A stretch of DNA of 63,280 nucleotides, counting the filler, from Lenisia limosa (lineage: Eukaryota > Protista > Breviatea): assembly GCA_001655205.1 (NCBI GenBank). It is 6 parts of 6 records of this genome, joined end to end, with 100 filler letters (N's around TTAATTAATTAA, not from the genome) between each part and the next. Parts side by side here need not be neighbours in the genome. Positions count along the whole stretch, not along the records: positions 21,321 to 31,489 come from LPNZ01010121.1; 5 more parts are not named here. One strand, given 5' to 3'. Under the pieces are notes generated by a model that worked only from the letters and a program-made list of their open reading frames with translations, had not been told where the DNA came from and did no database searches. The translations under genes and the position numbers were made by a program. Shown one piece after another: positions 1 through 63,280 of this stretch; position 1 is the stretch's first letter, and every line of letters begins with the position of its first letter.

Positions 1-519
1 AATGTGGAAATTTGTTTGCATTTATCTAATGATGAATACTTGGTAATGAAGGAATTGAACTTGGTGCTTGTCCCATGTTTGGTGACGTGTCTACCCACGC
101 GCACACCATATCTCTATAGATGAAGCTGAGTCTTTATTCAAAAGACCGTAGAGCTATTGAATCAGATGACCGACTCATTGAATATTTTATCAGTTGAAAT
201 AAACAACAAATCATCTTGAAATGCACTGCCTTTCTTTCCTGTCACGAATTTTCCTGTCGGCTATTTAATATTCACATACAACGGAACAGGGTTTGTGGCC
301 ACAGGTGGTGGATTTGGTTTTTGGTTATATTGATGTTTTTATTACCTTCGGCTTTCTATATATCATATCAAACAAATTTCTTTGGCTTCACTATTTAGCT
401 GTACCCAAAAAAGACCTAATTCCTCGATAAAACTTCGATAGCTTTCGATATTTTACCAGGCATTTTTGAACATAGAGATGCATTTTCGAAACATAGAGAC
501 GCCGTTTTGATCAAAGTTA

Positions 520-3500
520 TCACTAATGTCCTAGGCTCAACTCGACGTTTTGCAGTATGAGAGAATGGAGGTTGCTGCTTTCTGCCAAGACATCAATGNN
601 NNNNNNNNNNNNNNNNNNNNNNNNNNNNNNNNNNNNNNNNNNNNNNNNNNNNNNNNNNNNNNNNNNNNNNNNNNNNNNNNNNNNNNNNNNNNNNNNNNNN
701 NNNNNNNNNNNNNNNNTCTGCACGACCTTCGATCGAGAGACGCCTGCAAAATCGAGCTGAAAGAGACGGTAGCTGTCACCAATGAGGAAGGAGTGGGCAA
801 AAGATGAGGGGCATCTCAACAATTGGGTGGCATTTGTAGCATCTGTTGTTTCAAAAATAAAAAAGTGATAAAAGTGGTATTTTTATGAGCACATTTTCAA
901 AAAAAAAAAAAANNNNNNNNNNNNNNNNNNNNNNNNNNNNNNNNNNNNNNNNNNNNNNNNNNNNNNNNNNNNNNNNNNNNNNNNNNNNNNNNNNAGCGGA
1001 ATTTATCGTGTATTGTGATTTTTTCCGAAGGATGTGTATCTGTTTGCAATAGCTGGGAATATCATAATATGAGCTTCCCAAGTATAATCTGTTATCGGAA
1101 TACGTTGTGGACATTCACGAAATAGCTTGCCGAATTCTCAGACCTTGAAGTGGTGTCTGCATCCCCAGGTATGTGCAGTATTAGCCAAATTATTTAGTGA
1201 GACCAAAGGAGAAAGCCAGTACAATAAACTGTGATAAAAGAAGAAAGTGTTACACTAAATAGGAATTAATTGCAGGGATTAATTTGGGGTATATTCGTAA
1301 ATGAATATGAGTGAAAGGTTCTTTAACAATCTGTAAAACAAAATATTCTTTCCAACAAGGCAATTTGTCTTCGGACTTAACACAAGACTGTATTCGAAAC
1401 ATGATCCACTCTAACTTTCCACAGATATTCTGCAACATAATCCTTTAGGGCTTTTCACGCTAAGCTTTGATATCAACGGCACAGTGGTGTACTCGTCAAC
1501 TATCAGCTTATGTATGGGGTAACTTCTCCATGAAGGAGGGGATAGCTTTCAGTTTTTGTATGAATTCAGAACAAAAACCTAGAGCTTGGTTTTTTGAGCT
1601 TGGTTTTTTTTTAATGAAATGAATAAATTTACAGTAGCTGATATGGATGCGGTGCTTTAGAATCGACTGGCTTGTGCTTTGTTTGTTTATCAGCCAACAG
1701 AGTTGATCTGGGTTGTTTTTTGTTTCATAAATTTTCCAGTTTTACTCCCCTCACCCCTACACTTTGACTTTACAGCCTCGCCCGTTTCGAACATCATCCC
1801 CGGCAGTGAGCATCCCCTTACTCTCAACTCTCCGGACAGTATTCCACCGTTCTCTGTGGGGGAGGGGCTTAAAGGATGTTCTACCGTTTTCTGTGGTACA
1901 AAGAGTATATTCGTTAACGGTGCCACCATGTACAATAATATACGATATGTATGATATACAGTGACCAGGATAAGTCCTGATCGATTTTCAATGGGAAATC
2001 ACAGAGCAAATTGGTCAAGACTTCTCCTTGTCACTGCAGGTGTAAAAGACATTCAATATCTCTTATAAGCATGATAGAGTGGACGGCTTTGGCCAGATAC
2101 AACCTTGTTGTTTTTTTGCTCATTTTTTATACATATCGATGAGAAACAAAACTGGGTTGTATCCATGTGTGGGTTTGCAAATAGATGAGGGTAAATGGGT
2201 GTGCCTCGTTCGTCTTATGAGCTTTAATGAGAATTTTCCGCAATGCCTTTCTTGATGCTTATCAAGAATTCCGTCTTTATTTAGATCGAACATTACGTCT
2301 GTATTTAGATCGAGCGTTACTCTTTAGGTTACTGTCATGAGTAGTGCAGGAACCGGAGTGGAAGGCAAGGCAGTTTTCCTAGTCTCTATGTCTCCAACTG
2401 AGGACCTCAGGTTGGGTTGGCCTCTTATAAGCGTGGTGCTTAATATGATATTCTATAATTTGTTCATATCCCTAATTCAATATTCATTACATCCAACTCG
2501 GCTCATCCCCAGGTTCGAGCATCGATTAGGCGACTCCTTGGCTCTCTTCAGTGACTTCAAGTCCATCACTGACGCGTCCGGCAAAGCCACATTCAACTCC
2601 GCTCGGATCCTAGCTGCCTCATCCCCCTATGTGGTATGTATGGGATGCGGNNNNNNNNNNNNNNNNNNNNNNNNNNNNNNNNNNNNNNNNNNNNNNNNNN
2701 NNNNNNNNNNNNNNNNNNNNNNNNNNNNNNNNNNTATTAGACACATCTTTTCATGTGGTAATAGGGGTGAGGGGCTGACATTCTCGATAATTCCTCGAAA
2801 ACAATCGATGTTTTGGTGGAATGGGGCATATTATTATTCCTTGTAAGGTGAATTTGATCGCTATTTAGCTATTGGATAACGGAGTACATTTGAACACCCA
2901 TTGTATGTGTAGAGCTTCATTTCGGTTCGAAAAACACTGGTGAAATATCAATAGTTTTCGAGGATTTATCGAGAAATTCATTCTTTTTTGGGAACTGAAG
3001 TAAAGTCTTAGCTGTATGGACTAGGGGGGGTATTGGTAACGGACATTGTATGACTATTCTAGGAAATGTTGGATACATTCACAGATATGTTATTATGCGA
3101 CAAGTCAAGCCACATTCCGTCTCTTTTCTTACCAGCTTAGCAACTCGGATTCTTCTGTGACGGTCTACTGGTCCCGTGGAAAGTCGACTCTGACCTTGTT
3201 GCCAAGATCGAAACGGACGTTCAGGTTGTCGAAGCCAGTGCATCTGTTTCTGAAGTGATAGAGGGCGAATCATTCAAGGTGACTGTCAGAGTATGGGGGA
3301 GTGGGTGAAAATTAGTGTTGCGATGAGTTCAAGGGGTTTTGTCGGTTCGCAAAAAGACGGAATTTGTCGATAAATTTTCGACAACTCTCGATATTTATCG
3401 GTCGTTTTCAGACCAGGGAGAAACTCTAAACATTTATGTTAAGAAAGGAATGATTGTTTACTCTTTTAGACCTACAAAGACCTTGCCTCCACGCCCACAG

Positions 3501-6500
3501 TCGGAAGCATGCCCCTTATCATCGTCACTTCCTTCAGTGGGTCCTCATACTGACCTTGTTCAAGCTTAGATTGACCTTTGATTGATGGAGAATGTGTATA
3601 TTCTCCTCCATGCTGTACACAGCTTCGTTCAGATACCACTCCATGTATTTCATCCTACATGATGTTCATCATCCAGACGACCATGTTATTGGAGAGAACT
3701 GGCCGACGTCTAACCTGCTTAGCTCTGAGCGAATCAAAACCGTAAGCTTTCCACTGCTTGCGATACTTGTATTATGTACTGTATTGACATTTGAAACTTG
3801 AAAACCTGTTACCTTTCCACACTTTAATGTTGATTTATACATCCCAAGATTTTATTTATTGTTTCCCACTCTCCTCCCATCATCACCATCATCATCACAT
3901 CATCATCACATCATCATCATCATCATCATCATCATCGCCGCCATCCTCATCATCACCATCATCATCACTATCATCATCATCATCGCCACCACCATCATTA
4001 TCATCATCATTTAATACCCAGGTGCACTTCAACGATTTTGCTGCAGGAGAGGAGGGACTCCATGCCATGCCCATAGTAACCAAAGCGGACGGTTCAGTTG
4101 AACTCTCTGTTTACATGTCCAGCTACTGGTGGGTTGGGAAAGCTTGAGCTTGCATATCGAAATTGATGTGGAATTTATCGATATTTATGGAGGATTTATC
4201 AATATATTATTTATATTGGAGAATTTATCGATATTTATGGGGGATATCAATATTTATATATTTATGGGGGATTTATGGAGTTTCAGATTATTCAGTTCGT
4301 GATTAGTAGCTTGCCGCAAATGCTCTTCATCAAAATTTCCTTCGTTTTACTCCCNNNNNNNNNNNNNNNNNNNNNNNNNNNNNNNNNNNNNNNNNNNNNN
4401 NNNNNNNNNNNNNNNNNNNNNNNNNNNNNNNNAGATCGAACCCTTTCGAACTGACCGTCACTACCTCTATCAAGTCCATTGACGTTATGATGGTACCAAA
4501 ATGCAGCCGTGAGGAGGGCCCTTACACCATTCATACTACTGGCAAGCTTGACGTCCCTTACTTCATTCATACTACTGGCAAGCTTGACGTCCCTTACTTC
4601 ATTCACTACTGACAAGCTTGACATCCCTTACTTCATTCATACTACTGGCAAGCTTGACGTCCCTTACTTCATTTATACTACTGACAAGCTTGACGTCCCT
4701 CACTTCATTCATACTACTGACGAGCTTGACGTCCCTCACTTCATTCATACTCCTGACAAGCTTGACGTCCCTCACTTCATTCATACTACTGGCAAGCTTG
4801 ACGTCCCTCACTTCATTCATACTACTGACGAGCTTGACGTCCCTCACGGGAGGGGTGATTAGGGCTGATTATTAGGGCTCGTGCAATTATAATTGTTTTT
4901 GATAATACTTGACACAATTTGAAAATCAAGTATCTGAAGCGGTTCTCGTTTCAATATGTCCTGCTTGAAATTTTGCAATTTATTTTTCAATTAACTGCAC
5001 GGAGCCCTAATGATTATGTACATCGTAGCATTAAATGAACGTAATTTTCTTGACCATCAATTGCCTTGTTGACCGTTTTAGTGTACTCCGACACACCTTG
5101 CACTGTGGGTTTCTTGTCAAGAAAATATTAAGGGGATGAAGAGAAATAAACATGGATATGAGCAATATTACAAAGGGGATCAAAACTCTAAACGGCAACT
5201 TCTGGAATCACGTATTTGATACAAAATTGAAATAAATGCAAACTATGTCGCACACATTTCAAAGTAACAGACTGAATTTCTCGATAAATCCTCGATAAAT
5301 ATCGATATTTTACCGGTCTTTTTCGGACCGTAGGGAGGTTCTAATTGTATGAGGGTATTTATTTCAATTGTATCGAATACGTAATTCCAAAAATATGATT
5401 TCGAAGACATACGTTACTCATATTCTTAATCGTGATGGTATGTGGCCTTTTTTATCTAATCTCTATATTACATTTGTATAATATATACAGTGACTGGGAT
5501 AAGTCTGGACCGATTTTCCTTGGAAAATCATGTGTTTATACATTTCCCAAGTCGCTAACTCGTAATATCCTTATGCATAATATGATCTAACTTTGCAGAA
5601 TTCGCAAGAGTTTGAGCAACGCCTAGTTGTCGTCGCACGTGACCGTGACGGCAATGGTGGGGATTTGAGGAGACCGTGACGGCAATGGTGGGGGTTTGAG
5701 GAGAGACCGTGACGGCAATGGTGGGGGTTTGAGGAGAGAAAAACAAAAGTATTTCTCTGAAATCGATCGACCGATCGATCGGGAGGGAAGCACTATTTCC
5801 ACATATTTTTTGATAGGGTGAATAAATAATATAATCTTGGGAATTAATTAATAAATACATAGGGATACCATAAACAAATTACCATACTTCTGGGGGTCTC
5901 TTCTGTAAATCATTGGTTACATTAACAATCTAATCTTGCGGGCCCCCTACATGTATAGTATACCTACGGCTTCCTAAAACGTTAAAATATCGATATTTAT
6001 TGAAAATTTTTAGGAAAATTCAGAATTTTTGGGCCCGAAGGGAAGTCCATGTATACCTCCCCTCTTAATCTTACACTTCAGCACTGCCCTACGCACACAA
6101 GCAGCTTGTTGTCGACGTCTCTCCCACATCCGCTCATGTCGTTTGTAATGATGAAGTAAGTGGCGGAATGTTAACCCATATCCACCAGTGATATGATTAT
6201 ATGACCGACTTTCGAGTCGAAACACATGAGCTTTATGCATACATGTACCTTGTTTTGATCTTAATTTTTACCGCAAAGTGCTTTATCGTTTCATCATCTT
6301 CATTATTACCCGATCTTTATTGACTGCAGGCATATTCAAACATCTTCAATGTCGAGTACAACTGTCGCTTTACTGCAGGTTTGGGGGGGGGGGGTAATAT
6401 GAAAGCCTATTNNNNNNNNNNNNNNNNNNNNNNNNNNNNNNNNNNNNNNNNNNNNNNNNNNNNNNNNNNNNNNNNNNNNNNNNNNNNNNNNNNNNNNNNN

Positions 6501-7540
6501 NNNNNNNNNNNNNNNNNNNNNNNNNNNNNNNNNNNNNNNNNNNNNNNNNNNNNNNNNNNNCGGATTATTCACACTGGCGCATTGACTTGGAATTCTTATG
6601 GTTAAGTTGGGATCCCCATTACTGTCATGGGAATCCATCATGGAATAGGAGATCATAAGAACTCTTGGTAGTAGTATATTCACTTGTTTTCAACTATTGA
6701 TTTTGAGTCATGTGTCCCCCTCCACCGCAGGCGATAATGATGTCCACTACACTCTGAGAGTTCACGATACTGGTGACACTGTCTCAACCGATCCCATAGG
6801 AGATCTCCTCTATAAATCCTAGTACGCTGCAATTACATCCTATGGAGATGTTGGTGGTCTATTTGGCCAAATAACACCTTTTGCTGCATTTGTTACCCTT
6901 TGCATTTTTTTATCCTTGTGTTTTATGATTTTCACCTTGTAATTGATGATATACTATAATCATAAGATCTTAAAAGCGTGATGATGTGGACGGTTTCGGA
7001 CAGATACAACCATTTTTATTTCTCATTGCTATTTCATCATACATATCCCTTGTAATTTAACGTCCTAGCTCTTCCGAGGGAATTTGCGGGCAAATTCTGC
7101 CGATCAGCGGAACCGACGCTACCACCGTCTCCATCAATGACGTCCTCAATAGTGAAGTCTTGGTAGGCTATATGGCTAAATAGTGAACAAAAACGTTAAA
7201 TGCATTTTTTTGGACAATAAATGATATCTGTATTTAAAAGTTAGAGACTGAGAATTGTTGAACTGATCAATATAAAGAAAGACAAATTCAAACAAGATTG
7301 TTCATCTTGGCAGTTTTTGGGTGCAAATGGGTTCTTCCCACCCCCATTGTTTACTATTCGACCCTTGTTGCTAGCTCTAACAGAGTTGATTTTGCTCTTT
7401 TTTGTTTCTAAACTTTTTCAAATTCCCCCTCAAAAAACTCTATCCCTGCTGTGGTTACGAAACAGGACTCCAGAAAATCTCACTTTGTAGGTGAAAACGC
7501 CTGATAATACGGATTTTGTTGGGTCTTCTGAAGGTCCCTG
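520..7540 (+). CDS. Partial large multi-exon protein with Ig-like repeats (probable surface/secreted protein); both ends outside this segment
   Basis: GT-AG exons join in frame: ...LEVVSASP|GLFTLSFDINGTVVYSSTISL|SSPVSNIIPG (about 1118-1898); SITDASGKATFNSARILAASSPYV|QLGFFCDG (2512-3291); VVVARDRDGN|ALPYAHKQLVVDV (5599-6176). TDxxGxATF and DxxGN motifs recall bacterial-type Ig-like domains. Confidence 0.55.
1959..2036. mobile_element. Tc1/mariner-like MITE family B copy
   Basis: TA|CAGTGACCAGGATAAGTCCTGA ... TCAAGACTTCTCCTTGTCACTG; related copies near 5488 and 54700-54785. Confidence 0.65.
2910..3010. mobile_element. MITE family A copy, opposite orientation
   Basis: TAGAGCTTCATTTCGGTTCGAAAAA ... 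TTTTTGGGAACTGAAGTAAAGTCTTA. Confidence 0.65.
3880..4010. repeat. (CAT)n microsatellite, intronic
   Basis: Imperfect CAT run upstream of the acceptor at about 4021. Confidence 0.9.
4519..4847. repeat. 36-bp minisatellite, about 9 copies, intronic
   Basis: Unit CTTCATTCATACTACTGRCAAGCTTGACGTCCCTYA, head to tail, no spacers. Confidence 0.95.
4873..5009. mobile_element. hAT-like MITE
   Basis: Termini TAGGGCTC-GTGCA / TGCACGGAGCCCTA; flanks CTGATTAT and ATGATTAT (8-bp target-site duplication, 7/8 match). Confidence 0.75.
5641..5738. repeat. 31-33-bp tandem repeat, 3 copies, spanning a 5' splice site
   Basis: GACCGTGACGGCAATG|GTGGGG...GAGGA(GA) three times. Confidence 0.9.
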
Positions 7541-7656
7541 GGTGAGTGGAGAGATCACACGGACTTTGTTGAAAGGAGAGGGGTAAAACTGAATCCAAGG
7601 ATTAACCCTGTAGGTGTTATACAATTTCAAATGAATGGGTGAATTAATATTATTGT

Positions 7657-7746
7657 ACTATAGTCCAGTATTTTTTTAGCGTGATGGTGTGGACGGTTTC
7701 GGCCAGATACAACTTTTTTTATTTCTCATCTCTATTTGATACATAC
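7657..7746 (+). repeat. Unclassified dispersed repeat family C (about 95 bp), representative copy
   Basis: Consensus AATCCAATATCTCTTATAAGCGTGATGGTGTGGACGGTTTCGGCCAGATACAAC...TTTCTCAT...ACATA; full or partial copies near 2053, 6955, 7657, 28068, 29365, 32648, 39930, 44666, 49185, 53128; reverse copy near 26845-26890. Confidence 0.8.
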
Positions 7747-7818
7747 GTAATATATATATACGTATAGTTTCTATCATATGCATGTGTATATGATATGGGG
7801 GGGGGGGGTGATATATCA

Positions 7819-7918
7819 NNNNNNNNNNNNNNNNNNNNNNNNNNNNNNNNNNNNNNNNNNNNTTAATTAATTAANNNNNNNNNNNNNNNNNNNNNNNNNN
7901 NNNNNNNNNNNNNNNNNN
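7819..7918. other. Artificial 100-nt join spacer (also 21221-21320, 31490-31589, 37357-37456, 52163-52262)
   Basis: N44-TTAATTAATTAA-N44 with stops in all six frames; adjacent genes (G6PD, LSm4, GATase, IFT81) are truncated. Confidence 0.97.
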
Positions 7919-7982
7919 ATATATATATACAATATATTGTCTTCAACAGTGCTAACCTTCCCAAATGATATGCTTAACCTAC

Positions 7983-8284
7983 CAGTGGCCTTTCCTTTAA
8001 TGGCTTCGCGCATCTTGTCGACAAAATCGTCATGACCAATTTTCGAACGGGCATATCCAACAATGTCAGTGTGGGGCGGGAGTAGGCCTCTACAGAACAA
8101 CTTGAACAACGCAGGGAATGTTTTCTTTTTAGCCAAGTCTCCAGAGGCTCCCAGAACCTGTGGGAAAGGGGGCAGTTGGTTCGGAGGAAGGCATTATCGA
8201 GAATCTTACCACTAATGAGAACGAGTGCTTGCAAACTTCACATTCTTGAATTATATCTTCAGAAGGTGCCCGAATATGAGGCAT
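7983..8284 (-). CDS. G6PD: Glucose-6-phosphate dehydrogenase, 5' part (cut by segment spacer)
   Basis: Two exons give [25 protein letters not shown]|[27 protein letters not shown]...IVGYARS, the G6PD NADP-binding signature. Confidence 0.95.
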
Positions 8285-8581
8285 ACGTTCAACATAAGTC
8301 CCCATTTTGGGAATGGCAAAATAGTCTTGTCTTTTCGTGCTTTACTGAAGGTGTTAAATATGTTATTCAGATGTTATTTATTTTTTTGGTGGTTTTTATG
8401 CAAATTTTGTTTTTTTCTGTTTTTTCGCAAAATAACTCTAAACTATATAGACCCCCTGTGTTCATTATAGGCACAATATGTTTTTACTTTATTCCGTCTG
8501 ATACATAACGCATTTAACAGTATACATTGGCTTAATACATTAGATTGTCAATTGGAAACGAACCGCCTCCGTATATAAACA

Positions 8582-11518
8582 ATGGCGCTGCCAACTGTCC
8601 CAAATGGGCTTTCAGATGTCATCCGTGGACTGGCAAGGGAGGTAAACACTATTAAATAGGTACAAGTCGTTCTCATTTTTTTACAGGTTATTCGTGAACA
8701 GCCTACAGACATCCCTGCCTTTGCTGCTAACTATTTTGAACATTTGTTAAACCAAAGAACGAAGAATGGCGAGTTTTCAAACAATGAAGGTGGGCTTTTT
8801 TCTGTTCTTTTGTGTGATAGTACTAACTCACCACATAGAATCGAATATTTCTATTGCAGAAAACATAGTTGCTATTCTCTCCAATCAGGATCCTGAACAT
8901 AACGGAGTTGTTCCCCGTGGAGCAGTTTATGAGGTTTGCTAGCGCTTTCTCTCCATCCCCCCTTTAACAACTTTAATTTATGAAAATTATCATTGCTACT
9001 GACACAACAATAGGCGCTGAAGGCAATTCGCCCTCCCCTCTCTCAAAGACAGATCCTTGCTTCGGTTTCGGAGGCTGATATTGACAGTCGTGGATTGATT
9101 GGTCAGGAAAATGGAATTACTTTTGGATGAAGAAAGCTTTTCCATTTATATCTGAGTTACATTGTAGAGTATCACACCTTTGCCGAGAGAGCTGAACGCG
9201 CCTCTCTCGAAGCTGCGTCTGTGACCCAGCTGGTTGGTTAGACATTGACTTTCGGGTTTAGGATGTAGTGGGCAGACGGATGGGTTATGAGGGTATTTTG
9301 TCATACTATTAGGATGAATCTGACAATGTTTAACTGGGTGTTACCCTTGCTTTTTTTATCATTAGTTCATGATGTATTTGGTTCTTTTTTTTTTATCACT
9401 CTTAGACGGCCCCCACAAACCCCACCCATATCCGTGGCCTTCCAAGAGATTCTTTCAATGATCTTGTGGCTGGTGCTGTTGCTGAAACTGGTTTGCCTGG
9501 CCATTTTAACACGCATTACTACCTCCATAACTTATACCAGTAAGAAATAATCGATATAATATAAATGGCAATGCTGATCTTGGTTTTATAATGGTCTCAA
9601 GTAAAAAGAGGCTAAACAACTTATTGGTACTACTTTCTCAACTTTTAGGATCAGCTATTGTTGGACAAAACGGCTTAGCTGATATTCTTCTCTCCCTTGA
9701 TCTTGCACTCACAAGAAGAGTGGGCTTGGACCATTGAATTATATACATATTTGGTATCCTCCAATGTGCTATTTGGTACCTCGAGTAATATTTGCNNNNN
9801 NNNNNNNNNNNNNNNNNNNNNNNNNNNNNNNNNNNNNNNNNNNNNNNNNNNNNNNNNNNNNNNNNNNNNNNNNNNNNNNNNNNNNNNNNNNNNNNNNNNN
9901 NNNNNNNNNNNNNNNNNNNNNNNNNNNNNNNNNNNNNNNNNNNNNNNNNNNNNNNNNNNNNNNNNNNNNNNNNNNNNNNNNNNNNNNNNNNNNNNNNTAT
10001 GTGAGTAACTTGTACCTTTTATCCATTACACAGCTGATCTCGTCTTTTGGGCCTCACTTTCCGCAGGCTCTTTGGAACTTACTGGTTCAAATTGACGGTA
10101 TCGACCTTTGGCAGCGCCACGGCCGCACCCCCCAGCAATGGGCCGACGCTGTCCTGGAGGCTGTTGTTGACCATCTCGAGAACCCGGAGTTCATGCGTGG
10201 GAGGGCTATTGCTGCTTTCTTTCTTTTTATAAAAGGGTAATTATCGGTATTTTTTTTATTTTATTTTTTTGTGAACATACACATTGTAGTACATAATAAT
10301 TTCACGCAATTGGCTGGTCCACGTTAGAGATTGACTATTAAGCCCGTCGTGACCTTCGTGAAGCTCTGAGAACTGCTGACCTTGGTCTGACATCAAAACA
10401 CATTCTGGTGAGTTGAAGTAAAGCCAGAGGGGGGGGGGGGNNNNNNNNNNNNNNNNNNNNNNNNNNNNNNNNNNNNNNNNNNNNNNNNNNNNNNNNNNNN
10501 NNNNNNNNNNNNNNNNNNNNNNNNNNNNNNNNNNNNNNNNNNNTTAACTTATATTTGTAGGTTGTGTTGACAGATGTTTCGGATAACACTGAAAACAATA
10601 AGGTGCCTGTTGCCGCCTTGGCCAAGGCTGCGGGTCGCAGAATGGTAAGTTGGAGTTGCGTACTGTATCACATTGAAACTGCTTTTAGGGATTGTGATTG
10701 TCCTTTTTTTTATGAGTTACACCTGAAATAATAGAAAATTGGTGGATGTTGATATGGTTTTGAACGAGTCAATAGAGTTGAAGTGTCCTTCAGTATTAGA
10801 TGTATTGACACTTTACTTCCCAGGCGCTGTGGTTCGACAGAGACCGCGCCAGTCAATTAGCACACGTTATGGACTCCACACCCACTCCCGTGAGCAAACA
10901 TGGTGGATTGTGGATTGCAATTTTATGTGGTGTTGACTGCTTTGGTTAATTCAGCCTTCGTGCATTTCTTGTTTCTGCTTTTTAGTGGTTTCATATCAAC
11001 ACAGTATTAAATTGCTGTTGCTCAATCATGCTTCATATTATTAGCGTATAACTTCTTAGACTGAGATCCACGGTCAAAACCGAGAACAAGTTCAGGAAGC
11101 GCTCACTGACGCCTTCACTCCTTACGACCATGACCGTTCAGGGTATGGGTAGCAATGATATAGCACACTGCTTTGTTTTTTGTTTCATTATGAGTATCTG
11201 AGATTGAAGTATGGCAATTTCCCTTTTACCCTGCCACAGCCGTATTATCCTTCCCGACCTCCGCACCGCGCTTTCCTCCCTCACTGCCTTCCGACTCACC
11301 TCGCACGAAATCAACTCTCTGCTCTCCGTCGTCGACTCGTAAGAGGGTAGACTACCACTTTTTCATTACCAATTTGAGTCTCATCAATAAATGTCAATTG
11401 CTCACCCCTCAGGGATCTTGAGGGCTACGTGGCCTACACGCCGTTGTTGATGGCAGCCTATGATATTTTGGCATTTGTCGGTCACCAGGAGGCTGTGGAC
11501 GCTGCAATGGCGTTTTAG
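8582..11518 (+). CDS. RIIa (dimerization/docking) domain plus multiple EF-hand protein, radial-spoke RSP7-like
   Basis: N-terminus MALPTVPNGLSDVIRGLARE|VIREQPTDIPAFAANYFEHLL is an RIIa domain; EF-hand-like loops NQDPEHNGVV, EADIDSRGLI, YDHDRSG; stop TAG 11516-11518. Confidence 0.75.
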
Positions 11519-11656
11519 GTTTGGTCTATAGGTTTGTAGCATGTATTTTTATTCGTTGTTAGATTGGAACTCCTTTTCTTTTGGCTTAGTAAAAAGTATA
11601 TTGAGCTACCAAATACTGTCAATAGGAAAGAAAAATAGTAACAAGAAACAAATAGA

Positions 11657-14355
<2,699 letters not shown>

Positions 14356-14702
14356 TGTGACAAAAGTTTTGAGTATGTACCAATAAAGTGAATAAAATAT
14401 AAAGAAATATAAACGGTAGCCGTCTGATTGATTGAAAACAATGACTTTTTTTCGGAGAAAATCTGTTTTAAATAAATGTTCTAGAATATTCTCGACAGGT
14501 CTAGAATATAAATTTGTACCAGTGTATGTCACGCCATCTCACAAAAATTTCAAAATCTCCCTCTTGAAAGGGGAGTTGCCATTCAGTTGCCATTGATCTT
14601 ATACTTGCCATTGAACTTATATATTTGCATAAAATATAAATTTTGATCAGTTGATTCATATTCTTGGTTTCCATTAGTTTTCTTTGAAAAACAAGAATTA
14701 CC

Positions 14703-17700
14703 ATGTCTTCCCCGTCTCCAGAGCCCACCATTGAGGTGGCAAATAAGCCTATTAAATGGTAGGACTGTGAAAGAAAGCCATTGATTGAACTTACTAATGA
14801 CAGGTACCATGACAAGATGTCACGCGATATCGCATGTATGTTCACAATGGTAAGCCGCTTCTTTTACTTAGCTTAATCCGTGTCTTTTTTATTATGTGTT
14901 TGCATACAGGGTTAATTAGTCCGATGAAGTCCCAAACTGTCTGACAATGATTGCGATCGCGTCTAATAAATCCTCCGTTTCCGACGGCTTATCTCTCTAG
15001 GTCTTCATCTTCATGTGGATCGAAATCATTTGTGGCTACATGTAAGCAAAACAACAACTTTGATTTCGACACATTCCGTTATTGTACGAAAACTTCTCAC
15101 CAATATAGGTTTGGTGCCCTGTCTCTTGTGGTATGTGCGGAACCACTGTGCAGCTGTTGTTTGTCGCTCTACGGACTATGTCTTTGTCAACAATCTTTCC
15201 TTATTATTTTTTTTCAAATATCAAATTTCTAGTGTTGCCACTTCACCATCAAATAAATGAGAAACGTTCCTTGACATCAGGATCTTCCGCAATGGCCACG
15301 GCCGCTTTAGGCTTAATGATGTAGGCCGACGGATTCCACATGGCTAGTGATGCTGCTGCCTTGGCTGTGGGATTCCTTGCCAGGTCCCTTAGTCGCAAGG
15401 ATGCTTCCGATAAGATGTCTTTCGGATGGGTTCGTGCTGAAGTTTTGGTGGGGGAGGAGTCTTGGGGTATGACTGTCGACAGAGAAGACATTGGCCACTA
15501 ACTTGCATAGGGAGGCTTTGCTAATGGAGTGTTCATGATTGCTGTTGTGATCTTCATTCTTCAAGCAACTATCGAGAAAATTATTGACCTTCCTGGTAAG
15601 CATGTCTGTCATGGGTATTGTTTCTAAATTATACATTCCCACTTCGGCCCGTTACAAACTTTTCAATAGCGTAGGAGCGCTGTCAAACCATTCGCCCCTC
15701 CTCATCTAAATTTCCTTCGTTGTATTCATCACCCCCCAGGCATTAGAGACCCCATGGGAGTTATTGTTGTCGGAGGTATCGGCCTCCTCATGAACATCCT
15801 TGGCCTCTTTATGTTCTCAGGTTGGTTTTATACTTCTTCATAATTCATCTACATCAACCTGCTGTTTTTTCGTGATCTTCACCCCACCCCCATGTTCTCT
15901 ATTATGCTGTGGCTAGATGGACAAGTGTATAGATGAATGATATCCCTCTTACCTTGAAGGAGCCGGCCACGGACACTCTCATGGCGGCCACGACCACGGA
16001 CATGGCCACGAGGTGGGCTATAAATATTGTTTTTCATAGACCTTGTTTTGTGTGTTTTTGTCTGATAGCTCTGATAAGGAACTCATCTGCACAACATCGT
16101 TGTGGTCCTCTTTTTTGAGCCAATGCTTTGCCGCATCTTTGCCTTTACCCGCTTAGAAACATGATCACGACCACGACCATGATCATGACCACGACCACGA
16201 CCATGATCATGACCATGATCATGACAACGACCATAACCATGGCCATGGAGGACACGTGAGGGAGCGGGCTTGTTTATGTTTTTTCGGTTTTCTCTTTGTA
16301 TTGGGTTACTCATTTGCCTTGATACCTTTCTTTTAACTCCATAGAACCACGAGAACATGAACATTAAGGGAATTTTCATCCATGTTCTTGGTGATGCTCT
16401 TGGCTCAGTCGCTGTCATGGCTGCTGGTGGGAAGAGGTTACACATAAATTTTTATGACATTTCACATTGAGCCATTCAGAATATTGCTCCGGCCATGTTT
16501 TCTGTTTTGTTTTGTTTTTTTACTTCATTGCAACTTGAGTCTTACCTGCAACAGGCCTCTGTACGCTTCTCTTTGACGAGCCTTGGGTTGACTACGTGGA
16601 CCCCTGCGCCACCGGCCTAATTGCTCTCATCATCCTCCACGGCACCATCCCTCTTGGTATGCCAGGGAGGTGAAAGGAATTGTTGAAAATCCGGTTTGGA
16701 ATGAATCGAAATGCAGTCTATTTTATATTAGTCGTGTTTATGGACTGCAACTGTTATTTTCTTTTCTTACAACTTAGTGAAACAGTCTGGCATGATTCTC
16801 CTCCAATCCACTCCTCCCTTCATCAATATCACTACTCTCCAGTAAGTTAACTTTTTAGTCCTTTTTTTAGTCGATTTCACAAACTACACACCATTGCTCT
16901 TGTGCAGTTAACAAGTTCAGAGAGCAAATCAGTGCTGTTCCCGGTGTTCTTGGTGTCCATCATCTCCATGTCTGGCAGGTCAGCTGAGATGACAAAGCTT
17001 CATTGGATTTTTCTTTTTAAAACATGTTTTTTTTTTTTTTTTAGGTATTTTCGAGCTATATCTCACCTTCCAGTTAATTAACGCCCGTATCATTGCATCT
17101 GTCCATGTTGTTTGCAGTGTAAGAAGGAATAACTTTGTTCGTAAATTCGCCTGTCTGTTTGTTATTCGATTAAATCATGCTGTCACGTCGACAAAAGATT
17201 TCTGATTGATCCAGTCCGATACTCTCAACTTTATGAAGACTGCTGCTGTAGTCAAACGAGTCATGCATGATAATGGTTTGTGGGGTATCAAAGGAATTTT
17301 CCGGGTGACATTAATCATTGCGATACGGCACTAACTGCAGCACAATCTGACAACCAGGTGTCCACAGCACCACGGTGCAGCCAGAATTTGTTGATCCTCT
17401 CCAACTTGACTCTGTGAGAGGGTCGATTGTTTACTATGTTTAGTGTATTTGACATTACTTAATGGAGTAATATGAAGTGGAATAGAAATTACCACCCCCG
17501 CCCCCGACAGGNNNNNNNNNNNNNNNNNNNNNNNNNNNNNNNNNNNNNNNNNNNNNNNNNNNNNNNNNNNNNNNNNNNNNNNNNNNNNNNNNNNNNNNNN
17601 NNNNNNNNNNNNNNNNNNNNNNNNNNNNNNNNNNNNNNNNNNNNNNNNNNNNNNNNNNNNNNNNNNNNNNNNNNNGAACTGACACTCAATGTTGCCAGGA

Positions 17701-17987
17701 TGAGGTTGGTGGTTACCTATCTTTTCGTTCGCTCCTAACAGCACAGAACCTTGAAAAGCAGAATCTTCTTCAAGATGTCTCCCCTGTTTCCCCTGAGGGC
17801 CATAGTTGTTGCGCCCATGATGAGGTAAGAGGAACAAGGTCTATCAAAGTCAAAACACCATTTCTTTTCGTATTTCATATTGGCATTCTTTTTTTTTTCT
17901 TTTCTGAGACCATCTCCTTTCATTTGCTCGTCACTGACACTTTAGGTGAGTGTTGTGGTAGTGGAGGATGATGTGCCATCAATGTAA
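14703..17987 (+). CDS. CDF/SLC30 zinc transporter (ZnT1/Zrc1/Cot1-like) with long His-rich loop
   Basis: ADGFHMASD (TM2 HxxxD), [11 protein letters not shown], His-rich loop, [18 protein letters not shown] (TM5 HxxxD), [19 protein letters not shown]. Confidence 0.93.
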
Positions 17988-18849
17988 TTCTAAGTGTAAG
18001 CGTATTATGTCACAACTTGAACAGGAAAATGTATTTCTAAATATCTCAATTTGAATCTTTTTGAAACAATATATAATTGTAAAAAATGGATTGTCACCCT
18101 GATACTAGCACCTCCTGGACAAAGAAAATGTCAAAATTTGAAGGAATGGGCGGGGTATTCATTCTCGGCTATAGAGGTTAAAGTAAGAGTGAACAAATAT
18201 AAAACGAATCTATGGATACAGAAATAATGAGAGAAATTTGGAAAAGTAAAATCAGCCTACAAAAGTTTGCTCCTCAGATGTCTCAGCTGAACAATCAATA
18301 TCCACACTTGGTAGAAGCAAATCAAGGCCAATTTCACGGCATAAACTACAGTGTTAACAGTATGTCTGCTGCTAATTATATACCAATTTGTTTTTGGGTT
18401 GGCTTCGTGAATAGCACCCCCCCCCCTACAAATCCTTTGTTGACATGACATAACACCACTTGTGATGCACGTCCGCGAAACCAAGCTGAAAGTAAGTGGG
18501 AAAAGTTTGTATGAATTTTTAAATAGAACATAGTCTGCACATTATACAAACATTTTCCATGCTCAATGACATTTAACTAAATTCAAGACTAAACATTCAC
18601 TTACAAAAGCAGCAGATAACGTTGACGCCAATAAGTTGGGGAAACACGTATAGAACCAGTCGTTACAGGCATCATGTACCGAGTCCGCTGTGATAACTAC
18701 CTGGTTGTGTAAAAAGCAACACAATATTAGAATCCTTAGTGTAGAAAGATATTCATCACCAACCCCTTGGTCCAAGCCAGCTGTCAATAGAACAGACGCT
18801 GTAGATACCCACTGCCGGCACTCATACGAACAAATGGAACCTGAAAGGT

Positions 18850-21080
18850 CAATTCTTACCAATCATGATAAATGAATGCGAATTGTTATTTGGAAGCATA
18901 CCAAGGACGACCAGTGCATCTTTTGCCTTATTTACTTCATTCTGCTGGAGAAACTGCTGGATCTCGAGCTTTTTTGAAAATAACAAAGTAATACTACAGT
19001 AGTTTTGGCTCAAATATTCCGACAAAAAAGACACTACAACAATACTTTATGACAAGATAGTATAAAGCAAACCAACATACTGCTTTGAGAGCGAAAAAGC
19101 CTTCCGATTGGTTAAAAGGGGTAGAACCTTGGATCATTGAGAGGCGATGGCATGCGTCTAACAGTCGGCCACCTTCAATGTCCTCAAACGCCTTACTAGA
19201 GCCGTTAGTCTCATGTTTAATCTACTATCTTCCAACTGTTTGAATGTCATGATGTCCACGTATTGCATTGTGTTTAGTTCGGAAATATCGAAGACGCCGC
19301 GTGTAATCACGTGCCTACTGTGTAAAGTTTCCGATGTATGTAGAATTGGGAGGAAATTGTTACTTTAAGAATCAAGTATTAAATTTTTGTTTTTGAGATT
19401 ATTTGTCTAAAAGTGTGAGTCAAACTCACTCAATGCATAATCTCAGAACAGCGGTTTCCCGGTAGGTGATATGGTTTATCTCTGTTTGGAGTGCCTGTGA
19501 TACTTAGAAAGGAGTGAAACCTTGATAGTGACAATCACAAGTACCTTTTTGACAATACCCTTGTGAGAATGAATCATTTGCTTTGCGTGGTTAAATGACT
19601 TCCCTGTCAGCTACATACAATTAATCAACCGGAATCTCGTATTCTTGTGTGTATTCATGCCATGTAGATCCCTCAACCTTAGCAAGGCAGTTGGCTGAAT
19701 TGATAGAAATGTGGTCATCATCTGGTGAGTGCGGGTTCAGCTGCTCTGATGACTTGACTTTTGTGTTCCATGGGTATATCTCCTTGGAAGTGATTTTCTA
19801 ATGCGTGCATATGCTACAATAAGGTATAATTTACATGACCATCTGGCCTATGTATATATCTTTTATCAAACCTTGGTTAGTTGTTGAGTAGCTGGAGGGA
19901 GTTCGAAACTACGCAGGTGGGTTGAAGTTTGCTCCGAGACCAATAGCAGATATCGTAGGCAGTCATCCAGTTGAAGGCATTCATACTCCTACTAATGTTA
20001 ACTTATCGTCTTGACTGTGGATAAGTTGAAGACAAAACACCAGATACTTAACAAAAGCAGATTTAAGAAGTAAAATAGCTCAATGATACAAGGAATACGT
20101 ACTTTGTACTTTAATTTGATCAAAGAGTACAAGTGATTCTCAAGGACATGGGTTGATAGCTTCGCATTGTCCCCTAAATACATCATAAAAAAACTCTTAT
20201 TATTCTCTCAATAATTCTACATTCTTTTTCAAATTGTTGGGCATACTCATTCATAACTAATTAAACAACAAATAACCCCACCTACTCATGGTTTGCGGGG
20301 AAACGTCAAGAAAGAACACCTGAAGAGCCTGCTCAAAGCTTTTCCTCACTATGAATTACATAAATAAGTACGATTGCTTTTTGCTCAAAACCCCTTTTCT
20401 TTTTACCCACCAGTGGCTGACGATGACCTCAACATTCGTGGTGCATAGACATTCCTCATATACTCAAGTCCCTTCGGTACACTAAAAATAACCCAACGCT
20501 CTCTCTTACCCAAGGGAAATGGATTTTTGATAGAAAATGAGATTGGAAACATCACAAAGAATGTCAGAGTTCTAAAATAGTAAAATACTAACGGGTCCCT
20601 ACTGATTGGATCTCTGGAAGTATATTAATCAAAGTAGACTCAATAGCGTCGTGTGGTTTTTCTTTGACAATATATGAGATTGTAGCAAATGATGCTTCTA
20701 TTTCAAGTCGCTTCTTTTCCTTTTCACTATAACGTCACAAAGACACACTAGCATGTTCATCTTAAGAGATTACACAACCACAAATTAAACTCCAAAAAAA
20801 GAAAAGAATCATATTTTAAAAAATTGCTTTGGGGGAGCATCTCATATTATTCCAACATACATAATTGCTGCAGAATCTTTACATCGCGAATGTAGCACTT
20901 TCTCGCAAATAATCCCATAGTGGAAGAGATACTCAGCCACCATACCATCTGAAACTTAACACTGAAAGAGTACAAAAATAATCTGTTGAGCAACTTACCA
21001 AGAACTTCTATGTCGATAGATGGAGTGTATGGGTTCATGGGTGGTCTCATTGATGTTCTATATCGCCCGCGGATCTAAAC
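18850..21080 (-). CDS. Unidentified multi-exon protein, partial
   Basis: Several in-frame GT-AG exons (IRGRYRTSMRPPMNPYTPSIDIEVL; GMVAEYLFHYGIICEKVLH; IVPKGLEYMRNVYAPRML; VRKSFEQALQVFF; YECLQLDDCLRYLLLV); family not recognised, ends approximate. Confidence 0.45.
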
Positions 21081-21320
21081 CAATGATTACTTCTTCTGAA
21101 ACAAACACATGAAGTATACAACATCAGCATGAACTCCCAACACCCACATTTCCTGATGGTGGTCCGACATTTAGAAGAAAGCTGCCTTCCATCTATCCTT
21201 CATTGGCCACACGACAATGCNNNNNNNNNNNNNNNNNNNNNNNNNNNNNNNNNNNNNNNNNNNNTTAATTAATTAANNNNNNNNNNNNNNNNNNNNNNNN
21301 NNNNNNNNNNNNNNNNNNNN

Positions 21321-22082
21321 TTGGCGGCTTCACGTTGCTGCTTCTTCTCAGCTACATAGAGTAAGCGCAGTAAAGAAGAAAGAGAAACATAAGCGTAGAG
21401 AAGAAATAGAATAAATAAGCTGAAAGATAAACACAATTCAATAAGAAGTAGACAAAGAGTAAACTCAAATACCAAAACAATATCAATATGTAGGAAGAAG
21501 AAAATACAGAAAAGATAAGCGGGTGATTCTGAGCTATCATTATCACTTGTATGCTCCCAGTACTCATAACAGAGGAGAATAGACTTTCATACCTCTGTTG
21601 ATAACCTCCTGTTGTGCGATATCGATAATCTGAAAAAGTGAAAACTCCAAAATAGAGTTTAAAGACCTCAGAATATGCAAAAGGTGAAAGCGAAATGGCC
21701 TCAAGCTCCGCCAACATTATCAGGAATACGAATGTACTTGATAGAGGGTCCACGAATCGTAGCTTCAGGAAGATGGAAGAATCTGTCTCCGTCCTAAAAG
21801 CGTTACTTTATTCTAAAATTGGATGTGTTGGGGTGAAAGAAGGAAGACGCGCGTACTTTCGAGGTCAAAACAACTTCACGTAACGCGACGTTCATCATAA
21901 AGTCACACGATACAAGATGACCGTTGTAAGTCTCACCACTTTTAAGCTCAACAAGCTGAATAAAGTTAGTGTGTTTTCAAATAATAAAAAAACTGACCAT
22001 GGGATGACCTTGAGCGGTTCTTAACAGTGATAGAGGCAACTAAAATGTTAATACACGATCTTCAAAACAGGAAGCAAACCAT
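21321..22082 (-). CDS. LSM4: U6 snRNA-associated Sm-like protein LSm4 (3' end cut by spacer)
   Basis: M|[14 protein letters not shown]|[33 protein letters not shown]|[26 protein letters not shown]|IIDI closely matches LSm4. Confidence 0.95.
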
Positions 22083-22368
22083 TTTGGGCTATCAAAAGGT
22101 GACTTCTAATAAAACTACTGCTTACTATCTGCTGTCTCGCTCAAAATTAAAGACGTATATATAAAAATCAACAATAGAACCACAGAAAGGCGTCTTTTTT
22201 CGCCAAAAATAAGCTATAAATGGAACGCGGTCGCCGTAAATTGCCATCCTCAAAAAAAGTCCAAAAGGGCCCTTTTTATGAGTAGATAGCTTAGTGTAGT
22301 GTGTATTTTTTTATTTTAAGGACAAGCTTCGTGACAAGGTTGCAGTTTCTCCCAACTTCTTCACAAAA

Positions 22369-25016
22369 ATGCCTGGCGATCCCGATAGGTGGATCAGTCA
22401 ACTCAAAGAATGCAAATACCTCCCTGAAGAAGAGATGAGCCAGCTTTGTGAAACTGTGAGCGATGTTTTTTGTAGTTCTTTGCCATGAGGGACCTTCTAA
22501 TTGATTTTAGGTGGTGGATATTCTTCTTGAAGAGTCAACAGTACACCCAGTTCAGTCCCCAGTCACGGTTTGTCACTCTTTCCTTTTGTCTTCACCACCT
22601 TTCTGACTTTTGTTTAGATTTGTGGTGATATTCATGGTCAATTTTATGATTTAATGGAGCTGTTCCGTGTTGGAGGAGACCTCCCGGACACAAACTACAT
22701 TTTCATGGTGGGATTGTGATCACAATCTTTCTTCCTTGTTTTCATGATTGACAATCGCAGGGTGACTTTGTGGATCGCGGTTACTACTCCTTGGAAACCT
22801 TTTCTCTTCTCATGGCTTATAAGGCCAGGTGAGTGGGATATAAAAGATGGATTATATTTCTGTGTTATGATGTTTGTGTCATTAGTTCTGACAACGCAGA
22901 TACCCCACTCGTATTACCCTTTTACGAGGTAATCACGAAACCAGACAAATCACTCAGATGTAAGCAGAATGTTGTCTTTTTTTGCTTTTCTTCATATGTT
23001 TTTTTTTTGCTTTTCATTACAAACGCCTCTTCCGGCCCTTTGCTACTGTGTTTATGATTTTCTCACACCCTAGCTACGGTTTTTATGACGAATGTTTGCG
23101 CAAATATGGCAACGCCAACTGCTGGCGCTACTGCACCATGGTGTTTGACATGCTCAACCTTGCAGCTGTATGTTGGGCAAGATTGGCATCAAACCGAGTT
23201 GAATAGAGAAGTTTTCCATTTCCCGCATTCCCTCCCTCACCGTAACCATAGCCTACTCTCTTTCGTGATACCCACCACACAGCCATCTACACCTCCATAG
23301 ATCCATTATACACCCCACGTATTAACCACTCAAGGTGGTTGATGGTCGTGTCTTCTGCGTTCATGGAGGTCTCTCTCCAGGTATGTCCGATATGGCATGG
23401 AAATTTAGCCCCACATTCCCCACAAGGACTGGAATAACAGTCTTCTTCCCTTTTATCCTCTAATATCACCCCTTATTACCGTATTAACACCACAGAAATC
23501 AAAACACTGGACCAGATCCGGACCCTGACGCGCAACATTGAAGTGCCGAGCGAGGGCGCCTTCAGTGATCTCATGTGGAGTGACCCCGAGGACACCGCCG
23601 GCCTAACCGGATGGGCGTCGTCGCCTCGTGGCGCTGGCTGGCTCTTCGGCTCCGCCGTCACTGCCGATGTGGGTGCCGGCTTGGTTATATTGTTATGATA
23701 ACTTGTTTGTATTGTTATGATAGCTTGTTTTGCATTGTTGCGATAGGATAGCTTGTTTTAGCTTGTTTACATTGTTATGATAGCTTATTTGCCTTGTTGT
23801 GATTGATTTGTTTGGAGATTTTTCTTAGCTCAATAAAAATCACAAGTTATCAATGTGTCTGTTTTTTTTGGGAACGCAGGGATTACAATAATTAACGATG
23901 GTGCGTAAGGATTTGCTTCTTTGTTGCAATCAGTTATCACCTCTACAGTTCCTCCGTGTCAATGATCTGGAGCTCATTTGCAGAGCGCATCAGCTGGTTC
24001 TGAAGGGCTATCATTACAAGTGCGCTGAGGGCTTTTTTACTGTCATTCTTTTCTTTTCCTTTCTTGTTTTTTTTTGTGTGTGTGTGAACCCTTGTTCTAT
24101 TCTTTGCTAATTGAGTTGTAATCTTATTTTATCGATACTTATTGGTGGTAATTTTGTTTGATGAATAGTCCCCCCCCCCCTCGGTTACGTCAAATTTAAG
24201 CCAAGAGCGTTTCGACAATACCCCTCACCCCTCTCCAGCGACTGGTCTTTGTTTATTTTGTTTTTGAAAAGCCAAAAGAGTTGATTTTGGGCTTATTGTT
24301 TCATTAGTTTTCCATTTTTACACTTAATTTTGGGCTTTTGTTCATAAATTTTCCATTTACCCCCCCCCCCCACCACCGCCGTTGTAGTTACATTTCAGAT
24401 TTGATGAGNNNNNNNNNNNNNNNNNNNNNNNNNNNNNNNNNNNNNNNNNNNNNNNNNNNNNNNNNNNNNNNNNNNNNNGAACCCTCGATAAATATCAATA
24501 TAGTGCCGCATTTGTGGTTCCTACAGTATTGGATTTCGTGTTCTCTCTCGTGTTTTCTTGCATCCGATTTGTTTGCTGAGTAGGGCCTCACTTCGATACC
24601 AACAATTGAATTTCTCAGTAAATAAGATATCGATATTTCACTGGTCTTTTTTGGTCCAAAAGTGAAGCCCAAATGCTGAGCGCCATTGTTCTGTCTTTTT
24701 TGGCCTCGAATATGTCCTTTTCTATTAGTTGGCACCAACACTCAATATATTGCGGCGTTATATTCAGCACACAGATCCTTATTGCAAACAAATATCGGCT
24801 TCTTTCTATTAGAGCTTTTGGTTCCAAACAAGACTGAATTCCTAATAATTTACATTCATGTCGTTCTGACCCTTCCCTTCAGGCTGCGGCAACCCAGCAG
24901 CTATCCTGACTCTCAATGGTAACCTCGATCGTGACTTCAAGATCTTCAACGCCGTGCCGGATGAGGATCGCGTCATCCCCCAGCAGCTCAATAACCCCTT
25001 CGATCACTTCATGTAA
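22369..25016 (+). CDS. PPP6C: Serine/threonine protein phosphatase 6 catalytic subunit (PPP6C/Sit4)
   Basis: [23 protein letters not shown]|[50 protein letters not shown]; GYYSLETF and YGNAN favour PP6 over PP2A/PP4. One exon lies partly in the gap at 24409-24478. Confidence 0.92.
23690..23810. repeat. Degenerate repeat of about 22 bp in a PP6 intron
   Basis: TTGTTATGATAGCTTGTTT-like units. Confidence 0.75.
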
Positions 25017-25564
25017 TCACCCCAGGTGGGCTCGTGTGATTAAACAGATAAACCCTCGATTCATCTCGATTGTCTTCTTTGGCCATAGTCAAGTCCTAAT
25101 TTATCATCCTTGAGTGCTCCAGTCTTGTAATTGTTTTAGGTTGTTTGCTTCTTCTACATCTATTATTTTCTTGTCACCTCTTTTCATCCAAATCTGCTTC
25201 GTGTATTGGATACAGATTTATTTATTTGTACAAAGGGAGTTGGCCCCACGCATTTCTAATGCCTCAAAGCATACATCACAAAACCAATACTGTGTCAGGG
25301 TCAGTGGTGGGGGTGTCAGCAAGGTGTCAGTAATTCAGTATGTTGGTTTTATTTAAGAAGTTAAGGGCCCATCAGTCGCAAATCATCCAATCATTGAGGT
25401 GCCAATCAAATAATCAACTGAAACAACCAACATTTCCGCCCACAGCCCTCCGCCCCGTGATCGCCCCTTTATCAAGAAAATCAAGAATTATTTTCTGAAC
25501 GAATCCTCTTGGTATTTAATAGAGCCATTGAAGATATCTTTGCTTTTAAAACAGTAAACAATTG

Positions 25565-28500
25565 ATGGAAGCACTAGAAGACGACTGGGCTCACATTAAC
25601 GACGGAATCGGAGAAGTGAGTGGTCTTCTTGCCACCTCCTGCGTTAAAATATACTTGTATAGGACTAAACCGCCCGTATCTTTCAACATTTGTTTGTGAA
25701 TATGTCTTTTTTTACCTTCCTTTTTCTATCAATTGATCCTGACAAGGCAAAGCTTCCCATGCTGATTAACAGACTTAAAAATATTCTATCAATTATATTT
25801 CATCCCATTCAACATCAGTCCAATTGTATAAGCTCGGGGTAATTAGGATTCGGCTTACTCACAACATCACCTCCTTTTTCATCCGACTCCAAATCCATGA
25901 TGATACTGCCATTCCAACATAAGCTCATTGCCTAGGACGAGTACCATACCTTTGACGATCTCCGCGAAGAGTGTTGTGAGGAGGAAGCAGACGACTTCGC
26001 TTTTTCCCTCTTCGATAGTGCCCCCTGCGCCCCAGCCGCTCCCTCACCAACAAGCAGCAAATCGTCTTCCAAGCTCTCCCATAAACAAAGGGTGAGCAAA
26101 ACTGAATAGAAACCCGATTTTTTATGTGCTATATATTTGGTCCGGTTCAAGACCGTTAGACTGGTTGAATTGGTCTTGTTCGGGCAGATATCTGAGTATC
26201 GGCCTATTTGAAGATACAAAGCATAAAATAACGGACCAGCTAACCTGACAATCACCAATCAGTTGTGTCTGGGCGAAGGGCTATCAAAATGTCAATAACC
26301 CCTTGCCCGGCCGGTCCAACCAATCATCAGCACATTACATCTTTAGAAGTCCAAGAAGAAGAAAGAACTTGCAGCAACGCCTTCACCCTGCCCAAAGCCG
26401 TCACCTTCACCAGTATCAAGTAGCTGCTTCGCTGAGGCCGAAAAGGTTTCAATGTGGGGGGGGGGGACCATCACANNNNNNNNNNNNNNNNNNNNNNNNN
26501 NNNNNNNNNNNNNNNNNNNNNNNNNNNNNNNNNNNNNACATGGTGGTAGAAGACCCTGTTCAGCATTTTGTTGTTTCCGAACCCTGACGTACCCCAGGAC
26601 TATCAAGAGCAAAGTTGGGCAGAGGGGCCTCTGTGTCATCCGCCTCTCCCCACTGACTTATGTCCATAAGCTCAATATCAACACCAATGTCACCTGTAAG
26701 CTTGTTTCCTTTTCCTAGGCACTTCCATTGAAACACTGGCTCATTTTTTAGCTGTTGTTGCTGGCCCCCAGTCCTTCACTCTCCTTGACCATGAAATGGT
26801 ATGATGAATGATTCTCCCTAGAATTATGCTATCCACTATTGATATATATAACAATGAGATAAAAAATAAGGTTGTATCTGGCGAAAGATAGTAACAACAT
26901 GTATAGCATATATGAATCATATGACTATCAAAAAATAATCGGATGTTCCCGACGTTGTGACAAGAAAACTGGTGATATTCATGGTTATAAAACTGGTGAT
27001 ATTTTTGATACTCGTAGATCACGGTGGGACCCGAGGAGATGGTTACTGTTCCGCCTCTCTACTACGCCAAAATAAAAAATCCCGCGAGTATGCAAGGCTG
27101 AATAATTATTGTTGAGTCAAGACAATACCAGTCATCATATGCGGCCGTTCAAAATTCGGATTTTTTTCGCTAATTCTGGTTTTCTCAAGTAAATCTGCTG
27201 TTTATCTCTTTTTTTGACGACATTCACCCTTTTTGAGAAAACCAAGACTAAAATAGGTATATATATTGTATTTATTTCCCAAATTAGAAGTAAAATGATC
27301 TTGACTTTGGTTACCCTTCATTTTAGGGGTGATTTGTTCTACTTAAATTCTGTCAAAGTACAATATATAGGATGCATAGAGCTCACTAAGAAGCCCAAAT
27401 TTTAAACTTTGAATAACTTTTGACGCCTATTTATTGATTAATAGGGATTCTTAGGAAATATACTTGATAATAATAACATAAAATACTCTAATTCAAATCA
27501 TTAGCGAGAAAAAACCAGAATTAGTGAAAAAGCCAGAATTTTGAACGGCCGCATATGGGCTCATTCTCTCACCATCTCAATTGTACAAAAAACAAAATGA
27601 TTAATGTGATGAGTAGTAATTGTTCAGACATTAAGATTATCGACGGACATGTTGAGGCCGAAGTCGACAAGGCTGACCAGGTAAGCCGATCCCCTGTACT
27701 GTAATAATATGAACAAGATCCCCTTTTGCTTTGTTCCCTTGCTTCACCTTGAAGGTGGTTATCCGCCATGGAGATGTCGAGGTTCGCTCTGACCTCCCGC
27801 CCTTCCCCTTATTCCCGGTAAGTGTTCAAGCTTCAGCTAAAACAAATACTGCGTATTGTGCTCACTGGTATTCATTGAGATATGTACGATGTTTTGGGCT
27901 TCCTATGGTTCGGAAAAGACTGTGCTTATATTTTTCCATATCGATATATCATATACGTATATCATTTTCATGTGATATATATGTATTACCTATTACTTAT
28001 ATATAGCTATATTATTATATAGTATACTAGATAGTATATTTATCAAGGGGTTTCGAGGTCATTAGATACTATAATCCAATATTTCTTTGAGCGTGATGGT
28101 GTGGACCATATTGGCCAGATCCTCTGATCTCTACATATAATGGGCTTTTCTGCGAAAAGGATTAGTTCAACCGGAGCTCACCACCTCTAGGGCGAGATTC
28201 TGGTGGAGAAGCCGCAACCTATCAAGATTGTTGAGGTCAATACGGCTCTATGCCTCCGCGCCCATGAGGAAGGCCGTTATATTACTAAACCAAGTGGGGG
28301 ATTTACGTCACTATGGGGGGGGGGGGANNNNNNNNNNNNNNNNNNNNNNNNNNNNNNNNNNNNNNNNNNNNNNNNNNNNNNNNNNNNNNNNNNNNNNNNC
28401 TGAAGCAAGTCTCCTAGTGATAGACTTGATCGGGGCAGGGAGGTCTTGAGTTTGTTTGATTTCATATTTGTCACGCTATCTCGTGGTATGCTCTTTCTGA

Positions 28501-30991
28501 ATAGAAGTTTGTTTATATCGGCCAAGCCTAACCAGGGACAATGTGTGTGGATAAACTGACCAAAAAGGTATCACAGAAGACGCATTTGAGCAAGACTTCA
28601 AGGCAGGAGACGAGTGGATGTTCTTAGGTGGGTAGTGGGGGGGGGGGCNNNNNNNNNNNNNNNNNNNNNNNNNNNNNNNNNNNNNNNNNNNNNNNNNNNN
28701 NNNNNNNNNNNNNNNNNNNNNNNNNNNNNNNNNNNNNNNNNNNNNNNNNNNNATCGTTACCTTTACCTTACCCTTTACTTTTCCTTCCATACAGGCCCCG
28801 GCACCTATCTGCCCCACGGACATGTGCAGATTACTGAGACCCGGCACGCTGAAGTCCTGAAGGTATGTAACCTCTGTTAAGGCGAATGGTTGAAGATTAG
28901 GACTTAGAATGATCATCGTACACATGTATATCACAAGTGGATGTGACACGGCAGAAAGCATATCATCATACTTAGTGCTTCCCTACGGTCCCAAAAAAGA
29001 TGAATTTCTCGTTAAATCCTCGAAATCCTCGATATGTTGACTACCTGGACCGTAGGGAGCCCTAATCATATTGCTTTCGAAATATTTCTTCACATTTTAA
29101 TGCGGTTCAGAATAACGAAGCCCTTCATATTGAGGCCATCTTTGACTCGGATGGAAAGAAAACAGGTATTTTTGCAAAGTCTCTACGTAAAGATGAAATT
29201 CCGCGGGTTCACGCACTCAGGTGACCGTTGGTGTATCCAAAAGGAGGGCCTCTATATGCCGAAAATCAACGAGAGGATCATTCAACGTATGTTTCCCAAA
29301 TCCAGTTGTCACATTCCACCCAGGGGCGACCAATGATTGTTTATTATCTTTTGAAATACTCGAAGCGTGATGGGGATGACGGCTTTGGCCGGTTACAACC
29401 TACCTTTCATTTCTGCATATGTTTTTTTTGTTTTGAATTAATGGTGTGTACGGCTTCGTTCAGATAGAAGCCTATTTTCCCACTTCTGCTTATAAAATTA
29501 TAATCACCAACTAGGCCACAAGGCGATTTTGATCTCCGACACTCTCGCTGTTTCTGTCAAGGCTATCAAGACCTTCACAGATCAATTCGGCTTCAAGAGG
29601 GAAATTGGAGGTACAGCAGGATTGGCCGCGATTTATCTGTTTAGACTCCTATGTTATCACGAAGGACCTCACCAATGCGTTCATTCCGTGTGTTGAAGAA
29701 ACTGGTTAGTTCTTTCAAGGGGTTACAGATATGTTGTAGTTTTCTATATTGTTCCTGATACCATGTGTTGCATTTTGGGATCTGAGTTGCACTTTTGGAT
29801 GACCAGTAAAATCCCACAGTTGTCAGAGAATCAAGAGTTTTTTTGGAACTAACTAAAACCATTCCTTCCTCTGATATTACCAATATTTGTGATGTAAAGC
29901 CTTATTAAACAGTTGTTGAAACACGTGAGCTGATCCATTTGTCTTCTAACGAGTTCTGCTACATTGAGGACAACAAGGGTGCGGTGCGGTACGGGGGGGG
30001 GGGGACGANNNNNNNNNNNNNNNNNNNNNNNNNNNNNNNNNNNNNNNNNNNNNNNNNNNNNNNNNNNNNNNNNNNNNNNNNNNNNNNNNNNNNNNNAGTG
30101 CTCAGTACAAAGTGCTAACAAGTTAGCAGTCAAAAATACATAAACTTATTGATAGTGTTCTTCTTACGGTAAATAATATTTTGAGACTATAATCAATAAT
30201 TCTTCAACTTCATGGTGTGGGCGACTTCAGCCAGATTTGTATTGAGAAGCTATTTCCCCTAGAATTGACAATTTCCCTCATACCCCTAGTATTGAGAAGG
30301 GCGAGAAGGAGTTCTTCCTTCCGGCGCTTGACAAGCTCAAGAGGCCTCCAACAAAGGGAATTGTCCTTCGTAGGCTTTTGGATAGCTAGAAATGTGGCAT
30401 GCTATTAACATGATTCCCACTTGCTTTTATTATCCTGTATAGGATAAATTAATTTTGTACTCAATATTCCCTTTTTTTTGTTGTTGTTTTTCCAGCTTCA
30501 CACATGACATTTCAGAGAGCAATGCGGCGCTCCACGTCCGCGCCAACAGGGACTTCTTGGAGCCTACCAAGGTCGATGAAGAGGTGAGGATGATGTAAGA
30601 TGATGATAGGGTGATAAAGATGTGGGGTGGATGAAGAAGGCATATGAACCCAGGAGCATGGTATTGGACAACAATGACGGCTCAGACTGGTGAAGTTCTC
30701 GCGTCACAGAAGCGTGTTGCCGGTTCTAGATGGACCATCTACGGCCCTACCATCTACTTTGTTCCTGTGGAGGTGGGGGCGTTACTTTGTTCCTTAATCC
30801 AAAAACCTAACTTGATTTTTTTTTTTTTTTTTTTTTNNNNNNNNNNNNNNNNNNNNNNNNNNNNNNNNNNNNNNNNNNNNNNNNNNNNNNNNNNNNNNNN
30901 NNNNNNNAAGTACAAATCCATGATCGAGATTGGCAACCTCAATGCCCTCTTCTTCAGCAAAGCCCCATTCCAGAATGACTTCGCGGCTTAA
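25565..30991 (+). CDS. Major vault protein-like: repeats R1-R7 only, probable low-complexity N-terminal extension
   Basis: R1 VIRLSPLTYVHKLNINTNVTSVVAGPQSF; R2 MVTVPPLYYAKIKNP...RHGDVEVR...PFPLFPGE; R3 NTALCLRA...AGDEWMFLGPGTYLP; R4 NEALHIEA...GDRWCIQKEGLYMP; R5; R6 KGEKEFFL; R7 AGSRWTIYGP; stop TAA 30989-30991. The join of exons 25565-26446 to R1 crosses a gap. Confidence 0.85.
28972..29066. mobile_element. MITE family A subfamily copy in an MVP-like intron
   Basis: TAGTGCTTCCCTACGGTCC ... GGACCGTAGGGAGCCTA; flanks ATCATACT and ATCATATT (7/8). Confidence 0.7.
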
Positions 30992-31589
30992 ACCCCTTTT
31001 TTTTGTCCGTTTTGTAGTGATCATTACCATTAATTTCTTATTATTTATGTGTGTGCACTATTTTGCTCTAAATAATATTTACATCATAGTATCATCGGTC
31101 ATAGCAATACCCAAAAAGGATAAACAGCAATACGAGCCAGTGAATCGAAACCACTCTACGACCAGAGGTTGACAGTGGCAGCTTTGCCGCCGGCGAAGCT
31201 ATGGTTTCCACTCTGAACCATCAGAGGTTCAATACGCATGGCATCATATGAAACACTATTGTACAAATACGATATTGTCCCAAGTTATGCATATTACATG
31301 GTTACACAATTAGTTCAAATACGTAGTTTCCCAAGTTACACCACTGATTCGGAGCCTCATGAAGAAACAAAATAAATTAATTTAGCTAAAGGCTTTCTCG
31401 AGTGAAGGTCTTTCCCGAGCTTCAAAACGTTTGTAAGTGTATCTAATGGTCAGAAATATTACTATTGCAGAAAAAAAAAAAAAAAAAAANNNNNNNNNNN
31501 NNNNNNNNNNNNNNNNNNNNNNNNNNNNNNNNNTTAATTAATTAANNNNNNNNNNNNNNNNNNNNNNNNNNNNNNNNNNNNNNNNNNNN

Positions 31590-31781
31590 CTGTTCGGATT
31601 TGCAGTTGTATGATCTCATTTTCAAAAAAGGACATTTGCATTCCCTCTGTGGGCTAATGCATCGATCTGTTCAATAAATCAATTTTCGAAGTTCGAATAA
31701 ATCGAACATTGATTATCATACCAGAGGGAATGCAAATGTCCTTTTTTGAAAATGAGATCATACAACTGCAAATCCGAACAG
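31590..31781. repeat. Perfect 60-bp inverted repeat with 72-bp spacer at segment start
   Basis: 31590-31649 is the exact reverse complement of 31722-31781. Confidence 0.95.
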
Positions 31782-33899
31782 TCGCCGACCAGAATATACT
31801 GACGTCAGCAGCAGCATGCATGTGTTTGGATTTTTTGAATTATTTAGAATCGGGTAGTCCATGAGGCTGGACGTATGAAAAATAGTAAAGGGGAGGATCT
31901 CACAGGTTGGTAAATGTGTAAATGTTTCAAAGGAAAGGGCAATTGCACATTTGCAAAATACGGCATGCACAATTTAGGGTCTGGAAACGTCTGACAGACA
32001 GGGTATTGATGACTGACTGAAATTCACAGCGTTTTCAGCATATAAGTTTATTCCCTCTCGGTCAGCTGAATTAAAAGCAGATCGAGGAAAGAGAGACTTA
32101 TATGTTGCGAATGGAGGGTGTGATAGAGGTCGATACTGTCGTAAGCTTGTTTAGTTTTCTCAATACGTAGAACTGAGCAATACACCTTGAAGCATAATGA
32201 TGATACCCATACATACATAACTCCCGCGCACGGTTTACAAAAGATAGGATCCCTCCACAGCTGCCATCCAGTTGACAGCGTAACAGAAATCGCAATGCGG
32301 CAGGCCCGAGTTCATGTGGCGACAGGCGAAGCGGAAGTCCGTCGTTGTCACCCGATACGTGTCTGGGGTATTAATAGGCGTTTTTGGAGAACACATTGGA
32401 AACCCTAAGGTTGAAAATTCAGAACACGACTTAGCGGGAATCCCCACGAATCCCCACCCACTGCACACAGTGTACGAGTTTGAGTCATTATCGTTAACCT
32501 GAAATGTAAACGATGAAACACGTTTAAATCACGGAACCCTCCCTCAATGTCATATTGTGAAATCTACATATAGATATACACATGCTATAACATATATCGA
32601 TATTAGGCAAATGGTTGGTGAATTAGTACATACTTTATAAATTTACAATAATCCAATATCTCTTATAAGCGTGAGGCCAAAAGGCCATTTGCCCCCACCT
32701 GAAGAACCACAGCCGGCGGCTCTGAAAAAGGGGTCGGGAAGGTCACAAGGTTGTTTGTAGTCTAAACCAATAAGAGACACCCTTCTGATCTGGAAACAAG
32801 CCCCTGAACTGTGAAGCCCTACCCCCAAATTTGGGCTATTTTCACAAATTCAGCCTTTTTCTCACAAATTTAGGGTTTTTTTTTGTTTTTTTTCACAAAT
32901 TGCCCCGCGCCCCGCCCCACGCCATGAGTCAGGAACTGTCCGAACTGGAATCCCTCGGGAGTAGGTAGCGAGGGGGTCAGAGCAGTAAAGGCAAATCGGC
33001 TTGCAGTTCTAATGGGGGGGGGGGGGNNNNNNNNNNGTCTGGCAGTACATGCGGGTGGACTTATGAAAAAAGGGAGGATTTCAAAGTTTGGTAAATGTGT
33101 AATTGAAGAGGCATTTGATATAAAATACATTCTGGCTGCATGGACTACCCGATTTGAACATTCATCTTCACAATTAGAGTTTCAAAATTTTTCGAAGTTC
33201 AAACTATGTATCGAACTGAGAAAATTGATTTATTGAACAGAGCGAACATCTGCATCAGCTACGGAGGGAATGCCCTTTCAAAATGTGATCATACAATCCG
33301 GACAGTCGCCGGCTTGACCGGGACAGTTGGGTTGCTTGTCCTTTGTTCATTGTTACAGCGGGAGTCCAATTCTCTTGGAGTTGACTCAGAAAAGTGCATA
33401 TTTCTTGCAACATTCCTCGACGAGACACCATTGTACCATTGTAACACTTGGTGAAACAACCAACATGTCATACAAAGGGTTTTGTGCTTTTCGGAGTTGT
33501 TTTAGTGGAGGCCTCACATTTGATAATTTGAAAAACAATCATCACCACCCTACAAGGATATGAGGGGCAAGCATCACCTGAGATATTCCGTCTCTTTCAA
33601 CCTGAGTGAGTAGAATGTAGGGCAGGGTCATAAGCATATAAGTTTCAATAAATCCTTGACATTCATTTTCTCTCGTTTTTTTTCGGACCGAAGGTATGTT
33701 TCATAGAAAGGGTTACATATTAGATAAAAAAACGAATAATTAGAAGACCATAAAACCTCAAAACATTACCATTGAAATCAGTATTGGAATGTTCGTTGAA
33801 TCTCTGGGTGGTTAGAACCAGCGAACACAAATAAACTGGCCGAAGCCGAAATGAGCTTGAACAAGAACACAAACAGCTGAGCAAACTCAAAAAAAAAGA

Positions 33900-36510
33900 G
33901 CCTTATCGGCATGAAAATACCTTTCTTTGATAAAACCCCATGTACCACAAGGCAGTTTTCGCGGTTTCAATCGAAGGGTGAAGGGAACATGTGCTTTGTG
34001 TCTTGGGATGATGCCCTACAAGGATATGAGGGGGGAATCAATATCTATGTATTCAGGAGTGGAGGAAAAACAAGAAAAAAAAAAAAGAAAAAAAAAAACC
34101 CCGAATCTTCATCATATTGACTCCCTTCCTACCTAGTTGAGCGTTTGCCATTCGAAGCCTCTTTGCTGAGCTCCTTGATTTTCTTTAGAAGCTCGGGGTA
34201 GAACCTGTCTTGGTCCTCCTGTGACATGTATTTCCAAGATTCCTCCTTTGATAAGGGGACAAAAGGGGATTGCTCCTTCGGCTGCAGCAGCTCCTTAATC
34301 GAGTAGGACTTTTTGGGGGCTGATTTGAGAGCTTGTGTTCTGAGGTGTTAGCAAGGCGAATACATGGAATTGAGAGAGTTAAACTGGAAAATCTCTATTG
34401 AATCTTGGATCAGACAGTAGACATCAAATGCGTTAAAACTGCTCAATTCATTCGTTACTATACTACCAACATATCCCCACCGTCGTGCCCTTTTAGCGTT
34501 AGGTGCCGAATATAGCGCGTTACTATACTACCAACATATCCCCACCGTCGTGCCCTTTTAGCGTTAGGTGCCGAATATAGCGAGTCGTTCTCGGCAAAGG
34601 CTTCATCCTCAGCATCAAAGTCCACTCGTCCGAGATGCGACTGGCTGGAGAGGGCGGGTATCTCGTCCTCTGCGGGGGGGTAAATTGGGAAATTTATGAA
34701 ATAAAAAGTCATGCTGGCTGATAAAATATGAGGGATAACACCAAAACAAACGGTGAACGAAGAATATATTTTCCTGAGAAATACTCCCCTCTCCCCACAA
34801 TCATATTATACCCCCAACCATCAGGATCAAGCCCCATAGCGCGGAAACTAGTCCGGCTGGTCCGTCGCGGCAGTTGGCTTTCCAGCATCGGAGACTCCGT
34901 CAAAACCGACTACGGGGTTAGGCGGTTCAGGGAGAAATTCAAAAAAACGTCTGTTGTTGCAAAAATCAACCTTTTTATTTTTATTTTTCTCATAAAAATT
35001 TATTTTTTAACTACACCACCCCCTTTTAGATGAGCCAGAAGTTCACCTTTTTGTTGCACCAAAGGGAAGCCTCAAGATCAATATATGATTAATACTTCTC
35101 ACCTCCTCGACTCTTCGGTCGTATGCATCGTCACCAAGAAGCCTTCGCACCATATCGGGAACAATGCTGCGCTCTCCTAATATGGTAAGTAGGCTTGCCT
35201 AATATGGCAGGCAAGCTTGCTTAATATGGTAAGTAGATTTGCCTAATATGGGTGGACCTGACAAATATGGTTTGTTGGTTGTCTGAAAGTGCCATATTTG
35301 GAAGGTTTGGTCTTTTAATTAACACTAACAGGTTCAACAAGCGTTTGAAGAGCTCGTCACAAAAGTGGGTTTTTGGAGAGGGTGATTCCATGCGGGTGTT
35401 GGCCCAGATAAACCGTTTAGCACTATTACGATTCATTTCATAAACTAACAACCTAGATTCTTGACAACCCTGAACTGTACTCCCCGGTGTCTGGTGGAGT
35501 GAATGTGAACAGCCAAGGATCTGCGGACGCGGGGCTATGCTGCTAGAGCAAACGGTTTTATTTAATGTACTTAGAGTTGATGTTGACATTGGTTGCTTTG
35601 TCACAGTTTCAGCCTCCTCGGTTTCAACTGTTCGAACGTGTTGGACTGTAATTAAACTGACGATATATCAATAAATAAATATATGTATATAAACCAATAA
35701 AATGAGAGGGCAAGGGGTGTCAAAGGTCAAAGGGGTGTGAGTGATCAGAACATTGTTGTAATTGTGACGAGGAGAAGCCCTTCCCCATTTTTTTTTTTTT
35801 TTTTTTTTNNNNNNNNNNNNNNNNNNNNNNNNNNNNNNNNNNNNNNNNNNNNNNNNNNNNNNNNNNNNNNNNNNNNNNNNNNNNNNNNNNNNNNNNNNNN
35901 NNNNTCAGCACTCATAACCAACTCATAACTTACCTCACCTTACCACCTACTCACACACAAAGTGTTGTGAAGAACAATAATATATACTGATTTTAAAGGG
36001 GAAAGTTGAAGACCGCTGCCACATTTCCTTCAAACTCTGAATTCTCCGACTTTACCACTTCGATTCGGCTTAGGTGAGAATACAGGATGGTGTTTGGGAT
36101 AGTTTTCTTTGTTATTTGTTTGAAACTACTGGTTACACTGGATGAGGTCTTTCTTTCCTTCATTATATTGTATCATTTGAGATTTGAGTCCACCATCAAT
36201 GTCCATGCATGATGCCACTCTGCTTGTGCGATAGTTGACAATTTTCAATGAAACATTTAGATATTCATTTGAACTATGACAAGGACATGATTTCTTCATG
36301 TTTCTAATTTTTCTATTCAGATACCATCTATATTCACCAACAATGGTATTCTTCATCAGCAAAACTAACTGTTGAAACATGGAAGGTTTTATAAAAACAT
36401 TTCCCCTTTGGACGGGAGGAATAATAATTCAGCTTTATATAACCCTCAATGAGCTCACAAATACAAACCCTTTACATTTCACATTGCGCTCCTTGTTCAT
36501 TCGTAGCCAT
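33900..36510 (-). CDS. Unidentified multi-exon protein; ends uncertain
   Basis: Coding-like GT-AG exons: AKRFIWANTRMESPSPKTHFCDELFKRLL; ESSIVPDMVRRLLGDDAYDRRVEE; DFDAEDEAFAENDSLYSAPNAKRARR; KKSYSIKELL; candidate start MATNEQ at 36510. Confidence 0.4.
34453..34582. repeat. 65-bp exact tandem duplication spanning a minus-strand exon end and donor
   Basis: Two identical copies starting at 34453 and 34518. Confidence 0.95.
35176..35270. repeat. 22-bp tandem repeat, about 4 copies, containing the 3' splice site of a minus-strand intron
   Basis: CCTAATATGG-based units; the minus strand reads CCATATTAG|G. Confidence 0.85.
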
Positions 36511-36545
36511 CCTAACCTTGGGGTTCACTCAGGAAAATAAGTCGC

Positions 36546-37356
36546 ATGCCCCAGACCCTGCAAATGTCAACTAAGCCGATTCTTGTCCTTGATGTGAGTA
36601 TCACCCAGCGCTTTCTTCCAGAGGGGATATGGACAAGAGCGTGGCTTCAGGTTTGGAGGGATATGGGCTTGAGCATTTTCACGGTTCTAACTTGAACTTC
36701 GCTCTGGTCCGAGATAACATATTTATGTTTATTGCAATAAGAAATGCCGTCTCTAATATACTGGTGAATAATGTCACAAGCTCTTTCGAGAAATGCAGAT
36801 TGAGGTGAATTCGTTTTCTTGACTTTTGTAGAAGAACAGCCATGCAAGAGTGGAGACAGCCCTAATTGGAGAAAACGCACTTTCTAACCACCCCATTCCA
36901 TGGCCAATTCTCGGTGAAGGAGATTTTGGAGGCGTTCAGCCTAGTCTACTGGAACAAAGGTTGGATGATACATTGGCTTAGACCCAATAAATGGTGATAA
37001 GTGTTCCGGTTTTTAATCCTTTTAGATACTGCGGAGTTGTTATTACGGGATCTTTCTCGAGTCCGTTAGATAATGAAGTTGGCTGGACGCCTATGTAATA
37101 TATGATATACTACAACCTATATATTGGAACTTTGAGCTCAGTAATTATCAAATTCCTTTCTCTTTCCTTCCTAATCGCTAGTGAATTATCCAAGATAACT
37201 TATTTTGAATTTTTGACTTAAAATATAATTTAACAAAACAAGATTCTCCACCTTAGGGTATCCTTTTGTATTGAAGAGAACTGTCATTCCTACATTTATC
37301 CTCCCACCGCCAGGTACCATGGGCAACCGGTTTAGTACATTGGGTTGATGCTGCAC
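36546..37356 (+). CDS. Class I glutamine amidotransferase (GMP-synthase-like GATase), 5' part (cut by spacer)
   Basis: (MPQTLQ)MSTKPILVLD ... YCGVVITGSFSSPLDNE|VPWATGLVHWVDAA matches the GATase1 pattern GvviTGS...D...PW..L. Confidence 0.7.
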
Positions 37357-40329
37357 NNNNNNNNNNNNNNNNNNNNNNNNNNNNNNNNNNNNNNNNNNNN
37401 TTAATTAATTAANNNNNNNNNNNNNNNNNNNNNNNNNNNNNNNNNNNNNNNNNNNNGGGGTGCCAAAACAAGCAGGGTTAGCTCGGGAGGTGGGGGTGCC
37501 AAAAGCACAGTTTCACCAAATTCCTGGTGCTATATGTATGATACATAATTCCTTGTGTATACTACCCCACCAGAGATTCATGGAATTAATCACCCTCATT
37601 AATTCTAATATTCATCGAAATTTCCTTTGGAATACATTCGGTTCGTGATTAGTAATTTTATGCCATCGAAATTTCCTTCGTTTTACTCATAAATTTCCCA
37701 ATTATACCCCCCCCCCCCCNNNNNNNNNNNNNNNNNNNNNNNNNNNNNNNNNNNNNNNNNNNNNNNNNNNNNNNNNNNNNNNNNNNNNNNNNNNNNNNNN
37801 NNNNNNNNNNNNNNNNNNNNNNNNNNNNNNNNGGATACGACGAAGTTCTCGGCCACACCAACTGTACTGTAACCGATTTACATAACTTATGGAGTATTCG
37901 CGAGTTGAATAGCGTTTGTGGGTTCCATAATTTGTATTTTGAATTGCGATAATTTTCATTACTCGCTCAGTGTTGAAGAGACTTTCTACACCTTAAATAA
38001 CCTGAAATCTGATAATCATGATTAGTATCGATATTGTTTCCGGCTGAGACTGAACCGAGAGATACTCAAACCTGTGTAGATTACCTTTTTAAATAATAGG
38101 AAGGGAATGGAAAGGGGAACTCTTGAATTGTCTTAAGCATTGGTGTATTCATGAACTTATTTTGGCTGTAGTAATTGCCCTCACCGCTTAGCCTGTGGTC
38201 TGTGAAGATGACGGGACTGGATTTTACGCCTGGAAATACCAAAGTGAAATCTACTCCGGTTTGCTTTCTGAATTGCTGAGATTTTTTTTTTTTTATCTTT
38301 CATCAAGTGACGCTATGGATTATCAGATATTATCCTTTTTAACTCCTGTCAGCATATGAAAGATGTGAAACGTAACCTGTCCAAAAGACACTTTCTAATT
38401 ATTTTAGCACGCAACTGCAATGATATGCCGGCTGGTACTGAAGGCATCTTTCATTTCAGATCAGAAGGTATATATTTATTCTACATTCTGTCTATTATAG
38501 CTACTATCTTAATAGATGGGTTTAGATCATATACATGAATGTACTATGTATTTTTCATGTATCTGTAGATCCTGTTATATTAATCTAGAACACTATTTCT
38601 GATTGCTTCAGCTCTCTTTTTGCTCCAAAACAGATACTTTTTTGATGAGCTGATTTATATTGCTTTCTGTTATTCACGGAGAAATAATTTGATCTTTTTG
38701 CGGATGTTTTGTCATTTTATGATGCAGATGGGACATTGTTTGACCTTGAGTGCTTCACGGATGCCACTTATGGAAGTAAGGGGCTTTTGAATATTCAAGG
38801 ATAGAGTATCATACACTATCATCATAACATTATTTTTTGTGAAGAGGATATGTGTTTTAGAAAACCTTATGGACGTTAGTTTGAGTGACTATGTTATATA
38901 GAGATGAGAAATAACAGGGTTATATCCGGTAGAAGCCGCCAAAACCATTCTGCTTGTAAGAAAAAGAAGTTCCCATATTAAGTGGTTACCATATTAGGCA
39001 ACTGGAGCCGTTTGCCACAATATGAACTCGAGCGAATGACGACAGCAACGTGTACCTTCACTCAGCATATCAACTGTAAGACCACAGACATTTAATCCGC
39101 TCTTTGATTCTCAACCAGCTATTGACAAAAATAAACTAATATCAGGACGGGGTCTTAGAATGGAAGCCCATATCAATAGTTATTCTGTAATCTTGTGTAA
39201 AAGTGATGGTGGGTAGCTTCAAACGGATACTCCTTTTCTTCATTTCATCTATTTAGCTTTGTACTTTAACACCTTCAGCAACCTCTAGTTACGTATGCAC
39301 TTTGTCAACCAGTTCACCTACAACTCACTGTGGCTGTGGACTCAACTTGCCCTTTAAAATATTCATGAAAGGTGAGTGGGGTTTCAAACATCTTGTCATC
39401 ACACTGATTTTAAATTGAATCCGTTTAATTGTTCAGATGTTCACATCGAAACTGTTACCCAGAATTTTGGTATGTCGTCAGATATTCTGCAATGTGAATG
39501 GATCCGTAGACAGCATACGGAAGACTTTTCCATTCATGCCTCAGATTCAACGTCGGTCCCAGGATCCGTATTTCAATTCACCGAGATCCCAGATGAAAGG
39601 GCAGCTGTAAACTACCATTATGATGTAAGTCTGAACAATGAGCTTCAAGAGTGTTGGTTTCCCCCCTTTTTTTTGGATTTGCTTTTCTATGACATTTACC
39701 CTCTATCCCCTAGGACCAGTTTGCGACCTGCTCTGCGGACATTAGCTGCTACCAAGTATTCAGAAATGACGAAAGCACTGCCACAACTAGTCACTATCGC
39801 GTAAGTCGAAACCATTCCAGACACGATAGAGGATATTTTTTTGCCTTACCCATGTGTAAATTCAACATCGATAGTAAGGCACAGAGTTGTGTGCAAATGA
39901 TTGGGTGAATTATTATATATATTATGTAATAATCCAATATCTCTTATGCGAGTGGACGGCTTCGGCGATACCACTTGTCTACACTATGATATTGTTTAAG
40001 TTTGCGTAGCTGACCGGATACTTCCAGATTCTTGTACCCTTTATTACTTTAGTCTGTTGCCGAGGGGAAGTGGGGCTACGTCCACCTTGGAATGAGAGGG
40101 TATAACGCAGGGCACCTTCTTGTGGCAAGTATTTCCTTCTTCTTTAGATAAATTTGCGCTTTGTATTTATGAGTTCAATTGTAGCGGATTAATGGTCAAT
40201 CTTTTTAACGATTATGGCATGCTGAGTTTTTGTATTCGTCACACGACTTTGCCACAGGGTAAAATCAGGGAAATCTTGCATAAATAATTATTCGGAAAAA
40301 CAAGAAAAGAGTTTCAAAATATAACTTCT

Positions 40330-43300
40330 GGGGGGCTCATCTCCTCCCCCTTGCTAATCTACATAGAATGGTTCTGATTCCCAATGAAACGTCCTCTTCT
40401 GATGGAGGGTCCAGCCAAGGGTTGTTCTGAGAAATGAGAGGATCTTGACCCCTATATCACCCCCTACCCCAAATGAAAATTCATTCAGCTTTTTACTGAG
40501 AGGGTCAACAGCTTGCATGGGAATGCCAGTGAATTCTGAGTCATTATATTCGAAACTAAGAACTATTAAAACACCACAAAAAAAGAGTTCATTAGGGGCT
40601 CTTGAAATTCTTATCTCAAAAGATAAAGACGATTTCCGTATTATGCACGGAACACGATAAGACGCAATACCCACCGTTAAACTGGATGTCAAGGTTCTCA
40701 AGAGACGGGAGGGCCGACAATACAGGGGGAAGAATGGAAAAACGGTTATGCCTTCAAGAATGAACAAAAAGAAAATCCAAATTCATGTAATATTATATCA
40801 TATTATGTACTATATTCATTCTGAGTGAAACGCCCCACCCCTACGAAATATTGAGAGTGCTGAGGCAGACTAGATGGTACATTTGAGCAGGCAGGTCACT
40901 AATCCCACATCCTGCAATATTAATAAGTAAAAACAAAAGTTCGAGGGGAATGGAGTTCATCTTGGGTGTCACCATACTCACCCCCCCAGGTTGACATATA
41001 ACCAAGAAGATCAACCTTGAGCTTCATGTCAGTCCGAAAAAAAGACAGAATTTCTCGATGAATCCTCGATAAGTATCGACACATGGCCGGAGTGAAACCC
41101 TGCATGCCTCCCACCCACCCTCAAGGGAAAGCTCGCTGAGTGCGATCATTCTCCGCCATCCCAAATGCGGAACTCGGGTCTATGGAGTGACGGGGGTACA
41201 CAGATACAAAATATAATAATATATATAGCTATGTATATTATGTATACTACATGTATATTCAATGACGATTAGGTTTGACATTCTTACAGTACCATGTCTC
41301 CTTGAAAAGGATCAGACCTTTTCTCGGTGCGTGTATAATATCATATGATTCGTAAACAACCGAAAAAGCTGAATGCCCATAATATATCTCCACCACACTT
41401 TAACGCGACTTACCAAAGATGGCGAATGGGAAAGGTGCAAAACTTCCAGAGAAGTGAGGGAGAACAGTTCTGCAGGTATCTCTGTGAGAGAACCAAACGA
41501 GTCGAGCTGAGATGTAAGTTTTTGATAGTTTCAGGCCTAGAGGTGATAATAAAAGTCAAAGCTGAAATGAGATTCTTATTATGACGACAAAAACATGTAA
41601 CATGATATTAACAATGTATTATACAATGTGTAAAGTTGAAAAACCCTACCTCAACTTCACACAGAGAAATGAACCCTTATGATTGGATAAAAGAAAACTC
41701 AAAAACAACCAAATTCTGAGGTGATACAAGATGACAAAATACCTTCAATTCGACCAAATTGGTGAGTTCAAAAACTTCGAGGGGCAGATTGGCGTTTGGC
41801 AAACTAAGGTTGAGGGAGGTCAACGTTTTATGAGCCTCGTTTATGTTGGATGGGATAGACCTGAAATGGAATGAGAGCGTGCGTCAATGTTATGGTTAAA
41901 AGCATAACAATATCTCTAATACGTATAGTAGCTCTGTAGAAACCTCGTACAGAAGTACAACGTGAATCGTTATCCCCCAGACTTCATTTTCGGTGACGCT
42001 ACTTTGAGAGTTGTGAGGCGAGGGAGGCCAAACAACTGTCGAGGTATCGAAATCTTCTTCCCAGAAACAACTTCCAACATCTCTAGACGCCTGAAAGAGT
42101 TATGATATAAAGCAGTCTGCATGAGCTTTGGAAATTAATCATCGTTGGACAACATTGAAAACAAAAAGGAAGTACAATGTGGTATATTTTAAATGTTCCA
42201 GTCTAATACGGAATGATAACGCATCTTACGGAAATAATGAAATGTTTATTATGCCATGTCACCCACTGTCAAGCCAAACCAACCTCAACCGTGTGATTGC
42301 GGACGGTATTTGCTTGAGTTTATCGGACCTGATCACGAGGGACTCAATAAACTCGGCCTCGAACAGGCCTGAAGGAAACCGATGCAGCGACGGCAGGTCG
42401 AACGTCACAGATCGCAGAGACTCAGTTACGAGAGCTGGGGGGGTTAAAATGGAAATCTATGAAAACAATTTCAGAATCAACTCTGTTGGCGAAACTTGAG
42501 GAATACACGAAGGTTGAAAAAAATAAAACAGTGCTCAGCCGAGGGTGAAGGGGGTGCTTCGTAAGCTAGCCTGATACAATACGCAGTAGATATTGAAAAC
42601 AATCTGTTTCTACATATTATAAGCTACTTACCATATAACGGGGGCAGATGTTTGACATCGTCCCCAGATAAACTCAGTTCAGTAAGGTCTGGCGATCCCT
42701 CCATCTAGATTGGTAAAGGCTAGTATCTGATGGAAAATGTCAAAAAAAAACTACCAATATTGGCCATCCCCATCAAAATACTGTCGCAATGAAAAGACCA
42801 ACTCAAAATAGGGAGAGTAGAGATGTAGTTTAGATATCGTATGCATTTACTACTTCAGAAAGAAGGGGAGTACGGTATGCCTGTAAGTTGGAGGTACCTA
42901 CCTGCAGAGTGAGAAGGTCCGTTGACTCTTTATTGAGATGGATGGTTAACCTATGGGCTCTCCGACGTTTGACACTCTCCAACATTCGGTACCTGCCACG
43001 GTGAAAATACAAGGGCTTACAGGGTTCAACAAATTCTCACAAATATCGATATTTTCGACTTTTAAGGATCATTGAGAAGCCTTAGACAATACAAAATTTA
43101 TTGGTCTCCGATATGCAAAATATATGAGTTCCTCGAACAAATACGCTATATTCTCAATGTAATGTTTTCAACGCACTAATACGATGAGCTGCCTATAGAC
43201 TGCCTACTGACCTAAATGGGAATCTGCGAATGGTCAAGGGGGTTTCTCCTGGTGAAGAAGACTCAAGGCGCTTCTTCAGATCTGATAGTTCTTTAGTGCC

Positions 43301-45162
43301 CATTGCCGGCCTTGGCTGCGACGCTGCGGGAGGGGATTATTTAAGTAAGAAAATCCCAAAGAAGGAATCTCAAGTGATTGCATATTCCACTCATACACAG
43401 TATACACACCAGTCTCAATTCATTTTCACCCGCATAGCCCCAACTTTAATGAAACCTGATAAACAAATAAGTGAACATAGTTTGATGCAACAAAATATCT
43501 ATTTTGGACCAAAGTAGTAAACTAATCACTCCACTAACCAGCTGGAAGGCTCATGTCTCGAGGGACACGGGGAGATGTGAGTTCAACCTAAAATGAAGAA
43601 TTTTAAAAAACAAACACTCCAGATGAGTGAGAGGGGGTACCAAAACTAGACTTCGACTCGAAAAAAGACTGCGAATCCCTGACTAATGGATTGTGTAGCA
43701 AATGTACATATTATATGATATAGTACATATATTCCAGCAAGCTCATTTTGTTGATAATATGGACGCATAACGATACTAATCCATGATCCCCCGTGAATGG
43801 TACATATCTATTCATTCTTTTGTCTCCTTCGATTAAAAAATAAAACTTCTTGTTCCCATCCTACCTTGCCAACAGAGCCCCGCCGTCGGTTTCGTCTCTT
43901 TTTGTTGGGGTGTATGGCGGGTGCCATCATGGGGTCTCCACCTGTTAGTGTTAGGGGTTGGAGTAACGAAAAACTAGGGTTTCATTTTGGTCCAAAGAAG
44001 ACTGACCTCAGAGTAAATCCTCAATTACTATCAGCTAGTTTACCTACCTTATTCGCACCAGAGGTAAACTCTAATACATAGAGCATAATATGTTATAATG
44101 GTTTTATGGAACACATTTTTCTTCCAGAATTGGTACGATTGAGTTTTCAATGAAGAGTTGAAAAATATCTATTACTTGAGAGTCAATATTTTGAAATATT
44201 TTTGAGAAACAGATCCTATTTGGTGTTTCTCTATGGATCTATGCTCCAGGTAAACCCTAAATGTGATATAAGAAACACTATCAAAAAAAAACCAGAATAT
44301 TCCATTTGGGCAGTATTTGTACACTTGTAGTAATTAAAGCGAGAGCCCATTAGTTTTTTTGACGATCAATTCTGGCGCCTCTCATCATTTGCAAACAACA
44401 TTTTGAGCAGTTAGAGCGAATATTGAAAACTTCAAAAAACTAATGGTCTCTCGCTTTAATAAGAATAATAGTTTAATAACAGATAAATCCTCATTCAGAC
44501 ATACCAGGCAGTAAGGAAGAGCCAAGACGGAGGGTCGAGAAAGACGTTGCTGCGACCTGCGATGGGTTTGAACAATTTTGTTTTAAAAAACCACCAACAA
44601 CAAGGCTAAAAAACTCTCATATATTCAGGGGTAAACCATATATTACTTCGTAAACAAAATGTTCATTCCAATATCTCTTATAAGCGTGANNNNNNNNNNN
44701 NNNNNNNNNTAGATAATATTAATTCGCCCGACTTCTTGTATTTCAAACGTCTAAGGCTAGCCGATATATGACAATATTCATAACAATATATGTGCTTTTT
44801 CAAACACAACCACGCCCGCTCACCACAACTGGAGGCTCTGGGGCGGATTTCTTCTGGCTGTTATACGTAAGATTGTCAAACGACGCTGATCTGCGATGGC
44901 CTGGCCGGGAAGACGGCTCCGACGGAAGGTCGTCAAGGAGTTCCCGCGGGTCCGGTGAGACTGCGTACTGGCTAAAAGGGGAATTTCGAGGAGGTAACGG
45001 GGGAGAAGGAATGGAAAGGGGGCAAGGGGTCGAGTCTTCTAAAGACTGAAGGAGTCGTTTGTCTAGATCGACAACAATGGTGCTTGGCAAGGTTGAATCG
45101 TTCGTTGGAGCTGTAGGTGACTCCTTACGTGGAGTGGAAGACTGACTTTGATTGTTTCCCAT
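40330..45162 (-). CDS. Leucine-rich repeat protein with MGNNQS N-terminus; may extend 3' to about 38100
   Basis: Exon 1 is ORF 44800-45162; LRR exons LTELSLSGDDVKHLP, IESLVIRSDKLKQIPSAITRL, LTSLNLSLPNANLPLEVFELTNLVEL, LTEIPAELFSLTSLEVLHLS; LRR cap NNPWLDPP. Confidence 0.75.
44338..44455. mobile_element. TTAA-flanked MITE (Kolobok-like termini) in an LRR-gene intron
   Basis: TTAA|AGCGAGAGCCCATTAGTTTTTTGA ... TCAAAAAACTAATGGTCTCTCGCT|TTAA: 24-bp TIR with 1 mismatch. Confidence 0.7.
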
Positions 45163-45440
45163 CTTGATATCATGGCTTGGGTGAAAATTATGTCCTATAT
45201 CTTTATTCTTATATAAATCTCTCTTTCTTTTTAACGGGTTTGATGATTAGAAATGGCGAGAAGAAAAATAATTGAAATATAATTATACATGGGGGAAGCA
45301 TGCCATATATTTGTGCCTGAATCGTTTTCCCAGCCCATGTTTACTCCAAGTTGCTCAGTTGTTCTAATACTTAATTCAGTGTGTTTTATTCATCATCATT
45401 GAAGCTTAGTCACCGGAAATTGACTTAAAGACAAGCTACT

Positions 45441-45450
45441 TTTTGGCGGG
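45441..45450 (+). promoter_or_regulatory. Candidate E2F-type site upstream of POLA2
   Basis: TTTTGGCGGG about 37 bp before the POLA2 ATG. Confidence 0.35.
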
Positions 45451-45486
45451 GTGTTTGAGATCAGTTCTTCACACTAGAGTTGCATA

Positions 45487-48400
45487 ATGCCTCCCGTTAG
45501 TGCAGAAGACATTAGAGACTGCTTTGGACAGGATATCTCAGACATCGTCGTCAAAACATGTCAGCTGGTTACCTTTTTGTTTGTTTTGAGGAATGCAGTG
45601 TTATGAAGGCTTTAATCAAGTGGCACTTCTTCCTGGCAACTTCAATGCAAAAATCTTAATTTATACCATATTAAAAAGATTTTTATTTTGCTTCGAAGCT
45701 CTTACCCCACAGGTGAAGAGATCTGCACCACTTTTGGTCTCTCAGCGGAAGACTTCCATGTCAAATACAGCACAGTGGAGCTCAACAAGGGCTGGGATAC
45801 GGTCACTGTGGATCATATGAATGAAGTAGGAATGGGATGGATCTAACCTCACTCTGGACGGAATGTCATTCTTTAGATCCGAGGCACATTGAAGTACCCA
45901 AAGAAAGCACTTCCCAAGCCCACCATCAAATCCACCTCTGCGTCTTCTCCAGCACCTTCCACCCCCCAGGCACCAAGGTGGGTTCAACAGGGTTGCTTGC
46001 GTTTGTTTGATATGCCAGTCAACAGGGTATAGAGCGTGTTTTTGGTAATTTATATCAGACAGTGTTTATTAAAGCTAGCAATATGATTTATTTATGAGAT
46101 AAACTGTGAACATACATTAATCTCCCCAAGCAACCACTTATGACAGCAGAACATCAATTGAGCCGACAGCAGTTGACAGCCCCGTAAAGCGAACTTCTCA
46201 GCCTCCCAGCCCTGTATGACCCGAATAAACTATTGGAAAAATTGTCAATATTTACAGAGGATAGCGTGCTTGGTTCAATAGATTTCATAACAGTCCCTGA
46301 CCCCCTCTCCCCCCATAACTAAATACTGGTTCTATTTTTCTTCTTTCCTTGAAGCAAGACGTTATTTCTCTATACCAAATAACTACCGTTATTTCATCTT
46401 TTTTTATCCAAAATGAAGCTCAATTATTGACTTCTTAGATGACCCCCTCCAAGAGACTGCGCGCTCAGTCTAAAGCTGAATGGTGAGTAATAAAGGGGAA
46501 TACTGCAATCTGTTGAGAAGTGTCTTCGGATGTTATAGTAAAATGTCCGTATATCAGAGGGACATCATTATCAAAAGAGGAGACCACACGGATAGAATTT
46601 GACTTCTCTAACAAACGCAGCAAATACACCGCTCGCTCCATGGCTGGAGAATGCTCCCTGTCGTTCCAGGACACCATCCCAAGTGCAACCCCCGATCTGA
46701 ACCCCAAAGGCGGCGTGAAGGGGGAAAGATAAGAAGCATAAAATCAACGAAAAGGACTTGTCAATGTGTAATCTCCTTTTCTCAAATTTTCTACTACTAC
46801 CATTCATTGCCTTGTTTCTTTCAAAAGCTGCTTGATACACGCCCTAGAAAGTTGAAGAAAAATAAAATTTTTCTTATTTTACCCTGCTCAAAATTTGATA
46901 GTATAGCCTACCTACAAACTTCCCTGCATAACTCTTCCAGGATCTTCGCACAGCGGCTCCTGACGTTGTCACTCCAATTGGTCGCTACGACCATATGGTG
47001 AACTCCCTCACAGCCGTCACAGCCGGTTGGCTAGCAAATAGCTCAGGGAGTTCGGTTCAGTTGTAACTTAGGTCCTATCGTCATAATAATATTCATATCA
47101 TTACTAGTGCAATACCTCCGACCCCTCACACCGTTGATATGGTCATTTTGCGGTTTTAACGCCAAATAGCACTCGAAAAAAGACTGGCCAATCTTGGAGA
47201 GAAGATCATTGCTGCCAATAACCTGTCCCCGCCAATCCCCCTCGGTATCGCTTCTCAGGTTTGTTACACCTTCAACCTTACATCTACGTCACACCCCCCA
47301 GAGCGTAGCTACCTATGTGGGCCGTGTGGCCATTGATGGCGAAGGCGGGGCTGTTTCAGGCGCTCTTCTCTTGGAAGGTGGGGAGAGGGTGTATTGTCTT
47401 ATTCAATATATAATGTGATTTGGTGAATTGCATGATTATGCAGCTAATTCGACAAAAAACAATCACTCTGACCCCCCCCCCCCAGGNNNNNNNNNNNNNN
47501 NNNNNNNNNNNNNNNNNNNNNNNNNNNNNNNNNNNNNNNNNNNNNNNNNNNNNNNNNNNNNNNNNNNNNNAGGCCCCCAAAAGGGTCGTTCTTGACACCA
47601 CCAGTGTTCCTGAGGTGTCGCTTTTCAGCGGACAGGTGGGGTGAAATCAATACTTTCAAACCTCTTGATGACCTCTATTAGCAACACCGGATCGAAGCTA
47701 TTCCTCTGGGTTCTTACATCCACCGTAGCTATTCCTCTGGGTTCTTACTTCCACTATGAATATTTGTTTCTAAAAGGGATAAAAATAGAGATGAATCATT
47801 TGAGGCTGCCTTCTGTGGCCTTTTTGTCACATTTCTGTCACTTCCTTTCACATTCACCTCATCAGATCATTGCTGTGGAAGGTGTGTGCGCAGATGGCAA
47901 GGTACTCAAAGCCGAATCAATCTACACAGTTGGCGGGTAGTTGGTTTTGGACTGATTTGTTCGATTCCTCCTCTTTTCCCTTCTTTTCATTCATACTCTC
48001 ATTTGATTTAATCCCATTTTCATTCAGTTACCAAGTCTCGACCTCTGTACACATCGGTGATGTTTTGTTTTTTAAAACAATATTAATCCCCCCCACACAC
48101 ACATCCCCCACTGACCCCAAAGGATGCGCCGGTTGGGCGCCGTAAGACCGGACTACCAAACCTTGAGATTGCACGTGACTTGTGTGACAACAAGCCTGTG
48201 TCTTACCTCGTGGCTGCGGGGCCTTATATGTGGGGGGAGTCTTTTGGTAGCAACTTGGATTTTGATATAGCTATTACTATATCATGTGTAATATGACTTT
48301 TAACAAATACTGCCATATTACAATTCAACGCCCCCTTCACAGCACACTAGGCTCACAAACACCCTTGACCTTTCCCCATTGAAAGACCTGGTGAACGTGG

Positions 48401-50654
48401 TGAAGGAAAAGAACCCTGATGTCTTACTACTGGTAAGCTGTCGGCAATTCTATCCAGTAAAAAGGTTCAACACGCCAACCCCCCCCCCCCCNNNNNNNNN
48501 NNNNNNNNNNNNNNNNNNNNNNNNNNNNNNNNNNNNNNNNNNNNNNNNNNNNNNNNNNNNNNNNNNNNNNNNNNNNNNNNNNNNNNNNNNNNNNNNNNNN
48601 TTTCTCCTGATTTTTTTTATTTTATTTCACCGTTTCACTCTCTGTTTTCACAACCCAGATTGGACCCTTTGTTGACGAAACGAATACCAAAATCAGGTAC
48701 GTGTAAGGCTCACTTCAGTCCGAATCAAAAAGACTAAACTTCGATAAACACTTGAAATATCATCAATATTAATTATAGTACTACATACTCTATCGATATG
48801 ATATATTATGCAGTAGTAGATAATAATATTGATGTTTTTTTAGACAATGTAATAATGATATCGCACTCTCCATTCCCATTGCAAACACATAAACTACCTA
48901 CACCAACAACTACAAATACATTCTCTTTTGACTTTATCCTCTACCCAGTTTGGAATTCTACCCCAATGGAATGTCGACCGAAGCTCTTGCTAAACAGAAG
49001 ATTTGGCAGTACCTCAATGACGCCCTTGTAAGCTGTTCTGTTAGACACTTTCTACCACGTCTTTATCATCAGTTTCATCGCTTCTTATTCTACTTTGTAT
49101 GGGATTATGTTGTTGCTGTTGACACCATCGTGTTTAAATATGCGTACCTCATATGAAATGATATTTACTTTATTAACATCGTATCTCTGATAAGCATGAT
49201 GGCGTCGACTAGGCACAGCCTTGTTTTCTTTCTCATTTCTACATATGACACACATAATCATTTTATGATGCTATAATACATAGCTATATTGTCTTTCTTA
49301 AAATGGGGTGTACTTACTGGTTCAGGCCACGCGCCCCACGCGCATCTTTGTTGTTCCGTCTTTGCGTGATGCTGATGCCTATCCCTGCATCCCGCAGCCC
49401 CCCATGGAGTTGCCGAACAACGTTATTTACTCTGAGGTTGGTTAGATCTCATTGCTGTACGTATACTACGAATATCATTCTATAAGAGGGACTAAAGGCT
49501 CAAAGCCCCCATCTTACCAAGCAGTCTACCCCCCACCGCAAGATGCACTCTTACCCGAACCCGTGCCTGCTGGCGTCTCCCGGAATGTGCATGGGTGTCA
49601 CCTCTGTCGATCTCATTTCAGCCATGGTCAGGAAATGCGTCAAGAGGTCTGCAGGTCTTGATGCGGGAGATGGGGCAGGGAGGGGAGGATTAGTTCACTC
49701 CATAATCCAGACACGAGGTTATTATTGATGATCATTCTCACAACATCAGCTCCTCAAAGCCGCTGCCTGATTTTGTCTGCGAGTCTATTCTCAACCAACG
49801 CTCGTTCTTCCCTATCCACCCTTCCCCAGAAAACCAGGTATGTCGGCCGGAAGTTGGTTAGCCATTAACATTAACATTCCCTTATTATTAGTAACCAACT
49901 TTGCGGAAATTTTAATAAACTTCTTTTTCCTCAGTTGAAATAGTATGACTGGATATATTGACCTCATTTTCAAAACATATAATGTATATCGTATTACCAC
50001 CCCCCAGATTTAATTTTGGGTATTTTTCAGTTCGATAATTCCCCAGATCGACTACAGCATGCTTGAGTCGTTGAATCTGAAGTCCACACCAGACGTCATG
50101 ATTTTCCCTTCAAAGTTACCTGCGTTCATCAAGGTCTGTGGAGTGCATTACCACATAGCCTTAGCTCTCTCTTGAAAATAAGTGGTTTCTACATGGCCTT
50201 AGCTCTCTCTTGAAAATAAGTGGTTACCACATAGCCTTAGCTCTCTCAAGTGGTTTCCTAAGCTCCGCTGTTCTTCATGACTTTGTTTTGATGCTTGAGT
50301 TTTACATTGTTGGTTTTTGAATAATCGATTTGTTTTTACTCCTCAGCTTGTGTCAAATGTTCTCTTCGTGAACCCCGGGTCCCTTGTCAAAGCAACCACT
50401 GGAGGTGGGTGGAGCGAATGAAGTTTGTTAATGTGTATATTGCACTTTCGTTTCAAACATTTTGGCAAGTTGTTTTTAGCTTTGTTAAAGCGCATTTTCA
50501 AAAATCTTCCAATTGCACCCACCCGAGCTATTTTCCTCACAATTCCCTAGGAACCTACGCCATTATCACAACCAACCCACACCCTTGCGACAAGCCCGGA
50601 CGAGTGGACAACCAGGCCGTTCTCAGGTCACGAGTCGACATCTATAAGATCTAG
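45487..50654 (+). CDS. POLA2: DNA polymerase alpha subunit B
   Basis: VSLFSGQ|IIAVEG, VAAGPY, PLKDLVNVVKEKNPDVLLL|IGPFVD, FVVPSLRD...PQPP, ILNQRSFFPIHP, TPDVMIFPSKL, FVNPGSL, RVDIYKI-stop. Confidence 0.93.
50148..50255. repeat. Tandem repeat of about 39 bp in a POLA2 intron
   Basis: ACATAGCCTTAGCTCTCTCTTGAAAATAAGTGGTT, about 2.5 copies. Confidence 0.85.
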
Positions 50655-50766
50655 ACGAGTATGGTATTAGGTTGTGTATATAATATATTGTATTGTGATA
50701 TTTCAAGGCCCTGTCAACTAATGGGATCTGTTGGCACACGGTGTATCAAGGTATTAAGAAACAAAA

Positions 50767-52031
50767 CTAAAGCACAAGGGTATCGGGGCCATCGCCACCA
50801 CCCAACATGTCGGCTATCTCCGTTTCCTCCCTGATGAGTTAGTTCAGCTCGTTTAGCTGGATGGAATGGGTACACAAATGTCCCCATTACAAATCGCTCA
50901 AAAGTAAGGTCATGATTAACATGCAAATTAGGGGATAATCAAAACGTGCTCGCAACACCCCTCCTTCCCACGGAGCGTCTAAACCTTGATGTTGGGAACA
51001 CTTCATTTTAACGTCAAGAAGCCTAAAGTCAATGAAAGTCCACATGGAAATAACAGCCGTAATATAAACACTTCCGGGCAGATAAGGAGCTCAATAAAGT
51101 CCGAAAAAACTACTTTTGGGGGAAATGAAGTGATAGTATGAATATAAGTGTCTGGAATTGAGTTCAAGTACCAACAATAACCTTCAATTTTTTTATTGAC
51201 GAATAGAGTTCAAATAAAGAAAAAACCTTACCGTGAGAGTGCGGTGAGATGAACAAGCTGGGCTTTAGTGTCTTCATGTGTACCCTGGTGCAGTGTGACA
51301 AAAATATAACAAGGGTCATGGGAAAAATGGCAGAATATAATAAAAATGGCAGTCAGCTGAATGATGTCCTACCAACCTTCAAAAGCTTCTGCTCGCCCCT
51401 GAGCTCTTTGACCTTTGATTCGCTAGCCTTGACTTGCTCCTCCAACGCCTGACGTCGACTCGGTCCTTCACCGTTCTTCTCTGCCTTCACTGCACCGAGA
51501 TAACAAGGATAACAAGTAAATTTATTGGGTAATTAAGTCTTTTTGGGACGGAATGAATGACTAAGTAATGCAGAATAAAACAACCTGTTTTACAAAATAG
51601 TATCGAGTGACATCCACAAACCCATTTCGATCCGTGTGTCCACAAGTTTGACTTGAGCCGTCAGGGTGAAGAATCTCGTCTCGAGCCTTGACGATTCTTG
51701 CTCCAAGGAGTCTAATGTACTCTCTAAACTGGCCTTTTCACTGTCCAGGGTTAGGTGTTGTGCTCACAGAACGCAAGACAGACGTTCTTGTGTTATTACA
51801 ATGAAATATGAAAAATTTAACATTTAAATAATTATGTTGTTTAATTTTGAATAGTCAATAACCAAAGATCACGATCACGATCAAAAATAACAAAAAAAAA
51901 AGGAACTCATATGATAGCTAAAGAAGCGGAGAGCAGCACCCTCAACCTCTCATGACTGGCCATGGCGGCATCATAGGCGGTTTTGGCCTCGGCATGTGAC
52001 GCTTCAATGGTCTGGGCTTGGGTCCTTAGGT
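50767..52031 (-). CDS. IFT81: Intraflagellar transport protein 81, 3' part
   Basis: Coiled-coil exons AQTIEASHAEAKTAYDAAMAS, SLEQESSRLETRFF, ELRGEQKLLK, RLLDVKMKC and terminal GGGDGPDTLVL-stop resemble the IFT81 C-terminus (GGEDRLVL). Confidence 0.8.
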
Positions 52032-53520
52032 CTGCAACGTGAGGTGAGTATCAAGTATCTTCGATACATCATGTTGATTCATATGTATGTTTTGTTGCCT
52101 TAAATGTCTGTGTGGTTGTGTTTCTCTCCCCACAGCGGAATCAAAGCAAAAAAAAAAAAAAANNNNNNNNNNNNNNNNNNNNNNNNNNNNNNNNNNNNNN
52201 NNNNNNTTAATTAATTAANNNNNNNNNNNNNNNNNNNNNNNNNNNNNNNNNNNNNNNNNNNNCTACTCTTTGAAATGCCCTAAGAAGGGGAGTGGGGAAC
52301 ACTTAAACAGGAGATAGAGGATGGAAGTGGAAGAAAAAACGTGACTTCTTTTAAAGGGCTTCTATCTTACTACTTCACTATAATATTTCAAGTAACTATG
52401 ATTTAGGAATAAACTGGAGTGTCGAGCACTTTTTTGCTGAATTTTTTCTTTTGATTCAGTGAAAAAGTGTTCGTTACACTCCATTCCACTCTTCTTTCTT
52501 CTGTTTCCGATAAACTTAATATAAAATCATCAAACCTACTGTTTTGGTCAATATAACACTTTTCAATGTTGCATCTCAATTTGTAAAAAAACCTTCCAAC
52601 AAGATCTTGTGCTGATCTGTCTCAAAAATTGAATTTCTATAAAAGCCTTACTGAGACATTTTTTAATTTTATTGTATGTATGTAGTTTTTGGTTTAAATT
52701 TTGTTGAAATAGCCGGGTTAAAGNNNNNNNNNNCTTTACGGAAATACGGATAATTTACGGGAATTCTGCGCGGTAGCATATAGAATGGGCGAATACAGTC
52801 ACCTAAAATCAACCGATAAATTATGCATGGATAAAACAGTTACAGTTACTAATAGTTAATTTCTTAGACCTGATCAATTGCACTCATTTTTGTTGTTTAT
52901 TGCTAATCACAAGTTCAGAAAATCGAAATCAATGACCTGCGTTTCCACAAGGAAAATGCTCGTTCGGTTTGCTTGAGGTTTCACCTATTGTTTCACCATT
53001 GTTTAATGATAATAAATGTCTTTGTTTTATACAATATCTCGAGCATCATTAACATCCTCCAAGAAGAACAAGTCAAAAGATGTTGCTTTCATGGGGCAAT
53101 AATATTTTGGTGAAATAATACTTTGCTACAATCCAATATCTCTTTTTTGGTGTGGTTATTATCTCGAAATAATATACTATCTCAATGTGATTTTCATAAT
53201 TACTTTTATTTTAAATCAGAAACTCTTTTTCAACCGGGACATTCTTCGAAAATTCTTAACTAATCAGTGCCCAAACTATTTAAGGAACTTTGACCAAACC
53301 GCCTATATCTTGAAAGACCTTAAGGTGGGGGGAACCAGTCGCTTTTCTTGCAGATCTTGGAGCTCTTCCAATATTTCTTGTTTATTACGCTCACTCTTAT
53401 TATTTGGGACTTATCAGTACTTGCAATTAATTTTGAGGAAATTATTGACAAAATATGAAATTAAAGGGGCATAAAAGTCCTCCAAAATTGACTTCCCTTT
53501 ACAGCGGGAGTCTGCTTTTG

Positions 53521-53619
53521 CAGCTTCACTTCGGTTCGAAAAAAGACTGAATTTCTGGATAAATCCTCGAAAACTATCGACATTTTACCAGTCTTTTTAG
53601 AACAGAAGTGAAGTCCTAC
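53521..53619. mobile_element. MITE family A copy
   Basis: CTTCACTTCGGTTCGAAAAAAGACTG ... CAGTCTTTTTAGAACAGAAGTGAAG inverted termini around the family core. Confidence 0.7.
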
Positions 53620-53770
53620 TTCCCTTCAACTAGTTTCACCCTTGCAGGAGGAGGAGCTCCCACGAATATCACCTTTGATCGATAAACTCTTGGAAATTGA
53701 CCCCTTCCATATGGTGCCTGTAATATTTGTCCCTGAAAAGTAGGAGTAGTATCTAAGAGGGGGTAAAATA

Positions 53771-53823
53771 CAGTGACCAGGATAAAAATTAACCGATTAT
53801 TTCATGACTTATCCAGGTCACTG
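53771..53823. mobile_element. Tc1/mariner-like mini-MITE (family B)
   Basis: TA|CAGTGACCAGGATAA ... TTATCCAGGTCACTG|TA: 15-bp TIR with 1 mismatch, TA flanks. Confidence 0.75.
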
Positions 53824-53856
53824 TATCATATCATATCATATAGTATATATGTATAG

Positions 53857-54509
53857 TCAAAGCTCCGGACATCATTCAAAATCTCCGGACACATCAAAAC
53901 TCCCGGACAGCTTGAATTTTCCCTATAAAAGTACTATAAACTTCATTTTCATGTTATTTTCGAAAGTAATTTCAGTCATAATCACAGGATTGAATGCGGT
54001 TTTTACATATTCTTGGCTCAAACCCAAATTAAGTCACTTGGCTACCCGTTTGTGGCCCTTAAACTGCCAAAAATAACCAAAACCGTGATAATAGGCCACA
54101 TTCAAGGAATAAATGGCAACTATCCGGAAAGTTTGACCTTGTAGAAAGCACTANNNNNNNNNNNNNNNNNNNNNNNNNNNNNNNNNNNNNNNNNNNNNNN
54201 NNNNNNNNNNNNNNNNNNNNNNNNNNNNNNNNNNNNNNNNNNNNNNNNNNNNNNNNNNNNNNNNNNNNNNNNNNNNNNNNNNNNNNNNNNNNNNNNNNNN
54301 NNNNNNNNNNNNNNNNNNNNNNNNNNNNNNNNNNNNNNNNNNNNNNNNNNNNNNNNNNNNNNNNNNNNNNNNNNNNNNNNNNNNNNNNNNNNNNNNNNNN
54401 NNNNNNNNNNNNNNNNNNNNNNNNNNNNNNNNNNNNNNNNNNNNNNNNNNNNNNNNNNNNNNNNNNNNNNNNNNNNNNGGTGAATTTTGAATGCTGTCCG
54501 GAGCTTTGA
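53857..54509. mobile_element. About 650-bp element with 26-bp inverted termini (possibly pogo-like); interior mostly gap
   Basis: TCAAAGCTCCGGACATCATTCAAAAT at 53857-53882 and its reverse complement (1 mismatch) at 54484-54509. Confidence 0.5.
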
Positions 54510-57244
54510 GGACCCACATACATGTATATGTAGTGTTACTCGACCTGACTATTTAACTTTTGGAAACAGATCATTTGCTGTTGTATATTATTGCATATTT
54601 TATTCACACATCTCTTGGGTTTGTTTGTTTGTAGATCTTTTTCAAGGCAATTTGGGGCTTTACTATTTTAATTGTCTCAGAGGGGGGGGGGGCAATATAC
54701 AATGAGCAGGATAAGTCTTGGGTGATTTACTATGGATTTTCCTCATGAATATCGGTCGGCTGCTCATCTGGGTCACTGGTCACTGTACATATTGGATTGG
54801 ATTTTCATGTTTTAGCTCGCGAATGTTTGTTAGCGTTAGTGAGCAAAAATACCCGCTTAAGACTTATAACGGTAAGCAGGTCATTTTACTATTGATAGGT
54901 TGTGTGCTCTGTGGTATTGCATTTTGATGATTGCACAATCGTCGTCTGTAAGGATGTAGTTGATGTTGTTTCTTAGATTGTAAGAAATTTTGTAACAAGG
55001 TCCCTCAAAAATTGCTTTGTTCAATTATTTGGAGCCTACTTCATACGATGAGAAACAGAGAGGAAGAAATAAAGCAAACTGTTGACTTTGAGCCTGTATC
55101 AGTCTTCTGTCATGACAGTTCTCAGTCTTTGACGATGAGAAACTGAAATAACAGTCTTACCAGCTGAAACCTGCCCGAATAGCCAAATAGTGTATTTTCC
55201 ATGCCAATAATATTTTTACGACTATTTGGACTCGGGGTATATATTTTTAGAATCCATACTGAAGGCTTCCATACGGGCCTATAAAGCTTTCTCTTAAACG
55301 ATTTTACTGTTTATTTGAACGAAGAGCGTCTTTCCTCATGAATATTTTTTGTTGTTTCTACATTTATCCATGTGATTAACTCATTAGATTTGAGTTGGAG
55401 TGACTATTCTCAAGATTCGATCCTTTACCCTTAAACTGCAAGCAAGTTACCTTCCACCCTATCCCTGAATTCAAAATTGTTTTGTTCTAAATTTAGTGAT
55501 CTATTGTTTGTGTACTTGTTGTTGTATTAATGTACTTTGAGCATCCTGTCGTTCTTGTTAAAAAAAGTATGTATATAACAGCTTTGGTACAGCTGTCGAT
55601 GAGAGGGGGGGTCATTCTTGCTGTATGCTGAATACACAGTAAACCAAAAAATAAATGTGCCACCAAGGAACAAGAAAAAGTCTCCTCACTGCCGCCAACG
55701 TGGTACTAGTACCTCCTTGGATTTCGCTCAGACCGTCCCAAAGACGTCACTTCTGGCGGCACATCACTACGGCGCATCGTCTTGGTACTCCCTCATTTTA
55801 TATGGAAATCCCAATAATTTCAAATTACCATCAATTTCCAAGGCATTCCAATGTAAAATATGACAATTCCAACGTTTTCACAAGAAACTTTTGTCGATGC
55901 GCCGTAGTGAGGCCATTACCCCGGAAGAGCAAGGATGATTGTTAACGGCTTCCTACGTCGATACCCGACAATCAGGTGTGGGTGGCGACGTCATGACGTC
56001 ATGGCAATGTGCTGGTTTCTTCGCGATAAATCCCCGTTACACCTTAGAAAGGTGTTGGAAAGGTGGAAAGGAAAGAGTAAGAGAGCACACGTGGACAAGG
56101 AAACCCGATTTTGACTTCTCAGTACGCAAACTCCACGCCATAAGACCAAGAGCTTAGCGGAGGAATTATGCCTGGTGCGTACCGGGAATCCCGCCCAAAA
56201 TTCAAACACCATCCGCACAAAAACACAAACAAACACAAACAGAATCCGCGAATCCGCGAATACTAAGTGGTGACAGTTGAGTGACAGCGGAGTGGCAGCA
56301 GTTAAGAGGAGGCAAATAAAGACGATCATGGGAATTGAGGGATGTAGAGAAGAGGAGGAGTTCTATGAAAATTTACGAAGTTTGGTTGACGCAGAGGTAT
56401 TTGGAGGAAGAAAAGGATGAGAAAGTGCTTCTACACTGATTTGTTCTTGAACTACTGCCACCGACTTTTTTGTTTATGGACTCACTGCTCCTTTTGAAAA
56501 CACACTCATCTTTATTGTGTGTTATTTGTTATTAGCGGTTAGAAGGGACGAAAGGCATTGTTTCCAGGTGAAGTTGATAGACCCGACACCCGACACCGAC
56601 ACCCGATTGTTTTTGTCTTATCTAAATCGGGTTTCCTTGTCCACGCCCTTGTGCACTCTTCCCCTTTCCCTTTCCACCTTTCCAACACCTTTCGAAGCCA
56701 AATAGCCAAATAGTAATATTTATAGTGTAACGGCACTCTGGACCCCCCAAAATCACCCCTTGAGTTTAAGCGTCTCTCGGAGCCTCTGGAGGGTACAGGA
56801 TGGTGTAGGGAAACCGGCAATTCATTTCTCCACATCTGGATACAATTTATCATAGATTGTGAGAGAGCCGCGATTAGAGTGCTACGTAATTGCACTTCCC
56901 TCTATTGTATATATAAATTGAATTATGTTGGAAATATACAGCTAATGAACTGATACTGTGGATTGACAATGCAGCACTGTATCACAGTTTACAAATAATG
57001 GTGACAAGGAAGTACTGAATGTTTACAATTGCGCTATTGATAATTGTCAACTTTGTAGTTAAATACTCCCTTTTTAGGGAGTTTGATGGCAAGATCGAGT
57101 AGCCTTGTACCCACGCGGAACTGGTAGTGTGAAGAACCCGTTTTACAAGTCCTATGAGTAGATTGATACCCCAATAATCACGATTTCAAATATTGACAAT
57201 AAAGAAGAAAGAGCTCTCTGGGATTGCCTTACTTTACGGAGTAA

Positions 57245-57560
57245 TCTCTGTTATGGATACTCTTCCGCTTTCTAACACTCTTTGCCATGGATATTCTTGT
57301 TCTTTTCAACTATCTTTATTATGGATATTCTTGAGCTTTTTAACTATTCGTGTTGATAATCTTGCGTTTATCTTGCGCTTTTCAGCTATCTTTATTATGG
57401 ATATTCTTCTTTTCAACTCTTTGTGATGGATATTCTTGCGCCTTTCAGCAATCTCTGTTTTTTTTTCTTTCACCTTTCCACTCTCATGAATATTCTGTCT
57501 TTGTTATGGATAATCTTGCGCATTTCAAATATCTGTTATGGATATTCTTGTGGCTTTCAA
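57245..57560. repeat. Degenerate tandem repeat of about 32 bp
   Basis: Recurring TTATGGATATTCTTG...TTTCA(A/G)CTATCT units. Confidence 0.75.
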
Positions 57561-59221
57561 TGTTATGGATAAAAATCACAACACGTTTGTCTCCAATCTT
57601 GGATGTAAAAAAAATGACGAAATATTCCCAAAACACAAAAACAGCCGCCACTTTCCACTCAGTACATAGTCTTTTTTTTTCATATTAACTTGAGATTGTT
57701 TTACTACCATACATATACATATACTATACATAATATGTAATATATTAATCTGATACATATGAAATATATAAACAAGTATTATATGTAATTTATAGACATA
57801 TTATATTTGGAATTATTGATTTCTAGCTTCAAAGTCAAAAGAAAAGAGGAGTAGCACTTTAACAGATGTAAGTAAATATATAATACTGGAAGAATGCAAG
57901 GAAATGGAAGAATGGAAGAAGAAAGATGGATGGAAGAGAGAATATTGACGACAATTGGTAACTTCCTTACCTTCTTCTTGAACACCATAGTTCGTATAAA
58001 TGTATAAGATTGCCAAAACAAATTAAGGTAGAGTGTAAAGGAACATTTTTTTTAAAAAAAAAAAAAAAAAAAAANNNNNNNNNNNNNNNNNNNNNNNNNN
58101 NNNNNNNNNNNNNNNNNNNNNNNNNNNNNNNNNACTGAATTTTTAGTCATTTTTTTGTTCAGTAAGTGATGGTGTTGAGGTCTATATCCCTTCTTACCTT
58201 ACCAAAGCATGTTTTAGCATTGGTTGTATTTTTTTACTCAAAATGTTCTCCGGTGGAAGAAACAAAAAATCGGGTAGGGAATTCCCGGTACGCACCTGGA
58301 CATAATTCCTCCGCTAAGCTCTTGGTATACTGACCGATAAAGTGGCGTGGAATTTGCGTGAGGTGGCGTACTGAGAAGTCGGAACGAGTTTAGGTGGCGA
58401 CCTCATGACGTTATGTCACCTCTCCCTCTAGCTAGTGCCGTTACACTAATAAATATCACTATTTGGCTTCTAAAGGTGGAAAAGGGAAAGGGGAAAACAG
58501 GGCGTGGACAAGGAAAACCCGACAAATAGTGTTGATGGCGACGTCATGACGTCATGGCAATGTGTTTAGTAAAATATCATACATAGTAGGTATCTAAGTA
58601 ATTTTGGAAACATAAACTTGAGCATAAATCTAACGGGGGTAATGGGTAATACTTATTCCGGTCCGGGTGCGGAAAACAGCGAGTACGGTAGCGACTGGTT
58701 TGGCCCTGTGATTTTTTGCCTTAAATAGCAAGTTACACTCTTTGTGATTCGACAAACCTTCTCCACATTCCATTATTTAACTACTCTGTTTGGATATAAT
58801 CATCAATCTATCATTTTGAGACGTATTACCTCCCCAGTGCCTTCAACCAAAAGTCCTAGTAATGACATTGTATATATCCCGGGCTTTGTTAAGCCTGCAA
58901 TTATTGATTGTTCTGCTTATCGAATCATGTGTTGCGTACTCGGTATCAAGTAAGTCATTGCATTACTCTTGCGTGAAATATGTTGACCAATATTGCAATC
59001 GTTGTCCATTATGAACGATGAAGACTTCAGGATCTTCTTTATGACATTTTATAATGTTGACCATAGTAAAAGATGGAGCTCCCATTTGGTCATAAAAGCT
59101 TGAATTTCTTGATACACCCTTTATATTGCATCTTGATAAAAGTCTTGATGATTTCGCTATTTTTTCAAATATAATGCATCATGTCTATCTTGTGGATAGG
59201 ATCATTTCATTCATTATTTAG

Positions 59222-61968
59222 GCTTAGCGGTATCTGAAGCGAGCGAAAGCATGTCTATCAGTTACTCAATTAACTCAATGGCTGCACTTATGCTGTATTT
59301 TCAAAACACAAACTTCCCAGGATCTCTTGAAAATGTTTGCATATTTGACTTTGTTTCAAATGCCAAAAAATTGACTATTTTAGGATATACTTGTTGATGG
59401 TACACTTGAGGTTGGTCAGTGCAAATTTGGAATTTATGATAATCTGTCTTTAAACAGTTTTTTTGGTGGAGATGGAGATTTTTTTTTACTTCATTACATT
59501 TGTACACAAATTTCACATAATATTGTTAGATTCCAAATTTATTTTCAATTAAAGCTTACACACTAGCCGGGCATTATCACCTCCAATAAGGAATTGGACT
59601 GCAACGGCCATTCCATTACGTTACAAGGAACTGTCACATCAGTGAGCGTTGACTTATCTCAGCTGAACGAAGGGAATAATGCTTTGTATTGAATGATAAT
59701 ATCTTTGTATTGTTGCTTCTTTTCATCATAACACATTATCTAAATGTTTTATTGTTCGAACATTTCTGACAACTCTAGTCGATGTTTGGAGCATTGAAAG
59801 CAGACCAAATGACAATTAAAAACTGTAAATTCACAAACATTGCCGGTATGTCAGCTTGTATTATTTTACTAATCTAGATGATGATACATATGTACATGAC
59901 TATGATTTACTTGTTTTAATACCAAAGATGTGTAATAATAGTTTTAGAGTTTATCAAACTGTTATCTTTTAGTTAATTTCAATGCTACGACTACCAGTGG
60001 TCTGCTCTTCAGCGTCATCGAAAACAGCGTGAGTAATCCTTTCAGAGCGCTTGCATGACTTTGTTCTTAGCATAACGTCCTGTTCATAAAATAAAATTAA
60101 TTGATTCAGAACCAAAACTTCTTTTTGTTTTTTGATGGTGTATATTACTGTATCTGATAAGTGAATACGTTTAGAATATCGATCTTGTGAATTGTACTTT
60201 CAACGGAGATGTCAACGTTGCTGGTTCTTTGTTTGGCATTATAGCAGGTTTGTTAGAAATAAGAGTCAAAATTGTCCAAAATGATTATAAAAGCACAAAT
60301 ACTAAAACTTAACACTTTTTTATTTCGTACTATAGGAGATGCATCCCTGACAAACGGAACTCTCACAAGCAGTGATTTTACAGGTATCTCTGTAAAGCAA
60401 GTATGGGGTCTGATGACACTCTACACTTTAATAATATTCCATTCTTGATTAGTGATTTGTGTTGTCTTTTTTTGTTTTCTTTTTTGAATACGTATTATAT
60501 ATCATATACCATGTGTTTTAATATATCATAGCAGAGTGTATGTAGTATTTATTATACTGACACTAATATTAGACAAATCCATCAGTCCCTAGTACGAAAG
60601 CAGGACTTCTTTTCGGCGCGATAAATGGAGATTTCACTGTTTCCAAACTTTACATTTTAAATGTGAGTAATATATGTTTTGGGTGAACTAAAATGAAGAT
60701 CTGGGTTTTATACACCACATATAATACACAATATTGTAAAAGATACATACAGAATCTCACAGTAACAGGTAACATTGAATAACTTCTACATAAGTGGAGG
60801 ACTTTTTGGTCAGACACGAGTATCAGGCAAAGTTTGTGGGTGGTTAATGAAAAATACGACATCTTATGGGTGATTAGTCTAGAGCCTGGCAATATTATTA
60901 CATGATTGATTTTTTGGTCTGTTATAATTTGACTGGTCAATTCACTGCGTTAATATTTAAATTCGTTAATTGGTGATGATAGTCTTAATTCAATATCGAC
61001 AAGTGTTTCATTCTGATTAATCCCTTCAGATTCTTGTCAGCCAAGTTTTTCTTTCAATTGTTATTTCACATAACTCAATTGCATATGCTGCAGGCGGAGT
61101 GGTCGGAATCGTAGGTGAGCCAATGGATAACTAGGGCTTCACTTCGGTTACAAAAATACTGTAGTTTTCGAGGATTTATCAAAAAATTCAGTCATTTTTC
61201 GAACTGAAGTGAAGGCCTAGGGATAACTAATATAAATTAAACTATTTCTACTACTAAAAGAGAAACATAATTGAATATCTTTATTTAGTGCCACCTTATT
61301 TTGTAGAGGAAACCAAATTATTGATTGAAAAGGTGTCCGTTACATTTACGGTACGTCACACATGGATGCTTCCAGTATTTACATTTTCAGTTGGTCGCAC
61401 AGCAAAGCCATTTAGGAGGAGGTAGGTCTTTGCATTGGGAATATTTTTCATTTCATTCTCCACTTTGTTATGAGTCATAGCCAAAATGGTGGTATTTGGA
61501 TTCTGTTTATTGTGAACTAGTGCTCCCTTCAACTAATAATACTGCAATTCAGAAAAATGTTACCTGAGCTCACAAATTATAGCATTAGCGGGTTTGGTTG
61601 GTAACGGTAGCGGAGCTCTATCAACTTTAGTCGCCAATCACGTATTTGTGAGTTTAAAGTGCTTAGTTTGTATTGCAATCTTATTTTTGTTTGTCAACCC
61701 CCTGTAACACAGTCAGATTATTGTAATAATAAATTGTGCCATGTCCACTGCTGTCGGAGGAGTTTCTGGGTTGACAATAAATGCAAATTTTGAGGTTGGT
61801 TTATTCAGTTGCTTGACTTTGTATGAATGTCAAAATAAGATTGGATTATTTGTCCAAATCAATTTTCCATGATAAGGTTGATTAAATTATATCATATGCA
61901 TATCCAATCACACTTCAGGTTCATAACGCGGTTGTAAACGCTAGTTTGAATGTCGGCAGCACGGCGGT
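59222..61968 (+). CDS. Beta-helix/GLUG-motif-like surface protein encoded by very short exons; boundaries uncertain
   Basis: GT-AG exons: IITSNKELDCNGHSITLQGT; SMFGALKADQMTIKNCKFTNIA; NIDLVNCTFNGDVNVAGSLFGIIA; GGVVGIV; ALAGLVGNGSG; VHNAVVNASLNVGSTA. Confidence 0.55.
61132..61219. mobile_element. hAT-like MITE family A, intronic copy
   Basis: TIRs TAGGGCTTCACTTCGGTT / AACTGAAGTGAAGGCCTA; flanks TGGATAAC and GGGATAAC (7/8). Confidence 0.75.
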
Positions 61969-63280
61969 ATGCTGGAGATCTGTTTATAGGTAGTAGTATC
62001 TAATTAAAAATATAATTATCAAAACTCATAAAATTAATCAGAAGTAGAACATACAGAACTGTGTATGGATTATTCCAATAATGTTTCAATATATGATATA
62101 CATTCCGTTTGGTGTTATCAGCAATTACCAAAAGCAGTTCGGTGATCCATTTAGACTTCTGGTGTTCTTGTTGCAACAACTACTTCAAATTTGAATTTCA
62201 CATCGATTCGTGTTTACAGCAATTTTCAATGCACTGGGTGTAAAGCAGCACTGATAGGGGATATATCATCTGAAGACCTGACAGTTTTCATAGTCGCGTT
62301 GCATCTCCAGCAATTTATCATTACAGTGGGAAAAGGGGGACTTCGATAGGTGTTACATTCTCACTGAATAGTGTGTAATGTAAATCTATCACGTGTTGGT
62401 TTAAACTCAATCTTCTATTTTGTATTGTCGTTCTCACTCTTTTCAAATTGATTATTTGAATATTTGATGATATTAGGGAGCCAGTGAGCCCGCTATTTTG
62501 GTTTCCGATAACAGAGGAACACTTGATATTCAAGACTCTTTCCTAGAATTACCCGATGAAGACATTGCGCTGTTTAGGTTGGCGTCTGACTCAAACGGTT
62601 TATGACTCTCACAAAACAACAGAGGGTTGATGGATTGTTTTCATAAGGCACCAATGGAGCAAAAATTTGAATTTCTTGATATAAAGCGTTCTTCATTGAA
62701 TTGTATCGTTTGGTTACAACTTTCTAGTGTGGCTTACACTGATATTCCCCTCGGTTTATCTGTCCAAAATACTGCTGTTGTGTTCCAAACGTACAGTAGC
62801 GGGTTCACTGAAACTGATTTATTTCATATTTTAAGAAAGTGAGTCGTAGTTCAAGAGTTATTTCTCAAGATTAAGGTGTCTAATTGGAAATATTTTTTTT
62901 GGAAAACAAACACTTGCAGTTTTATTTATAATTCATTTTTAAATGGCACAACTCTTGATCAGGATTTGTTATAAGAAATGAGACATATGTACACGTGTAA
63001 TATATTAATATTGCATAAAATGTATACACAAAACTTATCTTCTGAAAACAAAATACTTCTATTTATATTTGGTTATTACTTTAGGAATTCTCTGGTTAAG
63101 ATTGACGGAAAATCTGCCAGTCAGCTCAATATTTTCGTTAACCAACCTGCATCAGTATTCACATCATTTAGTGGTTGCATTTTCTATGTAGGCTTCTGAG
63201 CCTGTTCGTCAAATATATACATATATGATATAGGTGACCCCACATAACCGTACCCAGCCACATAACCGTACCCACTTTCA

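Follow-up and report, generated by a model that had tools for sequence, protein, structure and literature searches.

A complete, transcribed gene for a short, divergent major vault protein homologue in Lenisia limosa

Results

A 20-exon gene encodes vault repeats R1-R7 behind an N-terminal extension

The window analysed here is a 63,280-nucleotide stretch of Lenisia limosa DNA (assembly GCA_001655205.1), in which parts of six records are joined by filler; all positions count along this stretch. [quoted passage not shown] Its 19 introns are all of the GT..AG type and measure 34-540 nt. The protein is laid out as a 112-aa N-terminal extension, the MVP repeats R1-R7 and a 31-aa remnant of R8. An in-frame stop sits five codons before the ATG, and the 5' UTR extends to at least 25513.

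An earlier note on this DNA had described MVP repeat exons following one another in order on this strand, free of internal stops and closed by a stop codon, and the present gene model agrees. It had also counted about 15 exons within 26630-30991, where there are 17, and had set the beginning of the gene about 1 kb downstream of the true start; the extension, non-MVP in character and encoded by exons 1 to 3, had been overlooked. The features are as follows.

25565-25615, plus strand: exon 1, start codon, aa 1-17 (MEALEDDWAHINDGIGE); the loose end of the RNA contig maps to 25586-25615
25936-26091, plus strand: exon 2, aa 18-69, part of the extension, acidic at first and P/S-rich after that; RNA joint GT..AG; no Pfam family
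26347-26453, plus strand: exon 3, aa 70-105, lysine-rich patch KQRKSKKKKE and P/S linker; RNA joints
26476-26537: N gap within the intron after exon 3, filled by contig L001
26598-26695, plus strand: exon 4, aa 105-137, start of R1 (VIRLSPLTYVHKLNINTNVT); RNA joints; MVP profile positions 7-26
26752-26798, plus strand: exon 5, aa 138-153; RNA joints; MVP profile positions 27-43
27018-27087, plus strand: exon 6, aa 154-176; RNA joints; Vault_2 at 13 bits (below cutoff); profile positions 43-66
27628-27680, plus strand: exon 7, aa 177-194; RNA joints
27755-27817, plus strand: exon 8, aa 195-215; RNA joints; Vault_2 at 18 bits (below cutoff); profile positions 80-103
28191-28293, plus strand: exon 9, aa 216-249; RNA joints; the next intron carries the bridged gap 28328-28399
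28568-28627, plus strand: exon 10, aa 250-269; RNA joints; Vault at 15 bits (below cutoff); the next intron carries gap 28649-28752
28795-28862, plus strand: exon 11, aa 270-292; RNA joints; profile positions 145-169
29111-29165, plus strand: exon 12, aa 293-310; RNA joints
29221-29286, plus strand: exon 13, aa 311-332; RNA joints; profile positions 191-215
29515-29610, plus strand: exon 14, aa 333-364; the next intron measures 34 nt; RNA joints; profile positions 217-246
29645-29704, plus strand: exon 15, aa 365-384; deduced from RNA record lengths and GT..AG sites, and confirmed by exact translation of L001
29913-29988, plus strand: exon 16, aa 385-409; RNA and L001 splice; the next intron carries gap 30009-30096
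30290-30369, plus strand: exon 17, aa 410-436; RNA piece 30289-30369; L001 splice
30516-30583, plus strand: exon 18, aa 437-459; RNA record lengths; L001 splice
30686-30772, plus strand: exon 19, aa 460-488, end of R7 (RVAGSRWTIYGPTIYFVPVE); RNA piece 30684-30775; aligns with MVP residues 351-371 (PDB chains)
30773-30907, plus strand: last intron (true length 87 nt) and first 15 nt of exon 20 (GTGAACATCATTGCC, VNIIA), partly under an N gap
30908-30991, plus strand: visible part of exon 20, aa 494-520 (KYKSMIEIGNLNALFFSKAPFQNDFAA) and TAA, remnant of the first strands of R8
30992-31029, plus strand: 3' UTR up to the end of the RNA contig (RNA record position 1 = 31029)

The 70-nt gap reported earlier before the final coding block conceals the 3' end of the 87-nt intron together with 15 nt of exon. 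As drawn in the scaffold, this gap (30837-30907) is about 33 nt longer than the real sequence. The RNA contig has AACATCATTGCC between 30775 and 30908, the complete last intron is visible in L001 and in the read-through ORF P0001, and the junction reads ..FVPVE-VNIIA-KYKSM... On alignment the C-terminal tail pairs with the start of canonical R8 (AIPLDENEGIYVRD), as had been proposed.

Mature RNA and gap-free DNA place the stop within R8

A single spliced poly(A) RNA contig of 1653 nt (word depth 41.5) spans the gene from the start codon to the TAA and 38 nt further. All its joints are GT..AG, the TAA is in frame and the ORF is 520 aa long, so the gene is expressed and its mature transcript keeps the stop and does not splice beyond 30991. 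Every N gap is crossed by this contig with GT..AG joints and with the frame intact. At the DNA level, a Logan contig bridges the gaps 28328-28399, 28649-28752 and 30009-30096, and the gap-free 29.7-kb ENA contig L001 of the same genome has the same order and puts 38-97 nt in place of each of the six gaps. Seven blocks align between L001 and the scaffold: six match with 100% identity, and the last (30908-31489) is 99.1% identical, its five mismatches at 31451-31470 adjoining the terminal run of A. Spliced at the 19 introns, L001 yields exactly the 520-aa protein derived from RNA. The gaps within the gene are all intronic, with the exception that the last one additionally covers the 15 nt of the final exon.

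Both tblastn with full-length MVPs and an MVP profile (844 positions, made from 46 full-length MVPs) were used to search the 10 kb downstream for R8, R9, shoulder or cap exons, and none were found there. The profile matches in order at positions 7-403 only, with nothing above about 1.3 bits beyond the stop. What follows instead is a convergent NDR-type kinase gene, whose stop lies about 390 nt from the TAA; its last exon ends at 31442, its stop is near 31382, and a minus-strand GT..AG intron is present in the RNA. The MVP locus is thus closed off on that side.

The draft scaffold could be suspected of misleading us, as it contains six N gaps, its contigs end in poly-G, poly-T and poly-A, and the stop comes shortly behind a gap: the gene might continue on another contig, or the contig after the gap might be mis-joined. 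We consider such an artefact highly improbable, since the RNA contig joins the two sides of the gap in frame, the gap-free contig has the same order, the kinase gene rather than further MVP exons lies downstream, and a second Lenisia protein, described below, has the same end point. We also ruled out that the stop stems from a retained intron: exon 20 contains just one internal GT, in AAGTAC, and no usable donor, there are no downstream exons to splice to, and the tail is common to the second Lenisia protein. Because rare isoforms are lost from RNA data at contig level, a minor transcript with another 3' end may exist. No poly(A) site was seen in the RNA contig, which reaches 31029. The locus is a complete, transcribed gene with an R1-R7 layout, and we hold this with high confidence.

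Repeats R1-R7 are present, and R9, shoulder and cap-helix are absent

The alignments were scripted directly on the window protein; the Pfam, database and structure results rest on the second Lenisia protein, P0002, as its proxy. The window gene shows the R1-R7 repeat order (PF01505 Vault, PF17794 Vault_2) by its match to the MVP profile. Its single exons give Vault and Vault_2 matches below the Pfam cutoff only, and P0002, as a stand-in for the whole protein, matches Vault at 1.8e-44 and Vault_2 at 4.9e-12, these being its only Pfam domains. Of R8 and R9 (PF17796, PF17795), only the beginning of R8 is represented, by about 24 aligned residues ahead of the stop. The shoulder domain PF11978 is missing from the ORF, from the 10 kb downstream and from P0002. 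As for the cap-helix, the protein ends at residue 520 in the mature mRNA, and no downstream profile match lies beyond position 403. The earlier note's statement that shoulder and cap are lacking is thus borne out by ORF, downstream DNA and transcript alike. A PDB sequence search with the 27-aa tail returned no matches, and neither the window head nor the P0002 head matches a Pfam family.

Canonical MVP (rat, human and mouse; about 850-890 aa; PDB 4v60, 9bw5) has the same R1-R7 fold and order as the short form, and over the repeats P0002, for which this figure was obtained rather than for the window protein, is 33-41% identical to canonical MVPs. The short protein differs from them in lacking most of R8, R9, the SPFH-like shoulder, the cap-helix and the cap ring, and with PF11978 it also lacks the domain that carries the NAD+ pocket in canonical MVP. 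It adds a disordered head of 112 aa that canonical MVP does not have. The closest laboratory counterpart is the recombinant mouse R1-R7 fragment (PDB 3gf5, 3gnf, 3gng), with boundaries almost equal to those of the natural short protein; this fragment is a construct cut from a vault-forming MVP and has neither N-terminal extension nor R8 remnant.

[quoted passage not shown] Given this published requirement, and with no R9, no shoulder and no cap-helix, we infer that the protein would be unable to assemble by itself into a closed vault, which in canonical MVP is a 78-mer particle.

A second Lenisia protein shares the layout

Among about 15 billion proteins the sole close relative is Lenisia limosa EP01086_P012686 (P0002), a 506-aa protein from the transcript TRINITY_DN41189_c0_g1_i1 of a transcriptome, labelled as a complete ORF, that ends within three residues of the end point of the window protein. 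The window protein itself is absent from the Lenisia EukProt set. In P0002, too, R1-R7 and a stop inside R8 follow a disordered head, which is about 100 aa long and carries a basic patch. A search of 1.84 billion representatives matched only P0001 (this locus), P0002 and P0003; P0001 as query matched itself alone, and a JGI metagenome scan with P0002 as query gave no relatives. Of 50 other homologues, 49 are shoulder-bearing (PF11978) MVPs, 46 of them 777-884 aa long and three shorter partial records, and the remaining one is a 358-aa fragment without the shoulder. PF17795 and PF17796 occur together in 48 of the 50, the two exceptions being full-length MVPs that lack PF17796 alone.

Aligned with each other, the window protein and P0002 are 55% identical overall; identity reaches 61% across the repeats, falls to 31% in the head and stands at 43% for the tail. 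The head, which in the window protein comprises an acidic start, a lysine-rich patch and a P/S linker, is barely alignable, and the acidic N-terminal motif containing W has no counterpart in P0002. This motif, DDWAHI, resembles an Atg8-binding LIR such as that of p62. The LIR reading was set aside because the motif is missing in P0002.

In the tree the two proteins form a clade with 100% support on a stem of 2.85 changes per site. They retain 72/119 (window protein) and 80/119 (P0002) of the near-invariant canonical columns, including many fold-defining G, P and W residues, and have 17 derived residues in common. These features define a small and fast-evolving short-MVP clade, proposed here, separate from canonical MVPs. 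The third match, P0003 (Rhodelphis limneticus, 514 aa), has an end point resembling that of the short MVPs; it was rejected as a member of the clade, having 0/17 of the derived residues and an odd hydrophobic insert inside R7. Its identity to canonical MVPs is 41-47% for most of the matches listed, and 36-39% for the few alignments that cover more than 90% of the query. P0003 probably represents a transcript that is unspliced or partial.

The AF2 model of P0002 is confident over residues 101-486 and predicts disorder over residues 1-100 and 487-506. Its best structural match is mouse R1-R7 (3gf5, E 1e-31, TM 0.73-0.75).

The end of the tail inside R8 is what might suggest a split gene, the half comprising R8/R9, shoulder and cap being encoded elsewhere and the two polypeptides together rebuilding a vault-like shell. 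The profile search detected no C-terminal MVP gene within 10 kb downstream or 9 kb upstream, both short proteins have strongly diverged from vault-forming MVPs, and the tail is modelled as disordered, not as a half-domain that could dock; we regard a split gene as improbable.

Somewhat less improbable, though still unlikely, is that the gene is in decay: a truncated copy of MVP, transcribed and spliced yet functionless. The very long stem branch, the loss of 39-47 of the 119 canonical invariant residues and the predicted disorder of the vestigial R8 tail are in keeping with decay, and relaxed constraint would likewise fit with such a stem and with the disappearance of about 35-40% of these residues. 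Against decay speak a 520-codon ORF intact over 20 exons with canonical splice sites throughout, good RNA depth, and a second gene of the same layout in which the fold-defining residues are kept. The shared layout, with repeats nearly twice as conserved as heads, is not a neutral pattern. The clade has two members, possibly from one species, and does not by itself establish conservation across species.

Discussion

The locus is, in our reading, a complete, transcribed gene for a 520-aa divergent MVP homologue that would work as a cage-independent repeat rod, and to this reading as a whole we assign a probability of roughly 60%. The earlier proposal of an intact, non-canonical MVP homologue with a genuine stop is supported: it would have been contradicted by splicing past the stop into further MVP exons or by an unexpressed, neutrally evolving gene, and both were looked for and neither was found. 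The protein is most likely soluble and elongated, a rod of seven beta-repeat domains. Binding of partners would fall to the surfaces of the repeats, which in vaults line the barrel wall, the charged and flexible head would tether or localise the rod, and the whole would serve as a scaffold or adaptor without need of a cage. This mode of action, a soluble elongated rod or scaffold, we put forward tentatively, at a little under even odds.

The organism might also possess a full-length MVP, in which case the short protein could modulate the canonical vault, docking through lateral or waist (R1-R2) contacts onto barrels or half-vaults and so tuning opening, cargo or assembly. Both the waist repeats and the barrel wall do belong to R1-R7, residues 1-519 make some of the lateral contacts (PMC3595041), the vertebrate MINT cargo domain docks on R3-R5, and vaults tolerate MVP with additions at its N-terminus (PMC12547018). 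On the other hand, oligomerisation is dominated by the cap-helix (PMC3595041), and roughly one in three residues that do not vary among vault-forming MVPs has been lost in the short clade. We judge a vault modulator unlikely, if slightly less so than a decaying remnant.

Short MVP forms have been noted before in Discoba (PMC12547018 Table S3; PMC3595041). Some diplonemid entries span TbMVP1 4-393 or 44-388 alone, roughly R1-R7 (PMC12547018 Table S3), and truncated trypanosomatid matches were partly put down to sequencing artefacts by the authors (PMC12547018; PMC3595041). The short forms of Naegleria (530-559 aa) represent the reverse truncation, with shoulder and cap-helix kept and repeats lost (PMC12547018; PMC3595041). 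While the Discoba short forms are uncharacterised, proof from transcript and locus is present for the window gene only. This gene indicates that a 'truncated MVP' match in a survey of protists, of a kind often written off as an assembly artefact, can come from a real gene.

To our knowledge, forty years of research have not made clear what vaults do, and MVP has nearly always been studied as a cage subunit. A natural, expressed R1-R7 protein with a new flexible head, taken together with P0002, suggests that the barrel repeats can be useful alone, and, as the window gene and a further breviate protein have the same layout, the repeats of the vault wall may serve a purpose beyond the cage. More speculatively, and with rather low probability, the cage would have been lost in breviates, and perhaps in other protists that carry short MVPs, with a repeat-only MVP kept under selection. 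If so, the barrel repeats would have a cage-independent function, such as that of a charged-tail adaptor to a conserved partner, and this could offer a clue to the binding partners of vault walls in other eukaryotes.

Transcript and gene structure

[quoted passage not shown] A 2016 study includes two public runs that contain the locus, of which X1 is DNA-like and X2 is poly(A) RNA-seq, and we aligned the contigs of both to 25700-31489. One 1653-nt RNA contig (depth 41.5; at contig level rare isoforms are hidden) maps to the window as an exon chain in which all listed joints are GT..AG. It has its 5' loose end at 25586-25615, spans the last gap in frame with 12 letters (AACATCATTGCC) joining 30775 to 30908, includes the TAA and stops 38 nt further on, at 31029. 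On the ATG side the open reading frame starts at 25565, five codons after an in-frame stop; this puts the start of the gene about 1 kb ahead of 26630, the position given in the earlier note.

The draft scaffold piece that carries the gene contains six N gaps. The one other database protein from this locus (P0001) leads to a 29.7-kb ENA contig, L001. Of seven blocks aligned to the piece, six match L001 at 100% identity; the last (30908-31489) matches at 99.1%, its five mismatches at 31451-31470 adjoining the terminal A run. In L001 each of the six gaps is replaced by 38-97 nt of sequence; the N-gap lengths are off by 25-55 nt, over or under, the gap at 24409-24478 being exact. A single 3201-nt X1 DNA contig bridges the gaps at 28328, 28649 and 30009. 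Spliced at 19 GT-AG introns (34-540 nt), L001 gives exactly the 520-aa protein of the RNA contig. The gaps within the gene are therefore intronic, save that the last also covers the opening 15 nt of the final exon. As L001 was probably built from the same reads as the window, it would add no independent data; the RNA library is independent. That the short gene is an assembly artefact is essentially excluded.

One GT..AG intron is only 34 nt long (29611-29644, confirmed by the RNA contig). Within intron 6 lies a MITE-like element (27136-27557) whose terminal inverted repeats of about 50 nt are made up of a 31-nt and a 24-nt pair with 90-92% complementarity; DNA word depth reaches 740-1560 there, while the gene stands at about 35. 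High-copy repeats also occur in several other introns, and the observation extends to 26858-27243, 28016-28208 and 28788-29173. Runs of poly-G, poly-T or poly-A at contig ends beside N gaps (26457-26475, 28316-28327, 28637-28648, 29993-30008, 30817-30836 and 31470-31489) look like sequencing or assembly artefacts.

The end of the gene

The neighbouring genes are:

21806-21976, minus strand: LSm-domain gene, upstream (LSM, 1.6e-08)
22300-25010, plus strand: multi-exon PP2A-family Ser/Thr phosphatase, upstream (Metallophos, 1.8e-05, one exon)
31200-31442, continuing into L001 10137-11337, minus strand: convergent NDR/LATS-type kinase, its last exon encoding ..YTYKRFEARERPSLEKAFS-stop

The next gene is an NDR-type protein kinase (Pkinase, 2e-19) with FIGYTYKRF as its hydrophobic-motif end. 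The last exon of this kinase extends to 31442 and the stop is near 31382; a second RNA contig shows a minus-strand GT..AG intron of 107 nt.

The TAA is the true end of the MVP gene, as four lines of evidence indicate. Between the start of the last exon and the TAA there is no usable splice donor, the sole GT inside this exon lying in AAGTAC near its start. L001 runs 10 kb beyond the stop, and we searched it by tblastn with full-length MVPs and with a profile from 46 full-length MVPs: the matches follow the order of the known exons across profile positions 7-403, and past the stop nothing credible appears in these 10 kb, all scores being at most about 1.3 bits. Finally, the kinase is convergent, and about 390 nt separate the two stops. 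The end at 30991 claimed in the earlier note therefore holds, the RNA contig keeping the TAA rather than splicing past it into R8-R9, shoulder and cap exons. A rival explanation is a split gene, whose later parts would be encoded separately; no such gene lies in these 10 kb or in the 9 kb upstream.

Domain organization and predicted structure

Residues 1-112 are not MVP-like. This head opens with acidic residues (MEALEDDWAHIND..) and also contains a stretch rich in P and S and the lysine patch KQRKSKKKKE; no Pfam family matches it. The N-terminal ALEDDWAHIND (aa 3-14, 25571-25600) contains an acidic W-x-x-I, which we take to resemble an Atg8-interacting (LIR) motif (cf. p62 DDDWTHL); it is not conserved in the Lenisia protein P0002.

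Residues 113-489 constitute barrel repeats R1-R7. Single exons score 13-18 bits against the Pfam repeat families Vault or Vault_2, under the cutoffs of 23.6-27, and the R7-ending exon aligns to MVP residues 351-371 of solved vault structures. The final stretch, 490-520, matches the close of R7 and then the opening strands of canonical R8 (window MIEIGNLNALFFSKA, canonical AIPLDENEGIYVRD), in agreement with the earlier reading of the tail.

In the AlphaFold2 model of P0002, our proxy for the window protein, a confident beta-repeat rod (101-486) is flanked by residues 1-100 and 487-506 with pLDDT below 50. In structure comparison it is closest to crystal structures of mouse R1-R7 (3gf5, E 1e-31, TM 0.73-0.75 by target). 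Since pLDDT is low at 487-506, the R8 remnant is probably an unfolded tail rather than a half-domain.

Relatives of the short protein

A HMMER search of 1.84 billion representative proteins with the last 118 stop-free residues matched three: P0001, P0002 and P0003. P0002, a 506-aa ORF labelled complete in the EukProt transcriptome of Lenisia limosa, is laid out like the window protein: a basic patch lies in a head of about 100 aa, R1-R7 follow, and the stop falls within three residues of the same point. The two are 55% identical overall (repeats 61%, head 31%, tail 43%); they would be paralogues if they belong to one species and orthologues if they come from two breviates. P0002 is 31-41% identical to its other homologues; it lacks the shoulder, Vault_3 and Vault_4, which 49 of the 50 others have (46 of 777-884 aa and three shorter partial records; the 50th is a 358-aa fragment).

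Maximum-likelihood analysis groups the two short proteins with 100% support, on a stem of 2.85 changes per site and separate from every canonical MVP. Among 119 columns at least 90% invariant in canonical MVPs, the short pair keep 72 and 80, canonical rows 109-119; 17 derived residues are common to the pair. A decaying remnant is a less likely rival explanation.

P0003, a 514-aa transcriptome ORF from Rhodelphis limneticus, also ends about 30 residues beyond R7, and its R7 is interrupted by a hydrophobic insert of about 50 aa. With this insert and none of the 17 derived residues, it was rejected as a member of the short clade; it is probably a partial or unspliced canonical transcript, an independent short form being possible.

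Full-length homologues are also annotated in bacteria (P0184 and P0185), in a Chloroflexales MAG and the cyanobacterium Aerosakkonema funiforme, the latter under the name 'colicin uptake protein'. Both share 43-44% identity with a eukaryotic MVP, and in a quick tree they nest among eukaryotic MVPs near Gloeochaete. ESM Atlas clusters of proteins with mainly vault repeat domains, found in Euglenozoa and phages and with representatives about 460-485 aa long, are leads only.

Possible function

Published work describes the cap-helix as essential for self-assembly and key to vault stability, with less than a third of lateral contacts in residues 1-519 (PMC3595041); the NAD+ pocket lies in the shoulder, and the MINT domain of vertebrate PARP4 docks on R3-R5 (PMC12280208). 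From this literature and the stop inside R8 we infer that the window protein would be unable to close a cage and would keep its wall surfaces for partner binding. The best reading appears to be a cage-free adaptor: a soluble seven-domain rod (R1-R7), to which the charged flexible head would be attached. A rival is that the protein is a vault modulator.

Truncated, uncharacterised MVP homologues have been listed in Discoba (PMC12547018). Naegleria forms keep the cap-helix and have lost repeats, whereas the window protein has R1-R7 and no cap-helix; some diplonemid entries span only about R1-R7 (PMC12547018), as the window protein does. In the literature on short MVPs of Discoba, truncated trypanosomatid matches are put down partly to sequencing artefacts. 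As far as we have found, the present gene is the first such truncation backed by transcript, locus and relative.
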